Below are positions 1 to 64,000 of a DNA stretch of 64,000 bases, piece after piece. This stretch comes from Candidatus Poribacteria bacterium (GTDB taxonomy: Bacteria > Poribacteria > WGA-4E > WGA-3G), in NCBI GenBank assembly GCA_965198235.1, contig OZ240248.1:736001-800000 (forward strand), written 5' to 3'. The notes beneath the pieces were generated by a model, which saw only the letters and a list, made by a program, of their open reading frames with translations, was not told the origin of the DNA and did no database searches. Each line of letters begins with the position of its first letter. Position 1 is the stretch's first letter. The translations under genes and the position numbers were made by a program.

Positions 1-936
1 CGGCTCCATAAAGATAATCGGTGACTCAAAAAACGCTGCATCCGTAATGTGGACTGCGTCAACCATTTGGGTTTCGACACCCGTTTCTGCATTCAGCGAC
101 TTAACTAAATAGGGCAGACCTGCCCCGAATCGGAGATGTCCGATGCCGCTGCCTCATATATCGAGGTTCGGATGCAATGGGTCGTCGAGACGGACGAGGT
201 TGAGTCTCCCAATAATCTCTGTAGCCCGACCTTGAATGATGGCACCTGGGCTTCCCTTCGGAAGTTGTGGGACACCATTACCGAGAACCATGTTCTCTGT
301 TACGTCCGACAACGAGGCATTGATATTTGCAGCACCTGCTCCCTCTACGAGCGAGTTCAGCCTGCCACGGCTTTGTGTCCGCCCTTGTCCAAGACCGGAT
401 CCAGAACCGAAAGCCCCGCGCCCGGTACCGCTACCTAAACCGTCACCGATACCTGTACCTATGCCATCCGTAATTGCTCCGCCACTGGGCAAGCCTGCGG
501 TGGGTAATCCATCTGAGGCTGTCGGTAGTTTTGCAGCCGTTGACAGCGGTTGCGCAGTATGCTGGATCACGGGAGACGCACTCGGAACTTTGATTTGCTG
601 TCCTCTTGGGGCAGCTGATGCACTCGCCATTAGTGACACCGCAGGTGCTGCAGTTGAGGACGATCTCAATGCGCGTGCGACTGTTGTCCGACGCTGCGTC
701 GTCTCAGTTTGCGGAACGACTCTCAAATCTGGAACAGGGGTTGTTACAACGGCTGGTTTCTGAATAACATCCCTTTTTGCTGCTTGGGGTGATGTGACAA
801 TGAAGAAACTCAAATCAATGGTATCTTGTGCCTTCTGTGGTTGAGATGAGATCGCGATGTACCCTACAACGACTGCGAGGCAGACGTGTATGACGAGCGA
901 TACCATCCATACGAGAGGTATTCGGCGCGATTTCAT
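1..936 (-). CDS. Membrane-anchored protein with Pro/Gly-rich linker and DUF4159-like C-terminal domain; in-frame TGA at 154-156; runs off the window edge
   Basis: SD AGGAGGTG precedes ATG at 936. N-terminal TM helix (SLVIHVCLAVVVG) and GxG-rich linker. The frame stays open for 51 codons after the TGA (GSGIGHLRFGAGLPYLVKSLNAETGVETQMVDAVHITDAAFFESPIIFMEP), which resembles DUF4159. Confidence 0.65.
111..153 (-). promoter_or_regulatory. Candidate bacterial SECIS element
   Basis: mRNA 3' of the UGA folds into AUCGGA-CAUC-UCCGAU and GGGCA-GGUC-UGCCC. GCAGGUCUGC matches the apical part of the E. coli fdhF SECIS. Confidence 0.45.
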
Positions 937-1741
937 GGGACGCACCTCCTATGTGTTTAAGAGTTAGGGGACTAACATCTGTTACATCTGATTTTTCTGC
1001 CATTTATATTCACTACATTAACGTGGATTCAGCATAAAAGAGGTCAGGAAGAGAACCCTTCTGATTATTAAAGACACAATTTCAGGGTGAAAAAGGTGCA
1101 TAATTCAAAAAAAAATAAAAAACCTAAATTTTAATCCAAAAACCGGTGTCTTAGTTGCGCATATTTATAACGGAAAGAAACTTTTTCTGAAGATAAGTCA
1201 ATCTGATAAAACCAACAATTTACCCGAGAGTATTCTCCAAATGCTTATGTCAAACTCACATTATGCTAACAATTTCTGCATTATTTGTCAAGGGAAAATT
1301 ATCTTCTCCTTTACTTTCCGTAAACACAGTCTGTTATGGAAAAGCCGTTGCATTGTTCTGTATCTCTCCAAGGGAAAGACTCCTCCGCGTTTACAAGGCT
1401 TATGGATATTGGAGCAATTTTCATGCCAAAATCAATTCAAACGCCAAATCACCGTAAAAGAAGATTTTTCGTTAATTCTGCCTGATAAATTAGTTTTTTG
1501 CAGTCCAATTTCTGGACAGTGCTGTTCAAAAACCAAATCTCAAATGATGCCAGAATAGTTATCAGTATTCAGTTAGAGGAATTTATGGGTAATCCCAGTT
1601 TTCCGTAGGCACGGTAGGTACGGTTTCCTAACCGCACCGAGCATCGCTAAGATATTACCTAATTATTTTTTTAATCTCCATTAAATCCTACCAGCCAAGG
1701 AAGACATGTGAGAAACCACTGCCACAGATATGTGAGAAGGA

Positions 1742-4198
1742 TTATATGCCAAACCAATATCGGCATTTAATCAAGAAAATATTCTTTCCAGGATCCGTAA
1801 AACTGCTTCGTAGGCGATGCACGGGTCGAAACTCAAGGTCTTCTGCCCCAACCTCTCCTAATTCAAGTGCACGCGATTGGGACCAAACCAAAAACAGCGT
1901 ACTTCCCGGACGGAATTCCCAGCGAAAGACGGTGTTGCCTCTCAGCGAACGCATGTGGAAATCGGGATTCCTCTTCAACGGATACGGTTTAAACCGATAC
2001 GACTTCGGTTCAATCAACTCCTTGAAATTAGAATAGTCGCCGATGGTAATGAAGGGTTGCACGTAAAATTGAAGGCTCAGCGTCGGTGTGAAACTGATGT
2101 TCGCGCGTGTGGTGAAGTCGAGTGTTTGGCTCGTTAGTTCTCCATAGACGTAGTGTCTGCTGACTTGTCCATTGATGTTTTCTTCAATTAACTCAACCCA
2201 CTGTGCATCGTAAATTCGGTAGCGATACATCGGTCCAATACTTAACTCAATGTTCGACACCGGACGAATGTTCAGACGGAGACTTACCTCTTTTTCAGAA
2301 TTTTTGTTATCATCGTCCCATGCGAAGATTGGATTCAGTTCGAGCTGAACCATTTTACGACTATCGGTAGAAAGTCGGCTAAAAATCCACCAACCCGCAG
2401 GATTTTTAATCAGTGTCCCACCGCGTCGGACATCCTCGTCCCTAAACGACTCCAAATTCCGTCCAACCCACAGGTCATATTCCCAGTAGTTTTTCAGTTT
2501 GCCATCCGTCCATATCTCGGAGTAGCGACCAATGCTAACACCATCATAATTCCACTCTCGCCAACCGAAGAGCCCAAAAGTAACCTCTCGGAAAATACTA
2601 AACGGCTGCTCCTTTTTGAGGATAAAGTCATAGAACCATCTCATCATATCGCCGCGCTGCGTATACCCTATGTCATTTATGTCTAAGTCTGGGGAGCGAA
2701 CATTAAAATCAGTATAAAGCCGCCACCATCCACCCTGTTTGTGAAATACAATATGTGCAAGGTAACCCGATTTACGTGCCTCAAGTTCTCCGGCTTGGCT
2801 TGCCGCTACCATTCCGCTTATCTTGTACCGCTCCTTCGCAAATCTCAAGTCCCAGTCAAGCCCACCTACATACGCAGCGTTGGAAGCCTGCCGATTTACC
2901 GCTGTTGTTATCAGTCCGACGCGAGAATTCCCTTCCAAGATATCTTGTGTCACTCGACCGACAAAGTAGTTTGTCAGCGGTTCAAGCAAATAATCGCGGC
3001 TTTTGCCTTGTTCCTTAACCTGTGCATACTCCCGTGCCGTGACAGCCTCCATGATACCGAAGGAGGTATTACTGTTGGTTCTTCCAACGATTTTGGCGGC
3101 ACCGAGAATCGTTGTGGCTTCCGGACGACTCAGTTCGGTAGCACCCTCTGGAATCTTAAAACGCCGCGGTTGCCGTCCGATTCGCCGTGAGTAAAAGAAT
3201 TGATTTTCCCCCTCTCCGAAGTTAAAAATGGATGACCCTTTGACAAAAAAGGGTCTCCGCTCCTCAAAAAACTCTTCATAGGCAGAGAGATTCAAGGTAG
3301 CAGGGTCTGCCTCCACCTGTCCAAAGTCGGGGTTGATTGTGGCGTTGAGGGTTGTCCCGGTGGTAATTCCATATTGGACATCGCCGCCAACATTCCCCCA
3401 CAAATCAGCCTTGCTGTTCAGAGTTGTCCTGCCCATCGCATAGGGTATCAATTCCAAATGACGAGAAGGTTTGATATTCTCAATACCCGTCAGGTCACCG
3501 AAATGCGATATCCAGCCCGGTTCACTCTTCTTAATCAAACGCCAGTGGGAACGCTCTTTTCTACGACTAATCTCGCGCTCTACCTGTAATCCCCACGTGT
3601 ATTTATCTTTTGGAGAGAAGCGGAACATGTAAAACGGGATTTTACATTCCACCGCCCACCCATTTTCGTGAATCCGAGTTTTCGCGTCCCAGACTCCATC
3701 CCACGCGTTGTTCCAGCCATTCCACCCGCCGCCTCCAGTAATGCCGTCTATCACAGAACCAGAAGGATAGACAGTAAATGAGAAACCGCGCTGCCGATTG
3801 TAGTGCGGGTCAAGGATAATCTGGATTTTGTCGGATTCAGTGTAATCGTCACGCCTGACGAGACGCGAAACAATCTTGTCGGGTTCACTGTCATAGCACA
3901 TAACAGCGAAATAGACCGCCTCATCGTCGTAGGCGACTTGGAATGTAGTGCGTTCAGATACGGGTTCGCCTTCATCGGGGTCGCGTTGACGGAAGCCTTC
4001 GTGGAGGGGTGCAATCTTCCAAATTTCGTCGTCCAAAACGCCGTCCAATTGCGGTGGCGCGCCTTTAATTCGGACAGCCGTCGCAACTCTGTGAGCGGAC
4101 TCTGTTTCTGTCTCGGCCTTTATTACGTTTGGGAGTTGTAAAGCAAAAAACGCCATCAACAACGCCAAAACGCGCCAAAACTCTGATTCAGTTTTCAA
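1742..4198 (-). CDS. Secreted/outer-membrane protein, CBM9-like sugar-binding domain plus DUF5916
   Basis: Signal peptide; PQLDGVLDDEIW, YDDEAVYF, WDGVWD and NPDFGQVEADP motifs; aromatic C-terminus. Confidence 0.8.
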   Translation of the reverse strand: MKTESEFWRVLALLMAFFALQLPNVIKAETETESAHRVATAVRIKGAPPQLDGVLDDEIWKIAPLHEGFRQRDPDEGEPVSERTTFQVAYDDEAVYFAVMCYDSEPDKIVSRLVRRDDYTESDKIQIILDPHYNRQRGFSFTVYPSGSVIDGITGGGGWNGWNNAWDGVWDAKTRIHENGWAVECKIPFYMFRFSPKDKYTWGLQVEREISRRKERSHWRLIKKSEPGWISHFGDLTGIENIKPSRHLELIPYAMGRTTLNSKADLWGNVGGDVQYGITTGTTLNATINPDFGQVEADPATLNLSAYEEFFEERRPFFVKGSSIFNFGEGENQFFYSRRIGRQPRRFKIPEGATELSRPEATTILGAAKIVGRTNSNTSFGIMEAVTAREYAQVKEQGKSRDYLLEPLTNYFVGRVTQDILEGNSRVGLITTAVNRQASNAAYVGGLDWDLRFAKERYKISGMVAASQAGELEARKSGYLAHIVFHKQGGWWRLYTDFNVRSPDLDINDIGYTQRGDMMRWFYDFILKKEQPFSIFREVTFGLFGWREWNYDGVSIGRYSEIWTDGKLKNYWEYDLWVGRNLESFRDEDVRRGGTLIKNPAGWWIFSRLSTDSRKMVQLELNPIFAWDDDNKNSEKEVSLRLNIRPVSNIELSIGPMYRYRIYDAQWVELIEENINGQVSRHYVYGELTSQTLDFTTRANISFTPTLSLQFYVQPFITIGDYSNFKELIEPKSYRFKPYPLKRNPDFHMRSLRGNTVFRWEFRPGSTLFLVWSQSRALELGEVGAEDLEFRPVHRLRSSFTDPGKNIFLIKCRYWFGI

Positions 4199-4281
4199 TT
4201 GCTTTTCCTTGGATCTTTGTCGGGCTGCTTATTTACATATTGAAACCTGATTCGGACAAAAAACTTCAGAATTCTTGAGGA

Positions 4282-4749
4282 TTAGTCGGAAATATCTCCG
4301 CCGCATTGTGGACAGGTATCCCCCCATGTTGAGCGTTTGCCTTCACCACAAACACCGCAGACACCGAGTGGGTATTCATCCGGTTTCGCGCGGCTTCCAC
4401 CCTTCTTGTAGGTGATGATGCGCCACACTGTTTCGCCATCTTCTTCGTAACAGAGCCAGACCCCTTCTTTTCTGCCATCAGCGGAGCTGCCATCATGCTT
4501 CCGGTAAGGACCACCCCATTTGCGGTTTCCGTTTTCATAATAGCACATATACTCGCCTTCGTTTTTGCCATCGCGGAAGGTGGCTTCACTCGCCTTGTTG
4601 CCGTTCTTGTGGTATTGAATCCAAAGTCCCTCTTTTTTGCCAGCAATATAGCGACCCTCGCTCCGCTTAAATCCGTTCGCGTAATAGGTGACCCAATAGC
4701 CGTGCTTCTTGCCATCGACCATCTCACCATCTGTAAGTGATTTTGCCAT
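4282..4749 (-). CDS. MORN-variant (YwqK-like) repeat protein with C-terminal zinc ribbon
   Basis: GKKHGYWVTYYANG and GKKEGLWIQYHKNG repeats; CGVC...CPQC. Confidence 0.75.
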   Translation of the reverse strand: MAKSLTDGEMVDGKKHGYWVTYYANGFKRSEGRYIAGKKEGLWIQYHKNGNKASEATFRDGKNEGEYMCYYENGNRKWGGPYRKHDGSSADGRKEGVWLCYEEDGETVWRIITYKKGGSRAKPDEYPLGVCGVCGEGKRSTWGDTCPQCGGDISD

Positions 4750-4856
4750 AATTGAATTCGCGGGACGCGGACATCGGACATGGACTTACAAGCAATCGCC
4801 TGATGACGCGTCCCTATTTCCTCCTATTGGCTTTAAGGTCAGTCGTGATTCAGAAA

Positions 4857-5633
4857 TCACTTTTGCCACTTGATGTTTCCCCAGGTCGTTGTCAATCTAT
4901 CAATTGGGGAAACGGACAACGCTTTCTCAAGTCCTTTTTCCATAATGGCATTGAGATCGTCTTCACCAAGAGCAGTATTGAAGATAGCGACTTCGTCAAG
5001 GACCCCCGTAAAGTCCCATCCCGCTCCACCTTTCCAGCGGGTTAACCAGATTGAGCCACCATCGTGCTGCTGACTGAAATCCGGTTTTCCCACGTCTAAA
5101 TCCGCGACGACTTCGCCATCGACATAGAGGACAAGCGTCTTACCGTCGTGTGTTAAGGCGACGAAACTCCACTCATCCATCTCCCAAGTGCCACCCCGGA
5201 CTTGACTATTATCTATTCCGCCTTTGAGGAAACTGCCATAAAAGTCGGTTGGACCGATAAGAATGTTTGGATTGTGCCAATCCCTTTCTATGAGTCGAAC
5301 GTGCGGACCGGAAGGATTACGAAGTGGTTTTGCCCAGAGCAGATACGTAAATCCATCGAGGAAGTCGTCAGTGGTTTTGCTTGCCGGAATGACCACATGA
5401 TTGCTCCCATCAAATTCGATTCCCATGCCTTCCTTCCCGTCGACCCGTTCGGCATCAACAATTTCTCCATCGTTTCCGTTCGCCGAGGAGTCTTTAACCA
5501 CATTACCTTTTCCCTGATCAAAGAGCCACATTCCCATAAGGGTTTCTGGGTCAATTTCCGACCTGCTTTCCTGAACCCATATCCCTGCAATAAAGAGAAC
5601 CGTCACTGCGATCAAAGCACTTATAACTCTCAT
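4857..5633 (-). CDS. Secreted LamG/concanavalin-like domain protein with C-terminal 'VSPIDRLTTTWGNIK' motif
   Basis: SD AGGAGG before ATG 5633; MWLFDQGKG, WSFVALTHDG, LYVDG and GVLDEVAIFN motifs. Confidence 0.85.
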   Translation of the reverse strand: MRVISALIAVTVLFIAGIWVQESRSEIDPETLMGMWLFDQGKGNVVKDSSANGNDGEIVDAERVDGKEGMGIEFDGSNHVVIPASKTTDDFLDGFTYLLWAKPLRNPSGPHVRLIERDWHNPNILIGPTDFYGSFLKGGIDNSQVRGGTWEMDEWSFVALTHDGKTLVLYVDGEVVADLDVGKPDFSQQHDGGSIWLTRWKGGAGWDFTGVLDEVAIFNTALGEDDLNAIMEKGLEKALSVSPIDRLTTTWGNIKWQK

Positions 5634-5812
5634 CGTTTTTAGCCTCCTGTTCAAACTATGCATTCAGTTCCGGAAAATATTTACACAAAGATAGATATAG
5701 CAAATAGCAATCCGTGTCGTGCAGAAACATCTTCCAAGAGATGTTAACCCGCATAACAACTGGATCAGATTTGCTGCCTTTTTCTGTTGTCGAGATTATA
5801 CCGCAAATCTAT

Positions 5813-6289
5813 CTATAAGGCAATACTCTCCAATTCAGCACCACACTTCGGACAAGTATTGCCCCACGCCAAACGTCTGCCCTCACCGCAAACATCACAG
5901 ACGCCGATCGGATATTCATCCGGTTTCGCACGGCTGCCGCCTTTTTTGTAAGTTATAATTAGCCACACCGTTTCGCCATCCTCTTCGTAATTGTAAAAGG
6001 GCCCCTCCTTTCTGCCATCGTAGGATTTACCGACATGTTTAGGAAAGGCACCGCTGGATCTAAGGTTTCCATTTTCATAGTAGGTGAAACAAGGACCCTC
6101 GTATTTTCCATCGCGGAAGAAGGATTCACCTGCTTTGTTCCCATTTTTGTGATAATTGATCCAAGGTCCTTCTTTTTTACCATGAATGTAGCCACCTTCG
6201 CTCCGTTTGAACCCATTCGCGTAATAGGTAACCCAATACCCATGCTTCTTGCCATCAACCATTTCACCCGTTGTTAATGAATTCGCCAT
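5813..6289 (-). CDS. MORN-variant repeat protein with zinc ribbon (paralogue of 4282-4749)
   Basis: Near-identical N-terminus; CDVC...CPKC tail. Confidence 0.75.
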   Translation of the reverse strand: MANSLTTGEMVDGKKHGYWVTYYANGFKRSEGGYIHGKKEGPWINYHKNGNKAGESFFRDGKYEGPCFTYYENGNLRSSGAFPKHVGKSYDGRKEGPFYNYEEDGETVWLIITYKKGGSRAKPDEYPIGVCDVCGEGRRLAWGNTCPKCGAELESIAL

Positions 6290-6340
6290 AATTTCACCTA
6301 TAGAGGCAGGCTTCAGGACCCACCAGTTTTGAGAATAAGC

Positions 6341-6859
6341 CTATAATACTTCATTAAGATATGCCTCTATTTTCTCCAACGTCTTTTTGCCGATGCCACG
6401 GAAACCTTTGAGTTTCCGTTCATCAATCGCTGTTCGGAGCGAAACGAGGCTATCTACACCAACCTCTTCATAAAGTCGCTTAATCGTTTTAGCACCCAGC
6501 CCAGGGATAGGCACGAGTTCCACAACGGTTCGTGGTGTATCACCTGCGAACTCCTCCAACTTCATGCTCGTACCAGTATCCACGAATTCCTCAATGATTT
6601 TCGCCATTACTTCGCCAGCCCCCGGAATCTCCTCTATCAATCGACCTTGGGCGATGAGGTCCGACATCGGTTCCGGAAACCGAGAGATATAATTCGCCAA
6701 CCATGGATATCGCGACGCGTGGTCTTCTGGATAGTCGGCGATGATTAGAAAAGTGTGGAGTTCCAAGAATCTCAATGCGATCTCATCGTTCTGATGCCAG
6801 CGTGTGCGCCCTTTTCCATCAATATAAGATCCCTCTTCTAAATTTTTATCATCGTTCAC
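6341..6859 (-). CDS. Helix-hairpin-helix protein resembling the N-terminal domains of PolX, with no catalytic domain
   Basis: Three HhH motifs: IPGAGE, IPGLGAKT and FRGIGKKT. Confidence 0.75.
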   Translation of the reverse strand: MNDDKNLEEGSYIDGKGRTRWHQNDEIALRFLELHTFLIIADYPEDHASRYPWLANYISRFPEPMSDLIAQGRLIEEIPGAGEVMAKIIEEFVDTGTSMKLEEFAGDTPRTVVELVPIPGLGAKTIKRLYEEVGVDSLVSLRTAIDERKLKGFRGIGKKTLEKIEAYLNEVL

Positions 6860-7890
6860 TATTCATTCCTCCAGTGTAGAATTTGGATTGTGGCATCCCA
6901 AAGTGCAACTGCTAAATAGTCCCCGTTAGGTGAAAAGGCTAACGCTTGGATGCCGGTCGGATGGGTTTCCCAAATCACTGATTCGCCTTCGGAAATATCC
7001 CACACCCGAAGATCACCTGCTTCACCCCCTGAAGCGAGATAATCTGAAGTTGGCGAGAAGGCAAGTGCACGGGTCCAATACGCTTCAAACTCGGACTTCA
7101 TAAGGAGTTGCCTGCCAGTTTTTACTTCCCAAACCCGGATTCCGGATTGAGCGTTCTTTTGTGTGTCAACGGCTAACAGCGTCGCATCTGGCGAAAACAG
7201 TACATTCCAGACCCCTAAAATCTCGCCCGTGTTGAAAACTTTCATCGGGTGTTCATCGGTTGTGTTCCAAATCTCAATGACCGTCCGATGTCCTTCTCCA
7301 TCTCGGTAGGTTCCTTCCGCGGCAGCGATAAACTGACCGTCATCAGAAAGCGTGAGACCGTTCCTGACAGGAAAACTTGTTTGAAGCACTTTCAACTTAT
7401 GAGCAGATCCCTCACTTTTCACAGTCTTTGGACGCTGCTTTGCGAGTTGCCAAACTTCAACTTCGTTATCACCTCTTGACAGCACTGCAAGCGCGCCCTT
7501 CCCAGACAGACTACCGCTCTCATACTGTCCATTCGTCAATAGTGTTTCATCGCCGCTTCTTAACGAGAGGATTGTGATATTATCATTTGCTTCTCGGACT
7601 AACAGTTGATTCGCTCCAATGGAATAAGCGAACCATCGTTTCGCGTGGATGTGGCTTATCTCTCGTTTTCGCCGACTTTGGATATCCCATTCTACCACCG
7701 TGCCGCCCATCCCTTTCGCTATCAACTTCATGCTATCATTATTGAAAGCGATTTGTCGCGCGACATCGGGGAGCAGTTTGTCGAGTCGGGGTTGCTGCTT
7801 TTCACCAAGCTGAAAAGCAAATTCCAACGTTGCACCTTGAAGTGACGCGCATAACAAGTTAAACAGGAGAGCGACAAGCAAATTTCTCAT
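6859..7890 (-). CDS. Secreted WD40-repeat protein
   Basis: Signal peptide; ALAFSP..LASGG..LRVWD repeats; overlaps the next gene by 1 nt. Confidence 0.85.
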   Translation of the reverse strand: MRNLLVALLFNLLCASLQGATLEFAFQLGEKQQPRLDKLLPDVARQIAFNNDSMKLIAKGMGGTVVEWDIQSRRKREISHIHAKRWFAYSIGANQLLVREANDNITILSLRSGDETLLTNGQYESGSLSGKGALAVLSRGDNEVEVWQLAKQRPKTVKSEGSAHKLKVLQTSFPVRNGLTLSDDGQFIAAAEGTYRDGEGHRTVIEIWNTTDEHPMKVFNTGEILGVWNVLFSPDATLLAVDTQKNAQSGIRVWEVKTGRQLLMKSEFEAYWTRALAFSPTSDYLASGGEAGDLRVWDISEGESVIWETHPTGIQALAFSPNGDYLAVALWDATIQILHWRNE

Positions 7891-7951
7891 GAGCTAAAAA
7901 CAAGTAGGGTGAGGCACAGAGACCTCACCCTATCATACCAATAAATTGGTA

Positions 7952-9700
7952 CTATTCATAGAGTTCCGTCGCGGTTTCACCCCGCGCGAAACGGTGGGCA
8001 GTTTGCACGGCGGAATCGTTTCCTGCATTTCTACGAATATCCGTTGACCATCGTGCCAATCCAACTATCAATTGATTTCTGGCTGGATGCGTTTCACATG
8101 TTTTCCATTCCTCGGACACTATGTGAATTGAACTGAGGAGATCATCGCCGTTATCGTCCTTGAGGATACATAACCCTATTTCAGACATCAACCGCTCCGC
8201 GGAACATCCGGCATTGAGATACTCGCGGGTACGTCGCCCAATTTCTTGGATGCGGACAGATTCAATCCCATCTAAAATTTCGGAGAGCACCGTGTCTTCA
8301 TCAAGAACTGCAGGCGTTGTAGGTGTTCTTGACTCCGTAATCGGTTGGTGGCGAATGTTAAGCCATCGGTTGTTGAAAAATCGCCACGCGGCATGGTAGA
8401 GTGCTTTGGCAGCAACCTTGGTTCCACCGTGCCGAAGCACCTTTCTTACCGTTGATGCGATTTCCATCTCGTCTTGCAGATCCCACCAACCGGGACTCAT
8501 ACTCACGGGTGTGCGCGCCATCCTATCCCCTGCCGTCATGACCATAGTCGTAGCCAGCGTGTTAATGGGAACACCCGCGGTGAGCATTTCCGTCACAGCA
8601 TCAAAAACTTCGTCGAGATCTCCACTTACCAAAGCCGCTGAAAATTTATCCTCGTCGTAGTCAACGGAACTCTCGGTTGATGCCTCCTGTGGAAGCTTAT
8701 CAAAGATCGGATTGATTTCCTCCAGTTTTTGGATGGCTTCACGGTGAAGTTCGCCGGGTCTACCGCGTCCTTGCCCAAGAATCTTCGCGCCAAGGTTGCA
8801 GACTAACTCCCCAGTTAACTCCCAACCAAATTGTTCTAATAATTCAGCCAAGTGTGCGAGATCAATAAGATTTCTGTAATGGTTGAGGAAGAAGGGTTCA
8901 ACGGCGGATTCAAAGAAAAGCGGAATGATTTTTTCATCGTGTCCACCCAATTGTCTTGCGGTAATGAGGCATTTTTCGATGCCTTCCCACTCTTTATCGG
9001 TGGAGAACACTCGAATCCAGTCTTCCAATTTCTGCCAGTCAACGGGAGGTGGGAGCGGTCGACGATCAGGTCGATCACCGAGTCTGCCCGATGCCCCATC
9101 CGCAGCCATCATAAACGGGATGAGTCGATCTTCGGGTTGGTACATACGTGCGACCTTTACCCCGTTCATCATCATTGCCAATTTTCTGCCACCCTCGAAA
9201 GCGTTCCTATCTGTAGAAATATGTCGTCCCATGTGCTTCACCATCAGTTCCAACGTCTCTTCCTCGGAAACGCCCTTGGCTAACATAATGGCAATAGCTT
9301 TAGAAAGCGTCCAGTTGTCGGTGGAGAGCAAGCCTTCTTTCAATAGGAGAAAATGGGCATCGTCGCGTTTTTTACCACCGCTGGCAACATCTATATAGAC
9401 ATCGCCGTTCCGAACTTCGACGGGGAACGTGGCGAGGTCGTCACAACCACCTGTGAAGCATCCGCCGCCTTCCATGTCGTAACTCCAACCGTGCCAATCG
9501 CAGGATAAAACACCCTTTCTGACGCGTCCCCTGACGAGTGGATAGCCCATGTGTGGACATTGGTTATCCGTCGCGTAGACAGCACCTTCATGCTGAAAGA
9601 GGGCAATGCTATGTCCTTCAACTCTAACTGCCCTCGGTTTTCCGTCTGATACATCACTAAGGGCAGCAACTTTGACGAAATTGGCATTCTTTTTTAACAT
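7952..9700 (-). CDS. Rieske [2Fe-2S] domain plus large helical domain protein (paralogue 2)
   Basis: CPHMGYPL...CDWH Rieske ligands in the N-terminal ~105 aa. Confidence 0.85.
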   Translation of the reverse strand: MLKKNANFVKVAALSDVSDGKPRAVRVEGHSIALFQHEGAVYATDNQCPHMGYPLVRGRVRKGVLSCDWHGWSYDMEGGGCFTGGCDDLATFPVEVRNGDVYIDVASGGKKRDDAHFLLLKEGLLSTDNWTLSKAIAIMLAKGVSEEETLELMVKHMGRHISTDRNAFEGGRKLAMMMNGVKVARMYQPEDRLIPFMMAADGASGRLGDRPDRRPLPPPVDWQKLEDWIRVFSTDKEWEGIEKCLITARQLGGHDEKIIPLFFESAVEPFFLNHYRNLIDLAHLAELLEQFGWELTGELVCNLGAKILGQGRGRPGELHREAIQKLEEINPIFDKLPQEASTESSVDYDEDKFSAALVSGDLDEVFDAVTEMLTAGVPINTLATTMVMTAGDRMARTPVSMSPGWWDLQDEMEIASTVRKVLRHGGTKVAAKALYHAAWRFFNNRWLNIRHQPITESRTPTTPAVLDEDTVLSEILDGIESVRIQEIGRRTREYLNAGCSAERLMSEIGLCILKDDNGDDLLSSIHIVSEEWKTCETHPARNQLIVGLARWSTDIRRNAGNDSAVQTAHRFARGETATELYE

Positions 9701-9901
9701 TATACACTTCTCCTATAGGGCGCGACTCTGCGATCGCGCCCACGGTTATATTTCGTAGCAAGCAATTTATAGAACGGTGAATTGTCATCATATTGCATGC
9801 TCAAATCCCTTTAACACTTGGTTAGCAAAAAAGCGAGTAATGAAAACCCATTGAATGCCGTTTTTCCTTAATCCACGACACTTCCTTGAGTTTATAAAAG
9901 A

Positions 9902-11638
9902 TTACTCTTCAAAGACCTCAATTGTCGTTCTACCTTCTGCAAACCGCATTGCGGTGGTAGCTGCAGATTTGTTATCCGTGTTCGAACGGATATCTGTGAC
10001 GTAGCGAGCCAATCCGACCAAGAGTTGGGACTGTGCAGGATGCCCTTCTGCGCGCTTCCATTCTTCAAACACGGCGCGTAGTGTCGGAAGCACTTGACTT
10101 CCTGTATCGTCCCAGAGTGCTGTATGTCCGATCTCTTCAATCAATCGTTCACCACAATAGCCAGTATTTAGATAGCCAAGTACTTGTGTTCCTACCTCTT
10201 GGACATTGAGCGTCTCAATCGTATCAATAATGTGTTTGATACCCTCGGCTTGATTCGCAACATCCAGTTTTTCTTGGCTCAGCGGTTGGCTGAGGGGGCG
10301 TGACGGGATATTAATCCAACGATTCGCGAAGATTAACCACGCAACGTGGAAAAGACCTTTCGCAGCGACCCTGTTGCCACCAATCTGTTGGGCACTCCGC
10401 AAAGATGCTGCAACGTTGAGTTCCATTGTTAAATTTCCCCAACCGGCATCCACGTTTACGGGTGTGTGTGCCATCCTATCCGCGGCGAGGAGAACAATCG
10501 TTGTTATGAGTTTATCTAACTTAACCCCGTCAGTCAAGACCGCTTGCACTGCCTCAAACGATCGCTGGAGGTTGACACTTGTGAGTGCCTCGACAAAAGC
10601 ATCTTCGTCAAATTCAACGGTTTGCTCTAAGGCAGCATTTTCAACAGTAGGAAGCATCTGACGCATGAGTTGAATTGCGTCTCTGCGGTAGCGTTCTGGC
10701 TCTTCTGGACGATGTCCAATGAGTTGTGCACCGAGATAGAATACGAGTTCCGAAGCACGTCCCCACCCGAATTCATCGATTACTTCCGAGAGATAACTGA
10801 CATAGAGCGGTATATGAGACAGATCGATGAAATGGGGTTCAACTGCACATTCAAACAGGAGTGGACTCAACTTTTCTGCGTCACCCTTATGATATGCTGT
10901 AAATAAACATCGCTCAATCCGTCCGGATTGCCCTTCATAAGAGAAGTTGCGGACCCACCGACTTATCTTCTCCCACGTGACAGGCTCTGGCAACGGCACA
11001 ACTTCAAGCCGTTCCGATGCGGGGCCTGCGGCGGAGCAAGCTGAAGTCGTAACGGCGATAAGTCTATCGGCACCCGTATATCTACGTCCAACTCTGAGTC
11101 CGTTGATGAGTCGAGAGACATCACCTCCACCTTCTGCGCCGTGGGAACTGGCGATGTGGCGACTGACGTGTTCCAGAACTGTCCCCATTACCTCTTCCTC
11201 TGGTACACCGCCTTTTAGCAGCAGTGAAATCGCCTTGGACATCGTCCATCGGTCTTCGCTTAAAAGTCCTTCTCGGAGCAATTGTTTATGTTCCTCCGCG
11301 CGCCGGTACGTCATATCTCCCGGCTCTATCCAAATCTCGTTCCCGCGGATGTCAACCGGAAAAGTGCGCAAGTCATCGCATTCAACATGGAAACAACCAC
11401 CGCCTTCCAAATCGAAACTGCGACGGTGCCAATCACATGTTAGAATGCCATTGCGAACCGTTCCTCGTGTTAGCGGATAACCCATATGTGGACACTGGTT
11501 ATCCGTCGCGTAAATCCTTCCGTCAACGTTGAAGAGGGCAATACTACGCCCTTCTCCCATCTGAATCGCTTTCGGTTGTCCTTCAGAAACCTCGCTCAAC
11601 TCGGCGACTTTCACCCAGTTTTGTGTTTGATGCCCCAT
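9902..11638 (-). CDS. Rieske [2Fe-2S] domain plus large helical domain protein (paralogue 1)
   Basis: CPHMGYPL...CDWH; colinear with 7952-9700 along its whole length. Confidence 0.85.
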   Translation of the reverse strand: MGHQTQNWVKVAELSEVSEGQPKAIQMGEGRSIALFNVDGRIYATDNQCPHMGYPLTRGTVRNGILTCDWHRRSFDLEGGGCFHVECDDLRTFPVDIRGNEIWIEPGDMTYRRAEEHKQLLREGLLSEDRWTMSKAISLLLKGGVPEEEVMGTVLEHVSRHIASSHGAEGGGDVSRLINGLRVGRRYTGADRLIAVTTSACSAAGPASERLEVVPLPEPVTWEKISRWVRNFSYEGQSGRIERCLFTAYHKGDAEKLSPLLFECAVEPHFIDLSHIPLYVSYLSEVIDEFGWGRASELVFYLGAQLIGHRPEEPERYRRDAIQLMRQMLPTVENAALEQTVEFDEDAFVEALTSVNLQRSFEAVQAVLTDGVKLDKLITTIVLLAADRMAHTPVNVDAGWGNLTMELNVAASLRSAQQIGGNRVAAKGLFHVAWLIFANRWINIPSRPLSQPLSQEKLDVANQAEGIKHIIDTIETLNVQEVGTQVLGYLNTGYCGERLIEEIGHTALWDDTGSQVLPTLRAVFEEWKRAEGHPAQSQLLVGLARYVTDIRSNTDNKSAATTAMRFAEGRTTIEVFEE

Positions 11639-11720
11639 GACTTTACGTTCCTCCTAATTGGGTTTCGCTTGCCATAGCCTTAATAAAACGATGTTTGGCT
11701 TTACTTAATTAATATAAATT

Positions 11721-11750
11721 ATTATATCATAACTATATTAAAGATGTCAA
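11721..11750 (-). promoter_or_regulatory. Sigma70 promoter of the Rieske genes
   Basis: TTGACA-18 nt-TATAAT with extended TG, about 80 nt upstream of the ATG. Confidence 0.65.
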
Positions 11751-12296
11751 TAGGAAATCAGAAACAAGTAGAATAACCCAAGTTGCCACGTTAAAAATTG
11801 TAGGCATTCAAGCACCATTTTGCCTCGAAACGTCCCAGATGTTCTCAGTTCTATACATGTCGCCCCGCTGGGGCTTTGTTCTGGGGAGGCTCGCACGTTC
11901 TACACACATTTCGCCCCGCTGGGGCTTTCAGGCACGCCACTCCCTGAGTTGCTATGCACGCGAGGAACCTCACAAACGCAAGGTTCGATCTAAAACAATT
12001 CAACACACAGAAAATAAACAGTCATCTGTGAAGGTCTATGAGTGCATTAGTGTTATTGATCGTGGAGTGTTGTCCCTTCTACATCTCTGTGGATGCTGCG
12101 TGCGTTGCTTCAAATTCTTGGAATTAACTGTGTACATACCGATCATGCTAAACGCTGTTGTTACGCTACATCACAGGCAATTTATTGAACTTTGACCCCT
12201 AATTTTCACCCTCTTAAAAAGCGTACTTTTGGGAGGCACTTTTCATTGATATACACGCTAAAAAATGGACAAGTGTTACAAAATATTCTGACGAAA

Positions 12297-13574
12297 TTAA
12301 ATATTTTTCTGTGCCTGATTTGCATATTCCGTGAGGAAATTTTTAACAGATTTTTTCTTCGCTTTTTGCGCGTAGTCGAGTGGCGTTTTGCCGTCCGCAT
12401 CGCGAATGTTAATGTCGCCGCCGTGTTCTATGAGCAACTGCATTTGGTTTTTTCCGACCCCTTTTTGCGCGATGATATGCATCGGGGTACCTCCCTTGTC
12501 ATCTTTTACATTAGGGTCAGCACCGTTTGCCAATAAACAGGCGATGCCCTCCGTTAAACCGCGTTGTGCAAGCCAATGTAGAGGTGTCCACATACCATGT
12601 CTATGTTTCTGAAGCGTGTTGATATCCCAACCTTTGGCAAGAAACCCTTTCACCAATGTATCAAACCGCTTCGGTCCCTGCCCAACAAGCACATACCAAT
12701 CTCGAAAGTTGATTTCATACCCTGCGTCAATCAGAAGATCCACTATTGCGCCCTGCTTGTAATTAAGAGCCATCTCAAGCAGAGGGATGGTAGGGCCGAC
12801 CTGATAGGCATAGACATGTCCACCGGGGACTTCATCCGTTTGTTTGCCGTCAAGATCCGGCGATTTCAACGTCGGTATAACGTAGCCTTTAGGGGATTTC
12901 ATATTAATCCGGAGATTGAGGAGTTCTGGATTTTTTCGGAATTCTGCCTTTGCCCGTTCAACATCGCCTATCGCACAATAGAGGACGATATCCGCTTCGG
13001 CACCTTGTTCAAGGAGATAGCGACACACCTCAGGCCGTCTTCTCATCGTCCATTGTGCTGGAGTTCCGTAATGGTCGCGATCGCGTAGATTTATGTTTGC
13101 ACCGTGTGCAAGCAGTAGTTCAGCAATTCGAGGGGTCGCAGCAAAGTGGAGAGGGGACATGCCATCGGTAGCCGGTGCGTTGACGACCTCAGGGTTTTCG
13201 CGGATCAGCTCGGCGAGCGTCTCGTCCATATCCAAGCCTGCGGCGGCGTGCGCATCAACGGTCGCGCCTTGTTCAATCAGATATTCGGCGAGTTCTCTAT
13301 TGTAGTTCAGCATGGAACCGGCAGCGTGCTGTAACGCCGAAGTACCGCCTGCCCACCAACTGCTCTTGACATCGATGTTCGCTCCAGCATCAAGCAGCAC
13401 TTTGATGAGTTCGCGATTGCCCGAGGCGGCGGCAAATACGATTGCGGGGGCATCGAAACTAAACCACGGCGCGTCAATTTGTGAAGCGAGTGTCTTATTA
13501 GTTGCCAATAGATTTTTGACTGTTTCTATGTCGCCATCCTGTACGGCTATGATAAATGGTTGTTTATTTTTCAT
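12297..13574 (-). CDS. Ankyrin-repeat protein
   Basis: Repeated TPLH/SPLHFAA..LL..GA.IN motifs. Confidence 0.9.
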   Translation of the reverse strand: MKNKQPFIIAVQDGDIETVKNLLATNKTLASQIDAPWFSFDAPAIVFAAASGNRELIKVLLDAGANIDVKSSWWAGGTSALQHAAGSMLNYNRELAEYLIEQGATVDAHAAAGLDMDETLAELIRENPEVVNAPATDGMSPLHFAATPRIAELLLAHGANINLRDRDHYGTPAQWTMRRRPEVCRYLLEQGAEADIVLYCAIGDVERAKAEFRKNPELLNLRINMKSPKGYVIPTLKSPDLDGKQTDEVPGGHVYAYQVGPTIPLLEMALNYKQGAIVDLLIDAGYEINFRDWYVLVGQGPKRFDTLVKGFLAKGWDINTLQKHRHGMWTPLHWLAQRGLTEGIACLLANGADPNVKDDKGGTPMHIIAQKGVGKNQMQLLIEHGGDINIRDADGKTPLDYAQKAKKKSVKNFLTEYANQAQKNI

Positions 13575-13620
13575 GCGTATTTCCCTTTTCTATACGTGTT
13601 TTGCTTAATATGATTTAACT

Positions 13621-13650
13621 ATCATATCATATCAAGTTATTAAGTGTCAA
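13621..13650 (-). promoter_or_regulatory. Sigma70 promoter of the ankyrin gene
   Basis: TTGACA-18 nt-TATGAT with extended TG. Confidence 0.55.
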
Positions 13651-13781
13651 GTAAAAAATTAAAACCTTTATGGCAAAGGACGCAATTGTCGGTACTAATG
13701 TTACTGGCGAGGTTAGGAAACCTCGCCAGTGGTGAAGTGGGGTCAAGTCCTACTTCGTTTATATGCTCTTTAGGTTTTACT

Positions 13782-15020
13782 TCAATCCACGGTGAACTGG
13801 ATTGTGTCAAAACGGCGCGCTACTTCCGCGACTTTCGGTTTGAGTTCTTCAGGACTACCACCAGTAAGTGCTGAGACAATACATTCGGCGATGTCTGGCG
13901 CATCCGTTGGGGTCATCCCCCACCGAGTGACCTCTTGAACGCCCATACGCAATCCAGATGTGCCGACTTCCGGCGACAATCCCGCCGCGCCTGCAATAAT
14001 ATGGCACGCTTCCAGATGCGTCGCGAGTGCCCCACCTTCCCCGTACTTATCTACAATCAGTATCAAGGTATGCGACTCCGTGAAGTCGAGTTCGACACCG
14101 AGCATCGGAACACCGCGTTCGGCTAATGCTTGTCCGAGTGCCTTCGCATTCGTAACAATCGCATCTGCTTGCGCCGCACCGCATTCCATCCACTCTATAA
14201 ATGTCCCTGCCAACGCCGGGAGTCGATTCAGGTGGTGATTGCTCATCAGCAAGGGATAGACTCCCCTTGCAACCCGTTCAGCAATGGATTCATCGTTCGT
14301 TAATACCATTCCTCCCTGCGGTCCCGCGAGTGTTTTATGCGTGCTGGAAATGATGACATCCGCGCCTTCATCGAACGGCGATTGAAATCGTCCACCCGCG
14401 ATGAGCCCAATGACGTGTGAGGCATCGTAGATGAGGTAGGAATCTGGATTCGCTTGGCGCATCGCATTTTTCAACTCCCGTACAGGTTGAGGGAAGAGAA
14501 ACACACCGGAGCCGATGTTGACGATTTCCGGTTTGTGTTCCGCAATCAGCGCGAGGGTTGCATTGAGATCAATGTTTGAACGCCGTCCGTCCCACGGAAT
14601 CGGAATTGATTGTAGTTCTATTTTGAGCGGTGAGGAGAATAGTTTTTGGGCATAGTGGTGTCCGTTATGAACCTCTAATGCCGTATCGCCTGGCTCTGCT
14701 AACGCGAACGTCGTCGCAATCCCTGCGATGTTCCCTGATAATGGTCGGAAATCGACATGCGCGGCACCGAATAACTCCTTTGCTAACGCCTGCGTGTACC
14801 CCTCTATTTCGGCGATGTAGCGGTTGCCTTTGTAATTCCGTTGGTAAATGTCAATGCCAGAATAATTCCCATACCGCCGCGCCAACCGTTCGTCGAAAAG
14901 TTCTTCTACTAATGGCGAAGGTGTGTTCTCCGAAGCGATCAAATTGAGACAGGTATCCCGATATGTGTCATGTTTATCAAGAAGTGAAGTGAGTTTTTGG
15001 ACTTTTGCGTTATGTGTCAT
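13782..15020 (-). CDS. Divergent serine hydroxymethyltransferase-fold PLP enzyme (archaeal SHMT / L-threonine transaldolase-like)
   Basis: LNLIASEN, YDASH, SSTHKTLAGPQGG (PLP lysine) and SGLRMG are present; the YAEG and GGHLTHG motifs are absent. Confidence 0.8.
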   Translation of the reverse strand: MTHNAKVQKLTSLLDKHDTYRDTCLNLIASENTPSPLVEELFDERLARRYGNYSGIDIYQRNYKGNRYIAEIEGYTQALAKELFGAAHVDFRPLSGNIAGIATTFALAEPGDTALEVHNGHHYAQKLFSSPLKIELQSIPIPWDGRRSNIDLNATLALIAEHKPEIVNIGSGVFLFPQPVRELKNAMRQANPDSYLIYDASHVIGLIAGGRFQSPFDEGADVIISSTHKTLAGPQGGMVLTNDESIAERVARGVYPLLMSNHHLNRLPALAGTFIEWMECGAAQADAIVTNAKALGQALAERGVPMLGVELDFTESHTLILIVDKYGEGGALATHLEACHIIAGAAGLSPEVGTSGLRMGVQEVTRWGMTPTDAPDIAECIVSALTGGSPEELKPKVAEVARRFDTIQFTVD

Positions 15021-15066
15021 TGAAAGAACCTCCATTTGGTTGCAGTGCAAGGGACAGAGAAATTGC

Positions 15067-15095
15067 TTGACGTGCCGTAAGAAATCGGTTACTAT
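15067..15095 (+). promoter_or_regulatory. Sigma70 promoter of the enolase-superfamily gene
   Basis: TTGACG-17 nt-TACTAT. Confidence 0.5.
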
Positions 15096-15098
15096 GAT

Positions 15099-15333
15099 TT
15101 TTTAACTTTACCTTGCGGAGTGGTCAGTCGGACTTCAAGATTGACGCGCCTTTCCGTTGATCCACCTGCGCCGTTGTTGCAGGCTCCCGTCTTGGTGATA
15201 GAATCAAAGATAATACAAAACCCGTAGCCCGTAATGGAATGGAGGGGTTTTTGCTTGGGTGTTTCTTCAGATTTAAGGAATGCACGTCCACGATTCAAAT
15301 TCACGTCGTTTCTCCGCAAGGAATAATTAAAAA
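15099..15333. mobile_element. MITE-like element with ~22-bp terminal inverted repeats (family A)
   Basis: Left end TTTTTAACTTTACCTTGCGGAG, right end CTCCGCAAGGAATAATTAAAAA. Related ends lie at ~17067 and ~38834. The internal motif TTTTTGCTTGGG recurs at ~27385, ~38870 and ~53135, with a variant at ~63705. Confidence 0.65.
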
Positions 15334-15342
15334 GAGGAAATT

Positions 15343-16734
15343 ATGCCAAAACCGACAGATATCCGCATCCTTGACGTTCATTACGATTTTGAAGAACACC
15401 AATACCGCACTCCGCTCAAGTTCGGTGGCGTACCGACGGATCACTGCGTTCTCTTTAACGTCCGGGTGCAGGTCCAGACGCGCGATGGCAAAGAGGCAGA
15501 AGGAAAAGGCTCCATGCCGCTCGGTAACGTCTGGGCGTTTCCGCCGCGTTACGCGCCTCTTGACCAGAGTCTCGCCGCGATGAAAAAACTCGCCGAATTG
15601 GCGGTAGCGGCAACACGGGATTGTACACTCTGTGCGCACCCGCTTGAACTTTCTGAAGTGCTTGAGCCAGAATTTTTAAAAATCGCCGATGATTTGTCCC
15701 ATAATATGCAACTCGCGTCGCCGATGCCGAAACTCTGCACCGTCGTTACAACAAGTCCGATTGATGGGGCAATCCACGACGCGTTCGGCAAAGCGAACGG
15801 GATCAATAGTTACGACGGATTGAGCGAAGACTTCATTGAGGCAGATCTGTCGCACTTTTTGGTGCCGCTTGCAAACCAAAACTTGCTTGACAAAAGCTTG
15901 AATGAACGGTTTACCGGAAAATACCTTGATCAATATACCGCGCGCCAACCAAAGCCTAATATGCCGCTCTATCATCTCGTCGGCGCACTGGATCCACTCA
16001 CCGACGCGGATATCGCAGAACGCCTCAATGACAGTCTCCCGGAAACGCTCCCCGAATGGATTGTTGCCGATGGGCTGACGCATCTGAAAATTAAACTGAA
16101 CGGCGACGACTTGGCGTGGGATGTCGCGCGCGTCATCGCAATTGACAAAATCACCGCCGAAACACAAGCGAAACGCGGTATTGACACGTGGCACTACTCG
16201 GCTGATTTCAATGAAACCTGTCAAGACGTAGAATACCTGTTAGCGTTTCTCAGCCAGATTCAAGAGGCGGAGAGTAATGCCTTCCAACGCCTTGCCTACA
16301 TTGAACAACCGACGGATCGGGATCTGAAATCGCATCCGGAAAATAAGATGCACAAAGCCGCCGAGATAAAACCCGTGGTAATCGACGAATCGCTAACCGA
16401 TTTTGAGACCTTTTTGTTGGCACGCGAGCAAGGGTATTCCGGTGTTGCACTCAAGGCGTGTAAAGGACAGTCTCAGGCGTTGCTGATGGGTGCCGCCGCC
16501 GCAGGATACGGTATGTTCCTCGCTGTGCAAGATCTGACGTGTCCGGGTGCATCGTTTTTGCACTCCGCCGGACTTGCCGCACGAATTCCCGGTGTAACGG
16601 CTATTGAAGGCAACGCCCGCCAATTTTGCCCGAGTGCCAATGACGGTTGGCGGGACGCATTCCCCTCAATTTTCAACATCACCGATGGTACTGTCGGAAC
16701 GCAAGTCCTTACTGCACTCGGGCTTGGACATTAG
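15343..16734 (+). CDS. Mandelate racemase/muconate lactonising (enolase superfamily) protein
   Basis: HLKIKL, DFNE, IEQP and IDES metal-binding motifs. Confidence 0.85.
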   Translation: MPKPTDIRILDVHYDFEEHQYRTPLKFGGVPTDHCVLFNVRVQVQTRDGKEAEGKGSMPLGNVWAFPPRYAPLDQSLAAMKKLAELAVAATRDCTLCAHPLELSEVLEPEFLKIADDLSHNMQLASPMPKLCTVVTTSPIDGAIHDAFGKANGINSYDGLSEDFIEADLSHFLVPLANQNLLDKSLNERFTGKYLDQYTARQPKPNMPLYHLVGALDPLTDADIAERLNDSLPETLPEWIVADGLTHLKIKLNGDDLAWDVARVIAIDKITAETQAKRGIDTWHYSADFNETCQDVEYLLAFLSQIQEAESNAFQRLAYIEQPTDRDLKSHPENKMHKAAEIKPVVIDESLTDFETFLLAREQGYSGVALKACKGQSQALLMGAAAAGYGMFLAVQDLTCPGASFLHSAGLAARIPGVTAIEGNARQFCPSANDGWRDAFPSIFNITDGTVGTQVLTALGLGH

Positions 16735-17065
16735 CATCCGTTGTTTCCGTTTCCTGATCCGCAACAGTAATGTTGGTAACAACATTCCGTTGCTCAGGGA
16801 GTCGGACAGGAAAATCTTCAATTACGTCGTTAATCAGTTTTTTAACCATTGCTTTGACTGGGTCAAAGGGTATGCATTCAAGAATGATAATGGCGCGATG
16901 TTTTGAAGGCGCGATGTCATACGTCAGACCATACTGGAGTCCGAGATGCATCAGTTCCGGCTCAACGCTGATAGAGATCTGTCGGCGTTCCTGCTCGGTG
17001 GCGAAGAAACTATCAAGGATGAAGTGCGTGTGAATCCACGCTTCTCTTTCTTCAACGATTTTCAT
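16709..17065 (-). CDS. Hypothetical protein (118 aa)
   Basis: The globular-looking part begins at ATG 17065; the upstream part of the listed ORF is repeat-derived. Confidence 0.55.
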   Translation of the reverse strand: MKIVEEREAWIHTHFILDSFFATEQERRQISISVEPELMHLGLQYGLTYDIAPSKHRAIIILECIPFDPVKAMVKKLINDVIEDFPVRLPEQRNVVTNITVADQETETTDANVQARVQ

Positions 17066-17295
17066 ATTTTTAATTTTACCCTGCGGTTCGGTCAGGTGGG
17101 TTAGGAGTTTCACGTTCCTTTCCGTATATCTGAAGAAACACCGGATTTGGTCTGGGAATAGACCAAATCCATTCCTTGTATTACATTGCAAAAACCCCTC
17201 CACTACGTTACGGGCTACGCACCTTGGATCTTGAGAAAAATAGCCATCTCTTAATTCTACCTTATCGTCCATTGTAGTATTAACGGCGAAAAGTG

Positions 17296-18969
17296 TCAAT
17301 CCTGCGAAAATGTGACAGTTTGACGGATTGGCACTTGACTTAATTGCTGAACGTTCCCGTTGTGCCAACGAATCTGTAGGCTATCTATACGTGAGGCATC
17401 GCCTAACCCAAAGGAGAGACGAAGATCATTGCCCGACAAGTAGCTTGCACCGCAGATAACTTCTCGTAAGAGTGTCATTCCGTTCGCTTTCAGTTGAACT
17501 TGTGCCCCGATTGCATCCGTATTGCCGTTTGTACCTACCAATTTCACCGTTAGCCACACGTTTGCCCTGCCGACTTCATTGCTAAGAATGACCGCTGGAC
17601 GGTTCGATTGACAAAGCACGACATCCACATCGCCATCGGTATCTATATCCCCAAAGAGCATCCCGCGGACGACGTAAGGCGTTTTATCCAGCCCTGATTC
17701 AACGGTAATTTCGGTGAAGCCAGTGTGGTTTTGTTGGGTGCCGCCTTGATTGCGAAACAGTTGCACGGGCTGCGCGTAACTCTGTTTCGCGTCAATCTGT
17801 TTCACATTGTCCCAAATGTGTCCATTCCCAACGAGCACATCTAACCAACCGTCGTTATCAAAGTCGATGAAACGGGTGCCGAAACCGAGCGCGTAGAAAG
17901 AAGGATCGGCGAGGTTTGTGTCAAACGTCATATCTTCAAAGTAGCCGTCGCCATCGTTCTGCATGAGGCAGTTCGCCTCCAATGCAAAATTGGATACCCA
18001 GAGATCGATATCACCGTCGTTGTCATAGTCGCCAGCATCTATGCCCATTGAACCGTTCGCTATGCCATCGCCGTTATAGGCAACGCCGCGAAGCACGCCC
18101 TCCTCTCGAAAACTCCCATCACCCTGATTAATGAAAAGTGTATTCGGAGTCATATCGTTCGCGACGTAGATGTCCACCCAACTGTCGTTGTTTACGTCCG
18201 TGAAGACGACACCGAGACCACGCGTGGTCGGTTCGTAGACACCCGCGGCTTTCGTTATGTCTGTGAACGTGCCGTCTCCGTTGTTTTGGTAAAGCACATC
18301 GGCGATGCCGTGATATTCGTTCGGACCGCAGTAGATGCGCAGGGCGTTTTTGTAATAGCACGGAATATCGGTCTCTAAGGCATATTCGACGTAGTTGCAC
18401 ACGTAGAGATCCAAGTCGCCGTCCCGGTCAATATCAGCGAATGCGGCACTCGTGCTCAACAGGGGACAGTCTACCTGCGCGTGTTCGGTTACATCGGTAA
18501 ACGTGCCGTTACCGTTGTTTCGGTAGAGGACATTTCTTCCCAAGTTTGTCACGTACAGGTCGCGATACCCGTCAGAATCATAATCCGCGGCAATAGCACC
18601 GAGGCCATAGCCGGTATCACCGACGTTTGCGGATGCTGTGATGTCAACGAAAACACCAGCATCGTTTCGATAGAGGCGGTTCGTGGGGACTGATTCTGTT
18701 GATGACGAGAGCGAATTGCCTTGAACGAGATAGAGATCCAAGTCCCCGTCGTTGTCGAAATCAAAGAGCGCGCCGCCGCTACCCATGGTTTCAACGAGCC
18801 GGCGTTCCGCAGAAAATCCGTTGAGGTGCCGAAAGTCGAGTTTCATCGCATCGGTCACATCCCGAAAATAGGGGGCGGCACTTCCGAGTGGTGGATGCAT
18901 GAGAAGAAAGACCTGCAGTATGAGGGACAGAAAACGAGACTGGTAGTGTTTCCGTTGGAACATAGTCAT
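17296..18969 (-). CDS. CRTAC1/ASPIC-UnbV FG-GAP repeat protein
   Basis: Many DFDNDGDLDLY motifs; C-terminal DAIGA...SYLSGND..LSFGLG. Confidence 0.9.
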   Translation of the reverse strand: MTMFQRKHYQSRFLSLILQVFLLMHPPLGSAAPYFRDVTDAMKLDFRHLNGFSAERRLVETMGSGGALFDFDNDGDLDLYLVQGNSLSSSTESVPTNRLYRNDAGVFVDITASANVGDTGYGLGAIAADYDSDGYRDLYVTNLGRNVLYRNNGNGTFTDVTEHAQVDCPLLSTSAAFADIDRDGDLDLYVCNYVEYALETDIPCYYKNALRIYCGPNEYHGIADVLYQNNGDGTFTDITKAAGVYEPTTRGLGVVFTDVNNDSWVDIYVANDMTPNTLFINQGDGSFREEGVLRGVAYNGDGIANGSMGIDAGDYDNDGDIDLWVSNFALEANCLMQNDGDGYFEDMTFDTNLADPSFYALGFGTRFIDFDNDGWLDVLVGNGHIWDNVKQIDAKQSYAQPVQLFRNQGGTQQNHTGFTEITVESGLDKTPYVVRGMLFGDIDTDGDVDVVLCQSNRPAVILSNEVGRANVWLTVKLVGTNGNTDAIGAQVQLKANGMTLLREVICGASYLSGNDLRLSFGLGDASRIDSLQIRWHNGNVQQLSQVPIRQTVTFSQD

Positions 18970-18976
18970 AGGAAGG

Positions 18977-19861
18977 CTATTCTTTTATTTTTGGGCGCGG
19001 ACGGACGACCCGAAATCCGATCGTATGTGTTGAATCCAATGGATAAAATTTGAACCGTAGACTTGAACGGAGGAACGCTCTCCCCACGTCCCACGCGCCG
19101 CCTCGGATAACCCTTGCCCGCAGGACATCTCGGAATCGGAGATTGAGCGGATTTTGGGAAACTCCACCGTTGTGTTGTTGATAAAAAGTTGGACTGTATT
19201 CATCAAGGCACCATTCCCACACATTTCCGGCAAGGTCTGCGATACCATTCGGAGATTCACCTTTCGGGAAGTGACCCACGGGCATCGGACGATTATAGCG
19301 GCGTGCGAAGTTGGCATGTTGACGCGCTTTTGGTGGTGTGTTTCCCCACGGATACGTTCGTCCCTCTGCCCCACGCGCCGCCCGTTCCCATTGTGCTTCG
19401 GTCGGTAGGCTTCCGCCGATCCATTCTGCAAACGCTTGCGCATCAAACCATGTCACACCGACAACGGGTTGCGTGTCGCCGTCGAGCACTTCATCTGCCC
19501 ACGTCTCCTCGCCGTTGTGTCCGCGCGGTGTGGGACGGTTCGTCGCTTCAATGAAGGTACGGTATTGGGCATTGGTGATTTCATACCGCGATATTTCGTA
19601 AGTGCTTAGGTAGACTTGGTGTTGTGGTAGTTCAGCATCGAAGGTGTGCTGCTCCAGCATGGAACTCCGCAATTTCGCGTCCTCGTAGGCGGCTTTTGTC
19701 TCTTGGGGGATTGAGCCCATCAGAAAGGTGCCTTCGGGAATCGAAACCCATTCTATAGTGGCAAGGACCCGCTGGACGGCACTGCTAACTTCGGAAACAG
19801 CGAAATTGTTGCGGAGAATAAGGATGAGTACGACAATTATAAAACAGGAGCGTTTCATCAA
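18977..19861 (-). CDS. FGE-sulfatase (SUMF1/EgtB/PvdO) domain protein
   Basis: EITNAQY, LPTEAQWE, DLAGNVWEW, RGGAW and GFRVV; the FGE catalytic cysteines are absent. Confidence 0.9.
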   Translation of the reverse strand: MMKRSCFIIVVLILILRNNFAVSEVSSAVQRVLATIEWVSIPEGTFLMGSIPQETKAAYEDAKLRSSMLEQHTFDAELPQHQVYLSTYEISRYEITNAQYRTFIEATNRPTPRGHNGEETWADEVLDGDTQPVVGVTWFDAQAFAEWIGGSLPTEAQWERAARGAEGRTYPWGNTPPKARQHANFARRYNRPMPVGHFPKGESPNGIADLAGNVWEWCLDEYSPTFYQQHNGGVSQNPLNLRFRDVLRARVIRGGAWDVGRAFLRSSLRFKFYPLDSTHTIGFRVVRPRPKIKE

Positions 19862-19887
19862 AATCCTCGGCGTGGAAACCTTTTATT

Positions 19888-19980
19888 ACCAGTTGTTATC
19901 AGCTGTCGGCTTTCTGAAAGAGAATCTTTTTCCTGACCGCTGACAACCGAAAGTGAGCGTAGCGAACGCCCTGACAGCCA
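19888..19980. repeat. Heptamer-armed palindromic intergenic repeat (family B)
   Basis: GTTATCA/GCTGTCG arms with inverse CTGACCG/CTGACAA arms; relatives at 21070-21190, 24455-24655 and 31712-31760. Confidence 0.55.
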
Positions 19981-20037
19981 TAAAGGCACATGAAGAGTCG
20001 GGGTTACAAACTCCTCCCACAAGCGTGCCTACTACTT

Positions 20038-21054
20038 TTAGAATTGGCGTAGGAACCGGAGATCGTTCTCGTAGAGGGTGCGGATGTCCGGGATGCGGAA
20101 CTGGAGATTCGCGAGCCTTTCCACCCCCATACCGAAGGCGAATCCGGTAACTTGATCCGGATCGTAGTTCACGGCTTCAAATACTGCTGGGTCAACAGCA
20201 CCAGCCCCCAAGATTTCAAGCCATCCCGTGCCACCACAACTTCGACATCCTTTTCCTTGACAGACAGCACAGGAAATATCCATTTCTGCACTCGGCTCCG
20301 TAAAAGGAAAGAAATGAGGGCGGAAGCGCATTTGCGTCTGGTCCCCGAACATCTGTCGAGCGAAGGAGGTCAAAATCCCCTTGAGTTCGCTAAAAGTGGC
20401 GTGCGTATCAACAAGTAAACCTTCCACCTGATGGAACATCGGCGTGTGTGAGACATCGTAGTCTACCCGATAGCATTTCCCCGGCACGATAATCCTGACA
20501 GGCGGTTTCTGGTTCTCCATCGTGCGGATCTGCACTGGCGACGTATGGGTGCGTAAAAGATGTCCATCCGTTAGATAAAAAGTATCGTGTAAGTCGCGCG
20601 CGGGGTGATCGGCGGGTGTGTTTAGTGCATCGAAGTTGTAATACTCAGTCTCAATATCCGGTCCAGTCACCACTTCAAACCCCATTTGGCCGAAAATCGC
20701 CTCAATTCGCTCCAAAGTTTGCATCACGGGATGCGCTTTCCCGTAGGTAGGCTTCCGTCCGGGAAGTGTGATGTCAACGGCTTCTGCTTCAAGCTGCTGT
20801 TCCTGTTGCCGGCGATGTAGTGCCTGCGTTGCCGCTTCAAACGCCTTCGTGAGCGTGGCACGCACTTCATTTGCGAGTTTGCCGATTATCGGACGCTCCT
20901 CTTTGGAAAGTTTACTCATACCTTTCATAACATCGGTTAGTTTTCCTCTGCGTCCAAAATATGTGATTCGGAGCGACTCAAGCGCGTCTGGCGTTTTTAC
21001 CGCTTTTAAAGCCTCAAGTGCCTCCGTTTGAATCGCCTGTAATTCTGCTTTCAT
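20038..21054 (-). CDS. pheS: Phenylalanine--tRNA ligase alpha subunit
   Basis: HPARDLHDTFY, LRTHTSPVQ, FHQVEG, FPFTEPS and GFAFGMGVER. Confidence 0.98.
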   Translation of the reverse strand: MKAELQAIQTEALEALKAVKTPDALESLRITYFGRRGKLTDVMKGMSKLSKEERPIIGKLANEVRATLTKAFEAATQALHRRQQEQQLEAEAVDITLPGRKPTYGKAHPVMQTLERIEAIFGQMGFEVVTGPDIETEYYNFDALNTPADHPARDLHDTFYLTDGHLLRTHTSPVQIRTMENQKPPVRIIVPGKCYRVDYDVSHTPMFHQVEGLLVDTHATFSELKGILTSFARQMFGDQTQMRFRPHFFPFTEPSAEMDISCAVCQGKGCRSCGGTGWLEILGAGAVDPAVFEAVNYDPDQVTGFAFGMGVERLANLQFRIPDIRTLYENDLRFLRQF

Positions 21055-21069
21055 AATTCCTCTGCTTTT

Positions 21070-21190
21070 GGTTATCGGCTTTATAGTTATTAGTTATCAG
21101 TTAAGAGATGTGTGGCACGGAAGCGTTCGGGGTTAGAAACCCCTCCCACACCGCCTACTAACAACTGATAACCGACAACTAACAACCATT
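21070..21190. repeat. Family B palindromic repeat between the T-box terminator and pheS
   Basis: GTTATCGG/GTTATTAG/GTTATCAG arms paired with CTGATAAC/CCGACAAC/CTAACAAC. Confidence 0.55.
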
Positions 21191-21432
21191 AAAAAATGCC
21201 TGTCACTTTGTCCCATAAAGGTTAATTTCCTTCTGGGGACGAAAGCGATAGGCATCTACTTCCGCGGTACCACCCCGCTTGACAGATTCGTGAAATCTGT
21301 CCACTTCATTATTTCTTTCTCAACGGCTCCAGGATGAAATTCGGCAGTTGCTCTCAAAACCGCGCTTCCAACTGATGACGCGGTCTCTCTGGTTGAGAGG
21401 TCTCAACTGCTTACTGTGTCCCTTCATAGCTT
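21191..21432 (-). ncRNA. T-box riboswitch, Phe specifier UUC
   Basis: Stem I with GA motif, AGUA, AGAGA and GAA; specifier UUC at 21336-21338; stem III; antiterminator GGGUGGUACCGCG at 21263-21275; terminator hairpin with a U6 tract; lies upstream of pheS. Confidence 0.92.
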
Positions 21433-21433
21433 T

Positions 21434-21685
21434 TTAATTATTAGCGTTCTGATTTAATTGACCCCACGATACCACAAGGTTGTCCCTCGGACTGACGGAC
21501 AACCCCTGTTCTGAGTGCTTGCCTATATTATGAAATAGATAGAGGACAGAACGCATGTAGGCAGGGGAATGCCGTCCAACGCGCTGCTTCAAGTTTTGTG
21601 CAGTCGTTTCCGCCACATCCAACACCAGCAGGACGAAAAACAGAAACATCGGAAGTGTGAAAGTCCGAAAACTGCGCAGTCTCAT
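21434..21685 (-). CDS. Small secreted protein (83 aa) with C-terminal 'VSPRDNLVVSWGQLN' motif
   Basis: Signal peptide plus the same tail motif as the LamG protein. Confidence 0.6.
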   Translation of the reverse strand: MRLRSFRTFTLPMFLFFVLLVLDVAETTAQNLKQRVGRHSPAYMRSVLYLFHNIGKHSEQGLSVSPRDNLVVSWGQLNQNANN

Positions 21686-21714
21686 GGTAAAACCCTAAGA
21701 AAGTCACAAAGCAG

Positions 21715-21780
21715 AAAGGTCGCTCCTACAGCAGGGAAAGCGACCTAAACCTATCACGATCGGGAGATCGCGCCTATAAG
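21715..21780. repeat. REP-like GTAG-family repeat pair (family C)
   Basis: Consensus CGCGACCGGGAGGTCGCTCCTACA, with copies near 21718, 21757, 22500, 22535, 23360, 30521, 32026, 32927 and 32968. Confidence 0.7.
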
Positions 21781-21801
21781 AAGAGGGAGACGAGCCTAAA
21801 C

Positions 21802-22149
21802 CTAACCTTTTGCGAGGGTGACGAGCTGCCCAAAACCGGCTTCGTCCTTCACGGCGATGTCGGCGAGGACTTTCCGATCAAGTTCAATACCAGCGGCTTT
21901 GAGCCCATGTATGAATCGACTATAGGTGAGTCCGTGCAATCTGGCGGCGGCGTTAATTCTTGCGATCCACAGTCGTCGAAAATCGCGTTTTCGTGCGCGC
22001 CGGTGTGCGTAGGCGTGGTTCCATCCCTTCTCTACCGCTTCTGTAGCAGTGCGTTTGAGATTATTCCGACCACCGCGGTAACCTTTAGAATGCTTAAGCA
22101 TCCGACTACGGCGTTTACGTCGCACACTCCCTGTTTTTACTCGTGCCAT
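21802..22149 (-). CDS. rplT: 50S ribosomal protein L20
   Basis: MARVK...KGYRG...[14 protein letters not shown]. Confidence 0.98.
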
Positions 22150-22245
22150 TTAAGAAAAACTCCTATTACGATCATTGGTATTACCGATGACCGCGTCCAC
22201 TATTTCGCCCGGGTGTGTATATCGCAGGTGTCCGGGCATTCAATT

Positions 22246-22440
22246 CTATCGATGAATAAGGCGTTTCAAGCGTTTCTCATTGCTCGGATCGACAAGGGTT
22301 GACTGTCGTAATCTCCGTTTTTGTTTTGCTGACTTCGAAATGAACAAGTGTCCTGCGTACGCGCGATTGCGACGGATTTTGCCTTTCGATGTGAACTTGA
22401 AACGTTTTGCCGCACCTTTATGTGTTTTAATTTTCGGCAT
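22246..22440 (-). CDS. rpmI: 50S ribosomal protein L35
   Basis: MPKIKTHKGAAKRFK. Confidence 0.98.
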   Translation of the reverse strand: MPKIKTHKGAAKRFKFTSKGKIRRNRAYAGHLFISKSAKQKRRLRQSTLVDPSNEKRLKRLIHR

Positions 22441-22594
22441 TAGAATATCCTTGAAAAGTATCGCGACCCGACGAATGCCACACGCGCGATCGGCGTTGAC
22501 TTGAGGTCGCGCCTACAAAAAGAGAAAATATTGTGATCGGGAGACCGCTCCACAAAAAATTACAAGCGGAAACACGCGTGCGACGACAAAAACA

Positions 22595-23140
22595 TCACAC
22601 AGATTTTGGTGAGAGGATCATTGACATGATGCGGGTTTCCATCCGTGGTGGTTGTTCCACATCGGCAAGCTCTTCCAAATCATCTTTGAGTCGTGAAAGT
22701 AAACTTCTACCAAGTTCGGTATGAAGCATTTCGCGTCCTCGGAACCGTACGGTTGCGCGGACCTTCCACCCATTTTTCAGGAAGTCCTCAACATGTCGTT
22801 TCTTGAACTGGTAGTCGTGTTCCGCGGTATCTGGACGGAACTGCATCCCTTTTAGAACAACTTTCGACTGCTTTTTCCGAGCCTCGCGTGCGCGTTTGTT
22901 TTTCTCATACTGATACTTCCCGTAGTCCATGATTTTACAAACGGGAGGAGAGGCATTCGGTGAAACCTCCACCAAATCCAATCCAACTTCTTCAGCAAGT
23001 TTCATTGCATCGCGGGGCGTCATGACTCCCATCTGCTTGTTCTCTTGATCTATCAGAAAGATCTCTTTGGCTCGAATCTGATAATTGGAACGACTTTGTC
23101 TTTCCTTCGTCCTCTGAGTACGTCTGCCTTTGTAGTGTAT
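22595..23140 (-). CDS. infC: Translation initiation factor IF-3 with non-canonical ATA start
   Basis: The frame extends 36 codons upstream of ATG 23032 (NYQIRAKEIFLID) to an ATA preceded by SD GGGGGTG; LDLVEVSP and CKIMDYGK motifs. Confidence 0.95.
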   Translation of the reverse strand: MHYKGRRTQRTKERQSRSNYQIRAKEIFLIDQENKQMGVMTPRDAMKLAEEVGLDLVEVSPNASPPVCKIMDYGKYQYEKNKRAREARKKQSKVVLKGMQFRPDTAEHDYQFKKRHVEDFLKNGWKVRATVRFRGREMLHTELGRSLLSRLKDDLEELADVEQPPRMETRIMSMILSPKSV

Positions 23141-23458
23141 TTTTCACACCCCCAAGTCAAGGCGCTGCAGTGCGCCGCTTGTAAGCCGGTATAAACTCAC
23201 GATAGGCACCGCTTACAAGCTTATATGAAAACGAAAGCGAACAACTGATTCGTTGTGCTCCGGTATACAAGATAACTCTTTCTACAAAACGTTCTGTATC
23301 CATTTGTAGGTACACTTAGTTTTGATTTTCTGTCGATTCCGTAGGATAGGTCAGGATTTGGAGATCCCTCCTACAGGAGAACTAAATACCCTACCGACTC
23401 GGACTTGCAAAGCACGCCACATGCATGATTAACAATGTTTGTCCGAATGACTTAACTA

Positions 23459-23487
23459 ATTATACCATATCGGCAACAAAAATGCAA
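23459..23487 (-). promoter_or_regulatory. Sigma70 promoter of infC-rpmI-rplT
   Basis: TTGCAT-17 nt-TATAAT with extended TG. Confidence 0.65.
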
Positions 23488-23488
23488 G

Positions 23489-23845
23489 TTAAAAAAAGCC
23501 GATTGTCCATAAAGTCCGCAAAACAATCAACCCGCCTGCCAACCCCCCGAAAACGACGATAAAACTGATGCTGATTGCGAGGGCGAGACGGATGATCCGT
23601 TCACCAAGTTCTGGTTGTTCGCTTATCCATGCCCGCGCTAACCAGAAGGTTAAGACAACACTGACCAAACTCAGGATGCACGCGCCTAAAACCGATACCA
23701 ATATCCCGGAGAAGTCTACTATCTGCATCGTTTCTGGAATCGATCCGTATCGGGAGAAGTGTTGGATGACACCGATCAAAACGCCTCCCAAAACGACAAT
23801 AAATCCAATGAAAACGATGAAGACTTTTTTAAAGGCAGTTCCCAT
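23489..23845 (-). CDS. Hypothetical membrane protein (3 TM)
   Basis: Three hydrophobic segments. Confidence 0.65.
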   Translation of the reverse strand: MGTAFKKVFIVFIGFIVVLGGVLIGVIQHFSRYGSIPETMQIVDFSGILVSVLGACILSLVSVVLTFWLARAWISEQPELGERIIRLALAISISFIVVFGGLAGGLIVLRTLWTIGFF

Positions 23846-24095
23846 GTTCAGTCCAATCTATGCCGCACATCCTTGACGAGGGTCTTTAATTATATCATAT
23901 TTCAGATTAAATAGCAACCGCCTCGTAGAGGTAGCCAGAGCCATTCAGTTTTCCATTTTGTAGCACAAACTTTATGAAGTTTCAATAAATACTTCGGTAA
24001 TTCTATGAAGACAGTTTTCAGTCGATGTTCACGCTGCCATCCTGATTGACATCCCAAGCTGGCGACTGCGGCATGATAGTGATACAATCTGTGGA

Positions 24096-25042
24096 CTACG
24101 GTTTGAGCGTTTCTTTGACATCGTTATCCAATTCCTCTACCCAGCGCATAATCGTTTCACGGCTGTCGCTATCGTTTCGCTGGCGAAACTGGTTGGCGAG
24201 TTGCGTGCCCGTGTCAATCAGAAGGGTTTGCAATTCTGGCGTGTAGGGTTTCGCTTGCAACGCCTGTCGGTATTTTTCCATTGCATTTTTGGGCTGTTTG
24301 CGATTCATTAGACAGCGCGGATATTAGGGCTATGTCCCCACAGCCCGATGGCATGTCCAAATTCATGTAGGCACACCGTCCGCATCTCTTCCTGTGAGAG
24401 TTCGCCGATGGTGTCATCACTTTCTAACACGAGAATAACCTCTACTGCGAATTGGCTATCGGCATATTGGTTATCGGTTGTCGGTTGTCGGTTTTCAGAA
24501 GAATGGTTGTCGGCTATCGGAAACCGTTGGAAACCTTCAGAAAAGAGATTCTCTTCCTGACCGTTGACTGATGGAGCCGAGGTAGTCTCGCCTCTACGGC
24601 TTCTTTTCTGATCGCTGACGGAAACCGATGGCTGATGGCTAATATACTGACGGCTATCATTAAGCCGCGTTAATTCGGCACTGCCGAGTTGCGTGTCTAA
24701 AAGTGTCAGGCGACCACTGGAGGTTGACGTGACACGGATGTCTGTCTCCTCCAGCATTTCGGTTTCTTCAAAACGGATTTCCCCGCCGGATACAGTCTCC
24801 CAACTACGCATGGCGTAGCGGATCTCGGCGAGATAGGGCAGTGCTTTGAGAGTAGGCGAGATGTGGACCCGAATTGGCATCTGCGTAAAGCGTGTGACCC
24901 TACCATCGGAAAATAGCGTGACCTGGTCGAAATAATCGTCTGATGCGGCTGTCGTCGTTTCAGTATCGGCAGGGCTTTGTGCTATGAAACCAATCGCTAT
25001 GCACGTAACGATGAAAAAGGTATAGAGTGTCCTCATTTGCAT
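24096..25042 (-). pseudogene. Matrixin/M10-like zinc metalloprotease, truncated after HEFGHAIGLWGH and joined to a TPR-like tail
   Basis: Signal peptide and HExGHxxGLxxH. The ORF stops a few codons later with no Met-turn, and a TPR-like fragment (24096-24308) follows. Confidence 0.65.
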
Positions 25043-25304
25043 AACACAGCATCCTCGTCTGGGTGCGACTGAAAAATGTCGCTATCCGAAACCTTACAGG
25101 AAGAAGCACGCTTAAATCGTTAATGATAATAGCATACTTGAAAGAAATGGTCAAACATATTGCGCAAGATGTCGCGGCACCTTTACGAAAAATTCAGAGG
25201 CATTCCGTTTACAGCAATCAGCGGTCAGCAATTAGCAATCGGTTTCCCTCAAAGGGCGAGGTTGGGAAACCTCGCTAGCGGGGTAAAGCGATTTGGCAGG
25301 GTCC

Positions 25305-25501
25305 GGTGCGGTTTCATGAAGTTTCACTAAATATTTCGGTAATGCTATAATGGGAGTTTCAGTCAACAAGGATACACAATCCTGCAAAGATCGAAGAAGC
25401 CTGTAAATCCTGCTTCTGACAGGGGTCCCCATAGCGAAAAGCGTATGGGGCAGACATCACACATTACCGATTTAAATTCTGAATCTTCATCAAACCGCAC
25501 C
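25305..25501. repeat. MITE-like element bounded by inverted repeats (family D)
   Basis: GGTGCGGTTTCATGAAG...TCGGTAAT has an imperfect inverse copy at 25463-25501; a direct copy of the arm lies at ~23973. Confidence 0.5.
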
Positions 25502-25657
25502 TACCGAGAATGGTCGCTGGAATCGCTATAGTCAAATATTGATTCGACAGGAGAACTGAATGCTTCTGGCGAAAAATCTGAAAACGCTTGATTTATTTGA
25601 CAAAAGATGGTAAATTACTTTCACATTAGACTAATTTGGACGCTAAGGAGTTTTCTT

Positions 25658-26248
25658 ATGGACGTAACATACACATCAGCAATTTCCGAAGTTATCGGAA
25701 AGTTAGAAGCAGGTAACCCACTCCCGATACTCGTACCACAGAAAGCGTGGAGCAGTGAACTGACGGATACTTTGGAAGCGGCATCCCTCGATGAACTCTT
25801 TGACGGAGCATCGCTGAAAAATACGACGTTTGCTGAAGCCATCAAAAGCGGTTTACTTCTGTGGAACGACGCGCTGGATGAATCGCATACGATCTCGCAG
25901 GGGTTGGCAGATCAGACGGGGAGCTACTGGCACGGCATCATGCATCGCCGTGAACCGGATTATCCCAACTCCAAGTATTGGTTCGGTAGAGTCGGGACAC
26001 ACCCGATTTTCCCAGCACTGCGTGAACACGCACTCCAACTTTTCAAAGAAACAGCGAACCCATCGGACACGTTCACGGAAATTGGAGAGGCTATTGCGGC
26101 ACAAGAAAATTGGGATTCTTACCAATTTGTTGATTGGTGCCAAACTGCTGAAGGCGACTCCGACTCGGATGTAACCCGTTTCTTGCAACAGGTGCAGGCG
26201 GAAGAGATCAAACTGCTACTGGCGTACTCCTACCGTAACGCCGTTTAG
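25658..26248 (+). CDS. Conserved hypothetical protein
   Basis: SD AAGGAG before ATG 25658; LDESHTISQ...YWHGIMHRREPDYPNSKYWF looks like a conserved motif. Confidence 0.75.
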   Translation: MDVTYTSAISEVIGKLEAGNPLPILVPQKAWSSELTDTLEAASLDELFDGASLKNTTFAEAIKSGLLLWNDALDESHTISQGLADQTGSYWHGIMHRREPDYPNSKYWFGRVGTHPIFPALREHALQLFKETANPSDTFTEIGEAIAAQENWDSYQFVDWCQTAEGDSDSDVTRFLQQVQAEEIKLLLAYSYRNAV

Positions 26249-26279
26249 CAGATGTCAATTTATCTGAAGGAGACGAGCG

Positions 26280-27290
26280 ATGTTTCCGCAGAGCGAGCGT
26301 ATCAAAATAAATGGAGACCGGCATCACCTTATCATCGTGCTGACCGGATTGCTATTGATGGCTTCCTGTGTGAATTCGACGCTTATCACAACAGTTTCGG
26401 ATTCGGTTTCAGCCAACCACGCGTATAGCGAAATTAAAACCGCTCTCGATGAACTTTCAAACGGTGGTGAACCGGCTGATTATGATGCGCTGATTGTGAA
26501 ATTAAGGGCTTTCATCAAGACCTACCCAAAATACAGACAGGTAGATGAAGCCTACTATTTTCTCGGTACCATCTTAATTGAACTACAGCGCACTGAAGAG
26601 GGTATTGAGGTACTTGAAGAACTCATTAGGGACTATCCTTTTGCTACATACGTCGAACCGAGTCTACTAACATTAGGATTAGCCTACGACAAAATCAGTG
26701 AGCATAGCAAAGCGGATGCCCTCTACGAAAAACTGGCGAATCATCCAAAGTACCGTAACGGCAGATACGCCGTAACCGCGCGGCAACTTCTTGAACAGGA
26801 TAAAACGCAGCGAAAAGGCGAAATATCAAGTTCGCTTGGAATGAGTCCAAGAGCGAGGCGGAACCAATTTGTAAATAAACCCGCGCCAGATTTCCGGGTG
26901 ATGGATATAAGAGGTGAGGAGCTGACACTGGAACAGTATCGCGGGCAGGTTGTGCTCCTCGATTTCTGGGCAACGTGGTGTGGTCCCTGTATCGCCGAGA
27001 TGCCGAACGTTAAGCTGGCTTATGCGAAACACAGAGATCGAAAGTTCCAAATCATCGGTATTAGCTTAGATAGATCCATGGCACCGCTTGACGCATACAT
27101 TCACGGGGAAGGAATCGAGTGGCGGCAGTATTTGGACAGCACCGGTCAGATTAGTAGTTTGTACGGTGTGCGTGCAATCCCGTCCACGTTCTTGATTGAC
27201 GGCGCGGGTATTGTCCGCAGAGTAAATCTCCGTGGTCTCGCGCTTGAGACCGCAGTTGCGGAACTCGTGCGGGAGAATTTAGCGAATTAA
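26280..27290 (+). CDS. Lipoprotein with TPR repeats and a TlpA/redoxin domain
   Basis: Lipobox LLMASC, TPR helices and DFWATWCGPC. Confidence 0.9.
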   Translation: MFPQSERIKINGDRHHLIIVLTGLLLMASCVNSTLITTVSDSVSANHAYSEIKTALDELSNGGEPADYDALIVKLRAFIKTYPKYRQVDEAYYFLGTILIELQRTEEGIEVLEELIRDYPFATYVEPSLLTLGLAYDKISEHSKADALYEKLANHPKYRNGRYAVTARQLLEQDKTQRKGEISSSLGMSPRARRNQFVNKPAPDFRVMDIRGEELTLEQYRGQVVLLDFWATWCGPCIAEMPNVKLAYAKHRDRKFQIIGISLDRSMAPLDAYIHGEGIEWRQYLDSTGQISSLYGVRAIPSTFLIDGAGIVRRVNLRGLALETAVAELVRENLAN

Positions 27291-27838
27291 GCACCTTAAC
27301 TTCGTTAAGTGAGGTGTTTTTGTTGGGTGTCTCCTGCAGGTTGAGCAATAAATGCCCCATAGGTGTCAATTGAGCCCGTAGGTGTTTTTGCTTGGGGTGT
27401 TTTTGCTTGGGGTTTTTGATAGGGTGTTTCCCTGCGTATTGATAGGGCGTTTCTTTTTCCCCCAGGTTGAGCGGAACCGAGAAAGGCGATGCCGACAGCC
27501 CAAACACATTCAACACCCTATACAATCATATAAATCAGGGATATAGCGAAACCCAACGTCATACCGCCACGTTTGCGAGCACCTCACAGGAAGAGCGTTG
27601 GGTTTCACTGGGTCTTTGGATGTATATCCCGGTATACTGCATTTTAGGAGTGTTTGGGGTGCCAACAAGGTCTTTCTCAACACCGTTCAACCTCGACAAA
27701 TGCCACACGCGCATTTGGCTTGATTCGCTACGCCCCTAAATTGACGCTTATGTGGTGCGGTTACAAACCACATCCACCGAGGAAATGTGTAAGTCCTTAT
27801 AAAATGTTGCACACAGATTCAAACAGAGGAGGTCAACG

Positions 27839-29029
27839 ATGTTCTCCCGAAACGACATAACTCCACAACAAAGCAGAAATAGAACCCCCTGTGCTTATGT
27901 CATGTGCGTGCTCACCAGCCTCGTGCTCATAGGCTTTTGCGCTAATCTCGTCAGTGCCGCCCCGCTGAAAGCGGTTTACAAATATCAGGAAATCAAAGCA
28001 ATTTCTAAAAGTCTCAAAAAGCAGAAGAAACAGGAAGATTTAGAGAAATTAGTTGAGAAATCCGAGGAATTCGTTGAAGCACATCCAGAATACAAACGGG
28101 TGGATGAGGTTTATCATCTTCTCGGCAGTGCTTTGGTTCAATTAGAGCGCATTGAAGAAGGCATTATGGCTTTTGAGGAAGTCATCAAGGAATATCCAGA
28201 GGCTCGCTACGTTGAACGTTGTCTGTTAGGCTTGGGATTGGCGTACGATAAACTCGGCAACCACGACGCAGCAGACAGTGCTTACCAAAAATTGATAGAC
28301 CATCCGAAATACGGTTCGCGATCGCAGGCAAAACTTGCGAAGAAGATTCTTGAACAGGACAGAGCTGAACGGAAGGGTGAATTACCGAGACCTCCTGGGG
28401 CGAGTTCCGGAATGAACCCTCGCGAGTGGATCGGTAAGCCAGCACTCGATTTTCAGGTGACGGATTTGAAGGGTGAAGAACTCTCGTTGAAGCAGTACCG
28501 CGGACAGGTCGTGCTCCTCGATTTCTGGGCAACATGGTGTCCTCCCTGCATCGCAGAGATACCGAACGTTAAGAAGACTTACGAAAAGTATAAAGATCAG
28601 AAGTTTCAGATTATCGGTATCAGTCTGGACAGGTCAGAAAAACCTCTTGAGGCTTATATTGAAAAAGAGCAACTGGAATGGCTCCATTATTGGGACAAAA
28701 GCCGCAAGGTTAGCACTATGTATAAGGTGCAGGGGATTCCGTCGACCTTCCTAATTGACGGTGAAGGGGTTATCCGCAAAACGAACCTCGGCGGTTTTGA
28801 TGTTGAAGCTGCCGTCGCTGAATTGGTGTCGGAAAATCTTGCGAAACCCGTTAATCCCGCTACACCTGTAGAAACACCTCCCGATTCTGCAAGGGATGAT
28901 CAAAGTACAAACCTCAAGGTCAAAGAGATCATTGAGGCGGCTGTCGCGGCGCACGGTGGACTTGAGAAACTTGAAACCGTGAAAAGCGTTGGGACTGTTC
29001 CGTCCAGGAGAATAAAACGAGGGGCATAA
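27839..29029 (+). CDS. TPR plus TlpA/redoxin protein (paralogue); C-terminal domain apparently truncated
   Basis: DFWATWCPPC; the tail IIEAAVAAHGGLEKLETVKS looks like the start of another domain and then breaks off. Confidence 0.85.
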   Translation: MFSRNDITPQQSRNRTPCAYVMCVLTSLVLIGFCANLVSAAPLKAVYKYQEIKAISKSLKKQKKQEDLEKLVEKSEEFVEAHPEYKRVDEVYHLLGSALVQLERIEEGIMAFEEVIKEYPEARYVERCLLGLGLAYDKLGNHDAADSAYQKLIDHPKYGSRSQAKLAKKILEQDRAERKGELPRPPGASSGMNPREWIGKPALDFQVTDLKGEELSLKQYRGQVVLLDFWATWCPPCIAEIPNVKKTYEKYKDQKFQIIGISLDRSEKPLEAYIEKEQLEWLHYWDKSRKVSTMYKVQGIPSTFLIDGEGVIRKTNLGGFDVEAAVAELVSENLAKPVNPATPVETPPDSARDDQSTNLKVKEIIEAAVAAHGGLEKLETVKSVGTVPSRRIKRGA

Positions 29030-29099
29030 TGCTCCCTTCATACTTTGCTGGCGGGGTCTGAACTCCGCCTATTTGCAGTGTCTCGTTAACACAAAAATT

Positions 29100-30194
29100 A
29101 TGGCACACCTTACCTTGAAAGATGTCACCAAAATTTATGACGGTGACGTTCTCGCAGTTGAACAGGCAGATTTTCAGATTCCCGATGAGTCGTTTACCGT
29201 GCTCGTCGGTCCATCGGGATGTGGTAAATCAACACTATTACGGATGATTGCCGGGTTGGAAGAGATAACGGAAGGCGATATCTATATTGACGATGAACGG
29301 ATTAATGACATCCCGCCTAAAGACAGGGATATCGCCATGGTCTTCCAAAACTACGCCCTCTATCCACACATGACGGTGTATAAGAACATGGCGTTTGGAT
29401 TGAAACTTCGGAAATATCCGAAAGCGGAGATTGACGAGCGGGTCAAAGAGGCGGCGGAGATTCTGAGCATCTCACACCTCTTGAACCGAAAACCCAAGCA
29501 TCTCTCCGGTGGGGAACGCCAGCGTGTCGCCGTCGGTAGAGCGATCGTCCGACACCCTAAAGTCTTCCTGTTCGATGAACCGTTGAGCAACCTCGATGCG
29601 AAGCTACGCGTGCAAATGCGGATGGAAATCAGTCGTCTACACGACCGACTCAACGCTACCATCGTCTACGTTACGCACGACCAAGTCGAAGCAATGACGA
29701 TGGGGGACCAGATCGTGGTGATCAATGAGGGGAAAGTCCAGCAGATCGCTGATCCCGGAACGCTCTATCATAAACCGGCAAACCAATTCGTCGGCGGATT
29801 CATCGGTACGCCGCCGATGAACTTTATAGAGACGGACATCGTGAATAATGGCGGTGATCCAACCCTTAGATTTGAAAGCTTCAAAGTGGAACTGAATGCC
29901 CACCTCCAGTCGGCACTGAATAAACTTTCAGGGGATTCAGTGACGCTCGGTATCCGCCCGGAGGATATTCACGTTGGTGAAAACGGGAAAAACAGTGTGG
30001 GTACACAGGTGGAACTGGTTGAGCCGCTCGGAAATCACGCGCTTTTGTATCTACGGACGGAGAAGAACAGTTTCGTTGCACAATCCGATCTCATCAATAT
30101 ACCGCAACACAACGCGCAGGTGACAGTTCGTTTTGATATGGAGAAAGCGCACCTATTTCACCCAGAGACAGGCGAATCTTTAACAGCAGCATAG
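29100..30194 (+). CDS. Sugar ABC transporter ATP-binding protein (MalK/UgpC/MsmX family)
   Basis: GPSGCGKS, LSGGERQR, FDEPLSNLD and a TOBE tail. Confidence 0.95.
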   Translation: MAHLTLKDVTKIYDGDVLAVEQADFQIPDESFTVLVGPSGCGKSTLLRMIAGLEEITEGDIYIDDERINDIPPKDRDIAMVFQNYALYPHMTVYKNMAFGLKLRKYPKAEIDERVKEAAEILSISHLLNRKPKHLSGGERQRVAVGRAIVRHPKVFLFDEPLSNLDAKLRVQMRMEISRLHDRLNATIVYVTHDQVEAMTMGDQIVVINEGKVQQIADPGTLYHKPANQFVGGFIGTPPMNFIETDIVNNGGDPTLRFESFKVELNAHLQSALNKLSGDSVTLGIRPEDIHVGENGKNSVGTQVELVEPLGNHALLYLRTEKNSFVAQSDLINIPQHNAQVTVRFDMEKAHLFHPETGESLTAA

Positions 30195-30240
30195 CGTCTT
30201 TTGTAGGAACTATCTTGTTTCCATAGGAAGTTTAATAAAA

Positions 30241-30397
30241 TAACCTAAGTTGCCACCTTTGTAGCATAATCTTTTAGATTGTGCCAGTCGTCGTAGCATA
30301 GACTGTTAGTCTGTGCTTGCGCGTCCGCAAACTAACAGTTTACGATACAAAAACGCTGATTGCATACCTAAAATCTTGTCCGTAGCAACTTGGGTTA
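30241..30397. mobile_element. MITE-like element with 16-bp TIRs (family E)
   Basis: TAACCTAAGTTGCCAC...GTAGCAACTTGGGTTA; the same end occurs at 11774-11789. Confidence 0.6.
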
Positions 30398-30576
30398 AAA
30401 TATTTGGGTAATTCTATAAAGGACAGTTTTTACTCAAGAAGGTTCTCTAATCCTGGAAATCCCTTAATCCTGTGAATCCTGATTCAGACAAAAAAGGTAA
30501 TTTGTTTCGTCAGAAAATATCGCGACCGGGAGGTCGCTTCTACAGCAAGAATTCAAACCCTAAAAATCTGTGAAAT

Positions 30577-31602
30577 TTACAATAAAGCCTGAATTTGTGC
30601 CCATGTCTCGGCATCTATTGGAATGCCTTCCCGTTCCCGTTTACGTTGTGTTTCCCAACCGCGTTCACCCGGCACCCGAATTGCGTCAACGCCAGCGGCG
30701 CGCTTCGCCGATTTGAGATACCGAATAAATCGTTCTATCTCCGCGCTGAACCCCGGAAATCCTCTAAAACTCGCAACGTTAATCACCAGCACAAACAACC
30801 CGTTGCCGACACGAGCATCCTCACTCTGGCTACATCCTGCCCCTGTGAGCGCGCCCGATAGGATGTCGACGATGACGCTCAGCCCAAATCCTTTGTGTGC
30901 AGAAACCGTTCCACCAAACGGCAATAAGGCGGCGGGCGGCACGTCATAGAAATCGTCCGCATCCGTCGTTGGATCGCCCTCCGCGTCAATGAGCCATCCG
31001 TGCGGAAGTGCTTCGTCCCGATGCTGTTTGACCCGGATCTTCCCCGATGCGACAACACTTGTAGACATATCCAATACGATCGGATCTTGGCCTTCAATCG
31101 GCACCGCACACGCGATCGGGTTGGTTGAGAGTCGTCCTTCAACGCCGCCGTGCGGTGCGACACACGTGCCACCCCCATGGTCGTTCGTCATGAGCAATGC
31201 GATCATCTCAGCATCTGTGGCGAGACACGCGTATCCGCCTAATCTACCGACCTCATTGCACCGCGAAACAGCAACCGAGCTTATATCTGTCTGACTTGCT
31301 TTCTGGATTGCTAATTCGACGGCACGCGTAGCAATGACGGGACCGAAGCCCCAGTTTCCATCTAAAACCGCGATTGAAGCGGATTCATGTAGGACTTCTG
31401 TGGGTGAATCGGGCTGGATTAATCCCTCTTCCAATTCACGCACATATTTCGGGAGGTGGATAACGCCATGTGAATCGTGTCCGACGCGATTGGCATCCAC
31501 CATAGACCGGGTTACCACTTCCGCTTCGGCTGTTGGGATCTTTAATTTCTGAAAGACGTTTAAGCAAATTTCGGTGAGTTCTTCCGCTGTAAAGTTCGGC
31601 AT
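30577..31602 (-). CDS. Ldh_2 family (malate/L-lactate-type) oxidoreductase
   Basis: GHDSHG, STNPIA, LDMSTS, HKGFGL and RVPGE. Confidence 0.92.
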   Translation of the reverse strand: MPNFTAEELTEICLNVFQKLKIPTAEAEVVTRSMVDANRVGHDSHGVIHLPKYVRELEEGLIQPDSPTEVLHESASIAVLDGNWGFGPVIATRAVELAIQKASQTDISSVAVSRCNEVGRLGGYACLATDAEMIALLMTNDHGGGTCVAPHGGVEGRLSTNPIACAVPIEGQDPIVLDMSTSVVASGKIRVKQHRDEALPHGWLIDAEGDPTTDADDFYDVPPAALLPFGGTVSAHKGFGLSVIVDILSGALTGAGCSQSEDARVGNGLFVLVINVASFRGFPGFSAEIERFIRYLKSAKRAAGVDAIRVPGERGWETQRKREREGIPIDAETWAQIQALL

Positions 31603-31759
31603 CGTAGGCTCCTTCCACGAGATACCGCTATTTTATAGGGGTCTGTTGGGGTTGTCAAGTGCGAATTTTCTCAACAAAGGGAATCGTGACCAGAGGCCGA
31701 ACCCACGGAATAACTATCAGTTATCAGTACGGGTTGCTACGCAACCCTTTCAGCAATCA

Positions 31760-31982
31760 GTTGTTGGGTTTCGCTTGGTTCTACCCATAGCCGTCAATTT
31801 AGCGTTTTCGTAGGTTGGGTTGAACGAAACTGCAAAGGCCACTGCCGACACTCCAAATACACTTCAAACACAAGATCTGTTGTATGCCACCAAGGACGTA
31901 GTGAAACCCAACTTTAGCCCCTACATTTCAAGAAAACCCACAGGAAAAGCGTTGGGTTTCGCTTGGTTCCACCTAACTACAA
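31760..31982. repeat. Cluster of GTAG-type REP repeats (GTAGGTTGGGTTGAACG / GAAACCCAAC)
   Basis: Inverted TGGGTTTC / GAAACCCA units; a related pair lies at 27547-27610. Confidence 0.55.
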
Positions 31983-32063
31983 ATGTCGTCTGAATCAGGA
32001 TCAGCAGGATTGAGGAATAGGGGAATCGCGACTGGGAGATCGCTCCTACAGAGGAGGTAAAAA

Positions 32064-32874
32064 TCACTGGCGTTGTTTCAGGCTTGCCCATGTTGTAGCT
32101 AACTTTCCTTTTGCCGCAACACTCAGGTGTTGATTCGGATGTTCCGACAGAAGTTTCACCATTTTTTCATCACCTAAATCCCGTGCCAAGTCAATCGGTG
32201 ATTTGCCAGCTTTATTCCGCGGACGTATCCAGATATTTTCATGAGACAACAGCGCATCCACCACCTCTGTGTAACGATTCAAAACAGCGTAATGCAGTGC
32301 TGTCGAACCGGTGTCGTCTCGAGCGTTAACATCAATGTTTCTGTCTTGCTCCAAGATCCAAACGGCAAACGTCTCGTGTCCCTGTCTGAGTTCAAAGATC
32401 AGCGGAGACTTCGGAACACAACCTGCTGGAACTTTTTCAAACGTATAGTCAGGGAAAAAACAATCACCCGGGTCCAAGTCCTCATAGGTAACTTTGTAGA
32501 GCCAGACGATGCCGTTTATATCGTCTTCACTAAGGTGGTGACCCGTGTAAATGAAAACGTTAAATGCCATGACGGCGGCCGGCTGTGTTCCTCTGGTCAA
32601 ATTTAGTCCTCCCGTGGTGGGGACTGCTCCAGGAACTGGGTAGGTATCCCCCACCCCCATGGCGTGACCCCAACTCGTGTATGAGAGTTTTCGTGAACTG
32701 CCGGCTATTTACATCTGTGCCTCGGTCTATTTCAACAAGGAGTGGAGATCGCGGGTTATCAAATACCAGTGCTCCAGATCTTCCTCCCGGTTTGCAGTGA
32801 AAGATCAACCGTAGATCGAGGTGTCTCCATATGAGAAGTGTTATCGCACTGTTAGGTTTTATCAAATCTTTCAT
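32064..32874 (-). pseudogene. Zinc-protease-like (HELGH) plus ankyrin protein with C-terminal 'VAAKGKLATTWASLK' motif; frameshifted
   Basis: An extra G in a G-run at ~32668 splits IHELGH-AMGVGDTY; ankyrin motif GSTALHYAV; the N-terminus looks short. Confidence 0.7.
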
Positions 32875-33015
32875 AGGGCGTTTCTCCTTATATTGTGCTG
32901 TATTATACCTCCTTTTCCCCGTGGCAGCGATCGAGAGGTCGCTCCTACAGGAAAAGAAGGAAAGAAATCGCGACCGGGAGGTCGCTCCTACAAAGAGAAG
33001 GAGGGAAATAACGCG

Positions 33016-33843
33016 CTATGTCTCCTTCGCCTGTCCCAACAACTCTGCCAACCGGTCGGCAAAACGGAGTTGGCTGTCGTCCTCTGGAGCATAACCTATG
33101 ACCTTCCGCGCATTGGCGATACTCCAGAATTTATGCGAATTGTCGCTGATGCCGTAGAAGATCTGGAACGGGATCCCGTTTTCGTCCTCTATGTTCTCTG
33201 TCTCAATGCTCTTGACAAAGAGTTGGACCTGATCCCGGATGCTCAAATACGCGCCGAGTCCGCGGTGCATTGCCTTCAAATCGTCCGCTGAAGAATTCGC
33301 CATATCCGTCTCCCGCGGTCCACCGATACGCAACTGGACGTTCTGTAATTTCTTACCGTCAACGTGTCCCGTCGCAAAGACAAAACCGAGGTGCTCATAC
33401 GCCTCTTTTGCCCACCCGTAGAAATTATCGGAGAGCGGACGCGTCTCCGGTGTCACCACATCCCACTTATCTGCCCAGATAAGACGCTCATAATAGTCGG
33501 CGGCGTGGTTGGAACTACAGACGACGACGCGCCGGACATCGGTCTCGATACAAGTCTGATAAAGATTGTATGCCATCTGGATGTTGGCAAGCTCATTCTC
33601 GAAACTACCACCCTTAAAAGCGCAGTGGATGACTGCATCAACGCCTTCAAAATGGTGTCGGTATGCGTCTCGATTGGGGTCGGTCAGTTCGGCAATCTGA
33701 ACGTTTTCGACCGCTTCCCCCTGACGATTCGTGGTTTTCACGTCTAAGAGTACGAGGTCGTAGCGTTGGCGAAATTCTGGAAGCATCCGTCCGGCGATAT
33801 AGCCAGAGGCTCCGGTGATAAGGACTTTTCTGCGGTTCGGCAT
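33016..33843 (-). CDS. NAD-dependent epimerase/dehydratase (uronate dehydrogenase-like)
   Basis: ITGASG, CSSNHA, YGWAK and GYAPED. Confidence 0.88.
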   Translation of the reverse strand: MPNRRKVLITGASGYIAGRMLPEFRQRYDLVLLDVKTTNRQGEAVENVQIAELTDPNRDAYRHHFEGVDAVIHCAFKGGSFENELANIQMAYNLYQTCIETDVRRVVVCSSNHAADYYERLIWADKWDVVTPETRPLSDNFYGWAKEAYEHLGFVFATGHVDGKKLQNVQLRIGGPRETDMANSSADDLKAMHRGLGAYLSIRDQVQLFVKSIETENIEDENGIPFQIFYGISDNSHKFWSIANARKVIGYAPEDDSQLRFADRLAELLGQAKET

Positions 33844-33934
33844 TTGTTTGGCGTTTCCTTTTGTTGGGATATAATGAGATGCTCAGGGAGTTAAACTGTG
33901 CGCTGCAATTTTTTGTTCTATTTCTTGTATTAGC

Positions 33935-34375
33935 CTATTCATAAGAGGGTGAAAAGGAGTCATCAGCAAACCATTCAATGATTGTATCTAATAGTTGTCT
34001 ATGCTCATCTGCTTCCTGAGGATCCATCAAATTTTCTAAACTTGGATCAGCACCCGCATACAAATCGTTCTCAATGCTATATCCTTGTGTCCAAATAATA
34101 TCCTCATACCCAACAGGAAGTTGTGTAAACAATTCCTTATCCCGATCGGCGATAAAAGCAACAGGTAAATGGTCAAATTCGCTTCTTCTGTCATAAACAG
34201 CCAATACATTACTTCTCATACCTGCCGCAAGAACATCTATTTCGTGAACCTCAAGAAGATCTTCCATCCACCGAAATATTTGCATATCATCTTTACCTTC
34301 CACAACAACCGTTGGTAGTTTCGATCTACGAAGAGTAGAAACCAATTCGTCCACCGTAGGGTGTCGCTGTAACAT
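33935..34375 (-). pseudogene. DUF4435 TOPRIM-like protein (AriB-like), apparently truncated
   Basis: VVVEGKDD, FIADRD and YSIEND motifs; only 146 aa; translationally coupled to the ATPase. Confidence 0.65.
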
Positions 34376-35541
34376 TAACCTTCTCCGCGATTTTCGTCTA
34401 ACAGAAATTCTTTGTCCGGGTATTTAGTATAGATAAAAGGTGAATGTGTAGCTACGAAAAATTGATTATTTTGTCCTTGCTCCATCAATGTCGGAAATAA
34501 ACGTCTTTGCCAATCAACGTGTAGGCTTAACTCTGGTTCATCGATGAAAACAGCTGTGTCTTTGCTAAACGCGTTGTAGCATAAAAAACTGAGCATCTGC
34601 TTCTCGCCGGCAGAGAGTTTGTCAGAGGAAATAGCATCTTTTGCTTCCCCAACTGTAATTCCATCGCTTCCTTCTCCCAAAGTAATGCCGTCGGCAGTTT
34701 CCCCTCGAACACCCCTTCCAGTAACACGAATCGCGTCATACCGTAGAATCTTCCGAGATAACTCAGACAACACAGAGAACGGCTTACTCAACTGTTCCCG
34801 TTCCTCATTAACCTTTTGAATAGCATTCAAAACAGCCGAAGGATCTTGAGGAATCTCAGAAACTTTGTCCGTATCTGGATTGTTTTGTATCTCTCTTGAA
34901 ATATCTTCTAATACCTGCGACTGGCGTGTGCTGATTTCTTCATAAATATCAGCGTATTTCTGTGTGAGCAGTTCACCGAGATCCTCTGTTGAGATTGAAG
35001 CGATGAACTTGTGCCCATTGATTGACACCTCATCGGAAAATCTCAACATTGAAACTTGCAGCATTTCCGGTACTGACAAAACTCTTACATCTGAAACCTC
35101 TGCATCCGGAGTTCTGGAAAAGCCGCCCTCAATTCTTCTAAAGGTTGGGAAGAATAGACTCCGCTTGGTCGTTCGCGCGATCCGCTTTTCAAGCACATTT
35201 ACCATATCCACATCCTTCCTACTTATCCTTCCGGTTTCTGCATCTATGATAATAAATTCGTATCCCCCTTCTTCTTCACCAAAACTGTAATCAAAGGTAA
35301 CTTGGTTGGGTTCAACACGTTCCATGCTGAAAGTGAACAGATCAGTCTGAATTAAAATGGAATGAAACGGGATTTCAGCAAGGATTTGCTCAAGGTGTCC
35401 ACTAATGAGATACCACAGCAACTTAAGGAGTGTTGTCTTACCTGAGCCGTTCGCACCAGTAATAATATTCAGGTCTGAATGGAATTCCAGACCAGCGTCA
35501 ATCCGATTGTTTAACCCCTTTACTATAAGTCTTCGTATCAT
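34375..35541 (-). CDS. ABC-type AAA_15/AAA_21 ATPase (AriA-like)
   Basis: GANGSGKT, LSAGEKQ, FIDEPELSLH and ATHSP. Confidence 0.85.
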   Translation of the reverse strand: MIRRLIVKGLNNRIDAGLEFHSDLNIITGANGSGKTTLLKLLWYLISGHLEQILAEIPFHSILIQTDLFTFSMERVEPNQVTFDYSFGEEEGGYEFIIIDAETGRISRKDVDMVNVLEKRIARTTKRSLFFPTFRRIEGGFSRTPDAEVSDVRVLSVPEMLQVSMLRFSDEVSINGHKFIASISTEDLGELLTQKYADIYEEISTRQSQVLEDISREIQNNPDTDKVSEIPQDPSAVLNAIQKVNEEREQLSKPFSVLSELSRKILRYDAIRVTGRGVRGETADGITLGEGSDGITVGEAKDAISSDKLSAGEKQMLSFLCYNAFSKDTAVFIDEPELSLHVDWQRRLFPTLMEQGQNNQFFVATHSPFIYTKYPDKEFLLDENRGEG

Positions 35542-35555
35542 GAGTTCATGTCCTC

Positions 35556-37235
35556 TTATTGAATCTCCAGTTTTTCTTTACAGTGCCGAGCGAGGATTTT
35601 CATTTCTGCGATGACTTGTGCCTCGGTTTGCATCAACTGGCTAAAGATGGGCGGGACAAGTCGCCTGCTGAAAATTCTTTCAAAGAAACCTTGTTGGACC
35701 TGGAGTGGCATCCCGAAACGTGAAGTTCCAACACGGTCAGGTTCCATCCCTAAGTATTCAATTGAGAGATAATGCGCAACCTCATCTTGGGTAACGTTGC
35801 CTTCATGGATGCTGCCGGTATTCCTCCGCCCGTAACTTACGAGATAAACCCTGCCACTCATTCGGCTGAGGATGGTATAACCCCCCACATCAACTGCTTC
35901 ATTCCAACACTTTTCAAATCCGTTTTTAGGAAGGCGTTCGCGAAGTTCTTGGGCGGAGCGGACCACGAATTTGTTCTGATGAGGCGTTTTGATGATAAGA
36001 AACTCTTCATCCTGGTCCTCTAATGGAGGTTGTCCTGTGAACAAATCAACAGAATCTAAAGTCCAGACGATACCATCTCGGAGGCCCTTCGCCATGTTAT
36101 GATGCCTCTCAACAAATTCTCCATTCAGTGGATGCAGACGATAAGCCCCACTATTGTTAAACACACTCCGCAATTTTCGACGATGTTCTATGACAGAAAA
36201 CCGCTTTTTAGTGACTGGTATTTCTAACTGGAGCGTATATCCAGTATGCAAATCGGTTGTGAGGTTCAGCTGGGATTGGCGAAGTTCAGCTAAGCGGGTC
36301 AAAGCCGTCTGGCTTTTCGACAAAATCCTTCCAATTAGATACTCGCGGCGGAGCCCAGGGATCTCCATAGCAAGTCGCTCAAGCGTTGGGGCATCCAGCT
36401 CCTCTAACATAACCTTGTGTTCCCATCGGGTGCCGCGTTCATGCACTAAAATTTGGAATTGCTGCGCATCGCCGGCAGTTCGGATATACCCGAGTGCCGT
36501 CCATGGGTCGAATGTCGCACGGTAGTTCCCGCTGGTTTCCGCATCTCCATTCGCCAACACGCAATCTCGTCGTTCATACCGAGAATAAAGCCCAAATTGA
36601 AATTCAAAATCTTTGTAGGGCACTAAGGCTTCGCGCAAATCACGGGCAAACTCTTTTCCTTGTGCGAAACGTTTGAAAATTTGCTCGGTGCGTTTCGGTT
36701 GATTGAGCGCATCAAGGAACGTTCCAATCTGAAGCCCACCTTCTTCTACACCTTCATCTTCATTTTTTCCAAAAACCTTGGTTTTGGTTTTAAAAGGAGG
36801 GTTCCGGAGGGACACGTCGCGTTGTGAGACGAGATGCAACGCCGCATCATCCGTTACATCCTTGAGTGCAGGCGCGTCTCCGAGGATTTCTGCGAGTTTG
36901 ACATCATCAATCTTTTCCGTCAAGTCAATGCCGCGTTTTAATTCAGCGAAATGGATGATGTCATCAAGACGATACTGCAGTGGTGCGCTCGAAGAGAGGT
37001 TATCGTAGTTAGAGCGATGGAAGCGGATGCGCGGCTTGATACGAAAGACCGGGGTGAGCCCGTAATCCTTCAGCAACACATACAGCGTGACGGTATAGGA
37101 GTCGGCGTGAACCTTCTGTGCCAAGATTCCGTCCGGCTTTGTGTCTTGTTCCACGATTAACCGCTCTTGAACGAGCTGGCTATCGTTGCCGAAAATTATC
37201 ATCCGATGTTCTTCTCTGTTATCATCAACTAACAT
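35556..37235 (-). CDS. Divergent VTC/CYTH (triphosphate tunnel) domain protein, possibly with tandem TTM domains
   Basis: Motifs REEHR, YTVTLY, KPRIR, FAELKR, YERR, RATFD, WEHKV and LSKS occur in the order expected for the VTC domain. The second half contains a CYTH-like YLSIEYLG strand. Confidence 0.55.
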   Translation of the reverse strand: MLVDDNREEHRMIIFGNDSQLVQERLIVEQDTKPDGILAQKVHADSYTVTLYVLLKDYGLTPVFRIKPRIRFHRSNYDNLSSSAPLQYRLDDIIHFAELKRGIDLTEKIDDVKLAEILGDAPALKDVTDDAALHLVSQRDVSLRNPPFKTKTKVFGKNEDEGVEEGGLQIGTFLDALNQPKRTEQIFKRFAQGKEFARDLREALVPYKDFEFQFGLYSRYERRDCVLANGDAETSGNYRATFDPWTALGYIRTAGDAQQFQILVHERGTRWEHKVMLEELDAPTLERLAMEIPGLRREYLIGRILSKSQTALTRLAELRQSQLNLTTDLHTGYTLQLEIPVTKKRFSVIEHRRKLRSVFNNSGAYRLHPLNGEFVERHHNMAKGLRDGIVWTLDSVDLFTGQPPLEDQDEEFLIIKTPHQNKFVVRSAQELRERLPKNGFEKCWNEAVDVGGYTILSRMSGRVYLVSYGRRNTGSIHEGNVTQDEVAHYLSIEYLGMEPDRVGTSRFGMPLQVQQGFFERIFSRRLVPPIFSQLMQTEAQVIAEMKILARHCKEKLEIQ

Positions 37236-37286
37236 GGATCTACCCTCCCTGGACCTATAAAACGATACCGTCGGGTCTCGGTTTCG

Positions 37287-38261
37287 CTACGCCGCTTCGG
37301 ATCGCTGTCGTGCCAAGGCAGCTGCGCCAAGGATACCGGCATTGTCCCCCAGTTCTGCCGGCACAATCTGAACCCCACTCAGCGTATTGGGCAGCGCGTA
37401 TTTTCCCGCAGCGGCACGGATATCATCCAAGAACGTATCGTCCAGTGCCTCAACGACACCGCCACCTAGTACAATCATCTCCGGATTCAAGAAATTCACG
37501 ATGGAACCAATGCCGATTCCAAGATATTTTGTTACTTTTTTGAAAACTTTGAGGGTCAACTTATCGTTTAATCGAATCGCCTTCGCCAAAACCCCACTCC
37601 GAATCGCACCAAGGTCGCCGTCGGTGAGTTCGGAAATCACACTCTTTTTTCCCTTTTTTAGAATAGCCTTTTGGAATTGCTTTGTCATCGCTGTGCGGCT
37701 GGCGATTGCTTCCAAACATCCACGCGTACCACAGCCACAGCGCGGACCCCCTGCTTTGACGATGATATGCCCGATTTCACCAGCCGTTTTACTCGCACCG
37801 TGGAACAACTCACCCTGTAGAATAATCCCACCGCCAATACCTGTGCCTACAAAAATCCCGACGACGTTCTGAACACCTCTTCCCGCACCGAACACGTGTT
37901 CACCGAGCGTTCCGACGTTCACATCATTGTCAACAAAGGTTGGAATGCCAGTGCGTGTTTCCAACTCTGTCTTCAGCGGAACGTCCCTCCATCCGAGATT
38001 TGGTGCGAAAATGACAACGCCTGTTGCAGGGTCAAGCGGTCCCGGAGCACCAATGCCGATCGCTTGAATTGAATCAGAGGCAACCCCTGATTTGTCAATC
38101 GCTTTTTGGACGCAGCCTGCGATCCGATCAATCACTTCGGATGCCCCTTTGTCCGCCTTCGTTGGGACTTTGGCCGTGCCTAAGATATTACCCTCTGCAT
38201 CAATGACAGCGGACAGAATCTTGGTGCCGCCCATATCCACACCGATAACATTAGCACTCAT
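37287..38261 (-). CDS. ROK family sugar kinase (glucokinase-like)
   Basis: GVDMGGTK, DNDVN, GTGIGGG, GEIGH and CGCGTRGCLE. Confidence 0.92.
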   Translation of the reverse strand: MSANVIGVDMGGTKILSAVIDAEGNILGTAKVPTKADKGASEVIDRIAGCVQKAIDKSGVASDSIQAIGIGAPGPLDPATGVVIFAPNLGWRDVPLKTELETRTGIPTFVDNDVNVGTLGEHVFGAGRGVQNVVGIFVGTGIGGGIILQGELFHGASKTAGEIGHIIVKAGGPRCGCGTRGCLEAIASRTAMTKQFQKAILKKGKKSVISELTDGDLGAIRSGVLAKAIRLNDKLTLKVFKKVTKYLGIGIGSIVNFLNPEMIVLGGGVVEALDDTFLDDIRAAAGKYALPNTLSGVQIVPAELGDNAGILGAAALARQRSEAA

Positions 38262-38311
38262 AAAAAATCTCCTGTATACACATTTCGTACGTGCGACCAT
38301 CCCATAATTGG

Positions 38312-38833
38312 TTATGATACTAAAAATGATAACAATTTTTGTTTGAAACCTGCGGCGGAGAGTTGGTCCCACTTTTCCAAAAACGTTTCATAATCCGCTT
38401 TGCGGGTTTCCTCCGTCCGAGCAATGACCGTAGCAACACCCGGAGGGACATCAATCTGTCCTCCTTGACTTTCCGATTGAGATGCATAATCGGCTAAAAC
38501 TTTCAAGACGACATCAGCGTCATGAATATCGCCGAGTATTTCTTGTAAATCAACGATCACCGCGAGAAATTCAGCAAAATGTTTGTCGTCAGTTAGCGAA
38601 GCCTTTTTAGAACGTGTTTTCGGCAATCTATAAGCCACGCGAAAAAGTTCCATCGTATACCGGAGGCGTTTAATGGAAATTCGCATATTGTGGAGTTCTT
38701 CGCGCCTCGTCTCATCCCGAATGAACGGCTCCCACGTGTAAACCTCTTGAAGTCTTTGTGGGAGAATGATACGGGCATTCTCGTGATAACTACGCAGCGG
38801 TGCAACGTCGATGACTTTGTGTGCCTTTGCCAT
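38312..38833 (-). CDS. CHAD domain protein (C-terminal half type)
   Basis: LHNMRISIKRLRYTME and LQEILGDIHDADV. Confidence 0.85.
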   Translation of the reverse strand: MAKAHKVIDVAPLRSYHENARIILPQRLQEVYTWEPFIRDETRREELHNMRISIKRLRYTMELFRVAYRLPKTRSKKASLTDDKHFAEFLAVIVDLQEILGDIHDADVVLKVLADYASQSESQGGQIDVPPGVATVIARTEETRKADYETFLEKWDQLSAAGFKQKLLSFLVS

Positions 38834-39045
38834 TTTTTAATTATACCTTGCGGTTCGGTGAAGTGGGTGTTTTTGCTTGGGTGTTTCCCCAGAGACCTTG
38901 AAGTTCCTCTCCGCATACCCGCTCTCCATTACATTACGAGCTACGCGCTTTGGTTTACTTTTTTCCACCAAATCCTTCAAACATAGTTGAGACTTAACCA
39001 GATACCTACACGTAATGAAATGGAGCGCAGCCCAGGAGTACATAC

Positions 39046-39522
39046 TTAAAAATCCGCTCCTCCAAAGAATTCCAAAAACTCGGTCTCAAAACCGGTTTCT
39101 TTCAGTTCCTCAAAGAGCATCAGCATCGGTTCTCGTGCTTCCTTCCGTTCCCGCTGTAGGTGCTCAATCAACCCTCGGAGGTCTGCTCGCTCCACTGCAG
39201 TCAGATTAGTTAATTCATTCTGAAAACGAACGATTAGGACATCCAGATCCCGCACGGCTCCCATCGTTCGGGTTATCGCTTTTATCTTTTTGTAGTGTTT
39301 TTTGAACGGCTTCTTTGGAAAGCAGTCAGCGAAATTGTCCATTGCGGCGCGCAAGCGACGCGAAGCAACGCGCATATCATGGACAAACTCAATATCGATC
39401 CCGTCTTTGGCTCCCTCTTTGTAGGATATCATTTCGTGAAAATAGTTCACGATTATCTGCCGAGCACAGGTTTCCAACGTTTCGTCAGGTGAGATTCCCT
39501 TGATTTCCGGTTCTGTAGCCAT
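39046..39522 (-). CDS. CHAD domain protein (N-terminal half type)
   Basis: VHDMRVASRRLR and MGAVRDLDV. Confidence 0.85.
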   Translation of the reverse strand: MATEPEIKGISPDETLETCARQIIVNYFHEMISYKEGAKDGIDIEFVHDMRVASRRLRAAMDNFADCFPKKPFKKHYKKIKAITRTMGAVRDLDVLIVRFQNELTNLTAVERADLRGLIEHLQRERKEAREPMLMLFEELKETGFETEFLEFFGGADF

Positions 39523-39544
39523 TGTCCTATTCCAATTTTTTTAA

Positions 39545-39976
39545 CTATGGACTCTGATCATCGTTCCACTTCGTTTCACGATGGTTTTTGCTGAATCTAT
39601 CAGGCTTAAGTGCCTGTTCGGTTCTCCAATTGGGAGAAAACCCGTCAGAGAGAATTCTCGTTACATCATCTGCAGGCATCGTGTGCAAGATGCTTGCAAC
39701 AACAGATGGATCCGTTTCTTCAACGAACTCGCTAATATCGGCACTATTTAGGTCCCGTAGAACCTCCCCCATCCGCTTTTCCTCAATCAAAACCTTGAAG
39801 AGGCTCGCCTTCGCTTCCGTACGGAGGTGCGGAAACCAGTGAGCGATGTCAGCTGAGTGGGTTTTGGCGATAATATTCCGGAGGTTCGGGAAGGCGCGCC
39901 GCTGGATCAGTCGAATCACCGTAGAAATAAACAGTTCATCGACATCGTGTGTGGTTATGATTGTTTGGCCCTGCAT
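39545..39976 (-). pseudogene. mgtE: Magnesium transporter MgtE N-terminal fragment
   Basis: HSADIA...MPADD matches MgtE_N. The CBS and TM domains are missing and the tail is translated repeat DNA. Confidence 0.7.
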
Positions 39977-41061
39977 CAGAATTTTGCGCGCTGGCGGAGT
40001 AGATGATCCGTGAGGACGAGTGCTGCCATCGCTTCGACAATAGCGGGTGCTCGCACTAAAACACAGGGATCGTGTCGTCCGCTTGCCTCTAACGTCACCT
40101 CATTCCCCTGCATATCAACAGTTTGTTGCGGTTTACCAATTGTCGCCGTCGGCTTGAAAGCGACTTGGAACAGAATATTTTCGCCGTTTGAAATACCGCC
40201 CTGTGTGCCGCCGGAATTATTTGTACGCGTCCGAATGCGCTCCGTCTCGTCTTCCTTTTCGAGATAAAACGGATCGTTATGTTCAGATCCCGTCATTGTA
40301 ATACCCCCAAAGCCGGAACCGATTTGGAAACCCATCGTTGCGGGGAGAGACATCATCGCTTTCGCCAAATCCGCCTTGAGTTTGTCGAATACAGGTTCCC
40401 CGAGTCCTACCGGGACATTACGAGCAACCGATTCAATTACACCACCGAGAGAGTCAAGGTCACGCCGCGCCTGATCGATGCGTTCCACCATCTTCGGACC
40501 AACAATAGGATCAGGACACCGGACAGGACTCGCTTCTATCTCTTCAAGCGTCACCGTGTCTGCATCCACTTCGGCTTTCAATGTATGAATCTGTTTGACA
40601 TAAGCAAGTGTTTCGGTGCCGGACACCTCACGCAAAACTTGCTTGGCGATTGCCCCTGCCGCGACGCGTCCGATGGTTTCCCGTGCGCTCGCTCTACCGC
40701 CGCCCTGCCAGTTTCGGATACCGTATTTCTGTTGGTACGTAAAATCGGCGTGTGAAGGTCTGTAAAGGTCTTTCAGGTGTTCGTAGGCTGAGGGACGCGC
40801 ATCTTGATTCCATACCAGCATAGAGATAGGCGTTCCAAGTGTTTTGCCCTCAAAGATACCGGAAAGTATTTCAACGACATCCCCCTCTTGACGCGATGTT
40901 GTGAGACGACTTTGACCCGGCTTCCGCCGATCAAGTTCAAATTGTATTTCGGATATATCCAAGTCGATTTGCGGTGGACAACCGTCAACCACAACACCGA
41001 CAGCTCCACCGTGCGATTCGCCCCAGGTCGTAATCCGAAAAAGATGACCGAACGTATTCAT
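39976..41061 (-). CDS. aroC: Chorismate synthase
   Basis: [24 protein letters not shown] and RHDPCV. Confidence 0.98.
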
Positions 41062-41180
41062 TTGGTTCCATAGGCGCGCTTTGGAAGCGTGCACCTTACT
41101 TTTAGAATTGTATATTTTGAAGATCTTGTGATATACTATAACAGATTCTATCGTAAAAAGCAAGCAATTTAAAGGACTTT

Positions 41181-41897
41181 ATGCTGTTAATTTTTAAACG
41201 CTATATCGCGTTGCTCCTGATTTTCATAGGCATTGGGTTTTTATGGAATACACTGTTTGTGTATCCCCTCAAAATCTTTGTCGTCTTTATGCATGAGGTG
41301 AGCCACGGGCTCGCGGCAATCGCAACTGGCGGTCGTATTGTAGAGATTCAGATTAACCCGCAGCAGGGAGGGCACGCACTGACACAAGGCGGCTCTCGGT
41401 TTTTGACGTTGACTGCGGGTTATCTTGGGAGTCTGCTGTGGGGTGGACTCATCCTGCTCCTAGCTGCGAGAACCCACTTCGACAAAGCAATTAGCGTCCT
41501 TATCGGCATCGGCATGGTGGCTATCTCCATCGGCTTCGGCGAGAGTACATTTACTTATCTGTTCGGCATCGGCTTTGGCGTTGCCCTGGTCGCCATTGGT
41601 TTCTATCTCCCAGAGGCAGTCAACGATTGGATTCTCCGTATTATCGGTGTGACGAGTTGTCTCTACGCGATTCTTGACATTAAAAGCGATATCTTGGACA
41701 GATCCAATCTCCGTTCGGATGCACGAATGCTCTCGGAGGTAACAGGTATCGCGACTGAGATTTGGGGTATTCTGTGGATTCTCATTGCAATTGGACTCAC
41801 TCTATGGTTTCTCTATCTTTCAGGCAAGACCTCGGCTGTCCAGCAAACATCTACCGAGGAAAATACCGAGGAAGACTCTAATTTACTCGAACATTAA
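41181..41897 (+). CDS. Peptidase M50B-like membrane protein
   Basis: HEVSHG, AGYLG and SDA motifs with several TM helices. Confidence 0.88.
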   Translation: MLLIFKRYIALLLIFIGIGFLWNTLFVYPLKIFVVFMHEVSHGLAAIATGGRIVEIQINPQQGGHALTQGGSRFLTLTAGYLGSLLWGGLILLLAARTHFDKAISVLIGIGMVAISIGFGESTFTYLFGIGFGVALVAIGFYLPEAVNDWILRIIGVTSCLYAILDIKSDILDRSNLRSDARMLSEVTGIATEIWGILWILIAIGLTLWFLYLSGKTSAVQQTSTEENTEEDSNLLEH

Positions 41898-41931
41898 TAG
41901 TCGGCACGCACGTCCGTTCAGGAAGTTCCTA

Positions 41932-42153
41932 TTAATTAAACGGGCTAAAACGCGCCGACGACATGTTACTGAAGAAAAGAAACCATACACCGAGACCTAA
42001 CAGAAAAAGTGGAATGCAGATCAGCACTATGAGAATGAAAAATCCCCATATCCACGACTTTTTGGATTTGGCAACCGTCGCCAGCCGTGCGAGCAACACA
42101 CCACCACATATCATAATTATAACAACGAAAGCGAATACCGCCATCATCACCAT
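41932..42153 (-). CDS. Small 2-TM membrane protein
   Basis: SD GGAGGAG and two hydrophobic helices. Confidence 0.55.
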   Translation of the reverse strand: MVMMAVFAFVVIIMICGGVLLARLATVAKSKKSWIWGFFILIVLICIPLFLLGLGVWFLFFSNMSSARFSPFN

Positions 42154-42208
42154 TTTTTGCTATCTCCTCCCATCAGCCAGACCGTAGCAATGCACATTAT
42201 CAAGAAAT

Positions 42209-44152
42209 ATGAAACACCCTTCAAAAAGCCCTATTACGCTACGCGCAACACTGATCGGTATCCTTCTCATTCCCTTTAATAGCTACTGGGTTCTACATCT
42301 CAGTTATATCTGGGATTCCAACCGACCTACAAGTTTGGCATTACTGTTTAATGTCCTATTTACGTTGCTTGTCCTTATCGGGTTCAGCGCGGTCCTGCGT
42401 CGTTTACGCCCAACACTGGCGTTTACACAGAGCGAATTGTTAACCATCTATGCGATGCTGTGCCAAGCCTCCGTTTTCGCAGGGCGCGATATGCTACAAG
42501 TCTTGGTGCCGTTAATGGGTAACGGCTTTTGGTACGCAACAACCGAAAACGAATGGGCACAACTTTTCCATCAACACCTCCCTGAATGGCTTGTCGTTGG
42601 CAAACAAGAGATACTGCAAGGCTTCTACAAAGGCGAATCCACATTCTATCTTCAGACAAACATACAGGCATGGTTGCTGCCAACACTGATCTGGGTAGGC
42701 TTCTGCCTCGTCATCGGGGTGACAATGCTCTGTCTCAACGTGCTTTTACGCAAGCAGTGGCAGGAACATGAACGACTCACCTATCCGATCGCACAACTAC
42801 CTTACGAAATCACACGAGCGGCTTCAAATGTAGGAAACCCCCTGCGAACTACGTCTCATCTATTTTTTAATAAACGGATGATGACTGTCGGCTTATGTAT
42901 CGCTGCTGTACTGAACCTTCTCTATAGTTTACACCAAATCGATCCTGTTTTCCCTACAATTCCGCTGTATCGCGGGTTCCGACTTCCCGATAAGCCGTGG
43001 AGCGCAATGAACAATCCCGGTTTCCGTATCAGTTTCTTCCCGTTTGCAATTGGCGTAGGTTTCCTAATCCCGCTGGATTTAGGGTTTTCCTGCTGGTTCT
43101 TTCACCTATTTTGGCACTTCCAACGGATCGTCGGTGAGATGTTCGGTTGGCGAGGGGCTATCGGATTTCCGCGAGAAATGGCGCAAATCCGAGGTGTATG
43201 GATAGCCCTATTTCTCTGGACATTATGGATGGGACGCGCACATGTCAAGGTAGTGCTGCAGACGATTTTCAGTAACCGATCCCCTACTACTAATGACGAA
43301 GGTGAAGCGTTACGCTACAGAACAGCCGGAATCGGGGTATTTGTCGGATTTATCTTAATTATGGCGTTCTGCCTCAAGGCAGGGATGTCGCTCTGGTTTG
43401 CCGGTCTATTTTTCGCGCTCTATTTCGCGATGTCGGTGACAATCACCCGCATTCGCGCCGAATTGGGACCGCCTGCGCACGACCTTTACAACGCCGGTCC
43501 AGACTTGCTCTTGACAGATGCACTCGGCACACGGCGCATCGGAAATCGGAATCTCTCGGTGATGTCGCTCTTTTTCTGGCTGAACCACCTCTCTTATCGC
43601 GCGCATCCGATGCCGCACCAATTGGAGGGATTCAAACTCGCACATCAAACCCGTTTCAACCCCACCCAACTGCTGTGGGTATTAGCGATCGCGATTTTTG
43701 TAGGCGCACTCTCTGCAGCTTGGGGGCATCTGCACCTCTCCTACCAAGTCGGCTTAGAACAAGCACGTTCATGGTATGCCCGCGCCGCGTTCAACAGGCT
43801 CGCAGGGTGGCTTTATAATCCGAGCGAAACGAGTCTCAGCGGTATGCTCTATACCACCGGCGGATTTGCTTTCGCCGTCAGCCTTTTGCTCTTGCGATGG
43901 CGATTCGTTCAGTGGCCCCTACACCCCGTCGGTTATGTCGTCTCAAGCTGGTGGACGTTTACTGGACTCTGGTTTCCACTCCTCATCAGTTGGATAATTA
44001 AACGGATCCTTCTCTCAACAGGTGGTGTTCGGTTGTACAGACGTTCAATTCCATTTTTCATCGGTTTGGTTATCGGGGATGTAATAGTTGCTTCTATTAT
44101 TAGCATTCTGGGACTGATTTTCGATTTTCGCGTCGTCTATCTGAGTTGGTGA
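42209..44152 (+). CDS. DUF6785/DUF6784 polytopic membrane protein (putative transporter)
   Basis: QWQEHERLTYPI, RIRAELG, WPLHPVG and PFFIGL. Confidence 0.75.
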   Translation: MKHPSKSPITLRATLIGILLIPFNSYWVLHLSYIWDSNRPTSLALLFNVLFTLLVLIGFSAVLRRLRPTLAFTQSELLTIYAMLCQASVFAGRDMLQVLVPLMGNGFWYATTENEWAQLFHQHLPEWLVVGKQEILQGFYKGESTFYLQTNIQAWLLPTLIWVGFCLVIGVTMLCLNVLLRKQWQEHERLTYPIAQLPYEITRAASNVGNPLRTTSHLFFNKRMMTVGLCIAAVLNLLYSLHQIDPVFPTIPLYRGFRLPDKPWSAMNNPGFRISFFPFAIGVGFLIPLDLGFSCWFFHLFWHFQRIVGEMFGWRGAIGFPREMAQIRGVWIALFLWTLWMGRAHVKVVLQTIFSNRSPTTNDEGEALRYRTAGIGVFVGFILIMAFCLKAGMSLWFAGLFFALYFAMSVTITRIRAELGPPAHDLYNAGPDLLLTDALGTRRIGNRNLSVMSLFFWLNHLSYRAHPMPHQLEGFKLAHQTRFNPTQLLWVLAIAIFVGALSAAWGHLHLSYQVGLEQARSWYARAAFNRLAGWLYNPSETSLSGMLYTTGGFAFAVSLLLLRWRFVQWPLHPVGYVVSSWWTFTGLWFPLLISWIIKRILLSTGGVRLYRRSIPFFIGLVIGDVIVASIISILGLIFDFRVVYLSW

Positions 44153-44258
44153 TGTTTCCTGACCGGCATATCAAGAACAACCGACATCGAAATTCCATCT
44201 ATGAAACGAAACAGAAATGTAGTCTTGAAATTTCCACCTAAACCTGCTATCATTATTT

Positions 44259-45191
44259 ATGATGGATATAACAGATTTGTCACTCAGTGTGAATATCGGC
44301 GGGATCCAGATGCGAAACCCCGTCATGACGGCATCTGGCACATTCGGCTACGGCAGTGAATACGTCGATTTCGTGGATCTGAACCAACTCGGTGCGGTGG
44401 TCGTTAAAGGCGTTACGAGTGTGCCGTGGCCCGGCAATCCGATGCAACGCATCATGGAAACCCCGTCCGGCATGCTGAATGCGATCGGACTCCAAAACGT
44501 CGGCGTAGACGGCTTTATCTCGGAGAAGCTACCCTATCTGCGTGATTTTGATGTGCCGGTGATTGTCAACGTCTGTGGCAAGACAGTCGAAGAATACTTG
44601 ATAGTAACCGAGAAACTGAACAGGGCAGATGGCGTTGCTGGTATAGAACTCAATATTTCCTGCCCAAACTTAGACTGTGGCGGTATGAGTTTCGGGGTTG
44701 ATGCGACATTGGCACACCAACTCGTCAAAGAAGTCCGAGCGAAGACCCACCTCCCGCTACTGGTGAAGTTATCCCCGAACGTCACAGATATTACGCTGAT
44801 TGCCCGTGCTGTTGAGGAGGCCGGCGCAAACGCGCTCTCTGCCATCAACACGCTCCTCGGCATGGCGATTAACGCAGAAACACGGAAACCGGAACTCGCA
44901 AACGTGACAGGAGGACTCTCCGGTCCCGCGATAAAGCCGGTGGCATTAAGATTGGTTTGGGAGGTTTACAAAAACGTCTCAATTCCGATCGTTGGCATGG
45001 GAGGCATTATGACTGCGACAGACGCTGTCGAATTTTTCATCGCTGGGTCAACCGCTGTGGCAGTCGGAACGGCGAACTTTGTCAATCCGCAGGCATCAAT
45101 GGAAGTGGTGAAAGGCATCCATGCCTACCTCAAAAATGCAGATATGGTGTCAATTAAGGAATTGGTTGGTAGTCTGCAGGTCGATTCATAA
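44259..45191 (+). CDS. pyrD: Dihydroorotate dehydrogenase family 1B catalytic subunit
   Basis: ASGTFG, NAIGLQN, ELNISCPN, KLSPN and GGLSG; promoter TTGAAA-17 nt-TATCAT at ~44225. Confidence 0.95.
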   Translation: MMDITDLSLSVNIGGIQMRNPVMTASGTFGYGSEYVDFVDLNQLGAVVVKGVTSVPWPGNPMQRIMETPSGMLNAIGLQNVGVDGFISEKLPYLRDFDVPVIVNVCGKTVEEYLIVTEKLNRADGVAGIELNISCPNLDCGGMSFGVDATLAHQLVKEVRAKTHLPLLVKLSPNVTDITLIARAVEEAGANALSAINTLLGMAINAETRKPELANVTGGLSGPAIKPVALRLVWEVYKNVSIPIVGMGGIMTATDAVEFFIAGSTAVAVGTANFVNPQASMEVVKGIHAYLKNADMVSIKELVGSLQVDS

Positions 45192-45260
45192 TCGCTTCTG
45201 AAAAAGATTGTTACATGATAAGGACAAGGCGAACTCAAAACGGACACCCAAAGGAGGAAA

Positions 45261-46340
45261 ATGAGGCATTTGGTAACACTCGACGATTTGTCGAATTTTG
45301 AGATTGAACAAATCTTTAGACTTGCGGCAGGCATGCAGTCACAATTGGAGACATGGGCAGGGATCTGCCGAAGTAAACTGCTGGCAACCCTCTTTTATGA
45401 ACCGAGTACACGGACCCGGCTTTCGTTTGAAAGTGCGATGGAACGGCTCAACGGCGGCACCCTCGGCTTCGCCGATCCACAAGCAACCTCCGTTACTAAA
45501 GGAGAAACGCTCGCCGACACCGCACGGATGGTGACGAACTACGCCGATCTCATTGTCGTGCGGCATAACTGGGCAGGCGCGGCGCGCGTCATCGCGCAGT
45601 ACACACATATCCCAGTCATCAACGGCGGCGATGGGAGTCATACACATCCGACGCAGGCACTCGCGGACCTTTATACCATTATACGGCGAAAATCAAAAAT
45701 AGAAGGATTAACTGTCGGTATTTGCGGAGATCTTCAGTTTGGACGGGCGGCACACTCCTTTGCCCTTGCAGTCGCGCGATTTGGTGGGAACCTGATTCAC
45801 ATCGCGCCGAAACCCCTACAAATGCCACCGTGGGTGCTCGCGCAACTCGAACAGTGCGATGGGCAGATACCTCTTGAGGTAGAAAGTATTACAGAAGTGA
45901 TTGATAGATTGGATGTCATCTATGTCAATCGACTTCAGGAGGAACGGCTCCCGCCGAATATGGATGCTGCTGCCGTACGTGGAAGTTATCTATTGAATGC
46001 GGCAGTTATGAAACATGCCAAACCTGATGCGATGATTATGCATCCACTCCCGCGTGTCAATGAACTCGCCTATGAATTAGACGACGACCCTCGCGCCGCT
46101 TATTTCGAGCAATCCGCGAACGCAGTACCCGTTCGGATGGCACTGATTGCAAGTCTTGTCGGACTGGAGCAGCTTATCTTGACACAACCGCCAGAGCGAG
46201 ACATTGCCGCTTCTACACGTCCGTGTGAAAACACAAACTGCGTTACTAATTACGAGACCTACCTTACTCCTGAACGCGAAACGTTTAAGGGTGATGTTGA
46301 ACTGCACACTTGCGCCTACTGCGGAAATTTGCTCTCGTAA
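45261..46340 (+). CDS. pyrB: Aspartate carbamoyltransferase with a fused PyrI-type zinc domain
   Basis: FYEPSTRTR, HPTQ and HPLPR; tail CENTNCVT...CAYCG. Confidence 0.93.
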   Translation: MRHLVTLDDLSNFEIEQIFRLAAGMQSQLETWAGICRSKLLATLFYEPSTRTRLSFESAMERLNGGTLGFADPQATSVTKGETLADTARMVTNYADLIVVRHNWAGAARVIAQYTHIPVINGGDGSHTHPTQALADLYTIIRRKSKIEGLTVGICGDLQFGRAAHSFALAVARFGGNLIHIAPKPLQMPPWVLAQLEQCDGQIPLEVESITEVIDRLDVIYVNRLQEERLPPNMDAAAVRGSYLLNAAVMKHAKPDAMIMHPLPRVNELAYELDDDPRAAYFEQSANAVPVRMALIASLVGLEQLILTQPPERDIAASTRPCENTNCVTNYETYLTPERETFKGDVELHTCAYCGNLLS

Positions 46341-46385
46341 GGCGATTACATCCAATTTATACGCTCCTGTGTTGATCCGACCACT

Positions 46386-47177
46386 TCATCGGGGAGGACC
46401 TGGTAACTCCAAAATCAGATCTTCGCGGCGTTCTCCGACTCTGAGTACAAATATCTCCGATGTTGCACAAAGCCCCTTATATTCAACTGACACCCTGTAG
46501 CGGGTTGCCTTCTTCCTATCGACATACTGCACAAAGTACCCTTGAGCATCGGTTTGCACCGACCCTTGGACACCCCCAATATTATTCCCATGTAAATCTT
46601 GTGCTCTTATGTTGATGTCAACCTCTTCGTTTGCTAAGGGTGTGCCGCCTGCAAAAACGATTCTCGCGCGAATTCGCATCCGGAACCGCACGGTGACCTC
46701 TACATTCTCGATTCGCACGCCCGGCGTGATAGAAAAGGTGTTCAGCGTAAAAAAGAGAGGGAGCAAATCATTTGGATGGTAAGTAACATCTCCGATTTTG
46801 ACAGAAAGGAGTTGATATTCCGTCTCAGGAGACAGACCTTTACCATAATCAGGTGCCAGCATGAATCGAAATTCTCCGGGATGAATATCCGTGATGGAGA
46901 ATTGTCCTGCATCATCGGTCTCCGCTTCTAAAGCCGGAGGGTAGGTCCACGCTCCAGTATTATCGTCAACTTTGAACGGTTGAATGACTAAAGCGAGCCC
47001 GGCAACCGGACTTCCATCTTCATCAACAACGCGCCCCGAAAAACCCGCTGTGTCTCCTCCTATCACGGCTTCCGATAACGCAAAGGAAGATGTATCCTCC
47101 GTTTCACTGCAACCCAGTAGGGTGCAAATCACGATCGGAATTACCACAATTCTATACAAAAGGTTTTGGCAATTCAT
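46386..47177 (-). CDS. Lipoprotein with carboxypeptidase-regulatory-like beta-sandwich domains
   Basis: Lipobox LLGC; SGRVVDEDG and TDAQGYFV; paralogous to the N-terminal part of the lectin genes. Confidence 0.75.
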   Translation of the reverse strand: MNCQNLLYRIVVIPIVICTLLGCSETEDTSSFALSEAVIGGDTAGFSGRVVDEDGSPVAGLALVIQPFKVDDNTGAWTYPPALEAETDDAGQFSITDIHPGEFRFMLAPDYGKGLSPETEYQLLSVKIGDVTYHPNDLLPLFFTLNTFSITPGVRIENVEVTVRFRMRIRARIVFAGGTPLANEEVDINIRAQDLHGNNIGGVQGSVQTDAQGYFVQYVDRKKATRYRVSVEYKGLCATSEIFVLRVGERREDLILELPGPPR

Positions 47178-47360
47178 AAGCCATCTCCTTTTTACGCGAG
47201 CAGAACGTTCCACACATCCTGCCTAAGTTAGAATATTAAATTGAAAAATATATGCCTAACATTAACGCATCATAGAGTTTGTGGTGAGGATTGACAAATT
47301 AATTGAAAAAATTGGATGGGTGAACCGAATGTTGAACGAAACAACTGTAGATGCAAACTA

Positions 47361-48761
47361 TCATTTATCTTCGACAGGGGAACCGTCGAGCGCACCTGAC
47401 TTTTCGAGGATCGCCATTTTCGTCATACGCCACAAAAGATCACCGGGACCAACGGCATGCCACTGCCCATTCACAAAGGTCATAACAGCACTATCTTTCT
47501 CTTCTGGTGAGAGGGTGCTACGAGGAAATTTATACTTGGATCCCCAATTTTCATAGGTAAGTGGTTCACCGTTCCGCCATACCCATTCGCCCTCTTTTTT
47601 TGCATCGCTGAGTCCGATCCAATAGAGGTGATTCCCAAAGAGTCCTAAAAGCCACTTTTGTTCTGCTTCGTCGTTAATCGCGACGAGATGCGCGCCTTCG
47701 GCGGCGGCGCGGTCGTGCGCATGTTCCAGACTTCTGCACCAAATTTTTATGTAAGCGTGTCCATTTTCGGGGTTTACAGCCCATACGCCGCGCTCGAAAG
47801 GGTGCAACGTGTGCCAAGGCGAGACAGAACGATGGGTTCGAGCAGCGGTAGTTTTATCAGGTGGTGTTAAGACACCCGTTGGCTGAGCATCTGTCTGTTC
47901 ACCAGATGGTGTCTTAACAGGTAGCTCTGCTCTTTCGAGGATTGCCTCTTTGAGAACAGGTGCCCGTTTATCTACGGGCCCAACTGCCTGCCATGTGCCG
48001 CCCCAGTCATAGATGGCGTAATCTTTCACTTCAGTGTTACCACCCTCTTTTTCACGCGCGTTCCAGTTGGTATACGTAACAGGTTCACCACTGTGCCAGA
48101 CCCACTGCCCTTCCTCGGCGACATCGCTGAGTCCGATCCAAAAACTATCTAGTTCAAAGACTCCTTGTATCCATACTTCTTCTGCTTCATCGTTAATGGA
48201 AACAAGATAAGCACCTTCTGTAGCGGCTTGGGTCATCGCATCCATTACATCGTGACAATAAATCTTTTTGTAAGCGTGTCCATTTGCTGGGTTCACTGCC
48301 CACACCGTTGATGGATCGAGAAATGCTTCTAATGTGGTGAATACTTGATTGGGTCTCCATCTATCTGGCGTAACTCGATTGTCATCGAGTGTCAGGAGTA
48401 GATGAACTTCTGGTTGTCCCTTTTGGAAAATAAAAGGTGGGGCTTTCGCGAGATACCCCTGGTATGCAACACCAAGCACATAGAATTCAGACTCGTCATC
48501 CCATTGAAGGGGTTCCACAAAGTATCCTGCGGCATCAGTCTGCGTTGTGCTGCCCGAACTTCCGTAACCACTTGCATCCATATCTCTAGATCGCACAATG
48601 ACATATATATCCGCGTTGGCAAGCGGTGTTCCGTCGGCGTGGACGACCCGCGCGCGAATTTGTGGGCGGTTACCCGCCTGCACTTTAGTGCCAACAGTGA
48701 AAGAGAATGCCACAATCCCGACAAGGATTCCAAGTTTTAGACTGAGACGTTGAAGATTCAT
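47361..48761 (-). CDS. Secreted protein with a beta-sandwich and two C-type lectin domains
   Basis: Two NPxNGHAY...LVxIND...WIGL...W.W..GEP.TY.NW units. Confidence 0.85.
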   Translation of the reverse strand: MNLQRLSLKLGILVGIVAFSFTVGTKVQAGNRPQIRARVVHADGTPLANADIYVIVRSRDMDASGYGSSGSTTQTDAAGYFVEPLQWDDESEFYVLGVAYQGYLAKAPPFIFQKGQPEVHLLLTLDDNRVTPDRWRPNQVFTTLEAFLDPSTVWAVNPANGHAYKKIYCHDVMDAMTQAATEGAYLVSINDEAEEVWIQGVFELDSFWIGLSDVAEEGQWVWHSGEPVTYTNWNAREKEGGNTEVKDYAIYDWGGTWQAVGPVDKRAPVLKEAILERAELPVKTPSGEQTDAQPTGVLTPPDKTTAARTHRSVSPWHTLHPFERGVWAVNPENGHAYIKIWCRSLEHAHDRAAAEGAHLVAINDEAEQKWLLGLFGNHLYWIGLSDAKKEGEWVWRNGEPLTYENWGSKYKFPRSTLSPEEKDSAVMTFVNGQWHAVGPGDLLWRMTKMAILEKSGALDGSPVEDK

Positions 48762-48823
48762 GTAAATTCTCCTTTTCTGAATGTTGAGACATCAAGTGGA
48801 GATAAATCACAGTCTGACAAATA

Positions 48824-48889
48824 TTATTGTCCATCAAGCCTATCCGGTTTTTCAAGGATTGCCATCTTCGTCATACGCCAGATAACACC
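48824..48889 (-). pseudogene. Orphan C-terminus of another C-type lectin paralogue
   Basis: Reads GVIWRMTKMAILEKPDRLDGQ*, nearly identical to the end of 47361-48761. Confidence 0.7.
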
Positions 48890-48891
48890 AT

Positions 48892-50235
48892 CTACTTATC
48901 TGCAGACTTTGGTGTCAAGGACATCGTAGAAACCAAGCCATCTTTTTCGATGACTGCCCATCGTGCCATACGCCAGAGCGGACTTTCAGGACCAGCCGAC
49001 TGCCACCCGCCTTGTCTAAAGGTGACCACGACATAGTCTTTCTCGGTATCTGGTAGTCTATCAGGGAAACTTGGATGGGTCGCCCAATTGGTGTAGGTGA
49101 CAGGTTCACCGCTATCCCACTGCCATTCTCCCTCTTTTTCCACATCCGTGAGTCCGATCCAAAAGGGTTTGTGTGAAAAAACTACCTCAAGCCAGTGTTG
49201 TTCTGCTTCGTCGTTGATAGAGACGAGGTGCGCGCCTTCCTCAATCGCCTCGCGTTGGGCATCCTGCCAGTCTTCACAATGAACCTTTTTGTAAGCGTGT
49301 CCATTTGTGGGATTAATGATCCACACGCTTATTGCTGGTGGCGGTGCGGGTGGCTCGCGAAATTCAATGTTACCGGGGTCTGGAATGTTATCAGCGGGTG
49401 GTTCGACAGGATCCGGTTTACCTTCAAGCGTTAAGATAATCTCCTCAGGCTGCACGCCGTCCTTGAGAAGAAAGGGACCCGCTCCTGCAGAAAGGTCGTT
49501 ATATTCTACAGACAGTGTATAAAACCCCGGCTCATCCGTATATTCCGTAAAGTAACCGCCGGCATCCGTAAAAAAGTTGGTGCCATAGGTCCCACCATGA
49601 TTCGGACGGAACTCATGACGCTGTTCCATGTCGAGATCTGCTTCGGCGTTAGCAAGAGGCGTACCATCGGCGTAAACAACGCGTCCACGAATCCGAAGCC
49701 GTGGTTTAACGGTAATTTTGACATCTTCAATAATCACACCGGGGTCGAGTGCAAACGTGAGTCCTTCAGAAAAGCCGGGTTCGCCCATATTAAAGACGGT
49801 GACCTTCCCAACTTGAATAGAGTAAATCCTCTTATCCGGCTCAAGGCTACCAAGTCTCATCAATTCCGGTGGAATCTCCTCTTCTGGAGGAAACCTCTCT
49901 GGGTCAAACATCTCAAACGCATCCAGCAAGGGGGCTGGAAGTGCAATTAATTGAACAAGCCCGGGCTGGATATCGCTGACAGTGAAAACCCCCGCCGAAT
50001 CAGTTTCTCCCTTGGATAAAGAGTGTAGGAAATCATGATCCGCGTGGAGAAAGCCGTCGTGTAGTTGTACGGGTTGAATGCCAAATGTGAAGCCAGCGAC
50101 AGCGTTTCCCTCTAAATCGACAACTTTCCCTGAAAGCCCACTAAGTCCTTCTGCCGCTGCTTCAACGCCTGCTCCGACAAACAAAAGTATCAATGCAAGT
50201 ACGACTAACTTTGGTGTAGTACAGTTCCGGTCCAT
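48892..50235 (-). CDS. Secreted beta-sandwich plus C-type lectin domain protein
   Basis: SGKVVD..., GAHLVSIND, FWIGLTD and TYTNW. Confidence 0.85.
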   Translation of the reverse strand: MDRNCTTPKLVVLALILLFVGAGVEAAAEGLSGLSGKVVDLEGNAVAGFTFGIQPVQLHDGFLHADHDFLHSLSKGETDSAGVFTVSDIQPGLVQLIALPAPLLDAFEMFDPERFPPEEEIPPELMRLGSLEPDKRIYSIQVGKVTVFNMGEPGFSEGLTFALDPGVIIEDVKITVKPRLRIRGRVVYADGTPLANAEADLDMEQRHEFRPNHGGTYGTNFFTDAGGYFTEYTDEPGFYTLSVEYNDLSAGAGPFLLKDGVQPEEIILTLEGKPDPVEPPADNIPDPGNIEFREPPAPPPAISVWIINPTNGHAYKKVHCEDWQDAQREAIEEGAHLVSINDEAEQHWLEVVFSHKPFWIGLTDVEKEGEWQWDSGEPVTYTNWATHPSFPDRLPDTEKDYVVVTFRQGGWQSAGPESPLWRMARWAVIEKDGLVSTMSLTPKSADK

Positions 50236-50263
50236 GTCAATACCTCCTCGTGTCTTGATGCGC

Positions 50264-51514
50264 TTAACGCTTTTCAATATCGTCGTCCGATTCAGGTGTT
50301 CCAACAGTGAAACGCTCTTTTTCCAGAATCGCCCGTTCCGTCAGGCGTGCGAGAGGATTGCCCTGACGCGTCTCTTGCCACTTTCCTGTCAATCCGATGA
50401 GAACAGCGTAACCCTGGTTCGCCTCACCGTCTTGACCAGACCCTTCACCGCCAGCAGTCTTCTCCGGTTGACTCCAGTTGGTATACGTGACAGGTTCGCC
50501 ATTACCCCAGTGTGGATTCTCCGTTTTTAAAGCGTCGGTCAGTCCAATCCAATAATTTTCTCGTCTAAAAACTTCAAGGAGCCATTCCTGTTCTGCCGCA
50601 TCGTTGATAGCAACGAGATGCGCTCCTTGTTCAACAGCGCGGGTGTGTGCCTCCTCACGGCTTTCGCAATAAATCCTTTTGTAGGCATGCCGGTTTTCAG
50701 GATTGATTGCCCACATACCCTGGCGATCACGGTTCCACGCCGCTTGAAAGCGTTCTCTGTCGGGGACGCGGGCGACTGCCCGATCAGGCTTCGGAGATGC
50801 CTTGCCGTCAAGGGTAAAGACGAGCTTATCGTGACGTTCCCCGTCTTTAAGCAATATCTCCTCGGATTCTGCCGACTGTCCCTGATATCCTACGGAGACA
50901 GTATAATAGGCAGGTTCCCTTACATATTCCACAAAGTAACCATCGGCATCGAGGGCTCTCGTGCCTCCACCACCCCCTTTGCCGCTGCCATCTATGTCGC
51001 GACGTTCTACCCTGATGCCAACTCGTTCATTGCGAAGTGGGGTGCCGTCGGCAGACAGGACGCGTCCGCGAATCCGCATTCTCGGACGAACGATTATCTC
51101 CACATCTTTGACATCTGCTCCCGGTGCAATAGCGAACGTGATACCACCAAAACGACTCTGCCGTTCATCGATATAGAAGGATACACCCTCAATTTTAACA
51201 GCGCGAATTTCATACGCTGCAGCACGAACGGGAAGTAACATCAATTGAACTGAAGGTGAAGTAATCTCGTTAATCAGGAACTCGCCGACTTCATTCGTTT
51301 CAGCTTGTTGAGAAGGAAGAAACACAGGTTCATCTCGGTCCTGAGGTGTGGTCACTCTGAATCCAGGCAGGGCTAACTCGATGCCAGAAACCGGCTTTCC
51401 CGCCTCATCAACAACACGACCGGAAAATGTCGTAGCCGCACTCTGGAGAGACAGTGAAAACAGAAGTACGATACTGCCGATAAAAGTTAGGGAAAGGACA
51501 TAAAAACGGCTCAT
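50264..51514 (-). CDS. Secreted beta-sandwich plus C-type lectin domain protein
   Basis: SGRVVDEAG, GAHLVAIND, YWIGLTD and TYTNW. Confidence 0.85.
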   Translation of the reverse strand: MSRFYVLSLTFIGSIVLLFSLSLQSAATTFSGRVVDEAGKPVSGIELALPGFRVTTPQDRDEPVFLPSQQAETNEVGEFLINEITSPSVQLMLLPVRAAAYEIRAVKIEGVSFYIDERQSRFGGITFAIAPGADVKDVEIIVRPRMRIRGRVLSADGTPLRNERVGIRVERRDIDGSGKGGGGGTRALDADGYFVEYVREPAYYTVSVGYQGQSAESEEILLKDGERHDKLVFTLDGKASPKPDRAVARVPDRERFQAAWNRDRQGMWAINPENRHAYKRIYCESREEAHTRAVEQGAHLVAINDAAEQEWLLEVFRRENYWIGLTDALKTENPHWGNGEPVTYTNWSQPEKTAGGEGSGQDGEANQGYAVLIGLTGKWQETRQGNPLARLTERAILEKERFTVGTPESDDDIEKR

Positions 51515-51862
51515 TGTGCTGGTCTCCTTTTGTAATTTCAAGGGTTTTGCTCAAAAAGGTTATTGTGCAGGAAACGCACGGAAAATGACTTCAGCCGCGC
51601 GACATCGAACCAAGTCATTGTGAAAATAATAACACGTCTGAGTGCTTGTGTCAATCTTGCGGATATTTAGGTCGAGGACCCATATAGTAGTAAACGATAA
51701 ACTTAAAGCCCCAGTTTACCATTCAATCGCTGTCAATGACCCTATTTTGCAATTGTTGACAAAATTTACGGAAAATGGTAACATAACATCAAAATTCACA
51801 AAACAATCCGTTTCAAGCGGCGAGGTGCTGCTTGCAAGCCCATATTAATCTGAGGAACCTTA

Positions 51863-52966
51863 ATGAAGATAACAAAATTGGAAACTTTCCTGGTGCAACC
51901 GCGCTGGCTCTTCCTTAAAATCCACACGGATGAAGGTTTAGTCGGACTCGGCGAACCAATTTTAGAGGGACGTGCGAAAACGTGTGCGCAAGCCGTTGAC
52001 GAACTTGCTCCCTACCTTATCGGTCAAGATCCGAGACGTGTTGTCCACCACTGGCAAGCGATGTATCGCCACGCATTCTACCGCGGCGGTCCCATTCTGA
52101 CAAGCGCATTGAGTGGTGTGGAACAAGCACTCTGGGATCTCGCAGGGAAGTCGCTGGGTGTCCCTGTCTATCAACTCTTCGGTGGACCGACGCGCGATCG
52201 CATCAGGCTATATAAAGGTGGTGGTGATCCAGACGGAATCAAAGAGTGGATTGATAAAGGGTTTACTGCTTTCAAAACAGGTCCTGCAGGCGGCAGACCC
52301 GCACGTATCATCGAAAACAAAGCCTTCATTGACAGAGCCGTGGATCACTTCGCAGCGTTGCGCGAAGCCGCAGGCACAGAAGTTGATCTCGCGATTGACT
52401 TCCACGGTGCAGTCAGCCCGCAAACCGCAAAAGTTCTGATTAAAGCGTTAGAACCTTACCAACCGATGTTCATTGAAGAACCGATTCAGTGCCAAAATGT
52501 GGACACCCTCGCCGAAATAGCGCGGAGTACCCACATTCCGATTGCGACAGGTGAGCGCGTGTTCACAAAGTGGGGTTTCCGTGAAATCTTAGAGAAACAG
52601 GCAGCATCTATCCTCCAACCTGACCTCTGTCACGCCGGGGGTATCAACGAGGTGCGCATCATTGCTGGTATGGCAGAAGCCTACTATGGTGGTATTGCCC
52701 CGCACAACCCTCTTGGTCCCATCTCCTTAGCGGCGTGTATTCAGTTAGATGCTTCTATCCCGAATTTTTTGATGCAGGAGCACACGACTCTCGGTGAAGG
52801 CTATCTCAAGAACCCCTTCGTCTTTAAAGACGGATTCGTTGAACTCCCCACCGGTCCCGGGCTTGGCATCGAACTCGATGAGGATGCGCTCGAAGACAAG
52901 ATTGATCACGACTGGCAGAATCCCGTGACGTACCACCCTGACGACGGCTCTGTTGTCGATTGGTAG
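51863..52966 (+). CDS. dgoD: Galactonate dehydratase
   Basis: PRWLFLKIHTDEG, FYRGGP, DFHG, IATGER, APHNPLGP and DGSVVDW; promoter TTGACA-17 nt-TAACAT at ~51756. Confidence 0.88.
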   Translation: MKITKLETFLVQPRWLFLKIHTDEGLVGLGEPILEGRAKTCAQAVDELAPYLIGQDPRRVVHHWQAMYRHAFYRGGPILTSALSGVEQALWDLAGKSLGVPVYQLFGGPTRDRIRLYKGGGDPDGIKEWIDKGFTAFKTGPAGGRPARIIENKAFIDRAVDHFAALREAAGTEVDLAIDFHGAVSPQTAKVLIKALEPYQPMFIEEPIQCQNVDTLAEIARSTHIPIATGERVFTKWGFREILEKQAASILQPDLCHAGGINEVRIIAGMAEAYYGGIAPHNPLGPISLAACIQLDASIPNFLMQEHTTLGEGYLKNPFVFKDGFVELPTGPGLGIELDEDALEDKIDHDWQNPVTYHPDDGSVVDW

Positions 52967-53181
52967 AGTAGTAGGCATGCTCCGATGTGCCATAAACCCG
53001 ATGGAAAAGAGCGGATTAAATTTTTAAAAGACTGTTCAGTTCCTTAATTGCTCTCGATGTAACCGAAAACCTGCTCGTAATGAAATTAGGTTTCCTTAAA
53101 TGGCATAATTTGTCTTTGCTTTACATGTGGAGGGGTTTTTGCTTGGGCGTTTCTTTAGCCCAGGAGTCCATAAATTAAAAT

Positions 53182-53982
53182 ATGAAGTTTATTATGTTCA
53201 CGAAACATCTGGAAGGTTTAGAAATTCCAGATATTATTACCGCGTTACAATCGGTCGGCGTGAGCGGTGCTGACTTATGTGTTCGTCCGGGCTATCCAGT
53301 GAACCCAGAAAACGCGACGGAAGCATTACCCGCCGCCGCAAAGCAGTTCGCCGCCGCAGGCTTGTCCATCCCACTTGTCACCACACCGGGTGATTTTCTC
53401 GACCCAAGTCAGGAAGATACGCGTCGTGTCTACGCCGCTGCAGGTGAAGCAGGCGTTGAAAATATCAAACTGGGATATTGGCACTGGCACGCAGAGGATG
53501 GCGGCTACTGGGCACAAGTCGATTTCATCCGTGAGCAATTGGACGGGTTTGCAAAACTCTCTGCGCAATACGGACCTCGGACATGCATCCATAACCATTC
53601 CGGGACCTCCATGGGGCTGAACTCATGTGCAGTGATGAACCTTGTAAAGGGGTTCGACGCGCAGCACGTCGGCGTTTTTGCTGATACAGGACATCTGTCG
53701 ATCGTCGGGGAACCGATTAACATGGCACTCGATATTGTCAAATCACATCTCGCAGTTATCGCCTTCAAGGATCTGGCGCGTTCGCCCGGAATGCGCGGCG
53801 GCAGAGTCGTCCGAATGGGAAACGGCTTTGTTGACTGGGAAACGGCAGTGAACACACTACAAACAATCGGCTTTTCAGGTCCCGTGAGTTTCCATAGCGA
53901 ATACAGTGGAGAGCCTGTGGACACCGTCATTGACCTTGCGCGTATAGATGTCCGATTCATTAGAAGTTTGATGGACAAATAA
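53182..53982 (+). CDS. Sugar phosphate isomerase/epimerase (xylose-isomerase-like TIM barrel)
   Basis: HNHS, DTGH, KD and HSEY. Confidence 0.85.
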   Translation: MKFIMFTKHLEGLEIPDIITALQSVGVSGADLCVRPGYPVNPENATEALPAAAKQFAAAGLSIPLVTTPGDFLDPSQEDTRRVYAAAGEAGVENIKLGYWHWHAEDGGYWAQVDFIREQLDGFAKLSAQYGPRTCIHNHSGTSMGLNSCAVMNLVKGFDAQHVGVFADTGHLSIVGEPINMALDIVKSHLAVIAFKDLARSPGMRGGRVVRMGNGFVDWETAVNTLQTIGFSGPVSFHSEYSGEPVDTVIDLARIDVRFIRSLMDK

Positions 53983-53993
53983 GGGAAGATAGA

Positions 53994-54809
53994 ATGGTAC
54001 AATTTCAATTAGGTTTAAATACAAGCACAATTCGGCCCGCCGGACTCATGGATAAGATTCAAATCGCTTCCGAAACCGGCTATTCAGCGATTGAACTATG
54101 GAATGATGATTTAACCGCTTACGAGGAAGAGGGTGGTTCGCTTACCGATGTCAAAAAAGCACTTGATGGCTACGGACTTTCGGTGCCTACCGTTATCGCC
54201 TTGCACGGCTGGCTCGATACGACCGGTGAGGAACATCAGGAAGCGATTGAAGAGGCGAAACGGCGGATGGCACAAGCCGCCGCTGTCGGCTCAACCTATA
54301 TCATCTCAAGTCCGCCGCGTGAAGTGGCAGATCTCCAATTAGGTGGCGAGAATTACCGAGAACTGCTTGAACTCGGACGCGAATTCGGCGTTAAACCTGC
54401 TATGGAATTTCTTGGCTTCGTCGATGGTGTCAATCAAGTCAAGCATGCGTGGGAAGTGATGGAAGTGGCAGATCACCCGGATAGTACGATTGTTCTTGAT
54501 CCGTTCCACATCTATCGCGGCGGTGGGGAGATAGAAGATATAAGGGGCATTCCCGGCGAAAAAATTGCTGTCTTCCACTTCAACGACGCGCCTGCGCAAC
54601 CCGCGCGCGAAGCACAATCGGATGCAGACAGGGTTTATCCCGGCGATGGCATCCTCGACCTCGGGCAGATGATCTCTATTCTGAAGGACGCGGGATACGC
54701 AGGTGTCATCTCATTGGAATTGTTCAACCCAAGTTATTGGGAACAAGATCCTGCAGAAGTCGCACGAATCGGGTTGGAAAAGATGAAATCTGTTCTGTCT
54801 GATTCTTAG
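53994..54809 (+). CDS. Sugar phosphate isomerase/epimerase (IolI-like)
   Basis: EFLG, DPFH, FHFND, DRVYPGDG and SLELFN. Confidence 0.88.
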   Translation: MVQFQLGLNTSTIRPAGLMDKIQIASETGYSAIELWNDDLTAYEEEGGSLTDVKKALDGYGLSVPTVIALHGWLDTTGEEHQEAIEEAKRRMAQAAAVGSTYIISSPPREVADLQLGGENYRELLELGREFGVKPAMEFLGFVDGVNQVKHAWEVMEVADHPDSTIVLDPFHIYRGGGEIEDIRGIPGEKIAVFHFNDAPAQPAREAQSDADRVYPGDGILDLGQMISILKDAGYAGVISLELFNPSYWEQDPAEVARIGLEKMKSVLSDS

Positions 54810-54944
54810 TCGGAATCCAGAAAGTACGAAAGCCAAAAAGCATATTGATTTTCCACGCGTATGTGGTATAATAATAGCAAGAACATTTTACATGTCTCCT
54901 CGCGCTTCTGAGTGGGAACTTTAAAATTAATAAGGAAAAGTTGA

Positions 54945-56055
54945 ATGACCTACGTTGACGGATTATTGTCATCGCTGACGCGCGTAAAAAAAGCACGTTC
55001 GTTACGCGCTTCTTCATGGGATACGACAGGCAGAAATAACGATGCATGGAATGTCGAACCCGGCGAAACCCGTGTTATCGCCGACATTCAAGGATCCGGC
55101 TGTATCAATCATATTTGGATGACACAGCCAAACGGTTATCGAAACGTCCTGATTCGGATGTTTTGGGACGATGAGGAACATCCAAGTGTCTTGTGTCCAT
55201 TAGGGGACTTCTTTGGACTCGGCAACGAAATTGTTAACTCATACGATTCCATTCCGTTCTCCGCTTCTACACACCAGAACAACCAGTTCAATACAGGTTG
55301 CGCGCTTAACTGCTACTTGCAGATGCCTTTTAACCGCGGCGCAAGGATCGAACTCGTCAACGAAGGTGATACAAGCCACCGCCAATACTTCTATATCGAC
55401 TATGAGCAGTACCCTGAGCCGCTCGACGATGATATTGCCTATTTCCATGCCCAATTCCATCGTGAAAACCCGTGTGATGGGTGGGGACATGAAATTCGCG
55501 TTAATACGCCGGAAGCCAATATTATCAACGCGGAACGGCTCGCGTGGGACAACAATTACCTGATTCTGTCCGCCGAAGGTAGGGGACACTATATCGGTTG
55601 CAACCTGTCGGTTACCAACTTTCAAGGCACGTGGTGGGGTGAAGGCGATGATATGATCTGGGTCGATGGCTATAAGTGGCCCCCAGATCTGCACGGCACA
55701 GGTTCAGAAGATTACCTCAACCAGGCTTGGGAAATGCAACAGAACGCTTTTGCACACAACGGTTCCTCTATCCACGAAAACAATACCGACGGTTACCAGA
55801 CCTCCTATGTCTATCACATTGAAAACCCGATCCGCTTTGAGAAAGAGATTCGGGTTACGATAGAGCACGGACACGGGAATCATCTCAGCAATGAGATGTC
55901 CTCTGTGGCATACTGGTATCAATTTGAACCGCATACGCCCTTCGATGTGCTACCTGTCGCTCAGCGCAAGCCCGTGCTGAAAGACGAATCTGGGGCATGG
56001 CAGATTGAAGCATCTGCCCAGACCCCCTCGGCGGAACTCGTGCTCAATGACGAGG
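54945..56055 (+). CDS. DUF2961 / GH172-like glycoside hydrolase, fused at ~56055 to an unrelated acidic sequence
   Basis: RASSWD, HIWMT, PLGDFF, WWGEGD, GTGSEDY, TIEHG and SVAYWYQ. Confidence 0.85.
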
Positions 56056-59000
56056 CTTGTATCGGAAATACGAAGGAAGAGACCGATCCATCTGCCGATG
56101 CACAGCAGAGTGACGAACACCAAACGGAATCGGAATTCGCAACTGACGATAATTCCACGAATGATGCTGAATCCACAGCATCAGATACCTCCGATACCCC
56201 GGTTTCTGAACCCTCAGAAATCGAAAACAGTCTTTTCGCGCTGTCTGAGTCGGAGGAAACACCCTCTGAAGACGATGTACCGTTTGTCGCTATAAATGAT
56301 GACAGTCCTCAAATACAACAAGACAGCGAAGCCTTACCTATCTCTATAGATGAAGAGACTCACGCCAGCGAGGACGACACTCCTGACACACCCAGCGCAG
56401 AAGAAACATCTGTCGTCGAGATCATCCCCCTTGCGCCGTCCGATAATGAAGCAACTGAGTCATCGGAAGACACCGATCCTGTTTCCGAAGATGAGACAGA
56501 ATTTGCAACGGAGATTGTAATATCTGAACAGGAAGGTGAGGGTACTATAGCGCAGCACGCGCAGGTTTCTGACGTTGAAGTCATAGCAACTGAAACACAG
56601 GAAACAGACGGAAGCGGCGATACTGAAACAGAAGCAACGATCTCTGAAGCAGAGCACGAAGCAACAACGTTAGAATCGGCATTATTGAAGAGATTTATGA
56701 CTTCGTGGAGATGTTTGGACAAAGCACCGTTTCCGGTACTGATCAGGCATCCGTTAGCGGAACAGATTATTCTGGCGGCGTGACAAAGCCCGCTATCTTT
56801 GACATCCAACTCCAACAGAAGCGGCAAAAATCGATTACACGCTGTCACTTCCGGATGTTGATGAAAAAGAGAAACTCTTCCTACATTTTTCCATTGGATT
56901 ACGGGATGGTGTTGTTTTTGACGACGCGGAGCGACAGCCGGAGGCGTAAAGTTCGCTATCGAAATTTTCGATCTTCTTAATACAGGTTTAGAAGCTGTAC
57001 CGGAAAGATGCTTCAAATCTGTATCGACCGAATGTCAATGGGTAGAAGAAAGCATCGAACTTACGTCCTACGCTGGCAAAGAGGTCGTCGTCTCATTCTT
57101 GACGGAATGCAACATAGAAGGCAATAGTAACTACGCGTGGGCTTTGTGGGGTAAGCCGCAGTTACGTAAACTCAAACAGACCCGCCTCCGGAAAGGGAAA
57201 AGGGACCCCGAACCCAAACTACGATGTGGAATTGCTGTCTTACACGCCAGCGATGGCAGGATGCAGCTACGTGAGTTTAGTCAATCCACGTCAACAACAG
57301 TTTCGGATTTAGCGAACATTTGTCTCGAGTCACACGAACCAGAAGAGTCTCCTGTCAAAATATCGCTTTACGCGGCACAGGCCGAAATTAGAATTGTGAA
57401 CGTAGGTGCGACGGCTGCAGTTGTCACTGCAGGCGAGATTTTGAAGTGCAATGTACGCTTCGGAATATCGGCACCGCGCCACTCGACAAAGCGGATACGG
57501 CGCGAATCTCTATCAACGGCATGAACTACGGCGTGGACGCCCCAGGCAAACCGTTAAAGAAATTGAACCGGGTGAAGAAGCCTCCGTCTTTTGGATAGCC
57601 CGCCGTTTCCCAAATCCGACTGTAGTCCCTATTTCTGTCTCGCTCAAATGTCAAACCTCAGCCAGGCGAAGAACGTCAAACAGCCCAAGAACACATTGTG
57701 GTTTTTCCTGAACCTCCTAAACTCGCTGCCAAAGTAGTGAAAGAACTACACACCTACACGGAAAATGGTAGCGTTGTGCTGGGAAATAAACACCTCCGCA
57801 TCGTTTTCGTCCGCGGTCCTGAACCAAGATCAGAAATCAATGACAAAAAGGTTGTTGAGAGGGGGTTTGAGTACTACATCATCTTTGCCGCAAAAGGCGG
57901 TAACTACCAGCACGTAGCAACCTTCCGGCACTCTCCGAGGTTGTCTACTTGGACGTATCACAAAACCGTCAAACGTCACAACTTGTGCCAACAGACTATC
58001 AACTTGCCGGGAACAATCAAGGGGAGTCGATTGTCCACCTAAGCGGCTCGGATACGGATGTAGATGGCGTTGCGTGGAATTATGAGATGCAATGGACGCT
58101 CAGCGAAAGTGCGACGCGGGTGGAAAACGGAATATCAGTTGCAAACGGATGGAACAGAGAACTTCTTGCCTTTCGGGGTCCGATGCTTTACGCCGGGCAA
58201 GGGCGTAATCGCGAAAAGAAAACGGCAGCACTTTTCCCTGGGCTCGAATTCTGGAAACGATGAACGTTCCTCAAGCACACGTGACGCAGCACCACCGTTT
58301 GATAACCGTCTTGTCCCGCATCCCTATAAAATCACAGTGCCAGTCATGGCAGTAGAGATGCAGAAATCAATGGTCGGCATCATCTGGAATCCTCTGGACA
58401 CTTGGGATGGTGAGAATCAGATGCTTTCTGCAGTATTCGCCTCGCCCAATTGGCATCAGTACCAGAAAAATCACGCTCTTGGGTGTATTCGTCCCGACTG
58501 TACCAGCATGGGTTCCAGAAAATCAGACAGAGGCTTCTATCCCGTATCCACTCATACCCGTCGCGTCCGGTGTCCATCAAAACTGAAATTATCGTGGATG
58601 GAAATGCCTCTTATCTTAGATGCCATAGCGCATTGGAATGATGCTTATGGTGCCCCTGAACCGTTATCACCACCCCGTAGCGACGAAGAAGAGGTCTTAC
58701 TTTCGCGGTGCGGGTTTATGCAGACTACATGGGACGCAGACGCTCGAAAATCCCGTCCACTGTGTGGACTGGGCACTTCACAATGAACCGGGTTTCGGCA
58801 CCCTGCTCTGGTACGATTATCTGGCTACAAAAGATGAACATGTGAAGGAACGGGTGTTAGAAAATTGCCAAAAACACCATAACCGAATCCGGAGCAGGCG
58901 GCTTGGCTGCACGCGGTTCGTGTCACATTTTAAGATGGGAATTCCCATTCTATATCGGTAATATCAATGCTGGATTATCTTACATGGAGGAAGAAACGCA

Positions 59001-60113
59001 GCAGCGCATTGCTACCCAAGCATCGGATGGAAGTTGGCGGTGGCACCCAACAGACGCGAAAACTGCTTCCCTCGGAAAGGCAGATGAAGCGGTGCTCGGC
59101 ACCTGTGCTGAATCAGCACTTCTACTTCTTAAACATGCTCGGATTACCGGAAATAAAACCTCGCGTGAAGCAGGTTTGAAAGCACTTAATTTCATTCAGC
59201 AATTCTCCGTGCCACGCGGTGCACAAATGTGGGAATGCCCAATGTATCAACCAGATGTTCTTGCGGCTGCTTACGCCATCGGCACTTATGTTGAGGCTTA
59301 CGAATTAACAGCAGAAAAAGAATATCTCAAACGCGCAACGTATTGGGCGGCAACAGCGTTGCCATTCCTCTACCATTGGCATCTCCCAGACCGACCCGGT
59401 ATGCAGTTCGCCTCAATCCCTGTTTTCGGTACGAGCTTCTACACGCATCCGTGGTTCGGTGTCCCTGTTCAATGGAACGGATTAGTTCTCGCCTATTACC
59501 TACAACGCTTGAACCGGCACACCGAAGATGACAGATGGCTTCAAATCGCTGAGGGTATTACGGCAAGTGCGATGTACCAACAGTGGGAAGACGGTGAGCT
59601 CAAAGGCACCTATCCCGATGGATTTTATGGCTTCTGCACTGAAGGCAGGGGACCACACTTGAACCCCGAAGATATCATGGTGAACTTTTATACACTCCGA
59701 GGGCTCGATCCTCGGAATAAAAACTGCTATTGCCGGGGAGATACCACCTCAGTTCCGGGGCGATGGTAGATGGACTTACCTTAACCGATAACGGGCAACT
59801 GAACTGGCAACTCAGCTATGCCGATAACGAAACGAGTTATACCCTTATCGTTGGTTATGGACGCGCGCCACAAGTACTTCGGACACGCTATCAGTTTTCA
59901 TCGCCGCCGGACGAGCCTCCAATTACTGATGCGGATACACCCGCTGACGATTCCGAATCCATCAACATACCGGGCAAATATGCAGAGACCGAGATTGCGG
60001 GTGTGCAAACGCTCGAAGATGTCGAATCCGGATGGCTTTATATCGAAGATAAGGACGCTATATTGGTAAAGTACCTGCACGCCGCCACGGATGTGCAGTT
60101 TGAGATTTTTTAA
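56056..60113 (+). pseudogene. Large multi-domain protein (acidic disordered N-region, beta domains, helical-barrel domain) broken by many indels
   Basis: Consecutive same-strand ORF fragments in alternating frames end at TDVQFEIF*. Confidence 0.6.
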
Positions 60114-60317
60114 ATTAACAGGCCTTCGTTTCTGCCCTCCTTGCGCAAGCCTATAGAGGCTTGCGGGACAATGTTTCGGGCAGGTTTTCGGTGAAGTCCA
60201 AACGAAAAGTAGAAGCATGTAATAGTTCCCAAACCCGCACAGAATTAACCAGAAACCATCGTGGAACGATGCTCAGAGGGACCTAGTAAAAAAACGAAAA
60301 ATAAGGAGATTATTAAA

Positions 60318-60656
60318 ATGGCTAAGAAGATTGTATTCACCACGCTTATCTTGGTTACTGCAGCAATTACTGCCTTTGTCCTATTTTCACATAACGCCGT
60401 TGCCCAATCTGACGCGGCTGCGTCTGGAGATGCTTCGATGGTAGATTTCAAAGCCTTGGGTGGTTTTATCATTGAAGGCATTGTTTTTAGCATCGTCGGT
60501 TTAATCATTCTGATGGTAGGCTACAAAGTCTTCGATATGGCGACCCCCTACGACCTAAACCGCCAGATTGCCGAAGAGAACAATACCGCTGCTGGCATTG
60601 CAGTTGCGGGTGTTCTCGTTTCACTCGGCATTATCGTCGCTGCAGCAATGGGTTAA
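60318..60656 (+). CDS. DUF350 family membrane protein
   Basis: KVFDMATPYDL..I.EENNTAAGI...GIIVAAA. Confidence 0.85.
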   Translation: MAKKIVFTTLILVTAAITAFVLFSHNAVAQSDAAASGDASMVDFKALGGFIIEGIVFSIVGLIILMVGYKVFDMATPYDLNRQIAEENNTAAGIAVAGVLVSLGIIVAAAMG

Positions 60657-60795
60657 TAGAAACTATTTTTATAGGCGTGCCATGCACGGGTACCTTATAA
60701 AAGGCTAAAGGCGCGGGCAGAAACCGCGCCTATAACCCGTGAGGCTGCTTTTATCTGCATCCACGGTCCTAAAAAACGACGGAGGGTGGAAAAAA

Positions 60796-61606
60796 TTGGC
60801 ACAAACAACCTATTTGGCAGATCAGGTTGTCAGTGAGGCACAAATTCAGGAATGGGTAGAGACATTCCACCAGCGAGGCTGCCTGTTTTTGCAAAACGTC
60901 TTGCCCCCTGATTTATGTGCGCAACTTCGACAAGATTTAGAGTGGGCACTCGAAAACGATCCGAATAGCTTAAATGGTGGAAGCCCCGCGGGTCGTATGC
61001 ACTTAAGCCATCGGATGTTTGAACACAGTGAAGCCGAATCGGCGATTGTTCGACCTTGAACCGATTGTCTCTTTCGCTGAAGCACTCGTCGCGGAAAACT
61101 GTCATGTTATTCACAACAATTCTTTCCAGACGTTCCCAGGAGGTGGCATCACATCGTGGCATCAAGACGATGCGCTACACTACATCGTAACAGACGGTGA
61201 ACCACCAAAGAATGTTCGGTTGCCGGTACTACTCTTTACGGCAAATTACTATCTCACTGATGTCACTGAAATTGAACACGGTGGCACAGAGGTTGTCCCA
61301 GGTTCACATCTTTTCGGTGCATCGCCTCCGAATCCGATAGAAGGAACGGAGTGGGAGGAAAAAATCCAGTACAATCTCGGAAAAGCGGGAAGCGTTATCA
61401 TGTTCAACAATCAGGTATGGCACCGCGGGGGTCCGAACCAGACCCAGCGCATCCGATATATCACACAAGTGACATACGGGCGCCGCCTTGTTGGGCATAA
61501 ATACTATCCATTTATGAACTACAATATGCCGGAGTCTGTTCACAAAAATGCGAGTCCCCGTCTGCGCCGGCTACTCGGCTTCCTCAACCACGGTGCCTAT
61601 GGGTAA
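60796..61606 (+). CDS. Phytanoyl-CoA dioxygenase (PhyH) family protein with one frameshift at ~61035
   Basis: WHQD, GGTEVVPGSH and WHRGGPN; the two ORF pieces join at EHSEA/NRRLF. Confidence 0.85.
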
Positions 61607-61666
61607 ATTTTCGCGCCACGCCGACAAACATAGCATGCCTGAGCAATTTGTTGCAAAGGATTGGAA

Positions 61667-62489
61667 ATGCATCAAGAATACCTGAAGGCATTCGCAGGGT
61701 AAAGCAGCGTCAGACGCGCATATTTTGGCAGCGTGGCTTGAAGGGAGTTTCGCAAAAGACACCGCCGACAGATATTCAGATATTGACATTCATCTATTGG
61801 TCGCCGAAGAGAATAAAGAAACTTTCCAACAGGAATTAGAATTTTGGCTATCCGATATTCAGTCGTTGGTTCTCTTCAAAGACACGTTTCCTGGACAGAT
61901 GATGACCTGCATCACAACAGCAGGCTTGCGAGTTGATGTTTGGTTACACACAGGGGATACAATTATCCTTGAACGTACTAAAGTTCATCTGGTGTCTGCC
62001 GCCGAAGGATGTATTCAATTCAAGGAAACGTGTAGAGACAAAGAATCAAAAGATGTTAGTTCGATACTAAAGCAGCATTTCAACGAGTTTTGGCGTGTGC
62101 TTGCTATTCTTCCTACAGTCTTGGGACGCGAGGAACGCATTGCAGGATTTATGGGGACTACATTTGTTGTAATGTCGCTGACAGAAGTACTCATCATAGG
62201 GAGTGGGAAGCAAAGAGACAGAGGTGTAAAAAATATTAATGCTTTTGTACCGCAAGTTCTCAGAGAAGAAATCGAAGATGCATTAACAATGCAAAGTATT
62301 AATAGAGAAGACATTGCAAAAGCACATCTCCGGTTAACAGCGATTATGCAACGGTACGGACCGAATATTGCAAAACAGTACGGAGTCGTTTATCCGTTGG
62401 CATTGGAAAAGGCTGTCCTTAATTATGTTTCCAGAGAACTACAGATATTAGGACTTTCTGATTGTTTAGATGAGTTACATAGGCTCTAA
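61667..62489 (+). CDS. Nucleotidyltransferase-domain protein with a frameshift near the 5' end
   Basis: WLEGSFA...DRYSDIDI polymerase-beta motif; extra G at ~61698. Confidence 0.75.
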
Positions 62490-62588
62490 ACTGCAGCGCG
62501 AATCAGGAAGTTTACTCCATCTATTGCCCGGTTTCCTGTGTGCTTGAAAAAAGTTCTCAAGCTGCCCAATCCGGTTGGAATTCACCAG

Positions 62589-62626
62589 AAACCATCGTGG
62601 AACGAAGTGGAACGATGCCCAGAGTT
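62589..62626 (+). repeat. Repeat family F (AAACCATCGTGGAACGAAGTGGAACGATG)
   Basis: Related copies at ~60252 and, on the minus strand, at ~39550-39590. Confidence 0.65.
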
Positions 62627-62639
62627 AATCATTAGAAAA

Positions 62640-63692
62640 ATGAAAGCAATTGTTTTCTCAGAACAGGGCGGCGCGGAGGTCCTTCAGTACACAGACGTAC
62701 CCAAACCGACGCTTGATACGAATGAGGTGCTGGTTAAAGTCGAAGCCTGTGCGGTGAACTATCTGGATATTCATGCCCGGCGGAACCGCCCCCGAGATAG
62801 AAGCGAAACTCCGTCAAGGGGATACGCCACATATACTCGGCTCCGACATTGCTGGGACAATCACCGAAATTGGTGACACAGTCCGCGGTGTTGCGGTCGA
62901 GGATCGAGTCGTTCTCGCACCCTGTATTCCGTGCGGTATCTGTAGTGACTGCTATCGCGGTGCTGAAAACTTGTGTGACACGCAAGAACTCATCGGTTTC
63001 CAAACAAACGGCGGATACGCAGAATACGTAAAAGCCCCTGCCCAAAACGCTATTCAGATGCCAGCGGCACTGTCATTCGTTAACGCCGCTGCAATGCCGA
63101 TAGCGTATCTCACAGCATGGCATATGTTAATGACGCGTGCGCAGCTTCGCCCTGAGGACGATGTCTTAATTCTCGGCGTAGGCGGTGGTGTCGGGAGCGC
63201 GGGACTACAAATCGCAAATTTAACGGGTGCCAGAGTTTTGCCACAGCGAGCAGCGATGAGAAACTTGAACGTGCCCGGCAGATGGGTGCAGAGGTTACGA
63301 TTAACTACAAAGACATTGATTTTTCGGAGGTCGTGCTTGATGTAACCAACGGACGAGGCGTGGGATGTTGTCCTTGAGCATGTTGGTGCCGCAACGTGGG
63401 ATCAGAGCATCGCGAGTCTTGCGAAAAATGGGAGGCGTCGTTTCGTGTGGTGTGACAACAGGCAACATTGGAACAATTAACATCCGAAAGATGTACCAAA
63501 AGCAACTAACAGTGATGGGCTCCGCCCTCGGCACAGTCCCTGAACTCCGAACGCTTGTCCATCTCGCTGGACAAGGAAAACTGGAACCCCTTTATTGACA
63601 GGATTTTACCACTCCATCGTGCGGGTGAGGCACACCTGCTATTAGAGAACCGCCAAAATTTCGGGAAAATCTGCCTCTGTCCAAATTTTTAA
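62640..63692 (+). CDS. Zinc-binding dehydrogenase/quinone oxidoreductase (MDR family), frameshifted
   Basis: CAVNYLD, HILGSD, CGICSDC...C, GVGGGVG and FGKI spread over several frames. Confidence 0.8.
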
Positions 63693-64000
63693 ATTTAATC
63701 GGTGTTTTTGTTTGGGGTTTCCCCAGATTTCTTCACCAATAGACTCTACAATTTAATTCCAGTTTCTGAAAGCACTTAATTCCGTTTTCTAAATCAAAAC
63801 TTGTAGTTCTGGTACAGACATTATCCTCACCAGAAGTGATGGATTTTTGTATGTTCTTTGTGCTAACTGCTTAATACTTCTTGAAAGTAAAAATAAATTG
63901 TGCTTTTCAATATACAACCTACGTTTTGTCAATACAGAACTGAATTCTCACAGACCGGAGCAGACTTCGTTCAACACGAAATAGGGCTACTATGTATTCG

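Follow-up and report, generated by a model that had tools for sequence, protein, structure and literature searches.

A putative selenocysteine-containing subfamily of DUF4159 proteins in Candidatus Poribacteria

The window, a stretch of 64,000 nucleotides of Candidatus Poribacteria DNA (contig OZ240248.1, positions 736,001 to 800,000), begins inside a minus-strand gene. The window part of this gene covers positions 945 to 1 (codons 1-315 of 527), and the remainder lies past the left edge. The likely start codon is the GTG at 943-945, the first start in the open frame, with a stop one codon upstream, and the stop codon TAA is located outside the window at G000:C1:735362-735364. The original prediction described an ORF halted at TGA (154-156) in the context HPNLDI-stop-GSGIGH, followed by a frame open to the window edge. 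Both features are seen on the minus strand, where the frame stays open to base 1 and then on to the TAA in the genome. This TGA, the proposed selenocysteine (Sec) codon 264 in the motif D-I-U-G-S-G-I-G-H-L-R-F-G-A-G, is the sole in-frame TGA of the gene and has 263 codons of open frame on either side. In the window genome, the gene is an isolated one, flanked on one side by a DUF5916 gene and on the other by an inserted RRXRR element. At the loci of relatives, a rhodanese gene follows it in 40/74 and a DUF5916 gene precedes it in 32/74; as this synteny is limited to close relatives, no functional link was drawn from it.

The encoded protein has a single hydrophobic segment (921-847, about residues 9-33), preceded by R2, K5, R7 and R8. 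Kyte-Doolittle windows of 19 residues exceed 1.6 only at start positions 7-18. Next comes a low-complexity linker rich in Ala, Gly, Ser, Thr and Pro (846-241, about residues 34-235), which is poorly alignable between homologues. The hydrophobic segment is probably a signal-anchor, which would place the remainder of the protein outside the cytoplasm. Residues 341-490 match positions 62-201 of the PF13709 profile with E = 3.7e-19 and 69.5 bits, compared with the cut-off of 25.9. The earlier label "DUF4159-like" is therefore justified once the sequence beyond the window is included; Pfam searched with the window part alone returned no DUF4159 and a single, chance-level match to DUF4684.

Profile positions 1-61 are unmatched, and the "DWW" region is replaced by a Gly-rich loop of about 10 residues bearing Sec or Cys. 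This loop is missing from the 36 canonical DUF4159 rows, in which the Trp residues precede the insertion. The column of the "DDCG" motif is occupied by Cys in 25 of the 36 canonical rows and by His ("THGN") in all 10 subfamily rows. Loss of both the N-terminal third and the "DDCG" Cys defines a divergent subfamily rather than a canonical DUF4159 member. Apart from Sec-264, the protein has no Cys or Sec outside the membrane, no CxxU or UxxC redox motif is present, and invariant His residues of the subfamily are found in HP, THGN, DH, IHV and THGN-ISDYS.

The AF2 model of the domain (pLDDT 81.8, pTM 0.84) is cut by the TGA between the first strand and the first helix, and the Sec loop (model residues 35-45) has pLDDT < 50. 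Comparison with the PDB by Foldseek gave 4i66 (Hoch_4089) as the best and sole significant match (E = 4.1e-9), with no functionally characterised close neighbour. Structural matches to true glutamine amidotransferases were weak, with E of at least 0.014. The domain does not conform to a catalytic class I amidotransferase, which has a nucleophile-elbow Cys and a His/Glu triad, as the elbow-like strand-turn-helix (model residues 135-145) has His and not Cys. Sec may have assumed the nucleophile role.

To follow the codon across the phylum, 176 Poribacteria genomes were searched, all source genomes being MAGs of uncultivated organisms. TGA occupies codon 264 in 85 of 102 gene copies, counted as match rows, in 78 of the genomes. 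Each of these 85 copies has exactly one TGA, at the same codon, and no other disruption. Among species-representative loci, 71 of 74 yielded 77 copies, divided into 66 with TGA, 9 with TGT and 2 with TGC. The TGA is present in 21/24 genomes of the same genus and in 4 genomes of another family; identity falls to about 57-60% in this set. All non-TGA copies examined have a Cys codon (TGT or TGC), including TGT in L033 and L034, and Trp never appears among the closest non-TGA homologues. Cys is also found in P0040 (46% identity), and in the Sec column of 14/14 aligned subfamily proteins from a collection of 5.8 billion proteins. Trp near the Sec site is confined to distant canonical paralogues (about 34-38% identity), which are without the 10-residue Sec-bearing loop. 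Thus, of the outcomes named in the original prediction for orthologues, TGA or Cys as opposed to Trp, it is the former that was observed. In the tree, Cys copies are nested within Sec clades. The subfamily gene was not found in 14/64 genomes of the same genus, some of them single-contig, so it is dispensable. On these sequence comparisons, the new Sec/Cys subfamily of DUF4159 appears so far to be known only from Candidatus Poribacteria.

Two small hairpins follow the TGA directly. Hairpin 1 (144-129, AUCGGA-CAUC-UCCGAU, nucleotides +10 to +25 after UGA) has a perfect and conserved stem and a variable loop; without G at the loop start, it is not itself a SelB-type apex. Hairpin 2 (126-111, GGGGCA-GGUC-UGCCCU, loop 120-117) is the proposed apex of a bacterial SECIS element (bSECIS). 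Its GGUC loop starts at the 34th nucleotide after the UGA, as was originally predicted together with the second perfect hairpin ahead of it. A possible outer helix around both hairpins (151-94, arms 151-145 and 100-94) appears in the minimum-energy fold. Published bSECIS criteria comprise a loop of 3-9 nt, a stem of 4-16 bp, G in the first two loop positions, spacing of 16-37 nt and MFE <= -7.5 kcal/mol (PMC13188914). Hairpin 2 falls within these values with its GGUC loop, 6 bp stem, -8.6 kcal/mol alone and a spacing of 33 nt, the last being close to the maximum that the model allows. For the G.U form in family f3, the energy is -5.9 for the hairpin by itself and between -17 and -23 for the 75-nt element. 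Three further long ORFs with a TGA in the same genome likewise have a GGUC tetraloop, located 24 nt past that codon. At E <= 0.01, Rfam gave 0 matches in the 4.5-kb locus, a result that would bear on the SECIS only if Rfam includes a bacterial SECIS model.

Hairpin 2 is retained in 66/66 TGA copies, the sole difference being one G-C to G.U change, and it is altered by synonymous changes in 8/11 Cys copies. Across 26 distinct sequences it is 100% paired, with that one one-sided change and no compensatory change, so that its support comes from conservation and not from covariation. Conservation is in part protein-driven, since hairpin 2 also encodes the invariant peptide F-G-A-G-L. Hairpin 1 is paired in 98.7% of cells and the outer helix in 90.1%. 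Two two-sided changes in the outer helix, C-G to U-A at a synonymous site in each case, lend it weaker support than the hairpins have; this covariation was set aside as evidence because the helix is also broken in several sequences. Synonymous diversity drops to 0.079 at codons +5 to +14, the gene-wide minimum, compared with about 0.26-0.57 at a distance from the site. The region does not fold significantly better than shuffled sequences (z = -1.64; 14/200 shuffles fold as well). For the view that the element is unlikely to be a product of chance, conservation is decisive and folding energy alone is not. The Cys copies preserve most of both hairpins, and these remnants would fit recent descent from Sec ancestors but weaken the Sec/Cys contrast.

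All components of Sec decoding that the original prediction had listed for a check (selABCD) were found in the genome: selA (E = 2.3e-155), selB adjoining tRNA-SeC(tca), and selD (E = 1.9e-107), the latter of Sec type and itself bearing a TGA at the classical position. SelA is present in 163/176 genomes of the phylum and in 74/78 of those bearing the gene, while completeness is 81-90% in the 4 others. Neither selA nor selB has internal stops, tRNA-SeC is the only tRNA with the anticodon tca, and TGA is used as the terminating codon by 7/30 orthologues. A read-level search for TGG had also been proposed; contigs from four public runs, RNA libraries included, match TGA and have no alternative letter at codon 264, and one contig of an RNA library spans the codon with 0 differences.

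Combining the TGA/Cys pattern, the conserved bSECIS-like hairpin and the presence of the Sec machinery, the suggested Sec insertion gains support, and reading of UGA-264 as Sec is strongly supported by the comparative data. We consider it very probable that the gene encodes a genuine selenoprotein, a member of the new Sec/Cys subfamily. SelB and Sec-tRNA(Sec) would decode UGA-264 under the direction of a bSECIS inside the coding sequence, with GGGGCA-GGUC-UGCCCU as its apex 33 nt downstream and the second small hairpin filling the spacer. The protein would consist of a short cytoplasmic N-terminus, one transmembrane anchor, a linker of ~200 residues and, presumably on the outer side of the membrane, the DUF4159 fold. 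Sec would be positioned in the Gly-rich loop of about 10 inserted residues, directly after the first beta-strand.

The UGA could also be read through without the Sec machinery, if a near-cognate tRNA inserted Trp or Cys and the hairpins merely slowed termination. TGA is one mutation away from TGG, "DWW" is close to the site in distant canonical DUF4159 paralogues, and hairpins 3' of stop codons can stimulate read-through. However, the closest non-TGA homologues have Cys without exception, and the canonical Trp residues precede the 10-residue insertion that holds Sec. The GGUC loop on a G+C stem fits the SelB-type model and is also seen behind the TGA of three further candidate Sec genes, and the genome has the full Sec machinery. 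All of this makes such read-through highly improbable.

A second alternative, for which the chance is slimmer still, is that TGA is a true stop, either in a pseudogene or in a gene split into an anchor-plus-linker protein and a separate C-terminal fragment. Gene callers treat it in this way, and the C-terminal fragments P0041 and P0044 begin just past the site (query residues 45-48). Against this stand the 85 copies interrupted by one TGA at one codon and otherwise intact, the 263 downstream codons, in which protein-level conservation persists down to 57% identity, and the constraint on synonymous sites just downstream. A single fold would be divided between strand 1 and helix 1, and there is no conserved start codon after the TGA, with "QMVDAV" in the gene itself corresponding to "QLVEAV" in family f3. 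An error in sequencing or assembly, or UGA standing for a standard amino acid genome-wide, has nothing in its favour beyond the bare in-frame TGA. Independent assemblies of 78 genomes concur, as do the contigs of the four runs without a variant at the codon. A reassigned code is further contradicted by selA and selB without in-frame stops, by termination of 7/30 orthologues at TGA, and by tRNA-SeC as the only tRNA with a tca anticodon; we consider this alternative practically negligible.

Fusions offer a view of the context in which the domain is used. Some ECF sigma factors have a membrane segment together with a C-terminal domain outside the cytoplasm. In the subfamily, ECF sigma fusions ahead of the membrane segment and the domain were found in 13 copies of the Cys form and in one genome in the Sec form, and 6/46 aligned members have sigma-70 domains. 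The sigma-fused paralogues (P0008-P0035, L083:12-2006 and L116:1160-3379) consist of Sigma70_r2 and r4_2, followed by the same hydrophobic segment, linker and DUF4159 domain as in the window gene. The Sec-bearing fused copy (L116) is 739 aa long and has the TGA and the same hairpin. The gene in the window is without the sigma part, having just 8 residues ahead of the anchor, and its genus (g1) seems to be without the fused form, as no fused-length copy occurs among its matches. The fusions suggest that the domain may act as the outward-facing sensor in a signalling protein that spans the membrane.

Concerning function, we tentatively suggest, with rather less than even confidence, that the lone Sec is a reactive nucleophile, probably acting with an invariant His and reacting with a periplasmic oxidant, electrophile or soft metal. 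The active or sensing site would be remodelled, with Sec probably paired with the invariant His of "THGN"; with the Sec loop poorly modelled, their proximity is a proposal. In place of a redox or electrophile sensor or enzyme, the protein might bind or handle soft metals (Hg, Cu, Zn, Se) in the envelope, using Sec and invariant His as ligands. The occurrence of Sec alone, without a resolving Cys, and of several His invariant in the subfamily is in line with this. The loci inspected have no metal-resistance genes adjoining the gene, no known metal-binding family matches, and the geometry of the Sec site is not fixed in the poorly modelled loop; we therefore hold a role in metal handling to be doubtful. 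Returning to the reactive nucleophile, a broader scenario, which we consider unlikely, is that Poribacteria evolved a selenium-based extracytoplasmic sensing module. The reactive residue would have moved from the nucleophile elbow to the Gly-rich loop and become Sec, the module would, in one lineage or more, share a polypeptide with an ECF sigma factor, and covalent modification of Sec would control transcription. If true, selenocysteine would here be found for the first time in a sigma factor or a transmembrane signalling protein, and the single Sec would be modified by an oxidant, by an electrophile from the host or by a metal.

Standard gene calling splits or truncates the gene in 78/176 Poribacteria genomes searched, and public protein collections already hold fragments that start just past the Sec site. 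The DUF4159-like family of sponge-symbiont bacteria would be an addition to the known selenoproteins. DUF4159 has a solved structure and no known function for any member. Because the Sec/Cys pair marks a functionally critical residue, it provides the first candidate active site for DUF4159, apparently shifted with regard to canonical members. Known bacterial selenoproteins are mostly of thioredoxin fold (PMC13188914), and most of them are unlike the present protein, which is anchored in the membrane, probably periplasmic and equipped with a single Sec. Through the sigma-factor fusions, a possible connection of selenium chemistry with signalling at the envelope becomes open to testing. Judging by further candidate Sec genes in the genome, the selenoproteome of sponge symbionts in this phylum may be unusually large and directed to the envelope.

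The family had been put forward as one not known among selenoproteins, and this agrees with the collections surveyed. A scan of the protein against NCBIfam release 20.0 gave 0 families at E <= 0.01, and the family was not found among the term matches and in the part of the table covered from the 2026 inventory of 119 prokaryotic selenoprotein families. The literature search disclosed no paper on DUF4159 as a selenoprotein, where predictions listed only in BSepDB, deep-Sep outputs or supplements would escape; the 2015 Pfam paper alone was found for DUF4159/PF13709. Literature on selenocysteine in Poribacteria, judged by title and abstract, contained nothing on this DUF4159 family.

Compared with known systems, the gene resembles E. 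coli fdhF in having an in-frame UGA followed by a GGUC-loop hairpin inside the coding sequence. The fdhF apex GCAGGUCUGC, given in the original prediction, was located on NC_000913.3 with the loop start 19 nt after UGA-140, and the identical 10-mer GCAGGUCUGC occurs in hairpin 2. Decoding in fdhF depends on selA, selB, selC and selD, all of which are present here. The two differ in spacing, as the loop follows the UGA at 34 nt in this gene and at 19 nt in fdhF, in the extra perfect hairpin that occupies the spacer, and in the stem of hairpin 2, which has no bulged U of the kind that E. coli SelB requires. The proteins are unrelated, and Sec here is not a Mo ligand.

DUF4159 (PF13709) is assigned to a glutamine-amidotransferase-like clan on structural grounds (PMC4702930), and 4i66, the best structural match of our model, is Hoch_4089 of Haliangium ochraceum. 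Canonical DUF4159 paralogues in the same genomes share the order of anchor, linker and domain, and differ in the "DWW" region and the "DDCG" Cys, both of which are changed in the Sec subfamily. A selenoprotein with the GxUxG motif belongs to the same broad glutamine-amidotransferase-like fold class. In that protein Sec would occupy the classical nucleophile position, as judged from the motif, whereas in the subfamily described here His is at the nucleophile position and Sec is placed in another loop (D-I-U-G-S-G).

The gene with the candidate selenocysteine (Sec) codon lies on the minus strand at the left edge of the window. In the ORF reading it starts at GTG (945-943), and its in-frame TGA (156-154, codon 264) is found between LVRLDDPLHPNLDI and GSGIGHLRFGAGLPYL. 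The original prediction, in which the ORF stops at this TGA while the frame stays open to the window edge, was borne out: the frame continues to window base 1 and, in the genome, where the window corresponds to G000:C1:736001-800000, for 263 further codons up to a TAA at C1:735362-735364, so that the gene comprises 527 codons, codon 264 being the only TGA. A non-coding, A+T-rich stretch of ~ 800 nt (946-1741) separates its start from the upstream neighbour, a minus-strand DUF5916 gene (1742-4198), and presumably holds the gene's own promoter. The read-through product matches DUF4159 (PF13709) with 69.5 bits, residues 341-490 covering profile positions 62-201, in agreement with the predicted DUF4159-like nature, while no match was obtained in NCBIfam 20.0.

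We conclude that this gene represents a genuine selenoprotein family not listed before, and that UGA-264 is very probably decoded as Sec. Such decoding had been proposed from the sequence, and it is supported by codon conservation, Cys partners, the SECIS element and Sec machinery. When 40 relatives were searched in six frames, an orthologue interrupted by a single TGA was found in 21 of the 24 same-genus genomes, and also in four genomes of another family (57-60% identity); the position is the same codon in all 28 TGA copies extracted. A scan in which each GTDB species was represented by one genome yielded 74 loci, of which 72 are titled Poribacteria and two "uncultured bacterium". The motif pattern was detected in 71 of them, in 77 copies (66 TGA, 9 TGT, 2 TGC), with no match in loci L076, L087 and L089. 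The subfamily of Sec/Cys-bearing proteins is present in 78 of 176 Poribacteria genomes, only in families f1 and f3 and in 8 of 31 genera. By row count, these genomes hold 102 matches, 85 with one TGA and 17 without; the latter include 13 of the length of sigma-fused forms (an ECF sigma factor in front of the membrane anchor), two stand-alone, and two fragments that end short of the site. The first two stop-free paralogues fetched carry TGT (Cys) at the site.

The family is rare, with 153 of 1.84 billion representative proteins matching at E <= 0.001, of which only three (P0003, P0008 and P0040) span the Sec region. From a collection of 5.8 billion proteins 39 were returned and 17 aligned, and all 14 aligned subfamily members have Cys in the Sec column, as does P0040 at 46% identity. 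Orthologues carry TGA or Cys (66 and 11 copies); Trp occurs solely in canonical DUF4159 paralogues (34-38% identity), as a "DWW" motif ahead of a gap that corresponds to about 10 extra residues, Sec included, in the subfamily.

Both hairpins predicted 3' of the UGA are present as described, perfectly paired on the minus strand: hairpin 1, AUCGGA-CAUC-UCCGAU (144-129), and hairpin 2, GGGGCA-GGUC-UGCCCU (126-111), the proposed bSECIS apex, whose first loop nucleotide is the 34th downstream of the UGA. The bSECIS model of a 2026 review (PMC13188914, Fig. 2 legend) has a 3-9 nt loop with G in its first two positions, a 4-16 bp stem, a distance of 16-37 nt from the UGA and an MFE <= -7.5 kcal/mol; hairpin 2 has the loop GGUC, a 6 bp stem, a spacing of 33 nt, close to the upper limit, and -8.6 kcal/mol alone. 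Among 28 aligned sequences (26 distinct), 100% of cells are paired in hairpin 2, 98.7% in hairpin 1 and 90.1% in an outer helix. The sole change in hairpin 2 is one-sided, G-C to G.U, and no compensatory change was found in it in this set. Folding energy of the region is no better than that of shuffles (z = -1.64). Because the element is coding, synonymous sites were examined, as the fraction with different codons among sequence pairs sharing the amino acid. This fraction falls to 0.079 at codons +5 to +14, the gene minimum, and is about 0.26-0.57 elsewhere. The stretch GGGGCAGGUCUG(C/U)CCU is kept in 66/66 TGA copies; 8 of the 11 Cys copies differ synonymously in the stem or loop of hairpin 2 (GGUU in five; GGAC, GCG and CUA in one each).

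All components of the Sec machinery that were sought exist in the genome: selA (E = 2.3e-155), selB adjoining tRNA-SeC (anticodon tca) and selD (E = 1.9e-107), with SelA found in 163 of 176 Poribacteria genomes. The selD gene (G000:C1:3115227-3116150, minus strand) is a selenoprotein gene itself, having its own in-frame TGA in the classical KCAG-U-ASK site; its hairpin, GCUC-CGGGU-GAGC, lies nearer the UGA than that of the DUF4159-like gene. A reassigned code is excluded, since no stop interrupts the frames of selA and selB, TGA terminates 7 of 30 orthologous frames, and tRNA-SeC is the only tRNA in this genome that reads UGA. Sequencing error is likewise excluded: numerous independent assemblies agree, and no variant occurs at codon 264 in contigs from four runs. 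An RNA-library contig spans this codon with 0 differences, indicating presence in RNA libraries and not proof of transcription. A true stop dividing two products is unlikely, as the TGA falls within a single fold in the AF2 model, after strand 1 and before helix 1, and is followed by no conserved start codon.

The Sec protein has a single hydrophobic segment at about residues 9-33, preceded by four basic residues and followed by a linker of roughly 200 residues rich in Ala/Gly/Ser/Thr/Pro. In sigma-fused paralogues the same segment lies between the necessarily cytoplasmic sigma domains and the DUF4159 domain; we therefore infer that the latter would face the periplasm. The only Cys, residue 22, is within the anchor, which leaves Sec as the single reactive residue, with no partner of the CxxU type. 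The AF2 model (residues 228-527, 46 aligned sequences) reached pLDDT 81.8 and pTM 0.84, with the Sec loop (model residues 35-45) below pLDDT 50. Its sole significant PDB neighbour is 4i66 (E = 4.1e-9; Hoch_4089, a structural-genomics DUF4159 protein). Weak glutamine-amidotransferase-like matches follow, and agree with the structure-based placement of DUF4159 in that clan by Pfam (PMC4702930). A "DDCG" Cys occupies a strand-turn-helix in 25 of 36 canonical rows, all 36 of which miss the Sec/Cys loop; the same column holds His ("THGN") in 10/10 subfamily rows. The reactive residue may thus have been relocated, with a Sec-His pair possible. Our preferred reading, tentative and somewhat short of an even chance, is that the single Sec acts as nucleophile in a remodelled site, sensing or catalytic, outside the cytoplasm.

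Domain partners point to a signalling role. Sigma70_r2 and r4_2 precede the anchor in P0008-P0035 (720-744 aa), P0039 is fused to M48/M56 (BlaR1-type) peptidase domains, and sigma domains occur in 6 of 46 aligned family members. In family f3 three genes form a tandem: the Cys gene fused to sigma domains, the Sec gene that stands alone, and a canonical paralogue. Canonical paralogues built of anchor, linker and DUF4159 (about 490-500 aa) give 2 to 13 matches per genome of the order, and some canonical members are sigma-fused as well. One draft genome only (G069, 88% complete) carries a 739 aa ORF (L116:1160-3379, contig C50, plus strand) with Sigma70_r2, r4_2, a membrane segment and DUF4159, in which codon 466 is TGA and the SECIS hairpin recurs, a single candidate for a Sec-containing sigma-factor fusion. 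In a tree of 79 domain sequences, for which the Sec/Cys column was masked and the root set on the long-branched P0040, the two Cys groups, namely the TGC pair and the sigma-fused clade with the Sec copy at its base, fall within Sec clades. At least three changes of state are needed. Given this nesting, and with the root uncertain, Sec is probably ancestral in the Poribacteria subfamily; later Sec-to-Cys replacements would explain why hairpins are mostly retained in Cys genes.

Two adjacent minus-strand ORFs lie just outside the left window edge (L001:575-1639, G000:C1:733575-734639). The 180-aa ORF matches Pfam RRXRR (E = 1.6e-32) and contains a RuvC-like VGVDPGS as well as the motif "PLMP"; the 165-aa ORF has no Pfam match. 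Jointly they resemble a short or split gene of the IscB/IsrB type. The pair is probably a recent insertion, as it separates the Sec gene from a rhodanese gene that follows directly in 40 of 74 related loci. No Rfam match was found in the gap of roughly 720 nt (L001:1640-2361). Elsewhere in the genome, the three paralogues L113-L115 (G000:C1:1798435-1800177 and 5037514-5039067, plus strand; 1265793-1267400, minus strand), ORFs of roughly 520-580 codons, may form a further selenoprotein family not listed so far. The single in-frame TGA of each ORF falls in the motif LDDESC-U-(G/A)xGKxLRAGPL, where it gives a Cys-Sec dipeptide, and a GGUC tetraloop, as in hairpin 2, follows on a 7-bp G+C stem 24 nt after the TGA. 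Their Sec-bearing part has no Pfam or NCBIfam match; L113 ends with a Redoxin/AhpC-TSA domain.

No description of the DUF4159-like Sec family was found in the literature searched on DUF4159/PF13709 and on Poribacteria selenocysteine. PF13709 is absent from the accessible part of the family list in PMC13188914, which counts 119 selenoprotein families or subfamilies with domain identifiers. The entry there that comes closest in fold is a glutamine-amidotransferase selenoprotein related to CTP synthase (GxUxG), in which the Sec position differs. In E. coli fdhF (NC_000913.3), UGA-140 is followed by GGUUGCAGGUCUGCACC; the fdhF apex given in the original prediction was located in this record, and the 10-mer GCAGGUCUGC is common to fdhF and the Sec gene. 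Hairpin 2 lacks the bulged U present in the fdhF stem, and the loop starts 19 nt after the UGA in fdhF, in contrast to the 34th nt in the Sec gene.
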